Below, piece by piece: positions 1 through 64,000 of a stretch of 64,000 bases of DNA. The position numbers and the translations under genes are program-made. The stretch's first letter is position 1. Every line of letters begins with the position of its first letter. Where the stretch lies: positions 1-64,000 of the IMG/VR virus record IMGVR_UViG_3300033072_000181. One strand, given 5' to 3'. The stretch is from a virus. Its lineage: Duplodnaviria; Caudoviricetes. The notes below the pieces were generated by a model. The model was not told the origin of the DNA. It saw only the letters and a list, made by a program, of their open reading frames with translations, and did no database searches.

Positions 1-44
1 GTAAGCCTGAGGGGTATTACCAGATGCTATCATCCAGATCAGGA

Positions 45-77
45 AGCTATACCGGCAGCTATACCGGCAGCTATACC
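45..77. repeat. 12-bp tandem repeat AGCTATACCGGC x2.75
   Basis: Read directly: agctataccggc agctataccggc agctatacc. Confidence 0.9.
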
Positions 78-902
78 AAGGCGTGATATTTTGGCTTTTC
101 AGGGAGTATAGCGGGAGGTGAGGCGGTGGGCCTTTAAACCCATCAGACGTACTGCTGGTATTTCTGCTATACTACCCTAATCACTACCATCTGATATTTC
201 CTGCGCTAAAAACCCTAAGCTAGAGCTGTTCTATAGCGGAAGATTTACATAAAAATTAACAAATATGATATTTCGCTGTAAGAGCTAGCGGCTAACTATC
301 AGCTATACTCCCAACACATAGTTATAATAAAGGGTATAACGAACGATATATCTGATATTTTAATCGTTATATTTATAGTTATCTTATTGTGTGCTATCTG
401 AGTAATATCCGATATAATCTTGGATATTTTATACGATTACTATGCGTAATAACCAAGGATGTAGGGATATTTAGATAAAGAGTAACTAATGATTAGCACA
501 ATAAAGATCAATAAAGCAAAGTAGTTTGAGTAGTTTGGGAATGATTAGCTAAGTAGTTATAGCTACTGTGTAACACAAGTAAGTTATGTGCGTAAGTAAT
601 ATACGTTATAACATGCGTATTTCTATATAGCATTGCACTATATATCTTGTGTTAATCTAGATAAGATATTTTATTTTTAAGATTTAAAGATTAAATTATT
701 AAAATGATTAATGACTTGATTAAATAGGATTGTGCATAATATCTTGTGCTGAAACTAATGTTTATTTAGTAATAACACAAAATACTACGCACAGCATATC
801 AACCAGTTCACGACGATATAGCAGAGCAGTACTGCGGATACCATACGATAGCATTTGGTATTACGTCAGTTACTACCTCTGTTATATCTCCTACTGCTAC
901 TG

Positions 903-1442
903 TTAGTCTATGATATTTCTACAGGATAGAATCTTCTTGCACTGATACCAAGGAATAGGCGTATAGTTAATATGTTCTTGTTCGCAGCATACGTTAAGAT
1001 AGCTAGGATCAATTTCTACTGAATTAATCATAACTTGTTTATCGTGTAGATGACCATGAATATTAGCTTTGAATCTACTTAATGAATCAGTATGAATTGG
1101 AATATGACTGAAGATACAACCATCGAATACACGGTATGCTTTAATATCATAGAAGAATTCTGAGTATGTTTTATTATCATAAATATCGTGATTACCACAG
1201 ATTAGTTTCTTCTTGCCGTTTAGCCTATGTAGAAAACCTAGGTGTTTCTTATTGATAGCTACATCACCTAGTACATAGACTTTATCAGCAGGCTTTACTA
1301 CTGAATTCCAGTTATCATGCAATACCTCGTGCATTTCTTCTACTGATTCAAAATTACGCAACGGAGTACCGTCTTTACGTTTAAAAGTGAGAATGTTAGC
1401 ATGACCTAGATGCAAATCACTAATTAGATAATGTTCAGGCAT
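903..1442 (-). CDS. Calcineurin-like metallophosphoesterase
   Basis: Motifs SDLHLGH, VLGD, GNHD, FSHIP, HGHLH. Confidence 0.9.
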   Translation of the reverse strand: MPEHYLISDLHLGHANILTFKRKDGTPLRNFESVEEMHEVLHDNWNSVVKPADKVYVLGDVAINKKHLGFLHRLNGKKKLICGNHDIYDNKTYSEFFYDIKAYRVFDGCIFSHIPIHTDSLSRFKANIHGHLHDKQVMINSVEIDPSYLNVCCEQEHINYTPIPWYQCKKILSCRNIID

Positions 1443-1603
1443 TAGTTTCTCCTTGTAGATTAGCTTTAATTTTATTTAATAATTCTAGTTCAAAATTGTA
1501 TAAAACAGCGATAAAGGTAATAAAAGCGCTAGAATTTACTAATATTTGATTAAAAATCACCTTGTTTATAAATAGCTTTCATAGTTGCTCCTTTGTAAGA
1601 CTT

Positions 1604-2011
1604 TTAACACCCAATAAACATACTACCATCATTCAGTACGCTTTGAAAACTAGTATAATCCAGCACTTCAATAACGTAAGATGACGTTTCATTATATGAT
1701 GCTACAACAGAGCTACCATACGCGCTGATACCGTAGTTATCCGTACAGCACACATAAGAATTACCCGATAGACTTACAAATTCTAGCAAATCTTTGCTTA
1801 GTTTATTACACAAGGCAATACCGCTGTTCATTCGCCAGCTATTACCACTGACATACCCGCCCTTCCATTCTGCAAAGATACGATAAGATAGTTCATTAGT
1901 TTCTTTGTTAGTTAATCGTAAGATAACCCAATTATCAGGGTAGTATTGTTTTGTGTAGGGTTGCTTGGCTGCTAGTGCTTCTGCTGCTACTTCGTTTGTT
2001 AGGTTACTCAT
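1604..2011 (-). CDS. Conserved hypothetical phage protein
   Basis: PDNWVIL...W.GGY..GNSWRMNSGI pattern recalled from lytic-phage hypotheticals; GGAG SD upstream. Confidence 0.7.
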   Translation of the reverse strand: MSNLTNEVAAEALAAKQPYTKQYYPDNWVILRLTNKETNELSYRIFAEWKGGYVSGNSWRMNSGIALCNKLSKDLLEFVSLSGNSYVCCTDNYGISAYGSSVVASYNETSSYVIEVLDYTSFQSVLNDGSMFIGC

Positions 2012-2038
2012 GTTAATCTCCTAATGTTAAGTTCGTGT

Positions 2039-2067
2039 ATTGTAACAATTGTAGAACAAGCAGTCAA
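2039..2067 (-). promoter_or_regulatory. Sigma70-like promoter
   Basis: Minus strand TTGACT-N17-TACAAT upstream of ORF 2011. Confidence 0.75.
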
Positions 2068-2131
2068 GCAGTAGTTCGGGTGATACCGTCACTAATACCT
2101 AAGTAGTGGCTGTGTATCACCCTCAGCTTAC

Positions 2132-2959
2132 TTACTGCTTTGGCGCACGTTTAGAAGGACGTTTAGCTGGTAGTTTAGCTAGCAGTTCCTCTTGAGTTTC
2201 TAGCTGCGGTTTAGCTAGTAGCTGTTCTACGGAGATAGTAACTTCTGTGTCCGTATGCTCTGCTATAGCAGTTTTATCCATCTTAGCACAACTGCAAGAC
2301 TCACAGCTACCGCAACAATCAGTATCCGCATCATCATCCGCTTCCTCTGCTTCTTCGTTTAGCTTACTGAAGTACTCTGCACGCTGTTCTAAGCGTTCGA
2401 TAATACCTTCTGCATCAAAGTAGAAGTCCTTACCTTCTAGCATTTCATCTAGTTCAGTATCAGTTAGGAACCCTTGATAAATATCACGTAGAACATTACG
2501 TTGCCAAGCATGTGTAAAGTTAAACATACTAGCATGATCTGGCATCTTACCACCAGTAAAGCCAGTAGCACAATGAATCATCATAGTACCATAAGGGCTA
2601 ACCGCAATATTAGGACAGCTAAGAGCAATAGCACTACCTCCACTTGCACAATCTCCTTCAATGATACCTACAACATTAGCTTCACAATTATTGATAGCAT
2701 TGATAATAGCTAGAGTACCCTGTAAGCTACCACCGTCTGTATTAATAATAATATCTACTTGATCGTTTTCTGTTAGTTCTCGCATACGCTCAATAACATC
2801 GCTGTAATAATTAGCACTCTTAATATCTTCATCAATACGTACTGTTAATTTAGTGCTGATTTGTGCAGCTTCACGGTAGCCTAATTTATCTTTTAATAGT
2901 AAAGGGTTAAAAGTATCTTGATTTAATTTATTCATATAATTCTCCTTTAATACGGCCAT
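2132..2959 (-). CDS. ClpP/S49-like serine protease (likely start ATG 2935)
   Basis: IINTDGGS, GDCASGGS (catalytic Ser), MMIH (His); AAGGAG SD before ATG 2935. Confidence 0.8.
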   Translation of the reverse strand: MAVLKENYMNKLNQDTFNPLLLKDKLGYREAAQISTKLTVRIDEDIKSANYYSDVIERMRELTENDQVDIIINTDGGSLQGTLAIINAINNCEANVVGIIEGDCASGGSAIALSCPNIAVSPYGTMMIHCATGFTGGKMPDHASMFNFTHAWQRNVLRDIYQGFLTDTELDEMLEGKDFYFDAEGIIERLEQRAEYFSKLNEEAEEADDDADTDCCGSCESCSCAKMDKTAIAEHTDTEVTISVEQLLAKPQLETQEELLAKLPAKRPSKRAPKQ

Positions 2960-3701
2960 CTTTGATTAACCCTACAGCAATATCCTTTACGATACCACCA
3001 CGAACAATATCACTAGGAGAATCAAAATTAATAATACCTACACTCTTTAGTTTATGACGTTTAGCAAAATCCAAGAACCAAACTAAACCAGAACTTCCAC
3101 GAATATCTCTTTGATTTTCATCCCCGCATAGCACTAACTTACAATTATCAGAAATACGAGTGACAATAGCCAGCATTTCATCTTCAGTTGTTTGTTGTGC
3201 TTCATCAATCAATAAATAGCTAGGTGCATCAAAACTTCTACCACGGATACTTTCAATCTCTTGTACTTCTAGATCACCTCTTTGACCATCAGCTAAAGCA
3301 ATTTCATAAGCACCACTACCAATTCTTTGCTTAACCGTATCTAGAATATTACGCACATAAGGATATAGCTTTTCTAGTGCTGAACCGGGCTTACTACCGC
3401 TTGATTTACCAGTCTGTACATAAGGTCTAGCTACGATAATCTTCTTGATTTCACCAGTTCTGTACTTATCGGCAGCTACACTAGCAGCTAAGAACGTCTT
3501 ACCTGTACCATGCAAACCTAAACACACAATAACTTGGATATTTGGATCATTCAACATATTCAAATATTCTTTTTGTTTAGCTGTCTTAGCTACAAGTGGC
3601 TTACTCTTGATTTCTTCTTTACGTTCATCCAGAAATTTATCCTTTACTTTTCGGTGAGATTCTACAGGATCAATTTTAATAGTTCGTTGGCTACGTTTCA
3701 T
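2928..3701 (-). CDS. phoH: PhoH-family ATPase
   Basis: Walker A GLHGTGKT, RGRSF, LIDEAQ, LCGDENQRD, DIVRG. Confidence 0.92.
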   Translation of the reverse strand: MKRSQRTIKIDPVESHRKVKDKFLDERKEEIKSKPLVAKTAKQKEYLNMLNDPNIQVIVCLGLHGTGKTFLAASVAADKYRTGEIKKIIVARPYVQTGKSSGSKPGSALEKLYPYVRNILDTVKQRIGSGAYEIALADGQRGDLEVQEIESIRGRSFDAPSYLLIDEAQQTTEDEMLAIVTRISDNCKLVLCGDENQRDIRGSSGLVWFLDFAKRHKLKSVGIINFDSPSDIVRGGIVKDIAVGLIKDGRIKGELYE

Positions 3702-3730
3702 TTTTTATTATTCTCCTTTTTACTGTGCAA

Positions 3731-3814
3731 AATAGCTGCATTAATAGCTGCATTAATAGCTGCATTAATAGCTGCATTAATAGCTGCATTAATAGCTGTA
3801 TTCATAGCTGTATG
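3731..3814. repeat. Intergenic 12-bp tandem repeat AATAGCTGCATT (5 perfect + 2 degenerate units)
   Basis: Read directly between phoH and the 3957 ORF. Confidence 0.95.
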
Positions 3815-3956
3815 CAGAAAATGGCAAGGCTAGCTACATCAGATATCCCCGCCAAACGCACACAAACGGCCTTAGCTGCGTTTAAATGCTTCAGGGTATG
3901 TGTAGGTATTACCCATGCAATTTAAATCGATTTAAAGCGTTCCTAGCGTTTCTAGC

Positions 3957-4391
3957 TTAGTTCAGCTTAGGAGTAAATTTACGAGTCTGTTTAGTTGTTT
4001 TTAGCTGTTCGGTAGATTCTGCTGTTTCTGATGTTTCATCGGCGGTTGTATCGGCAGTTGCAACAACAGGTTCTTCGGTCTGTACTGGCTGCTCTGCTTG
4101 CTCTTCACCTAGCACCTTCTTTAGCAGGTCAGTAACGCTAGTTTCTTCAGTTGCATCATCGGCAGCTTTAGTTGGTGCTTTAAGTGGTTCTACTTCAACG
4201 TCGGTAACGGTTTGCTTACGGATCATACCACAGGTAAAGAATCCCGGCCCGTACATCTGAGGATAGCCATCGTTTGATTCGATATTTGGTTCATAGCCGA
4301 TACGTGCATGGTTAGCGATTTCAATAACAAAATCTACTAGGTTATACGATTGAATCTGTACTTGAGTTTCTAGCTTAGTTTCTTCGGACAT
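3957..4391 (-). CDS. Hypothetical protein with acidic/Thr-rich C-terminus (start ATG 4391)
   Basis: Track ORF 3957..4460; GGAG SD precedes MSEETKL at 4391. Confidence 0.7.
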   Translation of the reverse strand: MSEETKLETQVQIQSYNLVDFVIEIANHARIGYEPNIESNDGYPQMYGPGFFTCGMIRKQTVTDVEVEPLKAPTKAADDATEETSVTDLLKKVLGEEQAEQPVQTEEPVVATADTTADETSETAESTEQLKTTKQTRKFTPKLN

Positions 4392-4420
4392 AATTTCTCC
4401 TTTGTTGTGTTGAAAACCGT

Positions 4421-4448
4421 ATTGTATCACGAATGATCTGTTTGTCAA
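4421..4448 (-). promoter_or_regulatory. Sigma70-like promoter of the leftward operon
   Basis: Minus strand TTGACA-N16-TACAAT. Confidence 0.8.
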
Positions 4449-4528
4449 CAGGTAGCACAAAATAAATCCGTAACGGCAGGTATAGCTGCTAGTCTTTGCA
4501 CAATCACAAAAAATATTTTAGCGATTAC

Positions 4529-4557
4529 TTGACAAACTTCAAAACAGGTTGTACAAT
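4529..4557 (+). promoter_or_regulatory. Sigma70-like promoter, rightward
   Basis: TTGACA-N17-TACAAT. Confidence 0.85.
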
Positions 4558-4603
4558 AGAACCTTAGTTCAGCAGATGATATAGCTATAGTTATACTATA
4601 GTA

Positions 4604-4777
4604 TATACGTATGTTATACCTATGATATAACGTACATAGTAGCTGCTGTTATATAATATACGGTATAATATAGGTATGTATATTTAATTGTTCTTTAAAT
4701 ATAATCTATATATTAACGTATATACTAACGGTAATATACCAGTTATAACTAACGTATATACTACCGTTAAGCTAACG
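4604..4777 (+). repeat. Dispersed non-coding repeat, copy A (partner 60304-60488)
   Basis: Identical cores ttctttaaatataatctatatattaacgtatatactaacggtaatataccagttata and actaacgtatatactaccgttaagctaacg in both copies. Confidence 0.95.
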
Positions 4778-5036
4778 GTAGGATGTTGTTTCTTTCTCTC
4801 TTACACCTTGAAAATGTAGTAGCTGGAGGATTAGCTGCTGTTGTAGCTGCTGTTGTAACGTTAGTTAGTCGGTATGTGGTCGTTAAGGAAACGGTAGTAC
4901 ATCGTTAGGTATAGCGTCAGGTAGAGCGTCAGGTAGTGCTTGTATGTCAGCATCTAGGCTAGCTGAGTTGTGCTGGTTAATGTGCTTTAGTTATCATTTG
5001 GTTCTAGGTATTAATAAATTATTAAAAGGAGAAAGT

Positions 5037-5591
5037 ATGAAATATGTAGCTAGTAAAATTAAGAATCAAAAGTTTAAAGAAGTTCCTATTGAAGAATTAC
5101 GAAAGCTATTTCAATATAATCCGAATACTGGTGAATTATTACAAAACTCTAGAAAGATAAATACAGCTTTATCTGAAGATGATAATTTTAGTGTGTGGTT
5201 CTATGTTAAAAAAGAAAATAAGAAGGTGCAATACAAAGTAACTGCTGTAGAATTAGTTTATGCTTTACAGACAGGTAAATTCAGCACATACAAAGTAAGA
5301 ACAAGAGATTTAGATAATTCTAATTTAAAATTTAATAATCTTTTTGAGGTGCAATACGAACAGGAAAAGATCATTCGTACAGCTTTGCTTAACTTACGTA
5401 AATACCTAAAGTGTAATCCTACAGATTTCGATCAAAATAAATTTATTGTGCAAGTCTATAATGAAACTGTAATTAATCGCAGGTTTGATTGCATAGAAGC
5501 AGCTACCGCTTATATCCGTAAAACTAAATTAGCTTTTATGAAATCATTAGAACGAGTAGGTATTGATATTAATTCTAAATTATTATATTGA
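5037..5591 (+). CDS. Degenerate HNH-endonuclease-like protein (start ATG 5037)
   Basis: EELRKLFQYNPNTGELL resembles the N-terminus of phage HNH/AP2 endonucleases; the HNH-like segment VRTRDLDNSNLKFNNL has no His; AAGGAG SD. Confidence 0.5.
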   Translation: MKYVASKIKNQKFKEVPIEELRKLFQYNPNTGELLQNSRKINTALSEDDNFSVWFYVKKENKKVQYKVTAVELVYALQTGKFSTYKVRTRDLDNSNLKFNNLFEVQYEQEKIIRTALLNLRKYLKCNPTDFDQNKFIVQVYNETVINRRFDCIEAATAYIRKTKLAFMKSLERVGIDINSKLLY

Positions 5592-5595
5592 TTAC

Positions 5596-5624
5596 TTGAC
5601 AAACATTACTTCGTATCGTATAAT
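5596..5624 (+). promoter_or_regulatory. Consensus sigma70 promoter for the ncRNA/tRNA cluster
   Basis: Perfect TTGACA-N17-TATAAT. Confidence 0.92.
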
Positions 5625-5630
5625 ACTTTC

Positions 5631-5885
5631 TATCGAATTATGAGTTAAGCACATACAAAGGTAAATGCCAACGAGGTATCCGTTCACTCCTTACGGATCA
5701 CTCTATAATTTACAAACGGTATGTACTTGCTCCTAACAACCGCAGGGTACATCATGGATTAATCTGTGAGTTACCTTGGATGGGGAACGGTATCCATCGG
5801 GTAGTCTGCGTATAGCGGAGACTATTCTTAGTATTTTACAGCAGAGAATTAAGGATAATAGACTATTATTAACCCTTTGCTATAG
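5631..5885 (+). ncRNA. Candidate structured RNA or tRNA-operon leader with five hairpins
   Basis: Stems ACATAC/GTATGT, GTAAAT/ATTTAC, ATCCGT/ACGGAT, CAGGGTA/TACCTTG, GATGG/CCATC, TAGTCT/AGACTA, AGCAGAG/CTTTGCT; no ORF in the track. Confidence 0.5.
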
Positions 5886-5901
5886 AACATTAAGACTAGT
5901 T

Positions 5902-5978
5902 GTTCCTGTAGCTCAATTGGTTAGAGCAGTGTCCTCATAAGACATTGGTTGCAGATTCAAATTCTGTCAGGGACACCA
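5902..5978 (+). tRNA. tRNA with CAU anticodon, probably tRNA-Ile2 (lysidine) rather than Met
   Basis: Cloverleaf GTTCCTG/CAGGGAC, loop CT-CAT-AA, TTCAAAT, encoded CCA. G1-C72 is paired, so not an initiator; C4-G69 and C5-G68 are known TilS determinants. Confidence 0.9.
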
Positions 5979-6076
5979 TTAAGTTTAGATACGACTACCT
6001 CGACGGAGGGAAAAGGTGTTTCACTACCACCCTGTCGTATCTTATTTGTAGTGTATCCTATAGTGAAGGACATAAA

Positions 6077-6589
6077 ATGACTATTGAAATTTTTACAGAT
6101 TGTAAATTATTTCCAGACTTATTTAAAGTATCAAATTTTGGACAAGTGTTTAGTAAAAGAACAGGTAAAATACTTGTTCAAGGTATCTCAAAAACTGGTT
6201 ATCGTGTTATATCAACAAGGATAGGTGGTCGATCTGGCATTGCTAAATGTATTAAAGTTAGCAGGATGGTAGCATCAGCTTTTATTGATAATCCTTTAAA
6301 TAAACCTGTTGTAAATCATATTGATGGTAATAAATTAAATAACAATTCAACAAATTTAGAATGGGTTACTCATTCTGAGAATACTATTCATGCGGTTGAA
6401 ACAGGATTATTAAGATTTGATTCTGTTAAAGGCTTTAAAACAGATTTAAATAGAAACGCTGAAAAGAACGCATTTGCAATAGTTAAATTATATTTTGTAG
6501 ATAAATTAAGTATGCGCAAAATAGGTGAAATTTATAAAGTAAATCATCAAGTGATTTCAAAAATAATTAAACAAACAATCCCGTCTTAG
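6077..6589 (+). CDS. Free-standing HNH homing endonuclease (I-HmuI-like) inside the tRNA cluster
   Basis: VNHIDGNKLNN...NLEWVTHSEN..HA; GAAGGA SD before ATG 6077; stop codon lies inside tRNA-Arg. Confidence 0.9.
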   Translation: MTIEIFTDCKLFPDLFKVSNFGQVFSKRTGKILVQGISKTGYRVISTRIGGRSGIAKCIKVSRMVASAFIDNPLNKPVVNHIDGNKLNNNSTNLEWVTHSENTIHAVETGLLRFDSVKGFKTDLNRNAEKNAFAIVKLYFVDKLSMRKIGEIYKVNHQVISKIIKQTIPS

Positions 6590-6655
6590 CTTAATTGCAA
6601 GAGCAACGGTCTTCTACACCGTTCGGTATAAGTTGGAGTCTTATAGACGGGGCCA
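6580..6655 (+). tRNA. tRNA-Arg(UCU)
   Basis: CCCGTCT/AGACGGG acceptor, ACGGT-CTTCTAC-ACCGT anticodon arm, ATAAG-TTGGAGT-CTTAT T arm, CCA. Confidence 0.88.
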
Positions 6656-6660
6656 ACAAA

Positions 6661-6735
6661 GCCTATGAAACATTGAAGATGATGCCCTCTCTTGTAAGGA
6701 GGTTTAACGCGGTTTGAGTCCGTGCATAGGCTCCA
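6661..6735 (+). tRNA. tRNA-Thr(UGU), non-canonical D arm
   Basis: GCCTATG/CATAGGC acceptor, CCTCT-CTTGTAA-GGAGG anticodon arm, CGCGG-TTTGAGT-CCGTG T arm, CCA; A at position 8. Confidence 0.82.
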
Positions 6736-6821
6736 TCTTTCGTAACATGCTGACGACTAATAAAGCCATGTTATTATTTTAACTATTTAATCTTTCTAAT
6801 AAAAAGAAAACGGAGATTATT

Positions 6822-7013
6822 ATGCCAAGTTGTATTTCTTGTGGTTCTCACTATAAAATTTCTAAAGATTATGATGATCCTTTAGAATGTACTAATTGTG
6901 TAGAGACTTTATTTGATAATTCTAGTCTTGATAATTCACAAGAAGATAATTTAGAATATGATTTATTCCATGAAGGTTGTAGTAGAACTTTACCAAAGTT
7001 TTATGATGAATAG
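6822..7013 (+). CDS. Small zinc-ribbon-like protein
   Basis: CISC...CTNC; GGAG SD. Confidence 0.6.
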   Translation: MPSCISCGSHYKISKDYDDPLECTNCVETLFDNSSLDNSQEDNLEYDLFHEGCSRTLPKFYDE

Positions 7014-7021
7014 AGGTTAAT

Positions 7022-7477
7022 ATGAGTGCTAGTAAATCTAGTAATGCAGTAGAAAAGACTACAGATGAAACTGAAAAAGCTACTGATAAATCAAACATTA
7101 GTCCAGCTAAAGCTGATAAAGCAAATACAGATAAACCTTGGTTATTCCAAAAGAATGATCCTAGACGCTGGAAAGCTGGTAGAACACCGAGTAAAGACGG
7201 AAGAACTAAACGTGAAATTTACGATTCAGAAATTCTAGCAGCATTACGTAAAGTAAAGAGTCATGTTAGTGGTGCTATTATTACAGCAGCTAGAATCTGT
7301 GAAGATGAAAATGCCAAAGATAGTGACAGATTAACTGCTGCTAAACTGCTGATTAGTGAATATAGAACGCTGCTTGAAGCTGGCTATGACACAGAAGATT
7401 CCGAGTCCAGCGGTACAGAGGTTAATCAACCGTCAGCACCAGTTTTTAGTTTAACTATGGTTAAAGCTGAAGAATAA
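7022..7477 (+). CDS. Probable terminase small subunit
   Basis: Directly upstream of terL; FQKNDPRRWKAGR and A.DS.RL.AAK motifs. Confidence 0.6.
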   Translation: MSASKSSNAVEKTTDETEKATDKSNISPAKADKANTDKPWLFQKNDPRRWKAGRTPSKDGRTKREIYDSEILAALRKVKSHVSGAIITAARICEDENAKDSDRLTAAKLLISEYRTLLEAGYDTEDSESSGTEVNQPSAPVFSLTMVKAEE

Positions 7478-7536
7478 GATAATAAGGTGTTAAGCTACCT
7501 TTAAGTGCTAACTGTAAATAAGGGGAATTCGTTTAT

Positions 7537-9238
7537 ATGACTAAACAAAAAATAATTGGCCCTGCATCAAAAAAACAAGAAATGTATATTAACAGTGACT
7601 ACGATATTGTAGTCTTTGGTGGTGGGGCTGGTAGCGGCAAGTCATATTTAGGTGCTATGGATTTTCTAAAATATACAGATGATCCAAAGTTTAGAGGGCT
7701 TGTAGTACGAAGATTAACACCACAAATTACAGGTGCTGGTGCTATTTTTGAAACCTTTGTAAATTTACATAGGGAAGTATATGATACTAAATTAAGATTA
7801 AAGAAACGGGATGGTGTTATCGAATATCCTTCAGGTTCTACAATCTCATTTAGACATTGCCAATATGAAGAAGATAAACACAGTTTTCAAGGCTCTCAAA
7901 TATCAGCAGCACTTTTAGATGAAGCACAACAATTAACTGAAACAATGGTTATCTATATTATGTCTCGACTTCGTACAGAGGCGAATATGAAACCTAAGAT
8001 GCGTATGACTTGTAACCCTGCCGGTAAAGGTCATTGGCTAACTAATTGGTTAGAGTGGTGGCTATTACCTAGCGGGCTACCCGATCCAGATAAGTGTGGT
8101 GTTCCTAGATACTTTACAATGCGCGATAATCAAATGATTTGGGGTGATACGCCAGAGGAAGTAAAGGAGCAAGTTCCGGGTTGTTTCCCGTTAAGTTTTA
8201 CATTTATTAATGCAAACGTAAATTTATAGCGTCCTGTAAGAGAAATCTTACTTGAATAACCTTGTTAATTCAGGGAAAGCCTTACTATTAAGTTAAAGGT
8301 AATCCTGAGCTTGATACAAATCAAGTGCAACGACTATCGAAACCACCTATAAAGGATAAGGGAGTAGAGTAGCTTCAAGTGAAGCGAAAAGCAAGGGGTC
8401 TGACTGGTGATGAACTAAAAGATCGTGATATAGTCTGGTCTTATATGAAAGTATAAGCAGCTTGTATAAGCGGGTATAGCTTAACGAACTATACTGAACA
8501 AAACGATACGATAATCCTGTTCTAATGAAACGTAATCCTGAATACGTTGCTTGGTTAGAAGCACAGGATAGAGAAACAAAAGAAGCCTTATTATACGGCA
8601 ACTGGTACGTAACAAAACAACATGAAGGATACTTTAAGCGTAAGTGGTGTCCTATTGTAGCTGATGCACCTTACACAGCACGCAGAGTAAGAGCATTCGA
8701 CTTAGCTGGTAGTATAGTAGATGAAATTAACCGTGATCCTGATTATACAGCTACAGTATTAGTATCAAAAACAAGAGATAGTAAGTATTGCATAGAACAT
8801 GCACACAGATTCAGAGAACGGTTCCATACTGTAGAAGAATATATCTTTGCTTTATCTGATTCTGAACCAGACGATATTACTTACGTTATCCCTGTAGATT
8901 CCGGTGCAGCAGGTAAGGCTTATGCCGCAGGATTACAACAAAAATTAGCTGAAAAAGGTAGGCATGTTAGATTACATCCTACAGGTAATAAAGGTAAATT
9001 AGTCAGATTTAGACCTTTAGCTTCAGTATGTGAATCTGGTGCTGTATCTGTGTTACACGCTCCTTGGAATGAATGGTTCTTTGATGAATTAGAGCAGTTT
9101 CAAGGTGACGGTAAGCAACATGATGATGCGTTAGATGCTGCTGTTTCTGCCTTCTGGTTCCTAAATCAAGGTGTTCAAATTCCAGACTTTACACTACCAG
9201 AATTAACACAGTTTAATACCTTTAGTACAATTCAATAA
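7537..9238 (+). CDS. terL: Terminase large subunit, spliced: join(7537..8219,8506..9238), 471 aa
   Basis: Walker A GGGAGSGKS, Walker B LLDEAQ, MTCNP, nuclease RAFDLA and HDDALDA; splicing restores FINANVYDNPVLMKRNP. Confidence 0.92.
8220..8505 (+). mobile_element. Group I intron (IA2-like, ORF-less, 286 nt) in terL
   Basis: 5' exon ends in U and pairs with IGS GCGT; P/Q/R/S motifs AATTCAGGGAA, AATCCTGAGC, TGCAACGACTA, GATATAGTCT; terminal G8505; reading frame restored. Confidence 0.92.
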
Positions 9239-9249
9239 CAAGGATAAAT

Positions 9250-11744
9250 ATGGAAAATACTGCAAATACAGCATTTGCTACAACTGAGCAGAATACAGAG
9301 ATTGTTAAAGCAGCGTCAGCTTTAAATAATCCCTTAAATACTCCTGATGCTTTTCGTTTAAGTGAAATGGGAGCTAGTGGATTCCCTGTATTTGCAGGAG
9401 TTCCACAAGAAGAATTACGAACTGATTTAAACTTTCCGCAGAGTATTACTACTTTTAAGGAAATGCAATTACATTCTGCCGTAGCTGCATCCTTAAAGTT
9501 ACCGGAGCTACTTATATCTAAAGCTGAATATAAGATCAAGCCTCCGAATAATCCAAGTAAAAAAGAGTTAAAGCAAGCTGAAATTATTACATCAATGCTT
9601 GACGATTTTCGTGATGGTTCATTTGAAGAATTTTTAATTAGTGTAACTTCTGCTTTAACTTACGGTTTCTGTATTTCAGAAAAAGTATTCTATAGAAGAA
9701 CAAAAGCTAATGGTAGTAAATATGATGATAACCTAATTGGTATTAAGAAATTAGCTTACAGAAATCAAACTACAATTCAACGATTCTTATTTAGCGATGA
9801 TGGTAATGAACTAATAGGTTGTGTTCAAAATTTATCCGGGCATAGTGATTATTTCAGTAGATTAAACAAAAAGGGTAATATTATTAATTTACCTAGAAAT
9901 AAGTTTTTGCTATTTCGAGCAGGACAACATAACGGTAATCCATTAGGTAAATCTCCTTTAATCAATGCTTATACCGCTTGGCGTTTCCTAACTGAGCTAG
10001 AGAAGATTGAAGCGATGGGTGTATCTAAGGATTTAAATGGTCTTCCCGTTAGATATAGCGGCTTTAATAAGTAATTATTATCGAAAAACTCATTTAATTC
10101 AGGGAAACCCCTAACGTAAAGACGAGGGCAATCCTGAGCTAAGACACAATCATGTACATCCGAATTCAGTAGGAGGTAACATGATAGAAATAAAGAAAAT
10201 TGAAGGTACAAAATATAGTATTTCATCTGATGGAATTTTAATTGGACCAAAAAGTGTTGTAAAGCCAAATATTAAAAGTACAGGTTATTGTGAGGTTTGT
10301 ATATACTCCGGTAAAACTAGAAAATATTGGAGGTTACATCGTCTTGTTGCAACAATTTTTATTCCAAATCCAGAGAATAAACCATTTGTAAATCATATTG
10401 ATGGAAACAAGTTAAATAACGCTGTAAACAATTTAGAGTGGGTTACTCATCAAGAGAATATGAACCACGCTAAAGAAACAGGACTTGTTCTTAGTTTAGA
10501 AAATAATCCTAGAGCCACTTTTAATAACGAACAAATACATGAAGTTTGTAGGTTACTAGAGCAGGGTTATAGGAATTGTGATTTAGCAGATATTTTCGGA
10601 GTTGAAAAACACATTATTAGTTCAATAAGGTACGGTCTTACTTTTTCAGGTATATCTAAAAATTATAAAATACCAAAAAGAAGTTTAACGCACAGTGCTG
10701 AAACTATTGAATGGTTATGTGAAAGAATAGAGGAAGGTCTTACCCAAGGTGAGATACTGAAACTTACAACAAATCCAAAAATAAATAAATGGTTAATTCA
10801 AGATTTACGACAAAAACGAGCTTATACTGATATTTGCAACAAGTATAATTTCTAAATAATTTGTACATGATTGTGTAAAGTGCAACGACTATCCCGGAAG
10901 GGAGTAGGGTCAAGTGACCCGAAATGGTGAGGTTCCTTAGTGGAACGTGATATAGTCTGATCTTAGTGGAAACATTAAGCAGCTTGAATAAAGCGGGTAT
11001 AGCTTAACGAACTATACTGAACAACAATGATTATCTATCCCAGCACAGTATATGTCGTCTGAAGCTACACCGGCACAAAAAGAAATTTATAATTATTACA
11101 TGCGTGTATTAAATAACATGCAAGCTGGTGTTCAGGCAGGTATGATCCTACCTAGTGCTACTGATCCTGAAACTAGACAGCCGCTATTTAAGCTAGATTT
11201 ATTATCTGCTGATGGTAAGAAGAATTTTAATACTACTGATATCAAAAAGTATTACCGTGATGCTATTCACATTGCTTTATTTGCTGATTTACTAATCTTA
11301 GGTACAAGCAATACAGGAAGTTATAATCTAGCTAGTACTAAACAAACATTAATGGGAGCTTTCGTTGAACAATTCCTAACTATGGTCAAGAATGTAATCA
11401 ATAAAGAATTAATTGAACACATCTATGATCTAAATTCTTGGGATAAATCTAGAGCTTGTAAATTAGATTTTGATAGTTCAGCAGAAATCAGTCTAGAAGA
11501 ATTAAGTAAGTATGTACAGCGTAGTGCTAGTGTTGGCTTCTTAACTAAAGACCTAGACACTATCAATATCATTCGTAGTGCTATGGGTGTTGATCCATTA
11601 ACTGATGAGGATAACTGGCAAGAACTACTTAGTGATAATACCTCTAGAGCATCTGATGGTATGGCTAAGGGAAGCGGTAATGGTACTAGTGATTCTGTAG
11701 CTGGAACTGATAACTCAAGTTCTAATCTAGATAATAACGCATAA
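9250..11744 (+). CDS. Portal protein, spliced: join(9250..10049,11030..11744), 504 aa
   Basis: Position after terL; ALTYGFCISEKV, NPLGKSPLINAY..W; splicing gives SKDLNGLPVLSIPAQYMSS. Confidence 0.88.
10050..11029 (+). mobile_element. Group I intron (IA2-like, 980 nt) in the portal gene, with HNH ORF in the P6a loop
   Basis: P1 CCGU/GCGG, 6-bp P10 TAGATA/TATCTA, P/Q/R/S motifs, stem ACACAATCATGTACA/TGTACATGATTGTGT flanking the ORF, terminal G11029. Confidence 0.92.
10181..10855 (+). CDS. Intron-encoded HNH homing endonuclease
   Basis: LHRLVATIFIPNPENKPFVNHIDGNKLNN...NLEWVT..EN..HA plus C-terminal HTH-like repeats; AGGAGG SD. Confidence 0.92.
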   Translation: MIEIKKIEGTKYSISSDGILIGPKSVVKPNIKSTGYCEVCIYSGKTRKYWRLHRLVATIFIPNPENKPFVNHIDGNKLNNAVNNLEWVTHQENMNHAKETGLVLSLENNPRATFNNEQIHEVCRLLEQGYRNCDLADIFGVEKHIISSIRYGLTFSGISKNYKIPKRSLTHSAETIEWLCERIEEGLTQGEILKLTTNPKINKWLIQDLRQKRAYTDICNKYNF

Positions 11745-11805
11745 CGCATGATATTATAGCGTAACATAAATAGAGGGTTAGTTTAGATACTGATCCTCTA
11801 ACTAA

Positions 11806-13008
11806 TTGGAAAAATATATGGCTCAATTAACTCTAGACAATGGTTCTTCATTTGGTGTTCAGCGTCAGAAAATCAACGATAATTTTGCAGAATTATATAC
11901 AGCGGTAAATGCCAGTATCAATACTAATACTGAACAAACATTAGGTAATAAGACATTAACAAATACAGGTGCTATTACATTTGATACTACACCTGCTGAT
12001 ACTACATTAGTTGCAGGTAAAACGGTATGGAATGATACAGATGGAACCGTAGACTTAGGATTAAAAGGTGCTACCGTAGCCTTACAGTTAGGTCAGACGC
12101 AAGTTCTAAGAGTAACTAATAAAGCAGGAAGTACTTTAGCGATTGGTGAAGTAGTATATATTAAAGGTTCTGTTGGTTCCAGATTAACCGTTGATCGTGC
12201 TGATGCTGATACAGAAGCGTTATCAAGTAACACCATAGGTATCGTAGCTGAAAGTATTTTAAATAATTCAGATGGCTTTATTATCACTAGCGGTATTCTA
12301 AAAGGTTTAAACACTTCTTCTTTTACCGAAGGTGCTGCTATTTATTTAAGTAGTACAACTGGTGCTTTTACTACAACTAAGCCTGTAGCTCCTGCACACG
12401 CTGTTTTCTTAGGTTTTGTAGTAAGATCACACGTTACTCTTGGCAGCATCTATATCAACGTAATTAACGGCAATGAACTTGACGAATTACATAATGTATT
12501 AATTACAAATGTACAAGATAAACAAGTATTAGCTTACGATTCCAATAGTTCAGTTTGGAAGAATGTAAGTAATCTAACATTATCTGATTTAGTAGTTAAT
12601 CATCCAACAGCTACACCGTCTGGTACAAATTTTATCGGATTAACATATAACGGTTCTATTATCGGTAGTATCAGCCAGTCTAATACCAATGCTGTACTAT
12701 TTAATACAACATCCGATTATAGACTAAAACATGTAATTGGTAGTATTACTGATTCTGGTAATTTTATTGATTCACTAAAACCTAAAGTTTGGCTGTGGAA
12801 AAGTAACGGTCAATTAGATAGCGGCTTTATAGCACATGAAGCACAAGAAGTAGCAAAGAATTCCGTAACAGGGACAAAGGATGCTGTTGATTCTAACGGT
12901 AATCCAATTTATCAAACTATGCAAGCATCTTCACCTGAAATCATAGCAAATATTGTAGCAGAATTACAATCACTAAGACTAAGGGTAAAAGAACTTGAAA
13001 CTAAATAA
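11806..13008 (+). CDS. Fibre protein with C-terminal intramolecular chaperone (peptidase S74-like); likely start 11818
   Basis: SDYRLK...IDSLKP..W....GFIAHE.QEV chaperone motif and terminal coiled coil; N-terminal R.KINDNFAELY anchor-like motif. Confidence 0.75.
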   Translation: MEKYMAQLTLDNGSSFGVQRQKINDNFAELYTAVNASINTNTEQTLGNKTLTNTGAITFDTTPADTTLVAGKTVWNDTDGTVDLGLKGATVALQLGQTQVLRVTNKAGSTLAIGEVVYIKGSVGSRLTVDRADADTEALSSNTIGIVAESILNNSDGFIITSGILKGLNTSSFTEGAAIYLSSTTGAFTTTKPVAPAHAVFLGFVVRSHVTLGSIYINVINGNELDELHNVLITNVQDKQVLAYDSNSSVWKNVSNLTLSDLVVNHPTATPSGTNFIGLTYNGSIIGSISQSNTNAVLFNTTSDYRLKHVIGSITDSGNFIDSLKPKVWLWKSNGQLDSGFIAHEAQEVAKNSVTGTKDAVDSNGNPIYQTMQASSPEIIANIVAELQSLRLRVKELETK

Positions 13009-13017
13009 GGAGCAATT

Positions 13018-13179
13018 ATGCAAAATCAAGCAATCGTTTTAAATCTAACTCTAGAGACTGTACAGTTAATTTTAGCAGGTCTTAATCAGCTACCACATGG
13101 TCAAGTATCTGAACTGTTTGCTGACATTAAAAATCAAACAGTAATGCAGCTAGCCAAAACAGAAGAAAAGCCTGAATGA
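13018..13179 (+). CDS. Small helical protein following the fibre gene (53 aa, not in track)
   Basis: Hand translation MQNQAIVLNLTLETVQLILAGLNQLPHGQVSELFADIKNQ...; AAGGAG SD. Confidence 0.7.
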   Translation: MQNQAIVLNLTLETVQLILAGLNQLPHGQVSELFADIKNQTVMQLAKTEEKPE

Positions 13180-13451
13180 TTACATACTTAGCTATTGTAT
13201 TAGTTATACTGCAAATACTTGACGCTTTGACTACAATTAAAGTTATCAAACAACATAATGGTACTGAAGCTAATAAAGTACTTGCATATATTTTTGATAA
13301 GATTGGTTTAATTTCTGGTTTAATCTTAATTAAAGGTATTACTATTTATTGTATTTATCTTTTATTTGTAACTAATCAACTTATTGTACTAATCGTTCTT
13401 TTTGCACTATACGCTTGGGTTGTTTATCACAACTATAAACAAATGAAATAA
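13176..13451 (+). CDS. Small membrane protein (DUF5658-like)
   Basis: Three hydrophobic segments; LD..TT......G.EAN motif. Confidence 0.6.
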   Translation: MITYLAIVLVILQILDALTTIKVIKQHNGTEANKVLAYIFDKIGLISGLILIKGITIYCIYLLFVTNQLIVLIVLFALYAWVVYHNYKQMK

Positions 13452-13511
13452 CAGGAATAGGAATAAGGTAATATTAGGAAACTAGCATTACTTTATTTCT
13501 ATCTTTTTGTA

Positions 13512-13520
13512 TGTTATAAT
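13512..13520 (+). promoter_or_regulatory. Extended -10 promoter
   Basis: TGtTATAAT upstream of ORF 13557. Confidence 0.55.
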
Positions 13521-13556
13521 ACCAAGTCGAATACATCAGCTTACAGGAAATGGATT

Positions 13557-13901
13557 ATGCAAGAATTTACTGCTGATGCAGGTACATTAGCTACTGGTTT
13601 AATTGGTGGTTTATTCTTACTTGGGGCATTGCTATCTAAGTTTAGAACCATTTGGACTAGAGACAGTGCTGATGTAGCTGTAAATAATGCACAAGTTGTA
13701 GTTGTTGAAATGCTCAGGGATGAAAATAAACGACTACACGAACAAGTACAACAATTACAACAAGAGGTAGCTAAACTTCAAATGATCGTTAGTAATCTAA
13801 CAACAAAACTCACACAATTTGAAATAACTAAAGATCAACAATCACAGTTAGATCAATTAGCGCGAGAAGGCAAGTTAGATCGTAGGATTAAAAGAAATTA
13901 A
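13557..13901 (+). CDS. Membrane-anchored coiled-coil protein (holin- or spanin-like, uncertain)
   Basis: One N-terminal TM segment followed by a heptad-rich region. Confidence 0.5.
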   Translation: MQEFTADAGTLATGLIGGLFLLGALLSKFRTIWTRDSADVAVNNAQVVVVEMLRDENKRLHEQVQQLQQEVAKLQMIVSNLTTKLTQFEITKDQQSQLDQLAREGKLDRRIKRN

Positions 13902-13911
13902 AGGATAAAAT

Positions 13912-16437
13912 ATGTCAATATTAGAAGGTTTAAAAGAAGGTACTACTGGTACTCTTTTACCTATTCAGGTAGATGAGCAAGGAAGGCTCGTACTAGGTAA
14001 TGCTGGTGTTGTAAATCAAGCTATTCCTGATACAGAAGATGCTGTAGCTTTAGCTGCACAGTGGGAAAACTTCACTGGTGTAGATTTTGCTAACGGTGAT
14101 TTTGTAACATCTGTTCCCGGCTTAAATGGTCAAGCAATTACTGTATTATCGGGTTCTCCATTAGCTCCCGGTGAATCATACGTTACAAATAAAAACTTAG
14201 CTGTATATCAACCGTGTTCGATGGAATTTGCGGGTAGCTTTGTTCGTACTGGTATTAGCTTTGCTACTGCTAGTCTATTTGCTAATTCTGCTAGTGGCCC
14301 TGATCCGGTTCCATCAGCAATTAATATTACAAACATTTCACAATCAAGTGCTGTACTTGGTGCAACTTATAATGCAACAGCAGGTACTGTTGTACGTATT
14401 GATCTAGAAACTGCATTACCCTCTGTAGGTACTAATTCTGCTGTGTATGTTGGTGATTGGATCAATATTACTGGCGTAGTTGATAACCGTTTAAATTATC
14501 CTAATGCTTGTATTAACTACATTAGTCCTGATCGTAAGGTAATTTGTGTAGGTTTCAGTGATGAAGCTGCACTACCATCTTTAGCTATTCCTAACATTAC
14601 ACCTACTCTTGGTACAGCTAAGGTTAATTTTTATAACAATATGTCCGGTGCTAGAAATGGTATTGGATTAAGATTTACTGGTACTACTAGTACATCAGCC
14701 GCTATTGTTAGTATCTTCGGTGGTGATGATAATCAAGTATCTGGTACATTACTAGGTGACCATAGAGTAAGTATTTCTAGTAGTGCTGTAAACTATGTAC
14801 TTGGTGCTAGTGCTGCTTGGGGTCAGTACGAGCTACGTCCATCTAGCCGTTACTTAATCGACTGTTATCCGCACGCTTCTGTTGTTCTAGATAAAGCTGA
14901 ACAGACTCAGACTCAATGGACACCAAGAGACACACCACGTACTTCTGTTAAACCTAGTACTGAATCTGCTTTATATCCTCGTTTCCGTCTATATAAACCT
15001 GTTTCAATGTCTCGACCTGTTGCTAAGATTGTTAAGGCTGAGAAATTAACAGCAAGTACAACTGCTACTATTTATACAGATGTTCCTCATGGACTAACTA
15101 CTGGTAATTACGTAACAATCAAGGGTGTTAGAGATTATGCTACTAACTTCCCAATGTTATCTACACCTACGGCTGTAACTGTAGTTAATGATACTACCTT
15201 TACTGTATCGTTTGGTGCTGCTGCTATTGCTACTAGTTATGGCGGTTCTGTTATCATTGCTAACGGTGGTAAAGATCAACCAGGTATTATTACACAGACT
15301 ATCCAATCAGTACAATCAAGAGTAGCTGCTGATACAAACTGGTTAGATGTTGTTGGTTCTGCTTCTTGGTCTGGTGTTAATCCGGGCGACTACATCAATC
15401 TACACGGTGTTCGTGAATCTGTAGCTGGTGCCGATGTTGGTGTTGATGGTGTATGGGAAGTTGCACATATCAGTACTACAACTATGGTTCTAAAACCTGT
15501 ATTTGATATTGCTAATAATAGAGTTTCACCTGCGCTTGGTACATTAGGTTTAACAAACTGTGGTGGCGCTGTAATTCTTCGTCCTACCCTACGCTCACAC
15601 GATCTTTCTGTATCTAGTCTCACTGATAATATTACAGGTATTCGTGGTCAAGGTACTACTCGTTCTGATCTTGCTGTACCTACTTATTCTGCTGGTGGGT
15701 CTGTTTTAGCTGTACAAAGTACTGCTGCTAGTTTATCAACAACAACTGGTTTAGGTGGTTGGTATGTTCATCCAGCTATTACTGGTATTGCTGATATTGC
15801 ATCTGCCGCTTTAACTTCGACCAGTACAGGTACAGCTATTTCTAATAACTTAGGTAATGGTTTCCAAGTAACGATTCCTGTAACTGCTGTAAGTGGTACT
15901 ACACCTACACTTGACGTAAGAATTGAAGAATCATTTGATGGCGGTACGAACTGGGTAACATTGTATGAGTTCCAGCGTATTACAGCAACAGGTTCTTATA
16001 ACAGTCCCATTCTACGTGCTAGTGGCAGACACATCAGATATATTCGTACAGTAGCAGGGACTACGCCAAGTTTTACACACGCTGTTACAAGAAATATCTT
16101 ACCGTTTTTACCGAGCGAACCGCAAAAGCGTATTGTTGATCGTACCGTAGTACCTAATACATTAAACAGTGTAACACCTGTTTTATTCCAAGGTGCTGCT
16201 AACAATGTACAGCTAGTTGTAAATATGGGAGCTATTACTACTACAGCCCCGGCTTTCCAAGTAGAAGGTTCTGAAGATGCTATCAACTGGTACGCTATTG
16301 GTACTCCTTTAACAGCAGTAGCCAGTAGTACTGTTGAAGCTACTATTAATAAATCAGCAACGTATGTTAGAGCTAGAGTTAGTACAGCGGGTTCTGGTGC
16401 TACATTAGGTTATGTTGCATTAAAGGCTTGGAGTTAA
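13912..16437 (+). CDS. Large beta-rich virion-like protein (841 aa), function unknown
   Basis: Thr/Ser/Val/Gly-rich; repeated modules such as HGLTTGNYVTIKGV and GDWINITGV/GDYINLHGV. Confidence 0.6.
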   Translation: MSILEGLKEGTTGTLLPIQVDEQGRLVLGNAGVVNQAIPDTEDAVALAAQWENFTGVDFANGDFVTSVPGLNGQAITVLSGSPLAPGESYVTNKNLAVYQPCSMEFAGSFVRTGISFATASLFANSASGPDPVPSAINITNISQSSAVLGATYNATAGTVVRIDLETALPSVGTNSAVYVGDWINITGVVDNRLNYPNACINYISPDRKVICVGFSDEAALPSLAIPNITPTLGTAKVNFYNNMSGARNGIGLRFTGTTSTSAAIVSIFGGDDNQVSGTLLGDHRVSISSSAVNYVLGASAAWGQYELRPSSRYLIDCYPHASVVLDKAEQTQTQWTPRDTPRTSVKPSTESALYPRFRLYKPVSMSRPVAKIVKAEKLTASTTATIYTDVPHGLTTGNYVTIKGVRDYATNFPMLSTPTAVTVVNDTTFTVSFGAAAIATSYGGSVIIANGGKDQPGIITQTIQSVQSRVAADTNWLDVVGSASWSGVNPGDYINLHGVRESVAGADVGVDGVWEVAHISTTTMVLKPVFDIANNRVSPALGTLGLTNCGGAVILRPTLRSHDLSVSSLTDNITGIRGQGTTRSDLAVPTYSAGGSVLAVQSTAASLSTTTGLGGWYVHPAITGIADIASAALTSTSTGTAISNNLGNGFQVTIPVTAVSGTTPTLDVRIEESFDGGTNWVTLYEFQRITATGSYNSPILRASGRHIRYIRTVAGTTPSFTHAVTRNILPFLPSEPQKRIVDRTVVPNTLNSVTPVLFQGAANNVQLVVNMGAITTTAPAFQVEGSEDAINWYAIGTPLTAVASSTVEATINKSATYVRARVSTAGSGATLGYVALKAWS

Positions 16438-16438
16438 T

Positions 16439-16567
16439 ATGTTATTAAAAACTGGTGAATGTTTCTTCCGTGATGAAAATGGTAACTTATTTGTAGCTGA
16501 GTCTTTTATTGATTCTAAAGGTGTTGTTACAACAGAAGTTACCCCTGTTTTAGAAGAAGTAGCTTAA
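16439..16567 (+). CDS. 42-aa hypothetical protein (not in track)
   Basis: Hand translation MLLKTGECFFRDENGNLFVAESFIDSKGVVTTEVTPVLEEVA; GGAG SD. Confidence 0.55.
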   Translation: MLLKTGECFFRDENGNLFVAESFIDSKGVVTTEVTPVLEEVA

Positions 16568-16622
16568 TTTATTATTTAATGGTTACTCGTTATTAATTTA
16601 GCGGGTAACTATTAATATTACT

Positions 16623-16650
16623 TTGCTATTTTAAATCTATATGTTATAAT
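16623..16650 (+). promoter_or_regulatory. Promoter of the head operon
   Basis: TTGCTA-N16-TATAAT with extended TG. Confidence 0.7.
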
Positions 16651-16674
16651 AGTAACAAATTACACAGAGGTAAT

Positions 16675-17058
16675 ATGAAAACTTTACAAATTCGTAAATC
16701 TCTGAATGAAGAATTAATGCAAGCTACCTTTGTAGTAATGGTTCCAGATGAACCTGACGTACATGGCGATATTACATCACTTGAAGAAGTACGCAAGGCT
16801 TGTTTTAATTATAATAAATTTTGCATGAAAGCTAATCTATTTCATATAACACAAACAGATACATTTGAGATTGCAGAAAGTTATATAGCGCCTGTTGATT
16901 TCGTGTTAAATGAGCGCGTGGTAAAAGCTGGTACATGGCTTACTACTATTCAATGCAAAGATTCAGATTTATGGGAACTGATTAAATCAGGAGATATTAA
17001 TGGAGTATCTATTGGTGCTTTAGCTACAGTAGAAACATTAGAAGAGGATGATGAATGA
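16675..17058 (+). CDS. XkdF-like prohead protease
   Basis: VVMVPDEPDVHGD, NLFH, ESYIAP, GTW, IKSGDINGVSIG. Confidence 0.8.
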   Translation: MKTLQIRKSLNEELMQATFVVMVPDEPDVHGDITSLEEVRKACFNYNKFCMKANLFHITQTDTFEIAESYIAPVDFVLNERVVKAGTWLTTIQCKDSDLWELIKSGDINGVSIGALATVETLEEDDE

Positions 17059-18101
17059 CACAACAAGTTAAAACTCGCAAAGCGAAACGTAACCTAAAAG
17101 ATATTAATTTTGAAGGCGATAAGTCGCATATTGCTTTAGTTACTGCTGAAGGTAACGGTGGCCCTGCTAACGGAGAACCAGACGCTTTAATTCTTAAGGC
17201 TAATCGTTCAGAAGAGTTTCTACAGAAAGCTAGCCAAGTTTCCGTAACCTTAGAAATTACTGAGTATCTACGTAGATTCTATGGTCTTTGGTATGATGAT
17301 GCTGAAGTCCTAGCTAGAGCATTAGGTTTTACTACTGCTCAAATGGATGAAGAAGCTGCTGATGCTATCGAAGAAGCTGCCGTAGCTGCTGCTGGTATTA
17401 CTGAAGATGATTGCTGCGATTATCAGTCTTGGATTGAACAACGAGTACAGAGTATTTCTATTATGAAATCTGTATTTGAAGCTGATAATAAGATTGAAGC
17501 TCTAGCTAATCTAACAGAAGAACAGTATTTAAGTCTATTACAAGATCAAGAAATTGTAGAAAAAGCAGTACTTGATATTGAAAAAGGATGTGGTAAGAAA
17601 CCTAATCCTAAAGCAGAATCAGATGATGTAGCTAGTGCTACAGATTCAGATACCTCAACAATCGTCGACGTTGAGAAATCAGTTGAGGCTTCTGCCTCTG
17701 TTAATACTGTAGTTACTAAGCCGGAAGAACAGGTTGAAGTAATTAAAGCTAAATTTGAAGTTATCGAAAAGGCATTTAACGAACAAAAAGTGCAATTAGA
17801 AAAAGCACAAAAGGTTATTGCTGAATACGAAGCTGCACAAAAAGCTGCAATTATTAAATCTCGTAAAGCTGCACTCTTTAACGCTGTTAAGGATAATGAA
17901 CGTACTGAAGTCTTATTTAAAGCGGTTGGTCTAATCGAAGATCAAGCTACCTTTGATGAAGTCGTTAAGTCATTAGCTGAAATGCAAGCTGTTGTTGATA
18001 GTTCTGATCTATTTATTGAAAAAGGTGCAGAACTAGAAGAAGAACAACCTAAAGTTAAAACTGCGGCTGAAATTCTAAAAGCTCGTCTAACAAATAAGTA
18101 A
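17055..18101 (+). CDS. Capsid scaffolding protein
   Basis: Between protease and decoration/MCP genes; acidic coiled coil; SHIALV...GGPANG N-terminus. Confidence 0.7.
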   Translation: MTQQVKTRKAKRNLKDINFEGDKSHIALVTAEGNGGPANGEPDALILKANRSEEFLQKASQVSVTLEITEYLRRFYGLWYDDAEVLARALGFTTAQMDEEAADAIEEAAVAAAGITEDDCCDYQSWIEQRVQSISIMKSVFEADNKIEALANLTEEQYLSLLQDQEIVEKAVLDIEKGCGKKPNPKAESDDVASATDSDTSTIVDVEKSVEASASVNTVVTKPEEQVEVIKAKFEVIEKAFNEQKVQLEKAQKVIAEYEAAQKAAIIKSRKAALFNAVKDNERTEVLFKAVGLIEDQATFDEVVKSLAEMQAVVDSSDLFIEKGAELEEEQPKVKTAAEILKARLTNK

Positions 18102-18122
18102 TTTTAATAAAGGAAATATACA

Positions 18123-18515
18123 ATGATTATTGCAACTGAACTCCAAAAGCTAGGCAACTGGCTAAAAGCTGAAACTTTTGCTGACTATGGTTATGGTCGT
18201 GTAGAAGTTACCGTAAATGACTCTGCTCAAACTCTTGCTACTGGTACTGTTCTAGGCAAGGTTACTGCTACTGGTAAGTATAAGGTTTGTACTGCCGCTG
18301 CTGCTGATGGCTCACAAAATGCTGCCGCTATCGTTATTACCGCTAAGACTATTGCTGGGGCTACTGATACTAAGGTTCTAGCTCTAGTTAAAGGCCCTGC
18401 CGTTGTTGCTAAGGGTGGTTTAGTTCTAGCTGCTGACATTGATACCGCACCGGAAAAGCTAGCTGTTTATACAGCACTTGAAGCTCTAGGTATCGTAGCT
18501 CTAGATTCTATCTAA
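18123..18515 (+). CDS. Head decoration protein
   Basis: GTVLGKVTATGKY...DGSQNAAAI motif; directly before the MCP gene. Confidence 0.8.
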   Translation: MIIATELQKLGNWLKAETFADYGYGRVEVTVNDSAQTLATGTVLGKVTATGKYKVCTAAAADGSQNAAAIVITAKTIAGATDTKVLALVKGPAVVAKGGLVLAADIDTAPEKLAVYTALEALGIVALDSI

Positions 18516-18538
18516 TTTTATAACAAGGACAATAATAA

Positions 18539-19555
18539 ATGATTACTCGTTCATTTGGTAATAACTTTGAAGTTCAAGATTATACTCAGGAAATTAAACT
18601 AGTTCCTAATTCTTGGACTCTTCTAGGTGATTCTGGCTTATTCGCACCTGAATATCTTAGCACTACTTCTGTATCTTTCCAAGAACAAAATGGTTCCCTT
18701 GGTCTAGTTGCTGATGCTCCGCGTGGCGCTCGTCCTCAAGCTGCTAATGACGTTGTACGTAAGCTACATTCTTACAGCATTCCGTTCTTCCCGATTGTTG
18801 ATCGTATTCAACCGCAAGACCTTCAGAATAAGTCTGCTTATGCTGATCTATCTGCTGCTGATACCGAAGCTGCTCAACTAGAACGTAAGATGCTAAAGAT
18901 TCGCAAGTCTTACAATGTTACTCAAGAAGTTGCTCGTTTCCAGACTCTAACTACTGGTCAAGCCTACGCTCCTAACGGTACTATTGTTGCTGACTTCTAT
19001 TCTGATTTCGGTATCACTAAGCAAACCGTTGATTTCGTTCTAGGTACTGCTAATACTGATATTGTTGCTAAGTGTGAAGCTGTTATTTCTTCACTACAAG
19101 ATAACTGTTTTACCGATAGCGTTATCACTGGTGTTACTTGCTATGCTTCTCCTGAATTCTTCGCTAAACTAATTAGTCATGCTAAGGTTGTAGCTGCATA
19201 TCAATACTACTCCAGCACACAAGAGCCGCTACGTCAGCGTGTTGGTGGTCAAGGTCTATATCGTCAGTTCGTATATGGCGGCATCACCTTCATTGAAGTA
19301 CGTACTGTTCTAGCTGGTCAGCGTCTAATTGCCGCTAATGCTGCTGTATTCGTTCCGAACGGTGTTGATGAAGCCTTCGTTACTTACTTCGCTCCTGCTA
19401 ACCGTATGAGCCTTGTTGGGACACAAGCCGAAGAACTTTATATGTTCACTTTCCCTGATCCTAAGGGTCTAGGTATTGATATTGAAGCTGAAGCTAGTTT
19501 CCTCAACGTACTACGCCGTCCGGCACTAGTTATTGGTGGTACTACTTCTAACTAA
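18539..19555 (+). CDS. Major capsid protein (lambda gpE-like family)
   Basis: Size, position and terminal ASFLNVLRRPALVI motif. Confidence 0.85.
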   Translation: MITRSFGNNFEVQDYTQEIKLVPNSWTLLGDSGLFAPEYLSTTSVSFQEQNGSLGLVADAPRGARPQAANDVVRKLHSYSIPFFPIVDRIQPQDLQNKSAYADLSAADTEAAQLERKMLKIRKSYNVTQEVARFQTLTTGQAYAPNGTIVADFYSDFGITKQTVDFVLGTANTDIVAKCEAVISSLQDNCFTDSVITGVTCYASPEFFAKLISHAKVVAAYQYYSSTQEPLRQRVGGQGLYRQFVYGGITFIEVRTVLAGQRLIAANAAVFVPNGVDEAFVTYFAPANRMSLVGTQAEELYMFTFPDPKGLGIDIEAEASFLNVLRRPALVIGGTTSN

Positions 19556-19570
19556 TAGTTAGTTAAACTG

Positions 19571-19603
19571 AAGGTAGGGGCTTCGGCCTCTGCCTTTTAT
19601 TTT
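19571..19603 (+). terminator. Rho-independent terminator after MCP
   Basis: AAGGTAGGGGC-TTCG-GCCTCTGCCTT followed by a T tract. Confidence 0.88.
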
Positions 19604-19664
19604 AATAGTATTAGCAATAGTATTATTAACATAAAATAAAACAAATAAAGGTAAAAGGATAATT

Positions 19665-20036
19665 ATGCTAACTGAAATTGAAAAAGTAAGAATTGAAGTT
19701 CAAGATAATGAAACCAATTTCTTTATTTTATCTGACGAAGAAATCCAATATATTCTAGATAAGAATTATGGTAGTATTTCTTTAGCTAGTATTGATGCTG
19801 CAAGAATTATTCTGTTTAAGTTATCTCAACAAGGTGATGAATCAGTTTCTATCTTTAGTATTAGAGGAAGTAAATCAGCAGAACAATACAGAGAAGCATT
19901 AAAACTATATCTAAACAATTCTGCATTAAATCCTAATTATAGTTTAGCTAGTGCTTATGCTGCCGGTATTACAAAGAGTGATATGCTTCTTTATTCTTCA
20001 GACTTAGATAGTACAATCCGTAGCTTTGATTTCTGA
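19665..20036 (+). CDS. Head-tail adaptor
   Basis: EKVRIEVQD...LSDEEIQYIL motif; synteny. Confidence 0.7.
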   Translation: MLTEIEKVRIEVQDNETNFFILSDEEIQYILDKNYGSISLASIDAARIILFKLSQQGDESVSIFSIRGSKSAEQYREALKLYLNNSALNPNYSLASAYAAGITKSDMLLYSSDLDSTIRSFDF

Positions 20037-20394
20037 GGTCAATATGGTTAATTGGCAAAGAATAGTAAATAAAGCATTAGCTAGAAATAAGCGAACAGTA
20101 ACATATAGCACTAAATCTACTGCATCGTATGACCCTACTACTGGTCAATCCAGTGTTAATACTACTAATACAGCTATCGATTGCGCTAGAGATTTTACCA
20201 AACGTACTCAATCAGATGGTGCTAATATTATTTTAGTTGATAAGACAGTATTTTATATTAGTCCTGATAGTGCTGTAGTACCAAAAGCTAACGATACTAT
20301 AACAGATGGTACGGATAAATTCACAATAGATAAAGTAGAGAAACAGTTTGCAGGTGGGGCATTAGTTCTATATATTGTTTATTGCAATAGTTAG
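20026..20394 (+). CDS. Head closure protein (likely start 20044)
   Basis: SYDPTTG motif; synteny. Confidence 0.6.
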   Translation: MISEVNMVNWQRIVNKALARNKRTVTYSTKSTASYDPTTGQSSVNTTNTAIDCARDFTKRTQSDGANIILVDKTVFYISPDSAVVPKANDTITDGTDKFTIDKVEKQFAGGALVLYIVYCNS

Positions 20395-20872
20395 GATAGA
20401 TATGATAAAAGCTGATACTTCTGATCTTGAAAAATATCTAGATAATTATATAAATGAATTTGAAACTAAAGCCGAACAAGCAGTACGTGATTTTGCACAT
20501 GATACAGTAGTTGGTTTAATACGTGTATCTCCTTATGGTGATAGTATAAGATTTGAAGATTACTACAAGAACAGATTAGCTCCTTTACCAAAAGAAGAAG
20601 GTATGTTACGTGCCAACTGGAAAATAAATCTCAATAAAGCTGGTGAAACCGTATCGTATGTTGCTGGCAGTAGAAAAGGTGAAAACTCACTTAATAATGA
20701 ATACTACACAATGCTTAATTATAAATTAGGAGATAGTTTTAGTTTCTATAATATCACTCCTTATTTAGAGCATATTCATTCACAGCAAGCACCAGAAGGC
20801 GTAGCTGCTAAAGCTACTAATGCTTTAATGCTTATTTATTCAAAGAGTAATCTTAACGAATATTTAAAATAA
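20375..20872 (+). CDS. Tail completion/neck protein (HK97 gp10-like; likely start 20402)
   Basis: G.LRANW, N.TPYLE, SQQAPEG motifs. Confidence 0.65.
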   Translation: MFIAIVRIDMIKADTSDLEKYLDNYINEFETKAEQAVRDFAHDTVVGLIRVSPYGDSIRFEDYYKNRLAPLPKEEGMLRANWKINLNKAGETVSYVAGSRKGENSLNNEYYTMLNYKLGDSFSFYNITPYLEHIHSQQAPEGVAAKATNALMLIYSKSNLNEYLK

Positions 20873-20880
20873 GGAATGAT

Positions 20881-21288
20881 ATGATATATCAAAACATTAG
20901 AGCAGCATTTGAAACTGCACTGTATAATCTGGATAATACTTTTGCTACCGCTTGGGAAAATACTGAATTTACTCCTGATGAAAACGTACCTTATCAGAGA
21001 GTTCAACTAGTGCTATATAAACCGCAGAATCCTACTACATCAGCGGATCACAGAAGAGAAAGAGGGGAGTTTCAAGTATTTGTATCATACCCAAAAGGTT
21101 CTGGTGCTAATGCTGCTTACGATAAGGCTAGTAGTATAGCTAGTCTATTTAAAAGAGGAACTACCTTAATTAAGAATTCTACTAAAGTTTTAATTGTACA
21201 ATCTCCGCATGTAGCAACAGCTATGCAATTTGCGGATAGATATGTAGTTCCAGTTACAGTTGAATTCTTTGTAGATGTATTTGAATAA
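20881..21288 (+). CDS. Tail terminator protein
   Basis: TAWENTEFTP, G.FQV.V.YPKGSG motifs. Confidence 0.75.
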   Translation: MIYQNIRAAFETALYNLDNTFATAWENTEFTPDENVPYQRVQLVLYKPQNPTTSADHRRERGEFQVFVSYPKGSGANAAYDKASSIASLFKRGTTLIKNSTKVLIVQSPHVATAMQFADRYVVPVTVEFFVDVFE

Positions 21289-21335
21289 TATCTTGCGCGA
21301 AGATAATGTTAATTAACAAATAAAGGAAATATATA

Positions 21336-22544
21336 ATGGTTGCAAATGCTATCCGTAAATCAATTACTTATAAGAGAGAAGCTGCTTGGGGTACTCTTCC
21401 GGGTGCTACCCTAGGTAAAGAACTGCGTAGAGTTCAAGGTAATTTTAATCTAACTAAAGATACGTATGACTCTAGTGAAATCCGTACAGATCAACAAACT
21501 GCTGTATCCCGCCATGGTGTTCGTAGTGTAACTGGTTCTCTAAACGGAGAATTATCTGCTGGTTCATACTCTGAGTTTCTAAGTGCTATTCTAGCTAAAG
21601 ATTTTGCTGCCGGTGTTGCTAGTTCTGGTGCTACTCTAACTATTGCAGCTAATGGTAGCAATTACGATGTAACTAGAGCAGCAGGTTCATATCTTACCGA
21701 TGGTTTTAAAGTTGGGGATGTTGTTCGTTTAACTGGTGCTGCTCTTAACGCTAATAACGTAGCTAAGAATCTAATGGTACTTGCTGTAACTGCTACTGTT
21801 CTTACTGTTAAGGTGCTTAATGGTAGTACTCTAACTGTTGAAGCGAGCAAACTTGGTGATGCTTCAATCGTAGGTAAGAAAACCTTTGTACCTTCTAGTG
21901 GTCATACTGATGTATCTTATAGTATCGAACAATGGTATTCTGATATTCCTGCTGTTGAAGTTTATACAGGTTGCAAAGTAGCTAGTGCTGCTGTATCATT
22001 ACCTAGCACTGGTTTCTCTACTATTGATTTTAATTTCACTGGTAAAGATTTAGGTCAAGTCGGTTCTACACGTTACTACACTACTCCTACCGCTGCTGGT
22101 ACTACCGCTGCTCTAGCTGCTGTTAATGGCGCGTTAGTAATTGATGGTGCTGCTGTAGCTTTACTAACATCCGTAGATTTCACTATCAATCGTGAGCTAT
22201 CTCCGCTAACTGTAGTTGGTAGCAATACTGCTGCTGATGTTACTGCTGGTCGTATTACTGTAACTGGTAGCTTTAACGCTTATTTCTCTGATGTTACTTA
22301 CAGAGATAAATTCGTAAATGAAACTGAAGCTGCTCTAGCTATTGCTCTAACCGCCGATAATACAGCCGCTTCTGATGTTGTAGCTTTTGTTCTACCAAGA
22401 ATTAAAGTAAATTCAGCTACAGCTTCTGATGATACTAAAGGCATTGTACAGACATTTAACTTTACTGCTTTACTAAACGTAAATGGTGGTAGTGGTATTA
22501 GTTCTGAAAAGACTACTATTTCTGTTCAAGATTCACAAGCATAA
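21336..22544 (+). CDS. Major tail tube protein
   Basis: RE..WGT, SSEIRTDQQ, G.LNGELS.GSY, YSIEQW motifs; synteny. Confidence 0.85.
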   Translation: MVANAIRKSITYKREAAWGTLPGATLGKELRRVQGNFNLTKDTYDSSEIRTDQQTAVSRHGVRSVTGSLNGELSAGSYSEFLSAILAKDFAAGVASSGATLTIAANGSNYDVTRAAGSYLTDGFKVGDVVRLTGAALNANNVAKNLMVLAVTATVLTVKVLNGSTLTVEASKLGDASIVGKKTFVPSSGHTDVSYSIEQWYSDIPAVEVYTGCKVASAAVSLPSTGFSTIDFNFTGKDLGQVGSTRYYTTPTAAGTTAALAAVNGALVIDGAAVALLTSVDFTINRELSPLTVVGSNTAADVTAGRITVTGSFNAYFSDVTYRDKFVNETEAALAIALTADNTAASDVVAFVLPRIKVNSATASDDTKGIVQTFNFTALLNVNGGSGISSEKTTISVQDSQA

Positions 22545-22561
22545 GCTAACTGATAATTAAA

Positions 22562-22598
22562 GAACCCTGACCCTTTAGCCGGGGTTGGGGTTTTTGTT
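22562..22598 (+). terminator. Terminator after the tail tube gene
   Basis: GAACCCTGACCC...GGGGTTGGGGTTT followed by T-rich tract. Confidence 0.75.
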
Positions 22599-22613
22599 TA
22601 TATAGGAGTTGAA

Positions 22614-23828
22614 ATGAAAAATTCTGATAAGATTTTAGTATTACGTAGAGAAGATTCTTATGGTAATATCTCAGATAATACTAGCGGATTTACTTTACGT
22701 AGAACTTCGCTTAATGTTAATCGTAGTATAGAACAAACAGCGAGTAATGTAATCTCAACTAGCTTACAAGATACTAAAATATATAATGGTAGAGAGTCAA
22801 TATCTTTATCTGTTAATTCTGAGCTTACTCCCGGCAGCTTCTCTGAAATCATTAGATCATATACAGGAAGAGGCTTTAGTAAAACTCAATCATTAGTTAC
22901 TTCTGATCTAACAATAGTTGATAACAATAATACTACTTACTCTTTATACGGTTTTGCTTCAACAGCAGGAGTAACATTAGGTAGTATCTGTAGATTGAGC
23001 GGTAATGCTGTTTTAGCGGTGAATAAGACCAATTTGATCGTAACTGGTGTTCAGGTATCAAGTCTAACTGTTAGAGTGCTAAACAATGGTTCTCTTACAG
23101 CACAGACGGGTATTGTTGGGTCATTAGATGTAGTTGGTGCTAGAACATACATACCAACACATGATAACGTAAAAGATAGTTTTACATTAGAAAGTTATGC
23201 ACCGAATGTGTCAATGTTGTATTCTGGTTTAATTGTAAATAATTTATCCTTTAAGAGTTCTGCTTATTTTTGTGATTTCACCGCTGATTTTGTAGCTCAG
23301 AAATTAAAACAGAAAGGTACTTCTCAGGTATTAACAGCAGTTAAACAATTTAGTGATAATCCTGTTAATATTATTGATGCTACTTTATTAATCAACAACA
23401 CAGTCACTTATGTTACTAATTTTCAAATTCAATGTGATAAAGAAATTGCTACAACAGAGAATATAGCCAGTAATAATATTACAGATTTCTATGTAAATAA
23501 ATATACTACAACTGCTTCTTTTACTGCTGCTTTAAAAGATTTGACTTATGAAAACTTACTAAATCAGAATGTAAGTATTACTTTAGTTTTAGCTGTTGAT
23601 AATACAAACAGTTCAGAGTTTATTAGATTCAGCTTACCTAATGCTAAAGTAACAGCGGTTAATCAAGATGATAGTTCTGTCTTACTAACTAGCTTTGAAG
23701 TTGAATCTACGTACTTATCTACAGGTGATATAGAAGATAGTACCTTAATAATCCAGCAAAGTTCCAATAGTATATGGAATTGGGATGATTTAGATACTTG
23801 GTCTGATAGTAATATTTGGTACGATTGA
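22614..23828 (+). CDS. Diverged second tail-tube paralogue
   Basis: Collinear similarity to 21336..22544 (LRR.., ELT/SxGS.SE, RL.G, LTV.VLN); extra Trp/Asp tail WNWDDLDTWSDSNIWYD. Confidence 0.7.
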   Translation: MKNSDKILVLRREDSYGNISDNTSGFTLRRTSLNVNRSIEQTASNVISTSLQDTKIYNGRESISLSVNSELTPGSFSEIIRSYTGRGFSKTQSLVTSDLTIVDNNNTTYSLYGFASTAGVTLGSICRLSGNAVLAVNKTNLIVTGVQVSSLTVRVLNNGSLTAQTGIVGSLDVVGARTYIPTHDNVKDSFTLESYAPNVSMLYSGLIVNNLSFKSSAYFCDFTADFVAQKLKQKGTSQVLTAVKQFSDNPVNIIDATLLINNTVTYVTNFQIQCDKEIATTENIASNNITDFYVNKYTTTASFTAALKDLTYENLLNQNVSITLVLAVDNTNSSEFIRFSLPNAKVTAVNQDDSSVLLTSFEVESTYLSTGDIEDSTLIIQQSSNSIWNWDDLDTWSDSNIWYD

Positions 23829-23836
23829 TAAATTAC

Positions 23837-23865
23837 TTTACAAACTAAATTTCTGGATGTATAAT
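23837..23865 (+). promoter_or_regulatory. Promoter of the tail chaperone gene
   Basis: TTTACA-N17-TATAAT. Confidence 0.8.
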
Positions 23866-23923
23866 ACTACGGATAGGCTATATTGACTTATAGCTTTTGA
23901 TAAACTACACATAAGGAGAACAC

Positions 23924-24328
23924 ATGTTAGACCTAGACACAACTAATGTAAATAAGCAATCTGAAGAAGGTTATGAACTAGAAGTATTACATCCTGTAAC
24001 TAATGAACCGACTGGTGCTAAGATTACAGTTCGTGGTGAGCAATCAGCTACAGTACGTAATTTCAGTAAGCGTAAGTACAACGAATATAAGCAACGTGAA
24101 GCACAAGCTAAACGCCGTGGTCGTGAAGTAGAAGATTTAACCCTTGATGAAGCTGAAGAACTAGCTGTTGAATCTGCTGTTATTCGTGTTATTTCATGGG
24201 AAGGTATTGGTGCTAGCGGTAAGCCTCTAGCTTTTACGCCTGAAAATGCTACTGCTGTACTAAAAGAACATGCTTGGATTCGGGATCAAATTGTGGAGGC
24301 AAGTCAAAATCTAGCTAACTTTCTCTGA
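23924..24328 (+). CDS. Tail assembly chaperone (G-like)
   Basis: Between tail tube and tape measure genes; ends QNLANFL. Confidence 0.8.
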   Translation: MLDLDTTNVNKQSEEGYELEVLHPVTNEPTGAKITVRGEQSATVRNFSKRKYNEYKQREAQAKRRGREVEDLTLDEAEELAVESAVIRVISWEGIGASGKPLAFTPENATAVLKEHAWIRDQIVEASQNLANFL

Positions 24329-24701
24329 TTATGATATAGAGGATTTAAAGCTATTCTTTGATAAGACTTTAGAATTTACAACTAGACAAACTGATGGTAG
24401 AACATTAAGGGATCATTTGGAAAGTATCTGGAAGCAAACTGGTGTTAAACCTTCAGAACTAGATAACATTCCAGAACTACCATCAGTTTATATTTACTGT
24501 TATGAAATCTTTTCTGATTTATCTAGACGCAGAACTAATAGTGGTTTCGGTATGAATCCTTTAAGTTTTGCTGAAATACTAGCATATAAAGAGTTATTAC
24601 AAATTGATTTAGAAATATGGGAAGTAAAGATTATCTTATTACTAGATGAATGGCTATTAGACTTTGTAGCTAAACAAGAAGAAAAGAAGAATAAAAAATA
24701 A
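24315..24701 (+). CDS. Tail assembly chaperone T-like extension (frame open from 24315, no in-frame ATG near its start)
   Basis: Open frame overlapping the end of the upstream ORF; track start TTG 24417; ...SRR.TNSGFGMNPLSFAEI.AY motif. Confidence 0.7.
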   Translation, partial: LTFSDYDIEDLKLFFDKTLEFTTRQTDGRTLRDHLESIWKQTGVKPSELDNIPELPSVYIYCYEIFSDLSRRRTNSGFGMNPLSFAEILAYKELLQIDLEIWEVKIILLLDEWLLDFVAKQEEKKNKK

Positions 24702-24710
24702 ATATAGAAT

Positions 24711-24745
24711 ATGGGAGGTATCGAAAGGTACTTCCCTATTTTACT
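24711..24745 (+). terminator. Terminator before the tape measure gene
   Basis: GGGAGGTATC-GAAA-GGTACTTCCC followed by TATTTT. Confidence 0.7.
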
Positions 24746-24813
24746 TTAATAGCTAGCAAAATGCTCAGTTATACGCTGGATATTAAATTAAAATACTTGA
24801 TAAAGGAAAGATT

Positions 24814-27800
24814 ATGCAAGGGTTACGTTTTGATGTAGATACCAAACCTATTGTTGATGCGGTAAATGAACTACGTAAGCTAAAGACAGAGATTGGCAAT
24901 GTTAATACCGCAGTAGAAAAGAAAACTAAACAAGCCAAAGAGTCTGCCGATGCTGAAAACAAAGACACTAAGGCTAAAGAAGAATCTGCTAAAGCACTTG
25001 CTAAACAGTTAAAGTTTATTACTGATCTAGATAATAAATTAAAAGATATTGTAGATGGTTATAGTAGAAGCGAAGCTGCTATTTTAAAGCAAGCTAGAAA
25101 TCTAAAATTAACTGGCGATCAAATTACGGTTGTTACGGACTTAATGAAGAAATTACGTCCGTTAATCAGTGATCCATTTGATAGTAGCATTGGTGCAATA
25201 GCGTCTGTTAATAAAGAACTACAAATGTTCCAAAACAGATCAGAGTTAGCAGCACAAGGTATTACCTTAACTAGCAAACAATTACGCGAGTTCTCTAGAA
25301 TACAAGAAGAAGTATATGGTAAGTTTGCAGCTAGTTCTGGTAATTCTAGCCGAAGTCAAATTGAAGCTATGCCAGCTTTTTCAGCAGAAGTAGAAAGATT
25401 AAAAACTCAGTATCTTGCTGCTGCTAGACAAGTACAAGGTTTTCAATCTGCTGAAGATGCAGCAAAAGGTAAAGGCTCTAACACAGTAAGCTACGGTTCT
25501 AAAGGAAGTATGGATTCTCATGTTAATGCTTACAGAAAAGCTAATGCACTGAATTCTGATGCTTATTTATCTCAGCAAAAACAAGTAGCTGCTACAGAAG
25601 AAGCTATCGTAGAGTCTCATGTTTTGGCTATGCAAGCTGCTAACAGAAGAAGAGAAATAAACGAGCAGAAATCTAATGATCGAATTATACGTGCGGCTGA
25701 AAAGCGCGTCAATGCACTAAAAGATCAATATGCTGCTGAACTTCAAGAGCAAGAGTTAGTAAATGCTGGTTATTCTCCCGGTATGGCTTTTGCTAACGCT
25801 CAATTAGAACTAAGAAGAAACCAAGTTCAATCTAAATATTCAGCTTCCGTTTTAGCCTCTGATCCTAGAGCTAAAGCCTTAATGGAAGAAGAATTAAAGC
25901 TACTTGATAAGCAACACGAACATCAAACAAAGAACGCTAAATCTGCTAAAGAAATGGCGTTTGCTATGCGTCAAGTACCAATGCAGATTACCGATATTGT
26001 AACATCATTAGCTGCCGGTCAGCCTCCGATGATGGTTATGTTACAACAAGGTGGTCAGTTAAAGGATATGTTTGGTGGTGTGAAAGAAGCTGCTATTGCT
26101 TTAGCTGCCGGTTTAAAGGATGCTTTATTTGCATCAGTTGGTTTATTAGCTAATCCGTTCGTAGCTGCTGGTGTAGCTATTGCTGCTTTCTCTGCATTAC
26201 TTTGGAAAGCTGCTGATCGTAACGAAGAGTTTGCCAAGAGTATTATCCTAATGGGTAATAGCACTACGCTTACTCTGGCTGATGTTAGAAATGCTGCTAG
26301 TTCTGTAGCTGAAGTAACGGGTACTAGCTTATCTACATCCGGTAATGCTTTCATTACGTTAGCAAAGCATGTAAAATTAAGCAATGAAACATTAAAAGAA
26401 CTAACAATTACTGCTGTTGATCTAGAGAAATACGGCGGTCAAAGTGTAGATAAAACTGCTAAAGATATAGCTGCTTTACGTGATAAACCGCTTGAAGCAA
26501 TGCTTGATCTTAACAAAGAGATTGGTTTCTTAACACCTGAATTAGTTAAGCAAGCACAAGCCTTTGTAGATAATGGTCAAAAAGCTGACGCTGCTGCTCT
26601 GCTTATCTCTAAATATAACGATGCTATGGTTGATATGGCAAAGAAGTTAAAAGAGAATGAAGGTGCAGGTAAGCAACTATGGAGAGAAGTAACAGAATCA
26701 ATACAAGAAACTATTGATAAGTTATCTGAATTCTTATTAAAATATAAAGGTGTTATCCTTACTGTAGCTAAGTTTCAAAAGGACTTCGTAGCTGGAGGCC
26801 CTATTGGTGCAATAGCTGGACTATTTAATAATGATAAACCAGAAGATAAATCACCTAGATCATTATCCGTAACAGAAGCACCTAAAACTGAATCTGATAA
26901 AGCATCTGCTGTAGCTAAGTTACAAGATTGGTTAAATAAGAACAATAAGAAATTAAAAGAAAAATCAGAAAGAACCGAACTTGAATCAATGCTTAATGCT
27001 GCTGGTGCTAGTGAAAGTGACCGTAAATTAGCATATGCTTCACTGAATGATAAATATAAAGAGAAGGCTAATAAACCTAGCGAATTATATTCTGCCGGAT
27101 TAGAGCATTTTAAAGCTATGGCTATTGATGAATCTAAATCAATAGAAGATGCTAATAAAGCTAATAAACTCCTAGAAGAGCAGCGGAAGATTCAAGCAGC
27201 TATATTACACGATCAATTAAGGTTATCATCAGAAGAAGATACTAGGTTAGAAACTAAAGCTAAACTAAATACTTTATCAGAAAAAGATAAGTTTATTTAC
27301 GAAGCTAAAGTAAAAGCTGAAGCTGATACTGCAAGATTAATCGAACGGACTAGAGATAATAGAACACTATCACCGGATCAGATTGAACAAACAGTAAATG
27401 ACCTAATTGCTAAAAGACCAGAGTTGGTAGCTAAAGCTGGTGAAGCTGCTGCTAAATATTACGATCAAGAGAGAGATTTTGCTACCGGATGGGAAAAGGC
27501 TTATAACTCAGCTAAAGATTCAGCTAAGGATTATGCTAAAGTAGCAGAAAACGTATTTAGCAAATTAACTGATAGCATGGCTGACGCTATGACTACTTTT
27601 GTTATGACTGGTAAGCTATCATTCAAAGATTTAGCTAATAGCATTATAGCTGATTTAATCCGTATCCAAGCTAAGAATCTAGCTGTTGGTCTCATGGGTA
27701 ATAGCTCTAGCGGCATCATGGGATTCCTTGGTGGTATCATGGGGAGTTTAAACGGTAACACTGCTGCTTTATCTAATAGTGGTTATAATAGTACTCTTAA

Positions 27801-28257
27801 TACTTCTGGATATGCTGATCCATCTACACTTTCTTGGAATGCTAACGGTAATGCTTTTGGTTTATCCGGTATCCAAGCATTTGCTAACGGTGGTGCATTT
27901 ACTAACAGCGTAGTCAATAGTATTACTCCATTTAAATTTGCTAATGGTGGAAAGTTTGGTATAATGGGTGAAGCTGGCCCTGAAGCGATCATGCCGTTAT
28001 CTAGAGATAGTTCAGGTAAGTTAGGTGTGTCTGTATCAGGAGGTACTTCTAGTGGTTCTGTATCTGTTATTGTGAATAATCAAGGTAATAATTTACAAGT
28101 CACTGAGCAGAAAGAAACCGTAGATAGCAGAGGTAATAGAAAGATTGAACTTACCGTTTCTGAAATGGTTGCTAAAGAACAAAGCAGACCCGGAAGTTCA
28201 ATTTATAATAGTACCAAATCTAGCTTCGGTTTAAGACCAGCTTTAGTTACTCGATAA
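24814..28257 (+). CDS. Tail tape measure protein
   Basis: 1147 aa, Ala/Lys-rich helical; [30 protein letters not shown] and FANGG...[11 protein letters not shown] motifs. Confidence 0.92.
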
Positions 28258-28311
28258 CACCGTAATGCTGTAATACCGCAATACCGTAATACTGTAACAC
28301 CGTAACACTGA
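28256..28311. repeat. Degenerate 8-bp tandem repeat (AAYRCYGT) x7
   Basis: aacaccgt aatgctgt aataccgc aataccgt aatactgt aacaccgt aacactga. Confidence 0.85.
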
Positions 28312-28339
28312 AGGGATGCCAGCCGGTGTCCCTTCTTTT
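28310..28339 (+). terminator. Terminator after the tape measure gene
   Basis: GAAGGGATGCC-AGCC-GGTGTCCCTTC-TTTT. Confidence 0.85.
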
Positions 28340-28354
28340 ATATAAAGGATTAAT

Positions 28355-28711
28355 ATGATTATTTGGCCTAGTTCTCTACCTGTCTTACCTACTAAGAATT
28401 ACACAGAAGATAACGGTGTGCTTATTCTGCGTACTCCAATGGATGCTGGCCCTGCTAAACAAAGACGCAGAGGTAAGCGACCTAGTAATATGCAGGTACA
28501 ATATGAAATGACTTCGTCACAAGTTGTATCTTTAGCTAATTTTGTTGAAAATACAATTTATGGTGTAAAGCGTTTTCAGATTACACATCCAAGAACACTA
28601 CAACAAATTGAAGTACGTATTGTTCCATCAGACGGCGGTAAGCTATATGATTTATCAAGAGTTACTAATGATCTGTGGAACGTAAATCTTACGTTAGAAG
28701 TATTACCATAA
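28355..28711 (+). CDS. Distal tail / minor tail protein
   Basis: WPSSLP, LRTPMDAGPAKQRRR motifs. Confidence 0.75.
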   Translation: MIIWPSSLPVLPTKNYTEDNGVLILRTPMDAGPAKQRRRGKRPSNMQVQYEMTSSQVVSLANFVENTIYGVKRFQITHPRTLQQIEVRIVPSDGGKLYDLSRVTNDLWNVNLTLEVLP

Positions 28712-28720
28712 GGAAATAAC

Positions 28721-29233
28721 ATGAGTAGATTAAATAATTTATCGCCGGAAGCATTAAAAGCATTATTCAGTTCTGATTCAGATGATACGCTATTAATCTT
28801 ACTTACACTTTCCGGTAGTAATATAGTAACACCAATTAGAATATCAGACGGATATACACAGCGTTTATCTGAAACGGATGATGAAATTGTATATGGTGTA
28901 GTATCTGCTGGTTTAGAATATGCTTTCTTACCTTTTGAATTAATATTACCTACTGAAGAAGATGCTAGCTTAAATTGTAGTATAGTAATCCACGATGTAA
29001 CTAGGCGACTATTACCAGAAATTAGAAAGCTAACTACAGCACCTACTTGTAGTATTGATTTGGTCTTACAATCAGAACCAGATATTGTAGAAATATCCTT
29101 AGGTGATTTCTTACTAGGTAATATTACTTATTCTGATACGACTATCAGTGCTAACCTAACAGTACAATCTTATGAAAATGAACCATTCCCTAGTGGAACA
29201 TTTACACCGGGATATTTTCAAGCTATGTTTTAA
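28721..29233 (+). CDS. Minor tail protein (DUF1833-like)
   Basis: LLTL....PIRI, Y.FLPFELILP, EPFP..TFTP..F motifs. Confidence 0.75.
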   Translation: MSRLNNLSPEALKALFSSDSDDTLLILLTLSGSNIVTPIRISDGYTQRLSETDDEIVYGVVSAGLEYAFLPFELILPTEEDASLNCSIVIHDVTRRLLPEIRKLTTAPTCSIDLVLQSEPDIVEISLGDFLLGNITYSDTTISANLTVQSYENEPFPSGTFTPGYFQAMF

Positions 29234-29250
29234 AGTATAAAAGGAATGAT

Positions 29251-32200
29251 ATGTTAAAAGAAAATTGGTGGGATGATTACGTTGGTATTCCTTACGTAAA
29301 TAATGGTAGAACTAAAGATGGTGCTGACTGTTGGGGTATTGTACGTTTAATTCATAAAGAAGTATTTAATAATGATTTACCTAGCTTTACTGAAGTATCT
29401 GAAACAGAACAAAAGATTGAAACTATAGCACAACAAAAAGAAAACTGGCTAGAAGTTCAAAGTGAAAAAGCGGGGGATGTAGTATTATTCCGTGTAGCTG
29501 GTCAAGCAATTCACGTAGGTATTGTTATTCAACCCGGAAGATTCCTACACGCTTATAACGGTACTAATGTTTGTATTGAATCGTTATCTAATCACAAATG
29601 GAAACGTAGAATTCAAGGATTTTACAGGTACGATACGAACGCAGCTACAGATGTGCGTGCAATTGCTCACCCGCTAAAAACACAAGCTATTAACTTACAG
29701 TTTGTACCGGGTATGACATTACATCAGATTGCAGAAGCTATCCGTAAAGAAGGTAATGTAAGAGAAGAGCTAGGTGCTGAAGCTGTAATTTTAGTTGATG
29801 GTTATATCATCCCAAAAGATAAATGGGATATTGTTCCTAATGTTGGATCAAGAGTAGAATACCGGGCTGTTGTAGCTGGCGGTGGATTAAACCCACTAAA
29901 ACTTGTTGCTACTGTAGCTATTATGTTCTACGCCCCTTATATGGCGAACGCTATGTTTGATGCAGCAGGATGGGGTGCAGCAACAGCAGGTACATTTGCT
30001 AGTACCTTTACAGGTATGGTTACTAGCTTTGCTATCAGCATGGTTGGTAGTATGCTTCTTAACGCTATCTTTCCGACTAGACTTCCATCTAAAGATACCC
30101 CTAATTATGATACTGAAACAGGGGCTAGTACCTTTACAGTAAGAGGCGGCAGTAATAAAGCTAATCCTTACGGTGCTATTCCTGTTGTATTAGGTAAGTG
30201 CAGATTTACTCCACCTTCAGCTATGCAACCATATTACGAAGCAGACGGTACTGTAAGTTATTTACGTACTGTATTATGTTGGGGGTATGGTCCGCTTCAT
30301 GTTGATGCTTCAACTATTAAAATTGGTGATACAGCAGTAAGTAATTTTACTGAGATTGAAATCAATACTCTAACAGGTTACGCATCAGACGATAAGACAA
30401 GATTTAATGAATTAGCTGCACAAGACGTAGAACAATTAACAGTTGGCGTTAGTTTAGATCAAGTCAATTGCAGAGTAAGATCAGCAGTTAGAGCTAGTAA
30501 TGTCGTAACAGTAGTAACTAGAAATGCACATAGTTACACAGTAGGTACAGAAGTTATTTTAGGTAGTGCTAAAGACAACGAAACAGCCGTAGGAACGATT
30601 ACAGCTATTGTTGATGATTATACCTTCAGATTTAGTAATGCAGGCTCTGATGGCACTTTACTCGCGGATACAGGCACAGTTGTAGCGAATGATTGGTATC
30701 TGCAAGGTGTAGTATGGCAACAACGTAGCTTAGGTGAAGAAGTAACGCAAGTTAAGGTAACACTCGAATATCCAAACGGTCTATATAAGACTGATGCTAC
30801 AACAGGAGCTAAGAGTGAGAATACATTAGAAGTACAAGTACAAGTAAAACTTACATCAAGTGGTATATGGTCACAAACCAAAACAGCGAGCTTAACAAAA
30901 AAGATGTTATCACCATTCGCTCAGAGCGTAATCTTTGATGTAGATTCAGGGTATTATGATGTACGTGTTAAGAAACTAACTAGAATTACACATGATTCTT
31001 ATGATAGCATGAATGTTAGTTTTACAGCTATTACAGGATTCTCTAATCGTAAGCCTATTACATTCCCTAAACCGTTATGTATGTCTGCCGTTAGAGCTAA
31101 AGGTACTAATCAGTTTAATGGTAACGTAGAAGGTTTTAATGCTGAAGTTAGCACTATCTGTTTAGATTGGGATAAGAATACTCAGACATGGATTGAACGA
31201 GTTACTAATAATCCAGCTAGCTTATATCGTTATGTATTACAACATCCAGCCAATGCTACAGCTTTACCAGATTCTAAGATTGATTTAGTAACAATTCAAC
31301 AATGGCATGAATATTGTACTACTCAAGGTTTTGCTTATAATAATGTAATTCAACAAGTACAATCATTAAATGAAGTATTAAAGGATATTGCAGCAGCCGG
31401 TAGAGCCAGCCAAGCTAGAATAGACGGTAAGCATACGGTTCTAATTGATAAACCTAGAGATTATGTATCACAGCATTTTACTCCGCACAATTCTTGGGGT
31501 TTTGAAGGTAGCAAAATATTACCTAAAATTCCACATGGTTTCAGAGTTCAATTCCAAAATGAAGAAAAGGATTATCAACAAGATGAACGTGTAGTTTATG
31601 ATGATGGCTATAATGAATCAAACGCTACATTGCTTGAAGGTTTAGTTCTTCCCGGTGTTACTAATCCTGCTACTGTATATAAGCAAGCTAGATTCCATTT
31701 AGCACAAATTAAGCTAAGACCAGAAATATACACATTAAATGCTGATATCGAACACCTTGTTTGTAATAGAGGTGATTTAGTTAAAGTACAACATGATGTT
31801 ACAATGTGGGGTTTAGCATCAGGAAGAGTAAAGCAGAAAATAGATAGTGTAAATATTGTTCTTACTGAAGATGTAGATTTAAAGCAAGGATATACTTATT
31901 GCATCCGATTTAGAAATGCTAAAGGTGAAAGCGTAGTAAAAACACTAGATATTATCAATGCAGATACTACAACAAATACAATTAAACTAAATTCAGCGGT
32001 AGATGCTGATACAGCTAATCCAGATGATTTATTTATGTTTGGTTTAGTAGATCAAGAAACAAATGATTTAATTGTACTCAAAGTAGAACCTGCTGCTAAT
32101 ATGACAGCTAAACTATCATTAGTGGATTATTCACCTGATATTTACACTATTGATGCCGGTTTAGCAATTCCAGCTTTTAACAGCAAGATCAGCTTACCGA

Positions 32201-34299
32201 TGGGATTATTACGTAAAGCTATTTCTGCTGTACCTGTAATTAGCAGCATAACCTCTGATGACAGTGCCATGTATGAAACAACAGCAGGTAAGTTCGTTCA
32301 AGGTATAGCTGTGCAATTCAGAAATCCTGCTAGCTTACCAGAGGATGTTACTGATATTGAACTACAGTGGGATTGGGTAGGTGATAACACAGAAGATTGG
32401 TTAAGCTCTGCATTGATACCATTATCTAAAGGTTCTTACATTATTCCTAATGTTAAAATTGGAGATAGCTATACCTTACGTGCAAGATATGTAGATAAAG
32501 CAGGGAGAAGTGGTAACTGGTGTAACGAACAATGGGCTACTGTATCAGGTAGAACTAGACCACCTGCTGCACCAATAGAGTTTGTAGCTGTAGCAGAAGC
32601 AGGGAGTATTAAGCTAAGTTACCAAGCTGCTTATTCTAATGATGTTTCTAACTTTGAGGTTAGATTATCAGATTCTAATTGGGGTATTTCTGACAGCAAT
32701 TTAATCTATAAAGGAAACGGTAATTCTGTAAATTATGCACCAAATGTACCGGGAACTTATACGTTTTATGTACGGTCTATTTCAGATAATGGTTTATATA
32801 GTGCAGCTAAATCATGTTCTTTTAATTACTTTACAATTTCTAATATCAGTGATATAATTGCTACTTTCAATGATAGTAGTAATACAAATGCTTCAGTTAT
32901 TTTAGATTGGGCTATTCCATCTAAGCAGTTTGATATTGCAGGTTTTGAGTTAAGTTACGATAGTGAAGTAAAGTTTATCAATGCTAACAATATTACTATT
33001 CCAGCAGATTGGATTGGTGATAGAGTATTTACAATTAAAACTGTAGATATTCTTGGTAATAAATCTTCAGGTTATTCTAAGCATGTTGTTAAGTTAGTAC
33101 CAAACCCTCCTACTAATGTTAGAGTGCAGGTTATTGACAATAATGTTATGTTATATTGGAATAATGCTGAACGTACTACTTTACCAGTTAGCCATGTGCT
33201 GATTAAACAAGGAACCGATTGGAACACAGCTACGGAAATTGGCCCTAAATCTGGTGGTTTCACTACTATATCAGAACTACAAGGTGGAACATATAAATAC
33301 TGGTTAGCTTCTGTTGATACCGATGGCTATGAAAGTTCAGCAGTAAGTATTACTACAGAAGTATCACAACCTCCTGATTTTATATTCCACGGTAGCTTAT
33401 CTAGTACTTTCACTGGTACTTTAGTTAATGCTAAGGTTGAAACAGGTAGTAATGGTGTTTTAGGATTAGTACTTCCAATTAATACAACTGAAACATACGA
33501 ACAGCATTTTAATACTAGAGGATGGACTTCACCAAATAGTCAAGTACAAGCTGGTTATCCAATCTTTATTCAACCTGCTGCTTTAACGGCTAGTTATACT
33601 GAAACGTTTGATTTTGGTTCAGTTCTAGCTAGCTCTATGATTACAGTAAGTATTAACGCTGATGTTGTTAGCGGTACTCCTGATCTAAATGTTCAGATGG
33701 AAACCAGTAGCAATAATTCTACATGGACACTTCATGAAAACGCAACAAGTGTTTTTGCTAGTTCAGTTCGGTATGTTCGAGTTAAGATTATGGTAACAGG
33801 TAGTGATACTAGCCTATATCAGATTAGTGGTATCGTATGTAGAGCAGATGCTAAACAAATTACAGATTCAGGATCGGTCGATTGCTTATCATCAGATAGT
33901 GCAGGAACCATCTTTAACTTCAGTAAGGAGTTTATTGATGTAACAAGTATTACGGCTACTGCCTCTGGAACAACAGCGATTACTACAGTGTATGACTATA
34001 AAGATACTATTTTAGCAGCTACATACTCGATTGTGTCGGGTGTTGCTACCTTTAGTATAAATAATCACGGGTTAATAGCAGGACAAAAGGTACGTGTAAT
34101 GTTTACAACAGGCACTACTATTAATACTGCTATACTCACTGTAGTGTCCGCTAGTACTAATAGCTTTACTGCAAACATAGCAGAAGGTAATACATCAGGT
34201 TCTTGTAATATTTACCAACAAGGTGCAAGAATCTATCTGTTTAATTCAAGTGGAACTAGAGTATCTGGTACAGCTTCTTGGGTAGTACGTGGATATTAA
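29251..34299 (+). CDS. Tail tip / central fibre (gpJ-like) with fused N-terminal NlpC/P60 domain
   Basis: YVGIPY..GR..DG.DCWG and HVGI..FLH (NlpC/P60); PYGAIPVVLG, NNPAS, FnIII-like repeats. Confidence 0.85.
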   Translation: MLKENWWDDYVGIPYVNNGRTKDGADCWGIVRLIHKEVFNNDLPSFTEVSETEQKIETIAQQKENWLEVQSEKAGDVVLFRVAGQAIHVGIVIQPGRFLHAYNGTNVCIESLSNHKWKRRIQGFYRYDTNAATDVRAIAHPLKTQAINLQFVPGMTLHQIAEAIRKEGNVREELGAEAVILVDGYIIPKDKWDIVPNVGSRVEYRAVVAGGGLNPLKLVATVAIMFYAPYMANAMFDAAGWGAATAGTFASTFTGMVTSFAISMVGSMLLNAIFPTRLPSKDTPNYDTETGASTFTVRGGSNKANPYGAIPVVLGKCRFTPPSAMQPYYEADGTVSYLRTVLCWGYGPLHVDASTIKIGDTAVSNFTEIEINTLTGYASDDKTRFNELAAQDVEQLTVGVSLDQVNCRVRSAVRASNVVTVVTRNAHSYTVGTEVILGSAKDNETAVGTITAIVDDYTFRFSNAGSDGTLLADTGTVVANDWYLQGVVWQQRSLGEEVTQVKVTLEYPNGLYKTDATTGAKSENTLEVQVQVKLTSSGIWSQTKTASLTKKMLSPFAQSVIFDVDSGYYDVRVKKLTRITHDSYDSMNVSFTAITGFSNRKPITFPKPLCMSAVRAKGTNQFNGNVEGFNAEVSTICLDWDKNTQTWIERVTNNPASLYRYVLQHPANATALPDSKIDLVTIQQWHEYCTTQGFAYNNVIQQVQSLNEVLKDIAAAGRASQARIDGKHTVLIDKPRDYVSQHFTPHNSWGFEGSKILPKIPHGFRVQFQNEEKDYQQDERVVYDDGYNESNATLLEGLVLPGVTNPATVYKQARFHLAQIKLRPEIYTLNADIEHLVCNRGDLVKVQHDVTMWGLASGRVKQKIDSVNIVLTEDVDLKQGYTYCIRFRNAKGESVVKTLDIINADTTTNTIKLNSAVDADTANPDDLFMFGLVDQETNDLIVLKVEPAANMTAKLSLVDYSPDIYTIDAGLAIPAFNSKISLPMGLLRKAISAVPVISSITSDDSAMYETTAGKFVQGIAVQFRNPASLPEDVTDIELQWDWVGDNTEDWLSSALIPLSKGSYIIPNVKIGDSYTLRARYVDKAGRSGNWCNEQWATVSGRTRPPAAPIEFVAVAEAGSIKLSYQAAYSNDVSNFEVRLSDSNWGISDSNLIYKGNGNSVNYAPNVPGTYTFYVRSISDNGLYSAAKSCSFNYFTISNISDIIATFNDSSNTNASVILDWAIPSKQFDIAGFELSYDSEVKFINANNITIPADWIGDRVFTIKTVDILGNKSSGYSKHVVKLVPNPPTNVRVQVIDNNVMLYWNNAERTTLPVSHVLIKQGTDWNTATEIGPKSGGFTTISELQGGTYKYWLASVDTDGYESSAVSITTEVSQPPDFIFHGSLSSTFTGTLVNAKVETGSNGVLGLVLPINTTETYEQHFNTRGWTSPNSQVQAGYPIFIQPAALTASYTETFDFGSVLASSMITVSINADVVSGTPDLNVQMETSSNNSTWTLHENATSVFASSVRYVRVKIMVTGSDTSLYQISGIVCRADAKQITDSGSVDCLSSDSAGTIFNFSKEFIDVTSITATASGTTAITTVYDYKDTILAATYSIVSGVATFSINNHGLIAGQKVRVMFTTGTTINTAILTVVSASTNSFTANIAEGNTSGSCNIYQQGARIYLFNSSGTRVSGTASWVVRGY

Positions 34300-34318
34300 C
34301 ACAACTATGCATGAATAG

Positions 34319-34346
34319 TAAAGGGGTAGAAATATCCCTTTATTTT
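34319..34346 (+). terminator. Terminator after the tail tip gene
   Basis: TAAAGGGGTA-GAAA-TATCCCTTTA followed by T tract. Confidence 0.75.
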
Positions 34347-34362
34347 ATATAGAAAGATAAAT

Positions 34363-35865
34363 ATGGCAGATCATAATAAACCTACAATTACTAGCACTTA
34401 TGCTAATTTAATTGCTGAGTTAGATGCTAGATTAGACGATATGGCTTTGGATTTTGATCCAAGTGTTACATCACCATCTAACCTAGCTGTAAATACAGTA
34501 CGATTTAATACGGCAGCTTCACGTTGGGAAAAATGGAACGGTACTACTTGGGTAAATCGTTCTAGTTCTTACGCTATTGACATTACAGGGAATGCCGCTA
34601 CCGCTACACTAGCTACAACAGCTAGTACAGCTAATGCTGTGGCTTGGGGTAATGTTACAGGTAAGCCAGCATTAGCTTATGCTGACGGTGGAAATTATAA
34701 TTTGTATGCTTTGGGTTTAACTCCAAACGGAGACTATGCAGCAAGCGCACCGGGAAATACTCGCGGGACTGGCGGCCTTCATCACTACAACGTGTATAAC
34801 AATGGCTACCCGACTACATACGGGAATTTGATCCACCTGTATGGGGTAGGTGCTGGTCAACTCCTAATCGGCTGGTCTGGTACGGATGGCGCTCACGCAG
34901 ATAACTACATCCGGTCTAAGCGTGACAATGATACGGGAGCTTGGTCAGGGTGGGCTAAGATTGTTACGGATCAGAATTTGTACGGTAGTTCATGGACTTG
35001 GACTTGTAATCAAGCTAGTTACGTTCATCTTGGAAAGTGGAATGTTGATGCGAGTGCTCCGGGATCAGTGCTAGTTAATAGAGCTAGCAAATCAGATAGC
35101 CTCATTGATGACTATTCAGGCAGTGTTATTGCATATGCTAATAACGCATATCACAATGCTAATGGTTACGGTTCGCTACGTGTGGACGGTACTTACAACG
35201 GATGGGGTGGCATCAACTTCAATAGCGATAACTGTTTGATGGTCAGAAACAACGAAGTTGGTTTCCTCAGACCTTCCGCTGGTTGGATGTTCAGGTGGTA
35301 TGGTGGAAATTTGTACTGTTACAAGGGGGCAGGCGGCGGCATCCCGGAGGCTTTGGTAGTCGATACCAACAACTCTTACGCAAGGCAGTCAGATAATCGC
35401 CCCGGAACTACCCGGCTGTACCGCTATGACGATGACTCTGGCTACTTCGTCACGAATGTATGGACTGGATCAACGTGGAAACTAGAAGGTCGAAACCCTG
35501 ACGGCTCTGTTCATGCTGGGTGTTACGTGGCTGAGTCGAGCAATGCCGACACCGTAGATGGTTGGCACCGGGACGATATTCGTGACTGGAACAACCTTCT
35601 GAATAAACCTAGCGTACCTTCTGCTGGTAGCGGATTCTATTGGGAGCAGAAATGGACAGGAAACCAGACAACGGCAATCGATGCGCTTGCTAATTGGGGT
35701 ACTGGAATATATTTGATGATATGTCCTTCTAGCGGAGCGGGGGCTATTTTGTGGATTACTACAGGTCTGAATCTACAGCCATATTCAGGTTTATTCAACC
35801 TTGGAGATAAGATTTCGTGCGGTGGAAACACATTTACCGCCATTTATAAGCTAGCTAAGAGTTAA
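34363..35865 (+). CDS. Side tail fibre / receptor-binding protein
   Basis: W.NVTGKP and WNNLLNKP shaft motifs; knob-like GYPTTYGN...QLLIGWSG...YIRSKRD...WSGWAKI. Confidence 0.8.
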   Translation: MADHNKPTITSTYANLIAELDARLDDMALDFDPSVTSPSNLAVNTVRFNTAASRWEKWNGTTWVNRSSSYAIDITGNAATATLATTASTANAVAWGNVTGKPALAYADGGNYNLYALGLTPNGDYAASAPGNTRGTGGLHHYNVYNNGYPTTYGNLIHLYGVGAGQLLIGWSGTDGAHADNYIRSKRDNDTGAWSGWAKIVTDQNLYGSSWTWTCNQASYVHLGKWNVDASAPGSVLVNRASKSDSLIDDYSGSVIAYANNAYHNANGYGSLRVDGTYNGWGGINFNSDNCLMVRNNEVGFLRPSAGWMFRWYGGNLYCYKGAGGGIPEALVVDTNNSYARQSDNRPGTTRLYRYDDDSGYFVTNVWTGSTWKLEGRNPDGSVHAGCYVAESSNADTVDGWHRDDIRDWNNLLNKPSVPSAGSGFYWEQKWTGNQTTAIDALANWGTGIYLMICPSSGAGAILWITTGLNLQPYSGLFNLGDKISCGGNTFTAIYKLAKS

Positions 35866-35874
35866 GGACTAATC

Positions 35875-36225
35875 ATGTATAAATATTTCATTGATAAAGA
35901 TAGCAAATGTCAAGGTCAGGTACTTACTGATGATCCGGTAAATCCTCTTGGTTTTGATATAGTAGAACATCCGATTGAGTTAGAACATCCTTTTAAAATG
36001 AGGTATGTTGATTCTAAGTTTGTATTTGCAGATACAGCAGAAGAAGAAATGCAAAATGAAGTACGCGCTCTTCGTAACGCTAAAATAGCAGAAACAGATT
36101 GGTCACAGCTCGACGATATTCCAGAGGCTACTAAATTGCTATATAAAACGTATAGACAAGCACTACGTGATATTACAACTCAATCAGGATTTCCATTTAA
36201 TGTAGTATGGCCTGATAAACCATAA
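35875..36225 (+). CDS. Tail fibre assembly chaperone
   Basis: RALRNAKIAETDWSQLDD...YRQALRDIT.Q.GFP..VVWP.KP. Confidence 0.85.
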   Translation: MYKYFIDKDSKCQGQVLTDDPVNPLGFDIVEHPIELEHPFKMRYVDSKFVFADTAEEEMQNEVRALRNAKIAETDWSQLDDIPEATKLLYKTYRQALRDITTQSGFPFNVVWPDKP

Positions 36226-36234
36226 GGATAGAAT

Positions 36235-36729
36235 ATGTTACCTATTATAGCAGGTATTATTAGTAGTTTAATTCAGAATAACCTACCTAAGATTGCACAA
36301 GCTGTAGCTGATAAAGGTGTAGATTATGTGCAAGATAAGTTAGGTGTAAAGTTAGAACCAGATATGTCAGCAGAAAAGCTTGCTGAAATTCAAGCAGCAG
36401 CTACTAAACATGAAGAATTTGTTATGCAGCAAGATAATGAGAATACAGCTAATGCTAGAGCTATGCAAATGCAAGCACTACAACAAGATGATGTATTCTC
36501 TAAACGCTTTACTTATTATCTTGCATCATTCTGGTCAATCATTACTACTATTTATATCTTTTGTATTACATTTATTAACATTCCTTTAACTAATGTTAGA
36601 TTCTCAGATACGATCTTAGGTTTCTTGCTAGGTTCTGTTATTGCTACACTGATTAATTTCTTCTTTGGTAGCAGCAAAACATCCCAACAAAAAACTGAGT
36701 TATTACTAAAGAGTAAAGACGATAAGTAA
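36235..36729 (+). CDS. Putative holin (GTA 3TM-like)
   Basis: NTANARAMQ motif, two C-terminal TM segments, NFFFGSS ending; lies upstream of the endolysin. Confidence 0.6.
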   Translation: MLPIIAGIISSLIQNNLPKIAQAVADKGVDYVQDKLGVKLEPDMSAEKLAEIQAAATKHEEFVMQQDNENTANARAMQMQALQQDDVFSKRFTYYLASFWSIITTIYIFCITFINIPLTNVRFSDTILGFLLGSVIATLINFFFGSSKTSQQKTELLLKSKDDK

Positions 36730-37179
36730 ATGTTCGTAATATACGATAAAGAATATTTGTCGTATTTTTATATCATAAAACATAAACCATCAGGCAAGTG
36801 CTATGCAGGATGTAGATATGCTAAAGACTGTAATCCAGCAGAATTATTAGTTCAGTCTGGTTATTGTACATCATCTAAATCGGTTCAGCAACTAGTACTT
36901 ACTGATGGTTTATTTTCGTTTGAAATAATAGAGATACGTGCATTTGAACATAAATATACTGCATATTTTTACGAAAGTACTTTTCTACAGAATATAGCAT
37001 TTTACGATCAAGGTAATTACTTAAATAAAAGCTATAATACTAATTGCCGTAATCCTTTTCGTAAGTTATGGAATTTCGGTACTCTAATATTACAAGCAGA
37101 AGATTATCCTGATTACTTATTAGATTATAAACAATTTACAAAGGAAACCAACAAGGAAACTGCTAATGCAACAGAATAA
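36730..37179 (+). CDS. GIY-YIG-like (Seg-like) protein between holin and endolysin
   Basis: YFYIIKHKPSGKCYAGCR...YCTSSK..; conserved E in IRAFE..AYFYES. Confidence 0.5.
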   Translation: MFVIYDKEYLSYFYIIKHKPSGKCYAGCRYAKDCNPAELLVQSGYCTSSKSVQQLVLTDGLFSFEIIEIRAFEHKYTAYFYESTFLQNIAFYDQGNYLNKSYNTNCRNPFRKLWNFGTLILQAEDYPDYLLDYKQFTKETNKETANATE

Positions 37180-37645
37180 ACAATTATCAGATCATTTTAC
37201 ATTATATGAAATGATAGCTAGTTCCGACGCTGTTAAGTACAGTATTGATAACTCACCTAATCAGGATCAAATCGGCAATCTAACTAAGCTATGTAATTTC
37301 GTCCTAGAACCTATCAGAATGCACTTCAGTAAGCCTGTAATCGTTAGTAGTGGGTACAGGTGCAAGGAACTAAACAAACGCATTGGCGGTAGCTCTACGT
37401 CAGACCATTGCGAAGGTAAAGCTGCTGATATTAAAATAGCAGGTATAGATAATCTTGAACTATTTAATTGGATCAAAGAGAATCTAACGTATAAACAACT
37501 CATACTGGAGTTTTATACGTCTGGTAGCTCTGGTAATTCTGGAAACTCCGGATGGGTTCATGTAAGTTATTGCACATCAGAAAATAAGAATGAATCGTTA
37601 CGTGCAATAAAAGAGAACGGTAAGACTGTATATATCAAATTTTAA
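37166..37645 (+). CDS. Endolysin, peptidase M15A family
   Basis: SGYRC..LN..IGG...SDH..GKAADI and WVHVS zinc-peptidase motifs. Confidence 0.9.
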   Translation: MQQNKQLSDHFTLYEMIASSDAVKYSIDNSPNQDQIGNLTKLCNFVLEPIRMHFSKPVIVSSGYRCKELNKRIGGSSTSDHCEGKAADIKIAGIDNLELFNWIKENLTYKQLILEFYTSGSSGNSGNSGWVHVSYCTSENKNESLRAIKENGKTVYIKF

Positions 37646-37649
37646 ATAT

Positions 37650-37688
37650 AAGAAAACCTCCAACCGTAACAGGAAGGAGGTTTCTTTT
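37650..37688. terminator. Probable bidirectional terminator at the strand convergence
   Basis: AAGAAAACCTCC...GGAGGTTTCTTTT between convergent genes. Confidence 0.8.
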
Positions 37689-37698
37689 CGTTCATAAT

Positions 37699-37998
37699 TT
37701 AAGTAACATGCGGAGTACAATATACGAGTGGTTCGGTAGATTGTAGCTTCAGTAGTTCTTTTACATCTTGTACAGCTTCATCAATACTTAAAGTTAATTC
37801 GTCAGAAGTTACACCATAAGAACTAACTTCAAGTCCAACAATCCAGTTAGTCTTAGTTGAATCATACCAAGGAGAAGCATAATCTAATTCTCCATTATCG
37901 AGTAGTTCATCAACATCTAAATCTACACTTTCAGCTAAATCACAGAATAGTTCGTACTTAAAACCTACGATTAGCTTTGAATCTACATCTACACTCAT
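37699..37998 (-). CDS. Hypothetical acidic protein
   Basis: ORF track; GGAGG SD. Confidence 0.65.
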   Translation of the reverse strand: MSVDVDSKLIVGFKYELFCDLAESVDLDVDELLDNGELDYASPWYDSTKTNWIVGLEVSSYGVTSDELTLSIDEAVQDVKELLKLQSTEPLVYCTPHVT

Positions 37999-38039
37999 AT
38001 CACCTCCTAATTATGTTATTGCGTTATTGCATTATTGCG

Positions 38040-40523
38040 TTATTGACAAGCTAAACATTCAGTGTTATTTGATTTAACACCACTCTGGGTTCGTACATAA
38101 TATAACCCTTTGATATTTTCGTCAAGTATTGCTTCCTTATGAATTGCTGCAATTACTTCTTCTTTTTCATCAGCACTAAAGAACAGATTTAAACTCTGAC
38201 CTTGACATACGTACTTCTGACGTTGTGCAGCTAAACGCAGGATGACACTTTGGTTAATCTCGAAGGCTGTACGGAATACAAGTTTCTCTTCGTCTGTAAG
38301 CCAATCTTGATCCTGCACTGAACCATAGTTATCAGCAATGTGTTTCATCAGCTTTCTGCTGTACTTACCTCGTGCTTTCATCAGCTTTAAGAAACTAGGT
38401 GTTACCCGTTCAATTTCACCGCCAGCACCAGATTGAATAAATACGTTACCAATTACAGGTTCAATACCTTGTGAGATACCTTGCTGTATAAGTGATGTAC
38501 TCATTGTTGGAGCAATAGCGAGTAAGTGTGTATTACGGACACCTAAACCTTTACACCATTCAGGCTCACCAAAGATACTAGCTAGATATTTACTTGCTTG
38601 TACGGCAGCTTCCTTAATATCCTTGAATAACTTACTGTTAAAGAATTGAGCTTCTAGCGATTCAAAAGCAATCATATTATCTTGTAAATACGTATGAAAA
38701 CCACATGCACCTAAACCTAACGCTCTACCTTTCTTTGTGAATCGAACAATCTTTTCAAAAGCAGGAATACCGTCAGCTTTACGGATGAAATCTTCAGCAA
38801 TACAATCCAAGAATACAGTAGCATCAAATACAGCAGAAGTGTCCTTCCATTCGTTGTAACGAGCGATATTCATGCTGCTTAATACACAAGAATATGTATG
38901 CTGTTCATCTTGGAATAAGTTAATTTCGATGCACTGACCTGTTAATAAACCATTGAATACACCTTTGTTACGCTTAGGTTCATTGAAACAATAAGTATCA
39001 TCATACCTGCCTTCGTCAATAACATCTGTTACTTTTACATATTGGACATAGTTTCTATTCTGGATATGGTTGCTCAAAGCTAAACGGTGCGTCTTAAATC
39101 CAAGTGATTGCAATGTATTGATACCAGTTTGAGAAATAATAATTCTCCAAAATAACATGAGACATCCGTTATCCGCCTGACAAGTTACCTTTGAACTAAC
39201 ACCACAAGTATGTAACATCTTCTGTAGTTTCTGTAAAAATTCAAGATCAGTCATATGCAGTTCTAGACTTTGTTTTTTATTGTTGGTAGTAACATAGCCA
39301 GCAACATCAAACAAACCACTCAACCATTGCATTCTTGATTCAATAGTATATGAACTATCTGGTACAAAGAAACAGGGTCGGATCATCCATACCGCACTGG
39401 CGTGAGCATATTCTAAAACATTAGTACCTTCAATAACTGGAAAGTCACACTTGATTAATTTATCACCTTCACATAGTTCAATAGCTTGTTTTTCGATAAC
39501 CTTGCCCTTCTTTGTATCCTTAACATAAAACTTATGATAGGGTGTGCATGTTAAATCCATACCAGAATCAGTACATACTGTAATTAACTTCTGATTAACA
39601 CCAGTTTTACGGATTGTTGTTTCAGAGAATTCTTTACCATTCCATACATTAACTAGCTGATTCTCCATATCAGAAATCTTACGGTATCCTTTATCAGTTA
39701 GTACTTCTGTTTCTGGGGCTACACACAAATTTGAAGATTTAACCTCTAGATTATTATTAACATAACTAGCAGGATTTAAACGATTAACTTTATCTTTAAA
39801 AAAGAAATATCCTTTACCTGTTAGCATCTTTAGCTTTAACGCTTTCTTAAACCTACGGGTAGTCTCAACATCACCAGCTTGCGCTTTAGCTGTATCGCTA
39901 TCTTTCCATACCCAACCAATATTTAAATCGTCAGGATGATTCTTAGCATAATCAGCAATTTCATCAAAGTCAGCATGGTCAATATCAATATAACCAGCAA
40001 AAGCTCCTCTACGTTGAGAACCTTGTGATACTTTATTTGACATTGTAACAAAGTCTTGAAGCACAGGAAGAATACCACTAGATTTTCCTCCGACAGAAAT
40101 ATCAGAGCCTCTTGGTCGAATATCACCGAGATAAGCACTAGTACCAAAACCATTCTTTGATAGTACAGCAGATTCATGTAAGTTACTATAAAACTGATCT
40201 ACACTATCGCCAACATATTGACCACTACAACTAACAGACATCCCACGATCTGTACCTGTATTACTAAGCACAGGGGTACTACAGCTTAACCAACCCTTCC
40301 AGATTAAATTGAAGAACTTATCTTCCCATTCTTTCTGATCCGCTTCAGGCATGTAACTAGCTGCTGTTTTAGCGATAGTTTTAGCCCGACCAAAGAACGA
40401 CTGCTCGCCTTCAACAGCGTACTTCTGTTTAAACAGAGAATAACCATCTGTTGTGAACCATTCAGGTAGTAAGCCTTCTTCTTGTAATCGTTTACGTTCT
40501 GCTGATAAAGAATCTCTGCTCAT
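38040..40523 (-). CDS. nrdA: Ribonucleotide reductase class I alpha subunit with intein (563 aa after splicing)
   Basis: STPV, SCSG, RRGA, SNL/C.E, LAIAPT, GIEP, GLYYVR, C-terminal CLAC. Confidence 0.95.
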   Translation of the reverse strand: MSRDSLSAERKRLQEEGLLPEWFTTDGYSLFKQKYAVEGEQSFFGRAKTIAKTAASYMPEADQKEWEDKFFNLIWKGWLSCSTPVLSNTGTDRGMSVSCSGQYVGDSVDQFYSNLHESAVLSKNGFGTSAYLGDIRPRGSDISVGGKSSGILPVLQDFVTMSNKVSQGSQRRGAFAGYIDIDHADFDEIADYAKNHPDDLNIGWVWKDSDTAKAQAGDVETTRRFKKALKLKMLTGKGYFFFKDKVNRLNPASYVNNNLEVKSSNLCVAPETEVLTDKGYRKISDMENQLVNVWNGKEFSETTIRKTGVNQKLITVCTDSGMDLTCTPYHKFYVKDTKKGKVIEKQAIELCEGDKLIKCDFPVIEGTNVLEYAHASAVWMIRPCFFVPDSSYTIESRMQWLSGLFDVAGYVTTNNKKQSLELHMTDLEFLQKLQKMLHTCGVSSKVTCQADNGCLMLFWRIIISQTGINTLQSLGFKTHRLALSNHIQNRNYVQYVKVTDVIDEGRYDDTYCFNEPKRNKGVFNGLLTGQCIEINLFQDEQHTYSCVLSSMNIARYNEWKDTSAVFDATVFLDCIAEDFIRKADGIPAFEKIVRFTKKGRALGLGACGFHTYLQDNMIAFESLEAQFFNSKLFKDIKEAAVQASKYLASIFGEPEWCKGLGVRNTHLLAIAPTMSTSLIQQGISQGIEPVIGNVFIQSGAGGEIERVTPSFLKLMKARGKYSRKLMKHIADNYGSVQDQDWLTDEEKLVFRTAFEINQSVILRLAAQRQKYVCQGQSLNLFFSADEKEEVIAAIHKEAILDENIKGLYYVRTQSGVKSNNTECLACQ
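38934..39725 (-). mobile_element. Intein, 264 aa, ending in Gln, degenerate LAGLIDADG domain
   Basis: Block A CVAPETEVLT after SSNL, block B LTCTPYH, end GVFNGLLTGQ followed by C-I-E; WLSGLFDVAG remnant. Confidence 0.92.
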
Positions 40524-40545
40524 ATAATTCCTTTCGTATATTTAC

Positions 40546-41538
40546 TTACCAATTAAAGTTTTCTTCAACCCAATTTCTATGATATTGGTTACCTAAACCA
40601 GAAAAGAAATCATGGATTCTAGCTTGAGATGTACCTAGATAAAACCAATCAGCAATAGGGTTGTTTGTTACATTATAAACTGTAGTTAATCCTAGTTGTT
40701 CTAAGCATACATCAATTCGGCTATCAACAAATACTTTTAACTGATGTGATGTAATACCTTCAATCTTACCTTCTTCAAAAATCATATCTACAATCTTATG
40801 TTCGTGTTGTCGTACCTTTTCACAAGCAGCATAAATTGTATCATATAATGCTAGTTGTTCTTCAGTATTTAGCTTCAATTCAGAAAGTAATGTACGGAAT
40901 AACCAAGCACCAGCTTGAGAATGATACGATTCATCACGTTCAGAGAAGGCTACACCTGCTACTAAATTCTTCATCTTATTCTTACCGTTAGCTTGGAAAT
41001 GTTTAAGATAACCAAAGCTACTATACAGCACAGCACCTTCAATAACACTAAAGATAGCAATTTGTTGTAGTAAGTTAGATTCATCAGTAGCTAATGCGTT
41101 AAGGAATTCTACACGTTCTTTCAGTACAGGAACATCAACATAACTATCATAGAATTCTTTTGTATTTAAGTGTAAGAACTCATTAATCTTATTGTAGAAG
41201 CTAGCATGTACGTTACTCTCAAAGAAAGCAAAACAACTAGCCATACGTTGAAATTCCGGGCGTTTAAAGTTCTTTGCTACAATACCTTGCCAATAATCTT
41301 CACCAACATATAATTCATACTTAGTAAATAGCTTTAGTACAGTAAGAACACCGTGCCGTTCAGCAGGAGTTAAATCAACAAGAATACTTTGTACATCCTT
41401 TTCCATGTTGATTTCATCGGCTAACCAAAAGATAGCATTCTGTTTATCAGCAAATTCAGATGCTACTGGATATTCAAAAATATAAGCTGATTCTTCTTGT
41501 AAGCATTTAGGTAAGTCTCTTCCGTAAATATTATTCAT
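40546..41538 (-). CDS. nrdB: Ribonucleotide reductase beta subunit
   Basis: FW..EI, E..H..FY, EG..LYSSF, RDE..H, DFF motifs. Confidence 0.93.
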   Translation of the reverse strand: MNNIYGRDLPKCLQEESAYIFEYPVASEFADKQNAIFWLADEINMEKDVQSILVDLTPAERHGVLTVLKLFTKYELYVGEDYWQGIVAKNFKRPEFQRMASCFAFFESNVHASFYNKINEFLHLNTKEFYDSYVDVPVLKERVEFLNALATDESNLLQQIAIFSVIEGAVLYSSFGYLKHFQANGKNKMKNLVAGVAFSERDESYHSQAGAWLFRTLLSELKLNTEEQLALYDTIYAACEKVRQHEHKIVDMIFEEGKIEGITSHQLKVFVDSRIDVCLEQLGLTTVYNVTNNPIADWFYLGTSQARIHDFFSGLGNQYHRNWVEENFNW

Positions 41539-41911
41539 CTGTGCCTCCCTCAGTAGTAATACCTACAGGTGTTGTATCATTCCTGTATTCACGTACAGCA
41601 CTATCACGAATAGCACCAAGCATTTTACTTCCACTGGCTGCAATCTTAGCTTCACGACTAGCATAACCAGAGTTAATCCATTCCTTATCTAAGCGTTCAA
41701 AACCAGCAAACCTACGGCAAGTTACTACTTGATTTAAACGGTTACGATGCTGAGTTACTTCTTGGAAATCAATATCAGATGTAATATCTACACCTAGATC
41801 ATACAAATGTTTAAATAGTTCATCTTTATTAGTTTCAATCCAGTTAGTATTATAGTTAGGTGCAACTAACGCTAGTTCTGATTCAGATACAAACAATACA
41901 GCAATACTCAT
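41531..41911 (-). CDS. Conserved hypothetical phage protein
   Basis: ORF track; HRNRLN.V..C.RF.G.ER.D..W pattern; GGAG SD. Confidence 0.7.
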   Translation of the reverse strand: MSIAVLFVSESELALVAPNYNTNWIETNKDELFKHLYDLGVDITSDIDFQEVTQHRNRLNQVVTCRRFAGFERLDKEWINSGYASREAKIAASGSKMLGAIRDSAVREYRNDTTPVGITTEGGTDE

Positions 41912-41976
41912 GTGTTTTCTCCTTATTAACAGGGTCGAGTATTATACACTACAACCCTTAATTTTAAAAGTAATAT

Positions 41977-42651
41977 TTACTTGTCCCACACTTCTTCTAG
42001 GAACGGAAAATATTTAAGAATCTCAACCTTAGATTTTTGAGCAAGGTCGATGTGTTCCAATTGCGTTCCATTACCATCCCGCAGTTCACAATAATGTAGC
42101 CAAGATCGCACTGTACCATTAACATATAACTTAGACATTGTATTACCTTCAGGTAAAACCACACGCGCTACTTCTTTAGCAATACCTTTTTCTAAAGCCC
42201 AATTATAATTTTCTTGTACAACACTAAGTACATGTTTTTGTCGATCAATCCATTCTTCTTGTAGTTTAGCGTCATCTTTATTTTCTAAGTTCAATAGAAT
42301 ACTATTCTGACGGTTTTTATTATCCTGCATACGTGCGTCCCGATAACAAAAGTTTTGTGCTTCAGCATACCGTTGACTAAATTCTTGAAATGTAAAACTG
42401 CGGTGACGTAATAACTGTCGTGCAATATCACGTGGAGCATTTACTTCCATAACTAAATTAGTTGTTTCAAATACAGAGAAATGTTTATGCTTTACGCAAT
42501 ACTTTAATAGTTTAGCTGCTGTATCAAAACTGTTTTGATTCTGCGGCGAACTAACACGTGCTGCATATGCAATAATTCCTTCAGCATCTGGGATGTAATC
42601 GACAACTGGTTGTGTTACAGCGATTACTTTAGCATCAATAAATTTGAACAT
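41977..42651 (-). CDS. thyX: Flavin-dependent thymidylate synthase
   Basis: ThyX signature RHRSFTFQEFSQRY; ARVSSP, KEVARVVLP. Confidence 0.95.
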   Translation of the reverse strand: MFKFIDAKVIAVTQPVVDYIPDAEGIIAYAARVSSPQNQNSFDTAAKLLKYCVKHKHFSVFETTNLVMEVNAPRDIARQLLRHRSFTFQEFSQRYAEAQNFCYRDARMQDNKNRQNSILLNLENKDDAKLQEEWIDRQKHVLSVVQENYNWALEKGIAKEVARVVLPEGNTMSKLYVNGTVRSWLHYCELRDGNGTQLEHIDLAQKSKVEILKYFPFLEEVWDK

Positions 42652-42652
42652 A

Positions 42653-43261
42653 TTACTCCTTAATTAAATAGTTAGTATTATACTTAGCACCCTCATTATT
42701 TGCTTTTTCAATCATATCTTTCTGAAACAACAAAGCAATTCGTAATGAATCTGATCCTAATCTTTTGGTTGAAAATGCCTTTTTCCTTCGTTTTCCTGTA
42801 CTATCGACCCATTGAACTACTACTAAAACAGTCCCATCTTTGTTTGTTTGATAATGAATTCCATTATAACCTGACGAATTTGTTGGAAGTAGTTCAATAT
42901 TAAGATGTTTCTTTTGCCTACGACAGTTTTCTATATTTGAACAAACTTCTAAATTGGAAATTTTATTATTTAAACTATCACAATCTATATGATTTAAAGT
43001 TAAATCTGGAGAAAGATACCCAAACTTTAAAACCCATATAATTCTATGCACTGAGTATGTTTTATTATTGAATCTTACTCTCCAATAGTTTTTAGAAGAG
43101 TTTCCACCTACAATACTACCAGCATCTGCATTGGCAATAACACCGGCAGTTCCTTTATAACCGTTACTATTTTTATATTTTAGACAACTTCTAGATAATT
43201 CATCATAATAAAAATATTTACTCCAATCCACATTATAATCTAAATTAGTTATCACTTTCAT
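42653..43261 (-). CDS. Free-standing HNH endonuclease with AP2-like C-terminus
   Basis: HRIIW...NHIDCDSLNNKISNLE...N; SGYNGI..VVQW..K.FS. Confidence 0.85.
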   Translation of the reverse strand: MKVITNLDYNVDWSKYFYYDELSRSCLKYKNSNGYKGTAGVIANADAGSIVGGNSSKNYWRVRFNNKTYSVHRIIWVLKFGYLSPDLTLNHIDCDSLNNKISNLEVCSNIENCRRQKKHLNIELLPTNSSGYNGIHYQTNKDGTVLVVVQWVDSTGKRRKKAFSTKRLGSDSLRIALLFQKDMIEKANNEGAKYNTNYLIKE

Positions 43262-43766
43262 CCTCTTCTATCATTTCTAGTTTGCGTTCTAACGTAAGAA
43301 TAACCTCAGAAATATCTTGTTGTAAATCCTTGATGCTATTACCCGCACGCAATAACTTCTTAATAGCATGTTGCATAGCAGGACAAGTTACATTATACAC
43401 ACTTAGAATACGATATGGGTCGAGTTTAATACCTTTATAACTGTAGCGGTAATGCTTTCCTAAATCGTTAGGTTTTACTGCTGGATTTACGGCTGTGTTA
43501 GCTGTAGGATATAACACATTATGTGGAATATTAAGCTGGAATGGTTTAATGTCTCCTACAAAAGCTGGTTTAACGCGTTCTCTACGGACACTAAGTATTT
43601 CTTGTTCTTCATTTTCATTATAATCTAATGCAACAACTTTAATTAAATCTGGATCATTATTTAATTGTTCTTCTACTTTGCATAGCTTTGGAATTTCTCC
43701 TAATGCAAAACTAACAAACACTAAATCACCTTTTTGATAATGCGTACCAAAATTATTTGTAATCAT
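43245..43766 (-). CDS. Hypothetical protein (DUF3310-like C-terminal domain)
   Basis: KHY...LDPYRI...QHAIKKLLRAG...KDL.QDI motif. Confidence 0.65.
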   Translation of the reverse strand: MITNNFGTHYQKGDLVFVSFALGEIPKLCKVEEQLNNDPDLIKVVALDYNENEEQEILSVRRERVKPAFVGDIKPFQLNIPHNVLYPTANTAVNPAVKPNDLGKHYRYSYKGIKLDPYRILSVYNVTCPAMQHAIKKLLRAGNSIKDLQQDISEVILTLERKLEMIEEDESDN

Positions 43767-43829
43767 AAGTTCTCCTAAGAATAAAACCCTACCGGATTAA
43801 CCAGTAGAGTTTCCTTTATTTAACAGTAT

Positions 43830-44462
43830 TTAACAGCAGTATTTAACAGCAGTATTACTTGCAGTATTACGTTCAGCTTCACTAAGCGTTTCAGCAGGGC
43901 AGTATTCACTCAGATCATTATCTACGTAATTAGCTGGCTTTAGAATCTTCCCTGTACTTTCATTACGGAATACTTGCCGGTTATCTTGCACATTACGTAC
44001 TACACTAATACCTTTTTCTGCGTATTTACTGGCAGTATTAAGCAGTAATGTTTCATCCTCTTCGTAATTACTAACATACGGATATTTACTAAGATTATTC
44101 TGTGCAGTATCTCGCATAGCTGTTGATACATTAAAACCTAATGCTTCTAGCTTTTGTAGTAAGCCAGATAGAACAACAGCAATATCTACCGCTGCATCTA
44201 GAACTTCTACAGCAGAATCGTTAGCTAATCCGTCGATTAATTCATAAGTTTCTTCTACGATTAAATCAGCTTGTAGCTTAAAATCTGCCAGTTGTAGTTT
44301 CTTATCGTTACCTGCAATCTCGTTAAATTCGCAAGAATCTTCATATAGTTCGTTTAGCCAGTAACGAGATACGTACTGCGGTTTAACAGTGGTTACTTTA
44401 TCAGATTCAACGAATAAACCGTAAGACTTGTCATAGTTATAATCAGTATTCAGTGGATTCAT
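43830..44462 (-). CDS. MazG-like nucleoside triphosphate pyrophosphohydrolase
   Basis: EETYEL...EVLDAAVDI; N.SK; GKILKP.NY. Confidence 0.8.
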   Translation of the reverse strand: MNPLNTDYNYDKSYGLFVESDKVTTVKPQYVSRYWLNELYEDSCEFNEIAGNDKKLQLADFKLQADLIVEETYELIDGLANDSAVEVLDAAVDIAVVLSGLLQKLEALGFNVSTAMRDTAQNNLSKYPYVSNYEEDETLLLNTASKYAEKGISVVRNVQDNRQVFRNESTGKILKPANYVDNDLSEYCPAETLSEAERNTASNTAVKYCC

Positions 44463-44471
44463 ATATTCTCC

Positions 44472-45401
44472 TTATGTAGAAAGTAAAGATTTACGTTTAT
44501 CTTTTGATAACTTATTTGTACGGTTACGTAATCGAGCAGAACAGTCCTCACAAATGTATTCATCAAAAGCAGATAGGTTAGTATATACTGAATTCTCTGT
44601 TTTTACAAGATTAGTTCCACCACAAACATTACAATGTAGTTTATCATCGTTGTAATATACGGATAAGTTAGGATGCTTTGTATCATAAGCTCTAATCTCA
44701 AAATAAAGCTGTTCTAATAGTAGCACATCTTGAGCATTATATTCAAGCATTTTATCAACAGCTTCCATATCACCGTTCATACAACGTAACCATAAATCAA
44801 TACCACTGTGATCCAACTTACGACCTATCTCTAACTGGCTACATAGACTATCTAACTTATTACTATTGAATCGTAATTGTCGAGCAATCTTTAGTGTATC
44901 AATAGTCCGTACTTTCTTCATAGCTGGATAGCCATTAACTAACATACGAGCCTTTAGTAACGGAATATCAAAGTTATCAGCATTATGAGCAATTACCAAA
45001 TCACTCTGTTCAATTAACTTATATACTTCTGCTACTAAATAATAATCTGAATTAGCATAATAATCAGACGGTTTGCTCTTCATTCGGATTACATCAGATT
45101 CGCCTAGCCACTTAGCACAACCAGTCAGCAACCAACCACCTTCATTAATCACAGCATCTTGGCTGATATTCTGCTTGAACCTACCGAACGCTGCAACAAT
45201 AGATGGTGCTGACTCTAAATCGAGCAGAAGAATCTTAGGTTTAGTTAGTTCTGGTGCTGTAGTACATTGTGAGTGGTTTCGAGCTAAAAAGTAATTAATA
45301 CCACTCTTTGATAAACCTGTAGCTTTAGAAATCTTACGGCTTGATCTACCTTCAGAATGTAATCGTAAAATATCTTGCTGTTGTTCTAATGTATATTTCA
45401 A
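44472..45401 (-). CDS. DEDD 3'-5' exonuclease (RNase_H_2/YprB-like) with N-terminal HTH and C-terminal Zn ribbon
   Basis: LLDLES, AHNADNFD, IDTL, YNAQDV; CNVCG...CEDC. Confidence 0.8.
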   Translation of the reverse strand: MKYTLEQQQDILRLHSEGRSSRKISKATGLSKSGINYFLARNHSQCTTAPELTKPKILLLDLESAPSIVAAFGRFKQNISQDAVINEGGWLLTGCAKWLGESDVIRMKSKPSDYYANSDYYLVAEVYKLIEQSDLVIAHNADNFDIPLLKARMLVNGYPAMKKVRTIDTLKIARQLRFNSNKLDSLCSQLEIGRKLDHSGIDLWLRCMNGDMEAVDKMLEYNAQDVLLLEQLYFEIRAYDTKHPNLSVYYNDDKLHCNVCGGTNLVKTENSVYTNLSAFDEYICEDCSARLRNRTNKLSKDKRKSLLST

Positions 45402-45402
45402 G

Positions 45403-45630
45403 TTAGTCTCCTAGTTGTTCTTTTACAATATTACATTCAGCAACTGTAAATGTGACCTTATGGATAACATAATCAACACCTTCTTTTCGATAACTACGCT
45501 CATGCGCTTGTTTAGCTTTAGCATAACTTGAGTAAAGTTGCGGCATGGAACTACTACGTGCTACCGTGAAACAGTCATTAAAATGTCGTACTACATAACC
45601 AATTACTTGAATATCTTTTGAATTAATCAT
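45403..45630 (-). CDS. Hypothetical protein (start ATG 45630)
   Basis: Track ORF 45403..45681; its upstream part overlaps the 44-aa ORF. Confidence 0.55.
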   Translation of the reverse strand: MINSKDIQVIGYVVRHFNDCFTVARSSSMPQLYSSYAKAKQAHERSYRKEGVDYVIHKVTFTVAECNIVKEQLGD

Positions 45631-45631
45631 A

Positions 45632-45766
45632 TCAATTACCCTTCTTAGCTTTATTACTCTTACCGACCTGCCACCAAGCATTCTTCTTAGTTAGATTCTT
45701 ACGTGCAGAAACATTGAACGGTTGATTAGCAGGATTACCCTTGTGATTCTTATAAATAGCTTTCAT
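45632..45766 (-). CDS. 44-aa basic peptide (not in track)
   Basis: MKAIYKNHKGNPANQPFNVSARKNLTKKNAWWQVGKSNKAKKGN; AAGGAG SD. Confidence 0.6.
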   Translation of the reverse strand: MKAIYKNHKGNPANQPFNVSARKNLTKKNAWWQVGKSNKAKKGN

Positions 45767-45785
45767 AATTTCTCCTTTAGTGATA

Positions 45786-46058
45786 TTAAAACTTCTCTAG
45801 TACAACTACATCTTTATCCTTTTTATTAAGCATGAAAGGATATAGCAGATTATTATTACTCTTTAATACACCTAATAGCTTACGGTTGGTACTATAATTA
45901 GGATTCTGTAGTAAAGCATAAGTTGTATTCTTTACTGCACCATGACTACCTTGCACTAACCAAGCATTACCCTTCCAGTTATTAACGATTGCTTCTAGCA
46001 CTTTATCTTGCTCTTGCAGATTAGCTGTCAGTAACAGATTCTTTAGTTCAGGTTTCAT
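45786..46058 (-). CDS. Hypothetical protein
   Basis: ORF track; AAGGAG SD. Confidence 0.65.
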   Translation of the reverse strand: MKPELKNLLLTANLQEQDKVLEAIVNNWKGNAWLVQGSHGAVKNTTYALLQNPNYSTNRKLLGVLKSNNNLLYPFMLNKKDKDVVVLEKF

Positions 46059-46073
46059 AGTATTCTCCTTAGT

Positions 46074-46328
46074 TTATAGTTTAGTAATTTCAACAATAAG
46101 TTTAGCTACAGAAATACATACGTCTTGATAAACTACTTGATTTAGGTAGAAATCACTATCTAAATGTCGTTCTAGGGTTTTGTAGAATTCCTTCTTAGCG
46201 AGACGTCCGGAATAATCAGACACGCATGTAATTTCACTAGCAATACGATCTAACCAAAATTTACCAGAATTGGTACCAGCTTCTCGTTTTACTCGGTTGA
46301 TTAGCTTTAGCAGTTTCTTAGTTTTCAT
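46074..46328 (-). CDS. Hypothetical protein
   Basis: ORF track; AGGAG SD. Confidence 0.6.
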   Translation of the reverse strand: MKTKKLLKLINRVKREAGTNSGKFWLDRIASEITCVSDYSGRLAKKEFYKTLERHLDSDFYLNQVVYQDVCISVAKLIVEITKL

Positions 46329-46887
46329 TTACGCTCCTTTCAATTAAATCATACACATAATCTCTACTGTACTTTCGTGAAGCTAATAATTTCTTGAATA
46401 AGGCTTTTCGTTTTGCTGCTGGTTTAGCTCCCGGTTTATCCCCCTGCTTATCTGCTGGTTTCAAACTGCTAACTACATCTGTATTATTACATGAATCTTG
46501 TGTCATTGCAAGAAGAACTTTATCTTTTTGTGATTCTTTTAGCTTGTTAAATTCAGTTTGTGCTTTAGCTAACCATTTAGGATGCCGGTATCTGGTATCT
46601 ACTGGACGTTCTAAATAAGTAGCTATCATACGTAACAATTCGCTTACTGTCAAGTCTGACCACCATGCAATATGCCGCTTAAAATTATTTTCAACGTGTC
46701 CGATATAGGAATTTATTGAGGAGTCTATTACGCCCCGTACAAACTGTTCATCATTGTGTGCATGATCTAGACAAGGCTTAGTTAATGGTAGTTGAGTTAC
46801 TAAATCTAACCCTTGTTGTTCCTTGATTAGTAACTCACGTACTTTCTTAGTATCAGTAGCTGTGTATAGATCAGTAGTGTTAGTCAT
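46318..46887 (-). CDS. Recombination endonuclease VII-like protein
   Basis: LDHAH....VRGVI...IN..IG.VE motif. Confidence 0.75.
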   Translation of the reverse strand: MTNTTDLYTATDTKKVRELLIKEQQGLDLVTQLPLTKPCLDHAHNDEQFVRGVIDSSINSYIGHVENNFKRHIAWWSDLTVSELLRMIATYLERPVDTRYRHPKWLAKAQTEFNKLKESQKDKVLLAMTQDSCNNTDVVSSLKPADKQGDKPGAKPAAKRKALFKKLLASRKYSRDYVYDLIERSVNEN

Positions 46888-47099
46888 AAAGCTACCCCAT
46901 GCTTCTTTGTCATAGAAATTAATGCATGATTATCCCAACAGAAACAATAATCATAACCTGCATATCTGTAAGTTTCTGATTGTATTCCACCACAAAATTG
47001 ACCATTGTCTGTATTAATTAATTCTCCAGATTGCAGACAGTCAGCTAACATATATCGGATATAAGCCGAATCAGTATCAATGCCATAATATTCAATCAT
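46884..47099 (-). CDS. Hypothetical protein
   Basis: ORF track; overlapping stop/start coupling. Confidence 0.55.
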   Translation of the reverse strand: MIEYYGIDTDSAYIRYMLADCLQSGELINTDNGQFCGGIQSETYRYAGYDYCFCWDNHALISMTKKHGVAL

Positions 47100-48070
47100 A
47101 AATCTACTCCATACTTACCAAAGAATTCAATACTGCACGATTTATCATCCTTTGTACGTTTCATATAAGCAGTCTTAAAATATAAATCTAGCATACCTTT
47201 CCAATCTTTAGTTACAACTGTTGAATTCCAAGCTGTGTAAGTAATCGGTTCTGGATACCATTCTTTATATTTCTGTACTACTACCTTAAGATAATCTTCT
47301 GCTGTTTTACAGTCCGCCACATCTTTAGCAAAGGACATTACACCGTACTTAGCACCGCATAATTCTGTAGGTTTATAATGATCGGATGTATCACCACAGC
47401 ATAATTGATAAGCTAGAAATCCTACACCACTACCATAAGGTTTATTAACTTTATTTTTCTTTTCAGTTTTAAACCAGTGATCTGTATTCTCTGTGTATTT
47501 ATCAGTTGAGAAATCAAATAAAGTTAAACCGTCAGCTTGTAAGCTATCTTTATCCATAGATACAACTACAACTTCATGCCCTGCTTTCTGTAGCTCATAT
47601 CCTTTATAAATAACAGCATCATCAGATTCTTCACCTAGCGTTACTTCAGCATTAAACTTATTGATTACATATTCTTTAGCTTGCTTCCGATAAACAGGTG
47701 TAAGCATATCTTCTCTATGGCCTTTATACTTACTTGGTAACAGTAAGCAATCTCTAAAGTTAAACTCACCACCTACCACATACACACAAACATCAGCGGC
47801 AGTTTTATCTTTAATCTTTTTCATCTGACTATTAACTGTATGTAAGCAATTCTCGATTGGTTCTGGTGTTTGTACATCTTCAAATGTATATTCATGCTCT
47901 TTATCAGACTTTAGTTTTAACTTCAGCATATCACGAAATTCAGTTCTTGTTTTAAACTCTTTCTGAATACCAGTAGGATTATGTGTAACTAAAACTGTTC
48001 GTTTTTCAGATGCTGCTGCACTTCTATAAATAACACCGTCTGTATCAATAACAGCAATTCGCATAAGCAC
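47096..48070 (-). CDS. 5'-3' exonuclease (T7 gp6-like)
   Basis: IDTDG..Y, YKGHR, EESDD, SMDKD, GDTSDHY. Confidence 0.85.
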   Translation of the reverse strand: MLMRIAVIDTDGVIYRSAAASEKRTVLVTHNPTGIQKEFKTRTEFRDMLKLKLKSDKEHEYTFEDVQTPEPIENCLHTVNSQMKKIKDKTAADVCVYVVGGEFNFRDCLLLPSKYKGHREDMLTPVYRKQAKEYVINKFNAEVTLGEESDDAVIYKGYELQKAGHEVVVVSMDKDSLQADGLTLFDFSTDKYTENTDHWFKTEKKNKVNKPYGSGVGFLAYQLCCGDTSDHYKPTELCGAKYGVMSFAKDVADCKTAEDYLKVVVQKYKEWYPEPITYTAWNSTVVTKDWKGMLDLYFKTAYMKRTKDDKSCSIEFFGKYGVDL

Positions 48071-48082
48071 TCCTTAAAATAA

Positions 48083-48118
48083 AATAACCAACCTCCGCAT
48101 AAACGAAAGCTGGTTATT
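48083..48118 (-). terminator. Probable terminator
   Basis: AATAACCA...TGGTTATT stem followed on minus by TTATTTT. Confidence 0.55.
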
Positions 48119-48131
48119 CTTCATTATTTAA

Positions 48132-48350
48132 TTAATGTAGTTGTTTAATAAGAGCAACTAACTCTTCTGCTGCTTCCTGTACTTGACCTAGCTTATCAGC
48201 AGCTTTAGCCTTAGCTACCTTATTGATTAGCGCAGAATCTAAACCAGCATCTTTAGCATCCTTTAGAATTTCCTTGGAATCTTCGGAAAGAGTAATGATT
48301 TCTTCATAAATAGGTACTAACTTATTGATAACTTCTTGAGCATTTTGCAT
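48132..48350 (-). CDS. GapR/T4 DsbA-like dsDNA-binding protein
   Basis: EI..LSEDSKEILKDAKDAGLD...I.KV.K pattern, 72 aa. Confidence 0.65.
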   Translation of the reverse strand: MQNAQEVINKLVPIYEEIITLSEDSKEILKDAKDAGLDSALINKVAKAKAADKLGQVQEAAEELVALIKQLH

Positions 48351-48351
48351 A

Positions 48352-48573
48352 TTATTCTCCTTTATGTTTAGTGATGCTATGAACCCACAGATTGATTACA
48401 CATACAGCTAGATATTGTTCTAAGCCATAAGCAATCGTTAGATTAAACAGTGTATTAATAGCCCAAATTACAGCAAATGGGAACATGATAGCTAACATAA
48501 AAATACACATTACTACAAGTACAAACAATACAGAAGATCGTTCAGATAAATTAACTAGAAATCCTTTAAGCAT
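48352..48573 (-). CDS. Small membrane protein (start ATG 48573)
   Basis: Two hydrophobic segments; GGAG SD. Confidence 0.6.
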   Translation of the reverse strand: MLKGFLVNLSERSSVLFVLVVMCIFMLAIMFPFAVIWAINTLFNLTIAYGLEQYLAVCVINLWVHSITKHKGE

Positions 48574-48717
48574 ATTTTCTCCTTTTAATAATATAAGTGC
48601 AAGACTCAGGCTTATCTTGCTTGTCCAGATCATCCCATACGGTAATTAAGCGTATGCTGGCTGTTCCGTTTATTAGACGGCGTTTATGCTAGTTATAGCG
48701 GATGTTTAGAGCAGAGG

Positions 48718-49374
48718 TTAGAACGGTAAATCTTCGTCCTCATCATCATCAACTGGTTTAGCCTTAGCTTTTGGCTTAGGTTTATCAGCCTTTTCAGCTT
48801 TTGGCTTATCTTCAGCTTCATCTTCTAGTTCATCATCAAATTCAGAACCAGCCTTATAATCAGAACTCTTGCGTACATATTCGATCATTTCTGTTACCAG
48901 TACGTTCTTTAGATACAGAGAAGTACTGCCGTTAGTACGTTCAAATACATCAACAGAGATAATACCTTTAGAACCGTTAGCAGGTAGCTTAGTAGCTGTT
49001 ACATCAAGGAGAGTACTGCCGATCTTCTCATATACCTTCGGCTTGAACTCATCGGGAACAGGCTTACCAGTCTTACCTAGCTCTACTGACTTACGGAGTG
49101 TAATAACCCATACGTTCTTACCAGCACCTTCAGGAACAGGACACTTGTAGATATTCTCGAATTCAACTGCCTTCACCTTAGCAATTGAAACCTTAGCATC
49201 TACACGCTTTAGTTCATCTTCAAATTCATCCATCCAATCTTCGTCAGTTACAACAACACCAGCTTTATATTCGTCAGGTTTAACTGGCGCACCGGGTTTC
49301 TGAAAAGACTTAACTGCTTGTTGAACTTGCACATAAACTAGAGTACCACGAATCTTATCAAATTTAAATGTCAT
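48718..49374 (-). CDS. ssb: Single-stranded DNA-binding protein
   Basis: Replication cluster, OB-like core, acidic tail ending DDDEDEDLPF. Confidence 0.7.
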   Translation of the reverse strand: MTFKFDKIRGTLVYVQVQQAVKSFQKPGAPVKPDEYKAGVVVTDEDWMDEFEDELKRVDAKVSIAKVKAVEFENIYKCPVPEGAGKNVWVITLRKSVELGKTGKPVPDEFKPKVYEKIGSTLLDVTATKLPANGSKGIISVDVFERTNGSTSLYLKNVLVTEMIEYVRKSSDYKAGSEFDDELEDEAEDKPKAEKADKPKPKAKAKPVDDDEDEDLPF

Positions 49375-49952
49375 TTTGACCTCCTATTTTAAGTAATGAC
49401 TATTAGCATATTGCTATTTTATTACGACATAATGTGCTATTTATTACAGCTAGTTATACGGCAGTTTTGTGCTACCGTTACTGCTACTACTACTACTGCT
49501 TGCACGACTTTCTACTGAAACAAGCTAGAAATCTGATTATATCCTAAAGTACCGAAATATACAAGTACTAAGAATAAATAATTTTGTAAAATATTAAACA
49601 TAGCACCTCCTTAATCTACTGATATAACACTGAAGTTAGCACATTAATAACTTCAGGTACATCTTTAGTTGGAATCCTAATAGAATTCATTATAACAGAG
49701 TTACGCAAGATATACAACACTTCTTTTGTAGTATCATAAAAATACTCTGTTACAGCGGTTGTGTTGTTTTGTGTAATCATTTGCTTACCTTGTTTGTGTA
49801 ATTATCCGCTTTTTCTGCAATATTGTCAAGTATTTCTATACTTAATTTATTCGGTGCTGTAACTAACGCTACCCAAATATTACGCAGTTTAGCGAGATAC
49901 CAAGGAACCTGCATACTACCAAAAGTATTATACGGTTTTAGATTGTTGAGAT

Positions 49953-50288
49953 TCATTGTTTCATACCTTTAGCAATAAATAAAGCAATTCGAGTACTAAT
50001 GTGTAATGCTTTGCGATAGTAACTTTCTTCAGCTTCTGTTTTATCTGCAATACCTAAGGCAGATAGAAGAGTATGAGCCTGTTCTAGTTCTGCTTTAGCT
50101 TCATCACGCGCTTCACAAGCGTATTTGTAGTTGTTCTGGGTATCTTTTAACAGCTTATCTAATTCAAGAATACGTGTTGCATTTTCTTTGCGTAACTTAT
50201 ATAGAGCTTGAACTTCCTCTACTGATAATTCTACGTTAATCGTTTCGTACTCTTCTGATTGTACTTGAATAGTAATTGATTCATTCAT
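49953..50288 (-). CDS. Hypothetical coiled-coil protein
   Basis: ORF track; GGAG SD. Confidence 0.65.
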   Translation of the reverse strand: MNESITIQVQSEEYETINVELSVEEVQALYKLRKENATRILELDKLLKDTQNNYKYACEARDEAKAELEQAHTLLSALGIADKTEAEESYYRKALHISTRIALFIAKGMKQ

Positions 50289-50299
50289 TGTTATTCTCC

Positions 50300-50518
50300 T
50301 TATTCTCCTGTTTCAATACCTGCTGTACCAACTGTATTACCGTTGGAATCCTTCAGAGGGAATCTTACGTTACCAGCTTGTAGTTTGTCAATAGCTTGGT
50401 GAAGAATACTTACAAGTTCTGACTCAATATCATACATATCCTCACCGAAAGCTGCGTTGTCTGTATTTACTTTTAGTATGAATTGCATTTGTGGCTCCTT
50501 AGTGAATTTCTGCTGCAT
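50300..50518 (-). CDS. Hypothetical protein
   Basis: I.TDNAAF..D...E...IL...L.DSNGNTVG pattern typical of phage hypotheticals. Confidence 0.65.
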   Translation of the reverse strand: MQQKFTKEPQMQFILKVNTDNAAFGEDMYDIESELVSILHQAIDKLQAGNVRFPLKDSNGNTVGTAGIETGE

Positions 50519-51461
50519 TATTACCTACTTTGTACTCGCCGTCAAGTATTTTGTTGATTCCAGTTACAGAAGACCATGAATCACCTCTGCAAATACTAGA
50601 TACTGTACACTGAGTAATGTTAAAAGTAGCAGCAATATCTTTCTGTTTAAACCCTTGGTCATACATAGAAACAATTTCTAATACATTTTCAGGTGAAAGT
50701 TTAGCTGATGGATTCTTCTCCGGTTGCTTTCTTAGATCATTATTAATGTTATCTAAGTAGTACATAGCTTTAGTATAGAGAGTATCTTTACAGGGTGCAG
50801 TCTTATTTGGTCGATCCCCATAATATCTTTCAGATGCGTCATCATAAACTTTAGCTACAGACTTTTCATCACTGTACGTACCAAGATAAATACGTTCTTC
50901 ATCTATTTTAATAGAGGCTGAAATGCTTAAATCTTTGTTTATAGAACCACCTATAATACTCAATAGAGTTCCTTCCTTCTTCCTACGCATGTGTCCTTGA
51001 AAATGTCTGGTATCCCAAGCACAGTTTTCTTTACAGTAGTTCCCATCATTATTCCTTCTGTTTATTGTCAAATCATCAGAGTACCCATATTGCATGTCTT
51101 CCCAGAAACCTTCAAATGTTTTCCATTTATCGCAGTAAGTAACACCCCGACCACCATAGTAATCATAGAACTTATTATTCTTACAATCACATCTAGTTTT
51201 CATGTCTGCCCAGATTTGGTACTGTCTGGAATTATACATACCATGAGATACCTTTTGTTCCATATCTAAACAACCACAAGACTTAGTTTTACCTGTAGTA
51301 AGTTGATTAAAAAGATAAGATTTTGGTTCTGATCCGCAAGAACATTGTGCTAAGAATTTACGCCTTGTTTCTCCAGATGGGTAGATGTGCTTATCAACCT
51401 CCTTAATAATAGTAAGTCTATTAAACACATCACCCTCTTTAACACTTAATTGTTTAGCCAT
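50499..51461 (-). CDS. Free-standing HNH-family endonuclease with AP2- and HTH-like domains
   Basis: CSCG..KSCGC, W..MK.RC...YYGGRG, TINR.NNDGNY..ENC.W; own promoter and GGAGG SD. Confidence 0.85.
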   Translation of the reverse strand: MAKQLSVKEGDVFNRLTIIKEVDKHIYPSGETRRKFLAQCSCGSEPKSYLFNQLTTGKTKSCGCLDMEQKVSHGMYNSRQYQIWADMKTRCDCKNNKFYDYYGGRGVTYCDKWKTFEGFWEDMQYGYSDDLTINRRNNDGNYCKENCAWDTRHFQGHMRRKKEGTLLSIIGGSINKDLSISASIKIDEERIYLGTYSDEKSVAKVYDDASERYYGDRPNKTAPCKDTLYTKAMYYLDNINNDLRKQPEKNPSAKLSPENVLEIVSMYDQGFKQKDIAATFNITQCTVSSICRGDSWSSVTGINKILDGEYKVGNNAAEIH

Positions 51462-51529
51462 ATAACCTCCTATTGAAAGTTATATTATACACTAATATTT
51501 ACCTATTTAAAAGTAATAATGCTGAAACA

Positions 51530-54097
51530 TCAGTGACAACCTGCCCAATTCTTGTGAATAATATAACCTGCTGTTAATTCAACATTAAGTTTGTAGTATT
51601 CACCAGCTTCTGTCACAGATTTTGTAGCTAAGACACCTGCTTCAGAATAGGCACAGTAATAACCTTTATCTGTATGTGCAATATCACTCCAATTATGATT
51701 ACTCTTCTTGAACTCTTTAGCTTCATTCTCTGTGTTAAACATCTTAAACTTAACTAAATCTTTTGTCAATTCTGACTGCGCTTCATCCAACTGTTCAAGT
51801 AGTTCGTTAAGCTACCCTGCAACATTACTTGCTACCTAACGGTTTCCCGCAGGATCGGACTATATCACGGACTATTAAAGTCCCCTGCTATTTCGACTGC
51901 ACTTGCAGCCTACGCCTTACGGCTAGTCTCTGAAGGTTCCTATTTCTAGGCTTCCCTGCTGATTGGCATGTCTTTCGATTTAGCTTTCCAGCAATTAAAC
52001 AGGTTATTCAATGTACCTCACGGCACAAGGCCACAATTACTTATGGTACGCAATCATTTGTTGGCAGAATGACTTAGATTTCCAATCATCTTTAAATAGA
52101 TCAACAATTAAGCCTTTCTCCCTTAACTTTCTATCATGGATAACCATAGCTCGTTTAGCACATATTACACCTGCACTTTGGAAGGCTGTATTAATAACAT
52201 TACCTTTACTTCTGACAGGTAGCTTACGTTTATCTAAACCCAACAAGAATTTCTTCTGACCAGTTGTTTCCCAATACTTCTGCATATTCTCTTTTAACTC
52301 TTTTAGAGGTGATGCTTTATCCCAAAAAGCGTCAAAGATAACTTGAGCGGTATCTAAGTCACAACCTACAATCTTACTGACACGTTTTGGTTGAGCATTG
52401 TAACTACAACCATACTTTACACTCTTAGCAGTACCACGAGGAAACTCCTTACCAATAATACCTGTAATATACTTAGCTAAAACTGTATGGCAATCATTAG
52501 GTTTCTCTGCTGTAAGACTGATCCCGTACTCTGGGCCTCCTTTATATTTATGAACATAATGGCTCTCGATTTTAGCCTCAAGTGAGTCAAAGTCATAACC
52601 CATCTGATAATATCCATCAGCACACCCAAACAATGCTCTCATCTTATCTCCATAGAGAGAGGTTGTACGAGGAATATTACAGACTAACCTATGTTTAAAT
52701 CTAGATGTTCCAGCATCACAAGTACCAGCAGGAGTAGGAATACGGCCATCATCACGAATATTAGCTAAGAAACCTTTCTCTGCTTCTTCGTCATCATCTG
52801 GATCAAAGCCACCACCCAAAATGCTATTACGTCTATGGTTATAAGTTAGAAATTCTACAATCTTTTTAGTATGCGGAAACTCTTTTTCTAATTGTACCAA
52901 TGTAGGATCAATCTCTTTATCTTGACCAATTGTAAATGTAGGATTAGTCAAGACCTTTACAGGTTTAGAAATATCTTTCGCTAACAATGAACGCAACAGA
53001 TTACCTTTTGTAGTTCCAACATGATCTAGCCTATCCCTACAGAAAGCACTAGCTAGTGTTTGTTCTACGTATTTAACAACAGCTTTCTCGTATGTTTCCT
53101 TATCAACTTTTTGTTTCTTAGCATTAACTGTTAAATCTCGTTCTTTATACTGAGTAGGACTCCATCCAAAATGACTAACTAACCATTCCTTAATATGTGT
53201 TGTATCTTTCAGCGTAGCCTTCTCGTGAGTAATCAAAGGTTCTGTGGGGAGAGGTAACTTACGTTCTTCACCGAATAAATATACTGTCCTGTCATCAATA
53301 AAATAACCTGAGTGTTTTTCTACAAAGTTTTTAATATGATGATTAGGAAGTCCTGATTTTAGAAACTGAGTGTTAGGTGGGGTATAAAGTTTAGCATTAG
53401 TCTTAGATAAAGGCTTCTCTGGAATAACTGGTTCAACTTCTGCTTTAATAGTTTCAATCTTTTCATCTAAGTCTTTAACTAAACTAACAGCTAGTTTAGA
53501 ATCAAACATAAAACCCCTATGCTCCTGCCTAGTGATGATCTCTGCTACAGCTTTCTCAAGTTTAATAGCTTCATCCCAAGGCCAATCACCTTTCTCTTTT
53601 AGTAAGTGCAGATATACTTTCTCTGTCAGATTAACGTCTTGGATACAGTATGTTTTCATTTCTTCAGTATATTTACTAAAGTCATGGAAATCAATCTTAG
53701 CAGAACCTAAACGCTTACCCCAAGACTCTAGACTATGACCTCCTAGACGGTCAGGATTAAGTACTTTAGATAAAACCATAGTATCTACAATCTCAACATC
53801 TTTACCGTTGATTGTATCTGGCTCTACTGTGTAATCCATTCCAGTATATAGCTTAATGACCAACATATCATAGTTAATACCGTTGTGCGTAATCACTGTA
53901 GTAGCTTGCTTATAAAACTCAACAAACTTAGTCTTGATATCATCTTCTTCAAACGTATAAACCTTACCTGTATCAATATCCTTACAGACGATTAACCATA
54001 TTCTAAATGATTCTTTCAGCTTGTAAGGCGAAGCTGTATAGTCAATACTTTCGTTGTTTAGCAAGTTGTTTGCTTCAATGTCTAGAACAATACGCAT
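51530..54097 (-). CDS. polA: Family A DNA polymerase, spliced: join(54097..52043,51787..51530), 770 aa
   Basis: Exo motifs LDIE, HNGINYD, YCIQDV; motif A DFDSLE; motif B AKSVKYG; splicing restores motif C YHDE; ends NWAGCH. Confidence 0.93.
51788..52042 (-). mobile_element. Group I intron (IA2-like, ORF-less, 255 nt) in polymerase motif C
   Basis: P1 CCAU/GTGG; AATTGCTGGAA, AATCAGCAG, TTCAGAGACTA, GATATAGTCC; terminal G51788; joins CAT to GAT. Confidence 0.92.
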
Positions 54098-54121
54098 ATA
54101 CCCTCCGTTGTTAGTGAAGAG

Positions 54122-54150
54122 AGTATAAGCGTACCGTACTCTCTTGTCAA
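54122..54150 (-). promoter_or_regulatory. Promoter of the polymerase gene
   Basis: Minus strand TTGACA-N17-TATACT. Confidence 0.8.
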
Positions 54151-54151
54151 G

Positions 54152-55822
54152 TTAGAAACTAAGAGTTTCAGTATTAAACTCATCCTGCGCCAGCACTACT
54201 TCCCACGTTTCCTCGTTAATCTTGAACTCATCACAAACCCCTAGATAACCCCACGGACGGTTCTTTAGCACAGTCAAACGGACATTCCCACGGCTGCGAT
54301 CTGGCATAATCTGAGGTTCTAAGCCTAGAATAATAAAACTCAACTGTTCTAAGCTAGAGCTACCACGCATAGATTCTTTTGTTACCTGTACCCAATAAGG
54401 TTCATCTTGTTCTTTACCTTTCGGTGCTTGGAACTGACTAGCTCCACTACGATTAATGTGAGATACAGCGATTACACATACATCATTAGCAGCACAGAAG
54501 GCAGCTAGTTCTGTCATAACAATATCAAGTTGTTTGCGCTCGTTATCTGTTTCTAAGCCACTGATAACCATTGACAAGTGATCAAGCATAATATACTTGC
54601 AACCTTCTACTAAGTGCATATGCTTAATCTTTGACATAAGCTCAGATACAGGTAAAGAACCAAAGTGACTCAACATAACTAAACGATCATTATTAACGAT
54701 ATCTTCATAGGCTTCTTGAATCTGCTCCATCGTGCTGCATTCTAACGGCTTATCCTTGAACTTCAGATAATTAACTTTTAGCTTAGAGGCTACTAATCGT
54801 TGCATAGTTTCTTTGTTAGTTTCTTCTAGGTAGATCATACCAATCTTCTCTCCAGCATCTACGAAAGCATTAGCAAACAACGATAGTACAGTTGATTTAC
54901 CTGTATTGCTAGGACTTGTAAGTAGGCATAATTCGCGTGTCCTGAAGCCATGAATCTTTTCCATCAGCTTAGGGAATGCTTCTACATAGATACCTTCTGG
55001 ACGAGGTTCTAGTAGCTCTTCTAATGAGATTTCATGTGCCTTAACAATCTTCTCTGCTGAATATGCACGCTTACCAAATTGAACAAGTTTAGCTAGCTCT
55101 GTTGATTTATTAGCTTGTAGATAGTCAGAAGCATCCTTGAAGCCTTCATCTGGAGAAACTGTAGTCAGAGCAATGCCTGTACCAACAAAAGCATTAGCTA
55201 CAGCTTCACGAGCCTCGTGACCCTTCATAACCCCAGCTTTAGTCTCTTTAGGTGTACAATAGTCATCATCAAAGAAAATAGTCAAAGAATCGTGAGACTT
55301 AACATATTCTTCGTTGTGTAGAATGGCTTCCACAGCATTAGCTGTACCTAAAGGAATACTGACAACGAATGGTTCTAGATTCTCATACTTAGTACCTTTA
55401 ACACTATCTACTAACGCTTGAAAACAGCTAACAGTGTCCCACTGGCCCTCTGTGATTGTTAGATTACTACGCTTACGGTTAATACCTTCTGCTACATTCT
55501 GACCAAAGAGTTTATTGCCAATAGTCACAGCACCAACTGTACTCCAGTGACCACGTTCTTCTTTAGATTTAGTAATATCTTGCTTAGAATAACCAACGAT
55601 CTTACCCTTCTGGTTGTAAGATGGAAAATAATAAGCTACAACTGTCTCACCATCAATCTCTGACATACCAGCACGAATACCGAAACGCTCGCAGATTTCT
55701 TTACGAATATTACGATCTTCTGCGGCTACATAAGGGTATTTTTGAATATCCTCAATTGTTTCTTTGTTATGAATATCCATAAATTCTTCTCCTTTGTTAG
55801 ACTTCTTCTTGAAATAGCCCAC
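54152..55822 (-). CDS. T7 gp4-like primase-helicase lacking the N-terminal zinc-binding domain
   Basis: TOPRIM TITEGQWD and FFDDD; Walker A SPSNTGKST; LDHL, SHINR, RGSSSLEQLS, VLKNR. Confidence 0.9.
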   Translation of the reverse strand: MGYFKKKSNKGEEFMDIHNKETIEDIQKYPYVAAEDRNIRKEICERFGIRAGMSEIDGETVVAYYFPSYNQKGKIVGYSKQDITKSKEERGHWSTVGAVTIGNKLFGQNVAEGINRKRSNLTITEGQWDTVSCFQALVDSVKGTKYENLEPFVVSIPLGTANAVEAILHNEEYVKSHDSLTIFFDDDYCTPKETKAGVMKGHEAREAVANAFVGTGIALTTVSPDEGFKDASDYLQANKSTELAKLVQFGKRAYSAEKIVKAHEISLEELLEPRPEGIYVEAFPKLMEKIHGFRTRELCLLTSPSNTGKSTVLSLFANAFVDAGEKIGMIYLEETNKETMQRLVASKLKVNYLKFKDKPLECSTMEQIQEAYEDIVNNDRLVMLSHFGSLPVSELMSKIKHMHLVEGCKYIMLDHLSMVISGLETDNERKQLDIVMTELAAFCAANDVCVIAVSHINRSGASQFQAPKGKEQDEPYWVQVTKESMRGSSSLEQLSFIILGLEPQIMPDRSRGNVRLTVLKNRPWGYLGVCDEFKINEETWEVVLAQDEFNTETLSF

Positions 55823-55832
55823 TGGTTTCTCC

Positions 55833-56834
55833 TTACTTCTGCTTAATCAAATATTTATTAGAAATTACCTTAAAGCTGTATCGTTCTTCTGTATTCGCTT
55901 TATATACAACACCCTCTTGCTCCGTGTTATATAATTCAGACGTACCTTCAGCTAAAGCCAGTAGCTTATCACAAGTTTCTTCTAAAGGTAAGTAAAATTC
56001 AGTGTGTTTGACTGGAACATGAAGTAGCTCCAAATCATTACATAGTTTACGTACTTCTGAAGGAGTAGCATAACGCTGTTCGTCAATGAAGTAAATATCA
56101 TATACATATAAACGTACATCATTAAACTTATAAATATTACCTTGAATACCACTACCAACTTGCTCACCTTGGATAACTAAATTAATGTTAAGTTTTGTTA
56201 ATTTTTCTTGCAGATTATATTTACGTGCAGTATTCCAAAACGTACCGTCAGGAGAATCTTTTAGTTCTAGGTTACGTGAGCAAACACCAAATGTTGAATT
56301 ATCATAATAAGCCGAGAATGATTGACCTTCTAACTTCTCTGTAACTTCGTAGGATACTCCTAGTTTTGGTTTAGAGATATTCTGGATACGTTCTTGATCT
56401 GTCTTAGGGAAGAAAGCAGGGAAATTACCTTTAGCATCACTACTTGAAAAACCAACAGGAGGCTCCCATTTCTGGATACCTAAGGCTTCGGATACATCAT
56501 TACCTTCTGTTAATTCAACAGATAAATCTTTAATCAAATCAACTGGTAGAATCAACCCTTGAGATAATTGACCACGTAGCTTAATAGTTTTTAAGCGTTC
56601 TCCTTGTACTCCATTGTATTCTTTTGGGGAATGACCAGACTTAGTAAGAAATGGTGCTACTTCTGTTGGGATAAAACTATCAATCTCACAATATACGCAC
56701 AATGAACCAACAGAATATTCACCCTTCTTAACAACAACTTTCCATCCTCCAATACGAGCAATCTCAATAAGGTCTGCTCCTTCAATTGGTAGTAATTCTT
56801 CAATAATACGAATACTTGCCATTTTACGTGTCAT
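55833..56834 (-). CDS. RNA ligase (Rnl2/DRB0094-like)
   Basis: PIEGAD.IE.A...GW.VVVKKGE N-terminus; TEKLEG, QGE..G, EGVV.K, FKVIS..YL. Confidence 0.9.
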   Translation of the reverse strand: MTRKMASIRIIEELLPIEGADLIEIARIGGWKVVVKKGEYSVGSLCVYCEIDSFIPTEVAPFLTKSGHSPKEYNGVQGERLKTIKLRGQLSQGLILPVDLIKDLSVELTEGNDVSEALGIQKWEPPVGFSSSDAKGNFPAFFPKTDQERIQNISKPKLGVSYEVTEKLEGQSFSAYYDNSTFGVCSRNLELKDSPDGTFWNTARKYNLQEKLTKLNINLVIQGEQVGSGIQGNIYKFNDVRLYVYDIYFIDEQRYATPSEVRKLCNDLELLHVPVKHTEFYLPLEETCDKLLALAEGTSELYNTEQEGVVYKANTEERYSFKVISNKYLIKQK

Positions 56835-56920
56835 GCTTATTCTCCTTGTGTAATATAACTGATAGAACGACTATATACTAACACTACATAAATAGCAATA
56901 GTTTTACAGTCTTACAGTAT

Positions 56921-57208
56921 TTAACCAACATTCAAACTATCATTCAAACCATCAATAATCTCTGTAATTTGACTAGCGGTAGCACTCCCTACATGCCTGT
57001 GTAATTCATTACCGCTATCATCAATAAAAACTAAAGTTGGTACTGACCGAATACGATACTGACTAGCTACAATCATATCATCGTCATCGTCTAAGTTAAA
57101 TTCATCTAATGAAGTATTCATACTGGAAAAATCAATCTTCTTCAGCTCTACTGCTAGATTACCACACGGTACGCACCAAGGTGCACCAAACTTTAAAATA
57201 TTAATCAT
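56921..57208 (-). CDS. Thioredoxin
   Basis: FGAPWCVPC, IRSVPTL. Confidence 0.88.
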   Translation of the reverse strand: MINILKFGAPWCVPCGNLAVELKKIDFSSMNTSLDEFNLDDDDDMIVASQYRIRSVPTLVFIDDSGNELHRHVGSATASQITEIIDGLNDSLNVG

Positions 57209-57450
57209 ACATTCTCCTTATTCTGTAGTTTTACAATGAATTGCTTGTGTACAATATGCCGTAGCACTTGAATATCTCTCGTAATAGTATTGCGTACTTG
57301 CTGATCTACAATATAGTAATTATTATTATATTTAGCAATAACAGTTACTTTAGTGGGAGGTAATCCGGCTTGTAACATCATAGCATCAAACGGGTATTCC
57401 GTACTAATACAATCACAGGATAAATCTAGTTCTAATTGTTCGTATTTCAT
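57205..57450 (-). CDS. Hypothetical protein
   Basis: ORF track. Confidence 0.55.
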   Translation of the reverse strand: MKYEQLELDLSCDCISTEYPFDAMMLQAGLPPTKVTVIAKYNNNYYIVDQQVRNTITRDIQVLRHIVHKQFIVKLQNKENV

Positions 57451-57452
57451 AT

Positions 57453-57650
57453 TTAGCTCGCTTTTAATTTATATACATCACCGTTCATACAACGTACCGA
57501 ATCAGCATAAAGTTGAATACTATCAACACCCTCATACTTAGCACAGATTTTAACAGCGTTATTTACTTGATAAGCACTGGCTGAACAACCAGACAGTACT
57601 GAAGTGCATAATACCAATGCTAACGCTGCTGCAATATACTTTTTAATCAT
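57453..57650 (-). CDS. Small lipoprotein (start ATG 57650)
   Basis: MIKKYIAAALALVLCTSVLSG-C: basic N-region, hydrophobic stretch, lipobox LSGC; GGAG SD. Confidence 0.75.
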   Translation of the reverse strand: MIKKYIAAALALVLCTSVLSGCSASAYQVNNAVKICAKYEGVDSIQLYADSVRCMNGDVYKLKAS

Positions 57651-57660
57651 TTTATTCTCC

Positions 57661-58623
57661 TTATAAATTAACTTTACTACGAATACACTTAAATGTCGGA
57701 TAACGCGGCAGATTAAGACAGCCGAAAGCAAAATATTCAAACTCTACTATATGTCCAACTATAGTACTAGGATTATCCCAAAATTTCTTTCGTTCGTCAA
57801 GTGTTGTTTCACCGGGAGATACTGTAATTTCAGTTCCAGCCTTAGCAATCAAGTTTCCGCTAATATCCAGTAGGTCAGCTAACAAAGTGCCCTGTATGCT
57901 ACCTAGCAAGCCGTTAGGCGTTAGATTCTCTTGGTTGGTACTCCTAGTAGTCCGGCCTAATTCATTCGTTGTAGCGGCGTTATTATTGCTGTTTCCTTCT
58001 GTAATACCTGTTACAAGAATCTCTGCTGTCATAAACGGTTTCCATCGCCATAGATGTACCTTACTCTTGCTGCTACGACCTTCTTTATGTGCAAGATCAC
58101 CAGACCGTAAGATAACACCCTCATAACCTAGTGCAATTAGCTTTTGCTTATACTCTTCGTATTCTTGAATATTATTCAGAATAACAATAGGTACAATATG
58201 GATATTATTCCATCCTTGTAGATTTAGTTCAAGTACTTTATCCACTAGCATATTATATCGAATGCTGTACGGTAAATTAACAGTATCTTCAGTTACATAA
58301 TCGAAGCACCAAAGATGAATATCTGGTTTGCCTTCAATTCTACGCATATCACCGCTTGTTAAACGGCACAATGATTCAGCAGTAGGATCACTTCCTGTTG
58401 TAGCTTCAGCATCAATACCGTTTAATGCAGAATTAGAGAACAAAGATGTAACATGCTTATTCTCATGGTTTTTTAGACTACGTGCGTATGCTACACCGTT
58501 TTGTACTAAGATACGGCAACCATCAGTCTTAGGCATACCATACAAAGGAAATAATTTAGGTAGTTTATCTTCTTGTACATCTACAGCTAATAGCGGTTTG
58601 ATCGGTTTGATTAGTTTAGGCAT
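57661..58623 (-). CDS. ATP-dependent DNA ligase
   Basis: PKTDGCR, IDAE, WCFD, GYEGVILR, RWKPF, PRYPTF. Confidence 0.9.
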   Translation of the reverse strand: MPKLIKPIKPLLAVDVQEDKLPKLFPLYGMPKTDGCRILVQNGVAYARSLKNHENKHVTSLFSNSALNGIDAEATTGSDPTAESLCRLTSGDMRRIEGKPDIHLWCFDYVTEDTVNLPYSIRYNMLVDKVLELNLQGWNNIHIVPIVILNNIQEYEEYKQKLIALGYEGVILRSGDLAHKEGRSSKSKVHLWRWKPFMTAEILVTGITEGNSNNNAATTNELGRTTRSTNQENLTPNGLLGSIQGTLLADLLDISGNLIAKAGTEITVSPGETTLDERKKFWDNPSTIVGHIVEFEYFAFGCLNLPRYPTFKCIRSKVNL

Positions 58624-58632
58624 ATTACGCTC

Positions 58633-58833
58633 CTATTCAAAATAAAGTTCATTACAGCAGTCATCATAGTCATCCTCTGTATTACCGTCCATATAATCTT
58701 CAAGTAACCTCCGTAAATTACGCATATCTAATTGAACAGAATCAAAGTTATCAGCGGTTGGTTCTTGTAAAAACATAAGGATACTCTCTTGTAGTTCTTC
58801 AATATATTCTTCTACATTAGTTTTATTAATCAT
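58633..58833 (-). CDS. Hypothetical acidic protein
   Basis: ORF track. Confidence 0.6.
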   Translation of the reverse strand: MINKTNVEEYIEELQESILMFLQEPTADNFDSVQLDMRNLRRLLEDYMDGNTEDDYDDCCNELYFE

Positions 58834-59260
58834 TTGTTTTCCCTCCTACTGGCTTGTTGTTTCCTGCTAATTTAGATACTTCTTTATCAATGATGTAATT
58901 GATATATGCAATTCTAATGTCTGAATTAGATAAACCATTAGTATTAATACCTAGACCATCAACCACATTCTCAATAACACCAGTAACATAATATTTTAAA
59001 TAACTCTCTAGTTCATGTTTAAATCGGTTTAGATACTTGATGTTATAACACACCTTTTGCTCTTTAATTTGTTCTATAAAGTGACAAAGATAATGGTAAT
59101 GCTTTACTTCAGGAGTATTTAAGCAACCCTTGTTACAATATTTCTTATAAAGTTCAAGAAAGTAATACAAGAATTCACTATATGTTTTAGCTTTTGGTAG
59201 TTTAGTTAATGCTACATAATTATATCCATACTCATCTACAATGTAAGCTCTATCATTCAT
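58826..59260 (-). CDS. Hypothetical protein, paralogue of 59269..59682
   Basis: Shared PKAKTY.EFL, YLCHFI.QIKEQ.VC.N.KYLNRF. Confidence 0.7.
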   Translation of the reverse strand: MNDRAYIVDEYGYNYVALTKLPKAKTYSEFLYYFLELYKKYCNKGCLNTPEVKHYHYLCHFIEQIKEQKVCYNIKYLNRFKHELESYLKYYVTGVIENVVDGLGINTNGLSNSDIRIAYINYIIDKEVSKLAGNNKPVGGKTND

Positions 59261-59268
59261 TTGGTTTT

Positions 59269-59682
59269 CTACCTGTTTGCTAGTTCATCAATAAGAAACT
59301 GTAGATATTTCTTGCGGTTTTCATAAACACTTCCTTCATTAATACCATATCCAGAAAGTACTCGTTCAATAATACTGGTACCAAATTTCTCCAAATCACT
59401 TACTAACCTAGAATTAAATCGGTTTAGATACTTGCTGTTAGAACATACACCTTGCTCTTTGATCTGTTGTATAAAGTGACAAAGATACTTATATGGTCGT
59501 TCAAAATCATACACAGCAGTACCATACACGTACTTTTTATCACAATATTCAGAATATACATCTAACAAGATACCAAGGAATTCACCGTATGTTTTAGCTT
59601 TAGGAAATACTGGCAATGCAATATCAGTAATACACTGTGGCAACTGGTTGTTATCCATCTTAGTATCAGTTTCACAATTCAT
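59269..59682 (-). CDS. Hypothetical protein, paralogue of 58826..59260
   Basis: Shared motifs and shared DNA segments. Confidence 0.7.
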   Translation of the reverse strand: MNCETDTKMDNNQLPQCITDIALPVFPKAKTYGEFLGILLDVYSEYCDKKYVYGTAVYDFERPYKYLCHFIQQIKEQGVCSNSKYLNRFNSRLVSDLEKFGTSIIERVLSGYGINEGSVYENRKKYLQFLIDELANR

Positions 59683-59693
59683 TTGTTTTTCTC

Positions 59694-60121
59694 CTAGTTA
59701 GTACCACCAGAACCGTATTCTACACTCTTTGTGCAGGCTTTACCACAACTTTCTGTACGTGTAGCTTGCGTTTTAACTGACTTTTCAATACCAGATACAT
59801 CAGCACACACTGTAGAATAAACAGGCTTTTATGAATGTAGGTTTCATATACCTTGCATGAATTAAACTCTCTTACAACGTGCGGTGTTTCTAATCGTTCT
59901 GTTTCAGCTAGTTCGGCAGCTAGTCTAGCTTCTTCTTCAGCTTGTATTGAAGGATCAGAATTATACATAAAAATAGCACCAACTACACAACTTAAAGCAT
60001 TCAACACCATTACACCACCTAGAATTTCTTTATCTTTACCTTCATCATATAAAGAACTACCCACAATACAAAGTAATACAGCTAAGAGTAGTAGCAACGT
60101 AATACCAACGGTTAATGTCAT
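59694..60121 (-). pseudogene. Membrane-anchored protein with an apparent 1-nt frameshift near 59828
   Basis: Two TM segments then PHVVREFNSCKVY; the shifted frame reads KPVYSTVCAD...ESCGKACTK and stops at 59694 against the next SD. Confidence 0.55.
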
Positions 60122-60154
60122 CTTGCAATCCCCTAACGTTAATCAATGATTCGT

Positions 60155-60183
60155 ATCATACGTAACATCCTAACTCTTGTCAA
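60155..60183 (-). promoter_or_regulatory. Promoter at the start of the leftward replication block
   Basis: Minus strand TTGACA-N17-TATGAT. Confidence 0.85.
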
Positions 60184-60227
60184 GAACTTTCTTAACGATA
60201 AGCACTAAAAATATTTTGCACGTACTC

Positions 60228-60255
60228 TTGACAGATCAGAAAACGATGATACAAT
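60228..60255 (+). promoter_or_regulatory. Rightward promoter
   Basis: TTGACA-N16-TACAAT with extended TG. Confidence 0.8.
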
Positions 60256-60303
60256 AGAACCATCAGTTCTAGCAAACGGTATATCATACGTTATAGCTGC
60301 TGT

Positions 60304-60488
60304 TATACGTATGCTATACATAGGTTATAACGTGTATAGTAGCTGCTGTTATATAACATACGATATAATATAGGTATGTATAATTAATTATTCTTTAAAT
60401 ATAATCTATATATTAACGTATATACTAACGGTAATATACCAGTTATATAGCAGTTATAACTAACGTATATACTACCGTTAAGCTAACG
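60304..60488 (+). repeat. Dispersed non-coding repeat, copy B (partner 4604-4777)
   Basis: Same cores as copy A, plus an 11-bp internal insertion tagcagttata. Confidence 0.95.
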
Positions 60489-60516
60489 CTAGTAAATCAC
60501 AAAGTAAGGAGAAATT

Positions 60517-61164
60517 ATGAAAACAACTTTAAAGATTGAAGCTGCACTAGATGCTTACAGAAAGCATACAGGTGAGCTACTATCAGCAGAAGAAGCATTT
60601 GTAGCTGGTTATTGTGCTGCTGTTGATGTGCTATCAGAACGTAATGCTAAACAGGATGATGTATCAGCCGATACAACAAACATTCCTTATGTACAACCGG
60701 CTATTTTATCATCCGTTACATCTGGTACTAAGTTAAAAGAACATCAAGGGTTAAAGAAACAAACGAATTGTCCATTCGATTACAGCACTAAATCTACAAT
60801 TTCTAGTAGCTCAGTAAGAAAAGAGTTTACAAACAGGATTTCATCTGCTAGACTAGCTCAAAATGTAGCGGCATGTAGTACTTATAGCAAAACAGAAGTT
60901 CAGGATTGCTTGTACTTGATACTTAACGCTATCCTTGATAATTTGTTTGAAGGTAACGAAGTAGTGCTTGACAAGTTTGGTGTGTTTAAACTAAAGTATA
61001 ACAAACCTAGACAAGTAGTTAATCCGTTTTATGGTAAGTTTATATCTGAACCTAGCTTGAGTATCCGCTTTACGTTAAACAGAGAATTAAACCGTTATGT
61101 TAGTGCTAATCGAGCAGCACTAATTGAATATTTGAATAATAAGGAGAGTGTAAATGCCAGCTAA
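60517..61164 (+). CDS. HU/IHF-like DNA-binding protein with long N-terminal extension
   Basis: C-terminal ILDNLFEGNEVVLDKFGVF....KPR...NP..GK....P...IRF. Confidence 0.8.
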   Translation: MKTTLKIEAALDAYRKHTGELLSAEEAFVAGYCAAVDVLSERNAKQDDVSADTTNIPYVQPAILSSVTSGTKLKEHQGLKKQTNCPFDYSTKSTISSSSVRKEFTNRISSARLAQNVAACSTYSKTEVQDCLYLILNAILDNLFEGNEVVLDKFGVFKLKYNKPRQVVNPFYGKFISEPSLSIRFTLNRELNRYVSANRAALIEYLNNKESVNAS

Positions 61165-61366
61165 AATTCTTGGAAGTGAAGGTAGAGCAATTAAAGCATA
61201 CCTTGAATTTGAAAATTTGAGTTATGTAATACAAGAACAAAATATTATTAGTAACGGAAAAATAAAGAATGTATTTACAGTTAAATGTAATAGTGAGTAT
61301 AAGAATTTTACTAACTTTTATGATCTTGTTAATTATGTAGTGCATAACGGTCTTGCACTCTGTTAA
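61154..61366 (+). CDS. Hypothetical protein
   Basis: ORF track; AAGGAG SD. Confidence 0.6.
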   Translation: MPAKILGSEGRAIKAYLEFENLSYVIQEQNIISNGKIKNVFTVKCNSEYKNFTNFYDLVNYVVHNGLALC

Positions 61367-61382
61367 GTAAAGGATAGCTCAA

Positions 61383-61634
61383 ATGCCAGTTGAAACCCTA
61401 GGTTATTTAATTATATATTTTAGTTGTTTGATTGCTATGGTTGCAACTAAGTATATTCTATCCTGTGTTAATTCCCAAAAATATATTTGTAGATTATATG
61501 ATAAGGACTATAATAAGCTATATGATAGTTGGTGTTATGGTGAAATTGAGACTGATGAATATTCAGATAAACTAGATAATATTCGTTACAGTTTTATTCT
61601 ATTTACTAATCGAGATAAACATGCGAAAGACTAA
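61383..61634 (+). CDS. Hypothetical membrane-anchored protein
   Basis: ORF track; N-terminal hydrophobic segment. Confidence 0.55.
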   Translation: MPVETLGYLIIYFSCLIAMVATKYILSCVNSQKYICRLYDKDYNKLYDSWCYGEIETDEYSDKLDNIRYSFILFTNRDKHAKD

Positions 61635-61767
61635 ACGAAAGAACAAAGCTAAACAAAGGAATCTAGTAGCTAAAGATTTGTTGACAAACCCTTTGTATAA
61701 GCGTAAGATTCATACCAATCGAAAGAAATCTGAACGTAACAAACACAAGGAGAATGAAAATGACTGA
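61621..61767 (+). CDS. ArfA-like basic peptide (48 aa, not in track)
   Basis: MRKTKRKNKAKQRNLVAKDLLTNPLYKRKIHTNRKKSERNKHKENEND; motif N...LL..PL[YF][KR].[KR][IV]..N[RK]K. Confidence 0.6.
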   Translation: MRKTKRKNKAKQRNLVAKDLLTNPLYKRKIHTNRKKSERNKHKENEND

Positions 61768-61963
61768 AACTAAAGTTGATCCTAACGAAGCACCTGACGG
61801 TTATGTTGCTGTTGAGTATCTAGATGTATGTTGTAGCAATTGCGTTTTTGATTCAGATATTGTAGCTTGCAATAATGCACCTTGTCTAGGTAAGTATAGA
61901 AAAGACAAAACAGCAGTATATTTCATCAAAGCAAAAGCAAAGGAGAACAACTATGGACTTTGA
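61754..61963 (+). CDS. Small Cys-rich hypothetical protein
   Basis: EAPDGYVAV..CSNC.F....C...PC....RKD...VYF. Confidence 0.65.
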   Translation: MKMTETKVDPNEAPDGYVAVEYLDVCCSNCVFDSDIVACNNAPCLGKYRKDKTAVYFIKAKAKENNYGL

Positions 61964-62387
61964 CCTAAAAGATTATGAAGTATATAGCAGCAATAAAGCA
62001 CAATGTTTAGAATGCGGTAGTATTATTGAATCTAAGCACGTACATGACTTTGTAACTTGCAGTTGTGGTAAGTTATCGCTTGATGGTGGAACAGAGTATC
62101 AGCGAGTCGTATTTACTGATTATAGTAAGATTAAGTTTCTATCAGAATTCCGTTATATGTCACTACAAGAAGTAACAGACCGCATCTTACGTAATGAGGC
62201 ACGGATTAAATCTCCATATATTTCTGATTTTTCTAAGACTTATTACAGTGAACAATTAGCATCTGATCTAGCCTATCGTGAGTATTTGCTAGCTGGTAAA
62301 ACAGAGGATAAAGCTGCTAGTAAAGCTGCCAGTAAAGCTGCCAGTAAAGCTGCTAGTAAAGCTGGTACTGACGAACATGAAACCTAA
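61953..62387 (+). CDS. Zinc-binding hypothetical protein with KAAS tail
   Basis: CLECG.IIES.H.HDFVTCSCG.LSLDGG motif. Confidence 0.75.
   Translation: MDFDLKDYEVYSSNKAQCLECGSIIESKHVHDFVTCSCGKLSLDGGTEYQRVVFTDYSKIKFLSEFRYMSLQEVTDRILRNEARIKSPYISDFSKTYYSEQLASDLAYREYLLAGKTEDKAASKAASKAASKAASKAGTDEHET
62309..62368 (+). repeat. In-frame 12-bp tandem repeat TAAAGCTGCYAG x4+ (KAAS)
   Basis: Read directly. Confidence 0.9.
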
Positions 62388-62796
62388 ACACATAAAAGCA
62401 TATATGCGGTGTGCTGAAGCATTTGCTGAATGCAGCAGTAGTACTCGATTGCTAGTTGGGGCTGTTATCGTAAAGAACAACAGGATCATTAGCTGCGGAT
62501 ATAACGCACTTCCAGCACACATTAACGGTAGTTTAGAGGATAGTAATGGTTGTACTAAGCCAGAGGTTAGACACGCTGAAAAGAACGCTCTGTTAGGTCT
62601 AGTTAAATCATCCGAAAGTTCTGTTGGTGCTACTTTGTTCTGTACTCATGCCCCATGTAAGTACTGTGCTATTGATATTGTAGATAGTGGTATAACGTGC
62701 GTTTATTATAAGCATTCGTACAGGTCAAGCGAAGGGTTAGAATACCTGCGAAATAACAAAGTTGAACTACATCTTTTTGTTGACAACGCAGGGTAA
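62377..62796 (+). CDS. dCMP deaminase
   Basis: VGAVIV, GYN, HAEKNAL, THAPCKYC. Confidence 0.93.
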   Translation: MKPKHIKAYMRCAEAFAECSSSTRLLVGAVIVKNNRIISCGYNALPAHINGSLEDSNGCTKPEVRHAEKNALLGLVKSSESSVGATLFCTHAPCKYCAIDIVDSGITCVYYKHSYRSSEGLEYLRNNKVELHLFVDNAG

Positions 62797-62808
62797 GGTT
62801 GGTATGAT
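62780..62808 (+). promoter_or_regulatory. Sigma70-like promoter
   Basis: TTGACA-N17-TATGAT. Confidence 0.85.
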
Positions 62809-62843
62809 TCGTTTGTGTTTAATTTTTAAGGAGGTAACTAGTA

Positions 62844-63302
62844 ATGCCAGAGCACTATTGGGCGCAAGAGCATACGATTGAAGCAGAGCTAGAGACGATT
62901 GCTTGTGGAGCTACTGGTCAGTTATTGCAGAAATGGCAAAAGAAGGCCATATACAAAGCCATTAAACAATTAAAAAAATTAGATAAATCCCGCAGCACCA
63001 TAGCAGAACAAGCCGAGTGGATTAAGCGGCAACACGATGCGATTCTTTCGCAGGACGAAGCTATCAGCCAGTTACAAAATACGCTAATAGAGAGTGCAGT
63101 AGGGCAGGACAAATGCTTGGAGTGGATTAAACAGCTTGAGAACATTCTACAAGAAGTACTAAGAGTTGCACCTAGTGAAATTACGTGCGATAATCTTCAT
63201 CACCGTAAGAAAGATCAACACGCATGTAATGAACCATGTCCTATAGAAATCCGGTATTCTGAAACAATAGAAAATGCCAATAAAGTGTTACAAGGGGAGT
63301 AA
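62844..63302 (+). CDS. Hypothetical coiled-coil protein
   Basis: ORF track; AAGGAGG SD. Confidence 0.65.
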   Translation: MPEHYWAQEHTIEAELETIACGATGQLLQKWQKKAIYKAIKQLKKLDKSRSTIAEQAEWIKRQHDAILSQDEAISQLQNTLIESAVGQDKCLEWIKQLENILQEVLRVAPSEITCDNLHHRKKDQHACNEPCPIEIRYSETIENANKVLQGE

Positions 63303-63303
63303 T

Positions 63304-63447
63304 ATGTAAATCAGCACACAGCATATCCGCTAGCTATGTAAGAAACTTGACGATAAACTGGCGTTAAACACATTGATTGAGCAGCATCAACAAGAGATTA
63401 AAAGCATAGAGAAACAGCTTGCAGAACTATTGACAAGTAACAAGTAA
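63304..63447 (+). pseudogene. Possible small coiled-coil pseudogene with two in-frame stops
   Basis: GGGGAG SD, then ATG TAA ...CGC TAG CTA..., then an open heptad-like LCKKLDDKLALNTLIEQHQQEIKSIEKQLAELLTSNK. Confidence 0.4.
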
Positions 63448-63458
63448 GCACATACAAT
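63430..63458 (+). promoter_or_regulatory. Sigma70-like promoter
   Basis: TTGACA-N17-TACAAT. Confidence 0.85.
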
Positions 63459-63491
63459 TGCTACATCGTTACTGACTAAGGAGAGAAACAA

Positions 63492-63809
63492 ATGGCTAAC
63501 TGTACTGTTGAAACTGTTGTAAAAGAAAAGGTAGTAACAGTGGAAGAAAAAGTTGTAAATCTTGAACTAACTGAAATTGAAGCGTATGTTCTGGCTACTG
63601 TACTAGGTAGTATCGGAGGTCATCCTATTACTACACTTAGGGCTTATTGTGATAACATTCGTGAAAGTTTGAATTTAATTGGTTATGATACACTTCGTTT
63701 CAATACAGTTTGTGTTACTTCAGACGTTTATACTGAAAAGGATACGTTGTATTTTGCTGAAGGTAGTATTAGTATTGCGGAACATCTTAAAAGTCAAGGT
63801 ATCAACTAA
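63492..63809 (+). CDS. Hypothetical protein
   Basis: ORF track; AAGGAG SD. Confidence 0.7.
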   Translation: MANCTVETVVKEKVVTVEEKVVNLELTEIEAYVLATVLGSIGGHPITTLRAYCDNIRESLNLIGYDTLRFNTVCVTSDVYTEKDTLYFAEGSISIAEHLKSQGIN

Positions 63810-63827
63810 TTTTATAAGGAGCGATAA

Positions 63828-64000
63828 ATGCGTAAATGGGTAGTTTGGTGTCTTACAAATAATCTTTCATTTGTTGTCTATATTGTTTTGATTCTCAGCA
63901 TTCCTCTTTATGTGCTAGTTTATATTCCAGAGGGGCTAAAGGATTGGTCTAGAGATTTCCGTTTGCTTAAATCTGAACATAAAAAGATCAAGAGTATTAC
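63828..64000 (+). CDS. Membrane protein, truncated by the window end
   Basis: MRKWVVWCLTNNLSFVVYIVLILSIPLYVLVYIP...; AAGGAG SD; open to the end. Confidence 0.6.
   Translation, partial: MRKWVVWCLTNNLSFVVYIVLILSIPLYVLVYIPEGLKDWSRDFRLLKSEHKKIKSI

Follow-up and report, generated by a model that had tools for sequence, protein, structure and literature searches.

We found that a 48-codon ORF carried by a tailed phage (IMG/VR virus record IMGVR_UViG_3300033072_000181) encodes a robust, divergent member of a large family, which we refer to as DUF7230-like and which comprises more than 600 basic peptides, mostly phage-borne and 40–66 aa in length. Profile comparisons make it very probable that this family is homologous to ArfA, of which it would represent a shortened relative. 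In Gamma- and Betaproteobacteria, ArfA acts as the alternative ribosome-rescue factor that depends on RF2. The ORF itself is, as far as sequence comparison can tell, an ArfA relative by transitive homology, standing outside the ArfA family proper. The window that we analysed, 64,000 nucleotides in length, corresponds to the first 64 kb of the 73.7-kb virus record.

The original prediction placed a basic ORF of 48 aa with a normal stop in this part of the window, and both its ATG and its TGA can be read directly from the sequence (Table 1). The product contains 12 K, 6 R and 2 H against 5 D/E, with a pI of 10.9 and a net charge of about +13. The gene overlaps its neighbours on both sides, as is typical of gene packing: the start of the downstream 67-codon gene overlaps its 3' end by 8 nt, and the overlap with the upstream 83-codon ORF may point to translational coupling of the two. 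Because it is conserved elsewhere, the ORF is beyond a chance occurrence, and there is hardly any doubt that it is both a real gene and a member of the family described below.

Table 1. Features of the 48-codon gene, its immediate surroundings and the promoter-like elements of the window.
Feature	Position	Strand	Description	Basis
48-codon gene	61621..61767	+	ATG 61621, TGA 61765-61767; basic peptide, divergent member of the DUF7230-like, probably ArfA-related phage family	
Residues 1-12, Lys/Arg-rich N-terminal extension	61621..61656	+	unconserved in the family; in place of the ArfA hydrophobic minidomain	alignments
Residues 13-21, family core RNLVAKDLL	61657..61683	+	aligned to ArfA DNAIEALL (residues 13-20)	
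Residues 24-30, PLYKRKI	61690..61710	+	aligned to ArfA Pro23-Val29 (PLFRQRV), A-site mid-region	BLASTP, hhalign
Residues 32-48, basic tail TNRKKSERNKHK then acidic ENEND	61714..61764	+	aligned to ArfA mRNA-tunnel segment (31-47)	hhalign
Upstream 83-codon ORF	61383-61634	+	3' end covers 14 nt of the start of the 48-codon gene	
Shine-Dalgarno-like GAGA, weak	61612..61615	+	5 nt 5' of the ATG of the 48-codon gene	read from sequence
AAGGAG (61747-61752) and ATG 61760 of the downstream 67-codon gene	61747..61762	+		read from sequence
TTGACA-N17-TAAGAT	61681..61709	+	inside the 48-codon gene; placed for a transcript start just 5' of the next gene	
TTGACA-N17-TA[AT]GAT copies	46625-46653, 51741-51769, 60155-60183, 61681-61709, 62780-62808	-, -, -, +, +		motif scan
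TTGACA-16-TACAAT with upstream TG, 11/12	60228..60255	+	divergent intergenic region before the HU-like gene	

When 1.84 billion representative proteins were searched exhaustively with the 48-aa ORF (phmmer), a single relative was recovered, a metagenomic protein of 55 aa (E 8.7e-6, 60% identity over the core). Four further small related ORFs came from a scan of viral contigs, and the profile made of these six sequences (the ORF, its nearest relative and the four ORFs from viral contigs) matched 612 proteins at E<=0.01, with lengths of 41–66 aa. Pfam DUF7230 (PF23876) was present in about half of the family proteins among the matches listed, and two of the 612 carried the JGI name "ArfA". When the family profile was built from 122 relatives, with the ORF and its nearest relative left out, the ORF scored 34.7 bits (E 6.4e-10, among 1060 window ORFs); the second-best window ORF reached 3.9 bits, and the maximum of 5000 shuffles was 9.7 bits. 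In the protein atlas, a DUF7230 cluster ranked second for the ORF, with a score of 0.92.

Neither the Pfam DUF7230 model (gathering cut-off 27 bits) nor the PHROG models matched the ORF; on the former, the relative at L045 scored 37.6 bits, and other relatives scored 15–23 bits. Pfam, PHROGs and NCBIfam returned no relevant match for the ORF, and a MAS20 match from the family libraries (E 7.5) was discarded as meaningless. The word-indexed protein search retrieved nothing besides the ORF itself. Megablast and tblastn searches of cultured phages with the ORF and its neighbourhood also gave no match, a test weakened by the low-complexity filter and the short query.

The family consensus reads KPRNLVAKDL-RTPK-YRMRVV-SKK-Y-RK-KHK, from which the ORF retains RNLVAKDLL, Tyr26, the basic/hydrophobic pattern KRKI and R..KHK. 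Among 119 relatives, D19, Y26 and R39 are invariant, and V16, A17 and K18 are conserved in at least 90%. The ORF deviates at four near-invariant positions, including the Tyr of KK-x-Y-x-R: its residue 37 is Ser, in a column that holds Tyr in at least 90% of the 119 relatives and is aligned with Tyr39 of ArfA. Together with one metagenomic relative or cluster, it forms a separate branch, whose tail reads NRK[KR]x[ED]RNKHK in place of SKKxYxRKxKHK; the tail of the nearest relative reads NRKREDRNKHK, i.e., the tail of the ORF is conserved there. DUF7230 (PF23876), or PHROG 20887, comprises small phage proteins of unknown function that are of the same size as the ORF and share with it the core [KR]xR[ND]LVAKD[LM]xT..Y[KR]x[KR][VI]..KK...R..KHK, to which the ORF adds a basic N-terminal extension.

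Taken by itself, the 48-aa ORF is not demonstrably ArfA-like. The original prediction had set a core segment of the ORF by eye against the core of E. coli ArfA. The ArfA core that it gave was accurate, agreeing with the arfA protein fetched from NC_000913, and the quoted core of the ORF is indeed present in its translation. BLASTP of the ORF against E. coli ArfA picked the same stretch, pairing LLTNPLYKRKIHTNRK with ArfA at 6/16 identical and 13/16 positive positions (E 0.001 for this single pair); the two have LLxxPL[YF][KR]x[KR][VI]xxN[KR]K in common. The outcome was different for the Pfam ArfA model, proposed in the prediction as a check: PF03889 (gathering cut-off 25.5 bits) gave the ORF no match at E<=10. 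A six-frame search of the whole virus record with this model yielded nothing at E<=10 either, whereas E. coli arfA scored 89.7 bits on it. Our own ArfA profile, made of 26 chromosomal ArfA proteins from Enterobacterales genomes, ranked the ORF first among the 1060 stop-to-stop ORFs of the window, yet its score of 6.6–6.7 bits (E 0.35) falls within the range of its shuffles, which reach 10.0 bits. Finally, phmmer of the ORF against the PDB, which contains ArfA chains, returned nothing. The claim of an ArfA-like identity is, overall, upheld for the family, which profile–profile comparison and bridging sequences relate to ArfA, and is not upheld as a direct significant similarity of the ORF to ArfA.

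On the Pfam ArfA model, family relatives scored 16–18 bits (E 1.5e-3 to 7.5e-3), just under the cut-off, and on our own ArfA profile, they scored 17–24 bits. Aligning the family with ArfA by hhalign gave a probability of 88.8% (P 2.5e-6, score 34.8) over 30 collinear columns, corresponding to ArfA residues 17–47 and pairing KDL.T..YR.RV..KK---Y.RK.KH with kAL.t.pLFrqRVEk.kKGKGSY.RK.Kh. For comparison, 200 column shuffles of the family had a mean score of 8.7 (sd 1.8, maximum 16.3), and reversing the alignment gave 8.9. With a narrow alignment of enterobacterial ArfA proteins, the same register was recovered (P 5e-4). In a whole Escherichia genome, the top match of DUF7230 was arfA, although a weak one (12.6 bits, E 0.99). 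Searching the PDB with the 119-sequence family profile did not bring up ArfA at E<=10, and the link therefore rests on the profile–profile comparison together with the intermediates; an NADH dehydrogenase that this profile matched in the PDB was rejected as a chance match.

The intermediates are bridging members that join the family core NxVAKD/E to the ArfA motif KKGKGS. Three such sequences combine NxVAK[DE] or PNLAKRAV with KKG[KR]GS[FY], and on both profiles each of them outscored all 2000 shuffles of its own sequence. Ralstonia phage RsoM2USA contributes an unannotated ORF, reading NVVAKDLR...YRMRVAKKKKGKGSFRR, that scored 26.6 bits on the family profile and 24.7 bits on the ArfA profile. 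For gp30 of pelagiphage HTVC027P, which reads NPVAKEVRTPKY...KKGRGSFKR, the respective scores were 20.1 and 17.3 bits. The third, a 38-aa mini-ArfA from a gammaproteobacterial assembly, reads PNLAKRAVMTPKFRSRIAKAKKGKGSY and reached 18.0 bits on the family profile, 39.5 bits on the ArfA profile and 36.9 bits on Pfam ArfA, above the cut-off of that model. HTVC027P gp30 is transcribed during infection and was annotated as ArfA by the authors who described it (PMC12753301). Like our ORF, it is phage-borne and ends at a stop codon, being 58 aa long, and its NPVAKEVRTPKY core is common to the family; unlike our ORF, it retains the ArfA-type KKGRGSFKR, and a PF03889 domain has been reported in it (PMC12753301).

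Two of these loci deserve a comment of their own. The RsoM2USA ORF (L169:1498-1620 (+), from MG752970.1) spans 40 codons, is ArfA-like and carries KKKKGKGSFRR; the hypothetical gene annotated opposite to it, RsoM2USA_176, is probably a miscall. The mini-ArfA (L131:140-256 (+), from the 1.75-kb contig 62 of assembly G062) is stop-terminated and starts where the phage family starts. It is located on a very short contig of the gammaproteobacterial assembly and may be of phage origin; a tblastn search of cultured phages with it gave no match.

Structural work on ArfA allows the peptide to be read segment by segment. In the ribosome, ArfA His21–Glu30 lie in the A site, where Pro23 stacks on A1492/A1493, and residues 31–48 occupy the mRNA tunnel (PMC5378476). 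RF2 is contacted by ArfA residues 15–31, and the mature protein has 52–55 residues (PMC6299226). The ORF covers both the segment for RF2 contact (15–31, PMC6299226) and the segment for tunnel filling (31–48, PMC5378476), and it shows the A-site mid-region pattern P-L-[FY]-[RK]-x-[RK]-[VI] of ArfA residues 23–29. The length of its tail (residues 31–48) would fit the tunnel, with 6 K/R and 2 H in residues 31–43 and an acidic ENEND; overall, it is less basic than the ArfA tail. In the alignment of its residues 32–47 with ArfA 31–49, a 3-residue gap falls at G-K-G of ArfA, the aligned stretch being RKK-SER and lacking KGKGS(Y/F); in ArfA, no residue of KGKGS is singly essential (PMC6299226). Truncation of ArfA is tolerated at Asn47 and not after Met40 (PMC5378476). 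By alignment, the ORF ends at about Asn47–Gly49 of ArfA, the shortest form that is still active (PMC5378476), in agreement with the original prediction, which had likened its length to that of active truncated ArfA. Judged from the alignments, both the A-site segment and the tunnel segment appear to be present in the ORF, at a length close to the shortest at which ArfA still works.

The N-terminal part is where the two differ most clearly. The ORF lacks the conserved (R/K)GxIxDNA minidomain and has no counterpart of the first ~12 residues of ArfA, and many of its relatives begin only 3 residues ahead of the core. Its Asp19 is aligned to the position of Ala18, which in ArfA lies within the core of the N-terminal minidomain; the Ala18Thr substitution abolishes release and leaves RF2 binding intact (PMC5378476). 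AlphaFold2, run with the family alignment, modelled a helix at residues 15–22, coil at 23–33 and a second helix at 34–47 (pLDDT 75, pTM 0.30), and such a non-globular model fits a peptide that would become ordered only on a partner.

As a whole, the ORF resembles ArfA (YhdL, PF03889) in being a small basic peptide, collinear with it over ArfA residues ~13–47 and having a Lys/Arg tail with K-H. In contrast to ArfA, it is phage-borne, ends at an ordinary stop and has neither an RNase III hairpin nor a hydrophobic C-terminal extension. By description, it can also be set beside other small release-factor-dependent rescue factors, namely ArfT of Francisella and BrfA of Bacillus. ArfT, unlike ArfA, works with either RF1 or RF2 and is thought to be independent in origin; it is 40 aa long and has a normal stop (PMC6299226).

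An arfA-style non-stop regulation of the 48-codon gene was considered and is ruled out by the TGA stop together with the lack of a hairpin and a terminator. No internal hairpin was found in the ORF, the 3' region of which folds no better than shuffles (z 0.27), and no terminator-like site was found within 59500–64000, including the interval between the promoter-like site at 60228 and the ORF. The original prediction of an ordinary stop free of arfA-style control is thus borne out.

The same prediction had noted a promoter-like TTGACA-N17-TAAGAT element, and it lies exactly where it had been placed (Table 1). As a 10/12 match, this element belongs to a kind found 26 times in the AT-rich region, compared with 18.7 +/- 4.1 in shuffles. 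Of the stricter motif TTGACA-N17-TA[AT]GAT, the window contains 5 copies, where 0.87 would be expected, and none of 100 shuffles had as many. Two of the copies are located within the 3' part of coding regions, directly before the next gene, and one precedes the gene at 62844. We suppose that the motif may represent a promoter class of this phage and, judging by position, that the copy inside the 48-codon gene would act on the gene that follows. A strong promoter-like sequence, the TTGACA-16-TACAAT site, is the best candidate for driving the plus-strand small-gene block.

The virus is a lytic tailed phage: its record encodes a tape measure protein, a tail fibre, ribonucleotide reductase, thymidylate synthase and DNA polymerase, along with a primase-helicase, an RNA ligase and a DNA ligase. 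For the primase-helicase, the identity is 75% with Pseudomonas phage vB_PsaM_M1, 69% with Pseudaeromonas phage KLEP7 and 57% with Acinetobacter phages, and the host is therefore probably a gammaproteobacterium. ArfA and RF2-dependent rescue occur in gammaproteobacteria. Since no release-factor or Pth domain was found in the virus record, any release activity of the peptide would need a host factor. The record also encodes two tRNAs, neither of which is a tmRNA.

The plus-strand block around the ORF consists of small genes for an HU-like protein, three small unknown ORFs, a DUF7695 four-Cys protein and a dCMP deaminase. The 48-codon gene is an accessory gene, and no family member was found in the four nearest cultured phages. 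The neighbours offered no usable synteny: searching for relatives via the DUF7695 gene led only to distant loci, and via the HU-like gene, none were found among viral contigs. The DUF7695 protein (61953-62387 (+), E 3e-22) has a C-terminal tandem repeat, KAAS x4, that is absent in the relatives found, and in the HU-like protein (60517-61164 (+)), the HU/IHF-type DNA-binding domain (residues 111–193) follows an extension of ~100 residues with no family match. On the minus strand, 55833-56834 and 57661-58623 hold an RNA ligase (PHROG 968, E 1e-88) beside the primase-helicase, with an ATP-dependent DNA ligase nearby; no polynucleotide kinase was found among the ORFs tested. The RNA ligase hints at tRNA or RNA repair, a theme that it would have in common with a rescue factor.

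In cultured phages, family members were found in Acinetobacter phage ZZ1 (p0006), Sinorhizobium phage phiM19 (gp276), Roseobacter phage CRP-13 and Ralstonia phage RsoM2USA, where they are annotated as hypothetical proteins or left unannotated. The hosts of family-bearing cultured phages comprise Acinetobacter, Sinorhizobium, Agrobacterium, Rhizobium, Roseobacter, Pelagibacter and Ralstonia. Of the 300 gammaproteobacterial genomes searched with the family profile, only 2 gave a match, and the family is therefore mainly viral; a pattern scan of bacterial genomes with the narrow family alignment found no members. In CRP-13 (MW514247.1), the DUF7230-like ORF (L166:1486-1611 (+), 41 codons, GTG start, 35 bits on the family profile) lies in another frame inside the annotated 313-aa gp52, which makes it either an overprinted gene or a misannotation. 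Directly after the family member in two unrelated viral contigs, we observed similar ORFs of 68 aa (sharing ...R.LPVP.DL.E...; L045:5125-5331 and L046:468-674), which may represent a conserved neighbour; it is absent from our window.

How might such a peptide act? The reading that we put forward, with roughly even chances of being right, is that the peptide docks as ArfA does, in the empty tunnel and the A site, and recruits a release factor of the host, its synthesis being free of tmRNA-linked control. The Lys/Arg-rich C-terminal part (residues 32–43) would enter the empty mRNA tunnel of a ribosome at the 3' end of a broken message, and the PLYKRKI segment would occupy the vacant A site. The short helix RNLVAKDLL would then aid a host class-I release factor, most likely RF2, in the hydrolysis of peptidyl-tRNA, thereby freeing the stalled ribosome. 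As the reading frame is closed by an ordinary stop and contains no hairpin, synthesis of the peptide would simply follow transcription of the operon and would escape the tmRNA-dependent control to which bacterial arfA is subject. We infer ribosome binding, release-factor recruitment and the benefit to the phage alike. Constitutive rescue activity and a counter-defence role, as envisaged in the original prediction, are likewise hypothetical.

The same docking might, however, end differently. A peptide that fills the tunnel and the A site and cannot open the release factor would be a blocker or decoy. It might deny host tmRNA-SmpB or ArfA access to stalled ribosomes, or simply park ribosomes. 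The invariance of Asp19 in 119 relatives speaks for such a ribosome binder, given that in ArfA, Ala18Thr destroys release and preserves RF2 binding (PMC5378476); so does the loss of both the first ~12 ArfA residues and KGKGS. Nevertheless, some family members do have Ala at the position of Asp19 (VAKAV in phage ZZ1), and ArfT, like other small rescue factors, is functional with a quite different N-terminus (PMC6299226). Moreover, the residues of KGKGS are individually non-essential in ArfA (PMC6299226), and a lytic phage needs free ribosomes. With these points against it, release-incompetent binding strikes us as rather unlikely.

We regard it as similarly improbable that the product is a basic peptide that binds nucleic acids in general and plays no part in rescue, for example a chaperone of RNA or DNA, or else a condensing or packaged protein. 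Its ArfA likeness would then reflect either shared ancestry without shared function or convergence. Its strong positive charge (about +13 in 48 residues), the lack of a globular fold (pTM 0.30), the proximity of the gene for the HU-like DNA-binding protein and the non-significant direct similarity to ArfA would all suit such a peptide. Still, composition does not account for the similarity between the family and ArfA, which depends on the order of residues: the observed scores are 30.9–34.8 against a maximum of 16.3 for column shuffles. The conserved positions are, furthermore, those of the A-site and tunnel segments of ArfA, and the bridging members have the KKGKGS motif. A far more radical alternative is that the frame is open by chance and that the real role of the stretch is to provide an internal promoter-like element for the downstream gene. 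The weak Shine-Dalgarno sequence, the TTGACA-N17-TAAGAT inside the frame and the absence of the ORF from the nearest cultured phages could be read in this way, but 60% identity to a metagenomic protein, 34.7 bits on a profile of 122 relatives that excludes the ORF, and typical packing with overlaps on both sides make it hardly credible.

Returning to an ArfA-like site of action, it is tempting to suppose that the family, and notably the branch with Asp19 and with neither the Tyr nor the minidomain, serves phages by acting at the ribosomal site of ArfA to another end, although we hold this to be rather unlikely. It could exclude host tmRNA-SmpB or ArfA from non-stop ribosomes, as a blocker, or it could be a rescue factor able to work with both RF1 and RF2. 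In the latter case, phages of hosts that lack ArfA (Alphaproteobacteria, SAR11) could free ribosomes after phage-induced mRNA decay or an attack by defence RNases.

In the literature searched, no working phage-encoded ribosome-rescue factor has been demonstrated; a phage ArfA is mentioned only in a transcriptome study of pelagiphages, which annotates HTVC027P gp30 as such and gives expression data (PMC12753301), and DUF7230 is not mentioned. If peptides of this family do free or block stalled ribosomes, phages would intervene directly in the non-stop rescue pathway of their hosts. This would bear on host shut-off and on defences that cut mRNA or tRNA, as well as on the minimal sequence that makes a release factor independent of a stop codon. 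The 48-aa ORF, standing at the divergent edge of the family, would show which features of ArfA can be lost.
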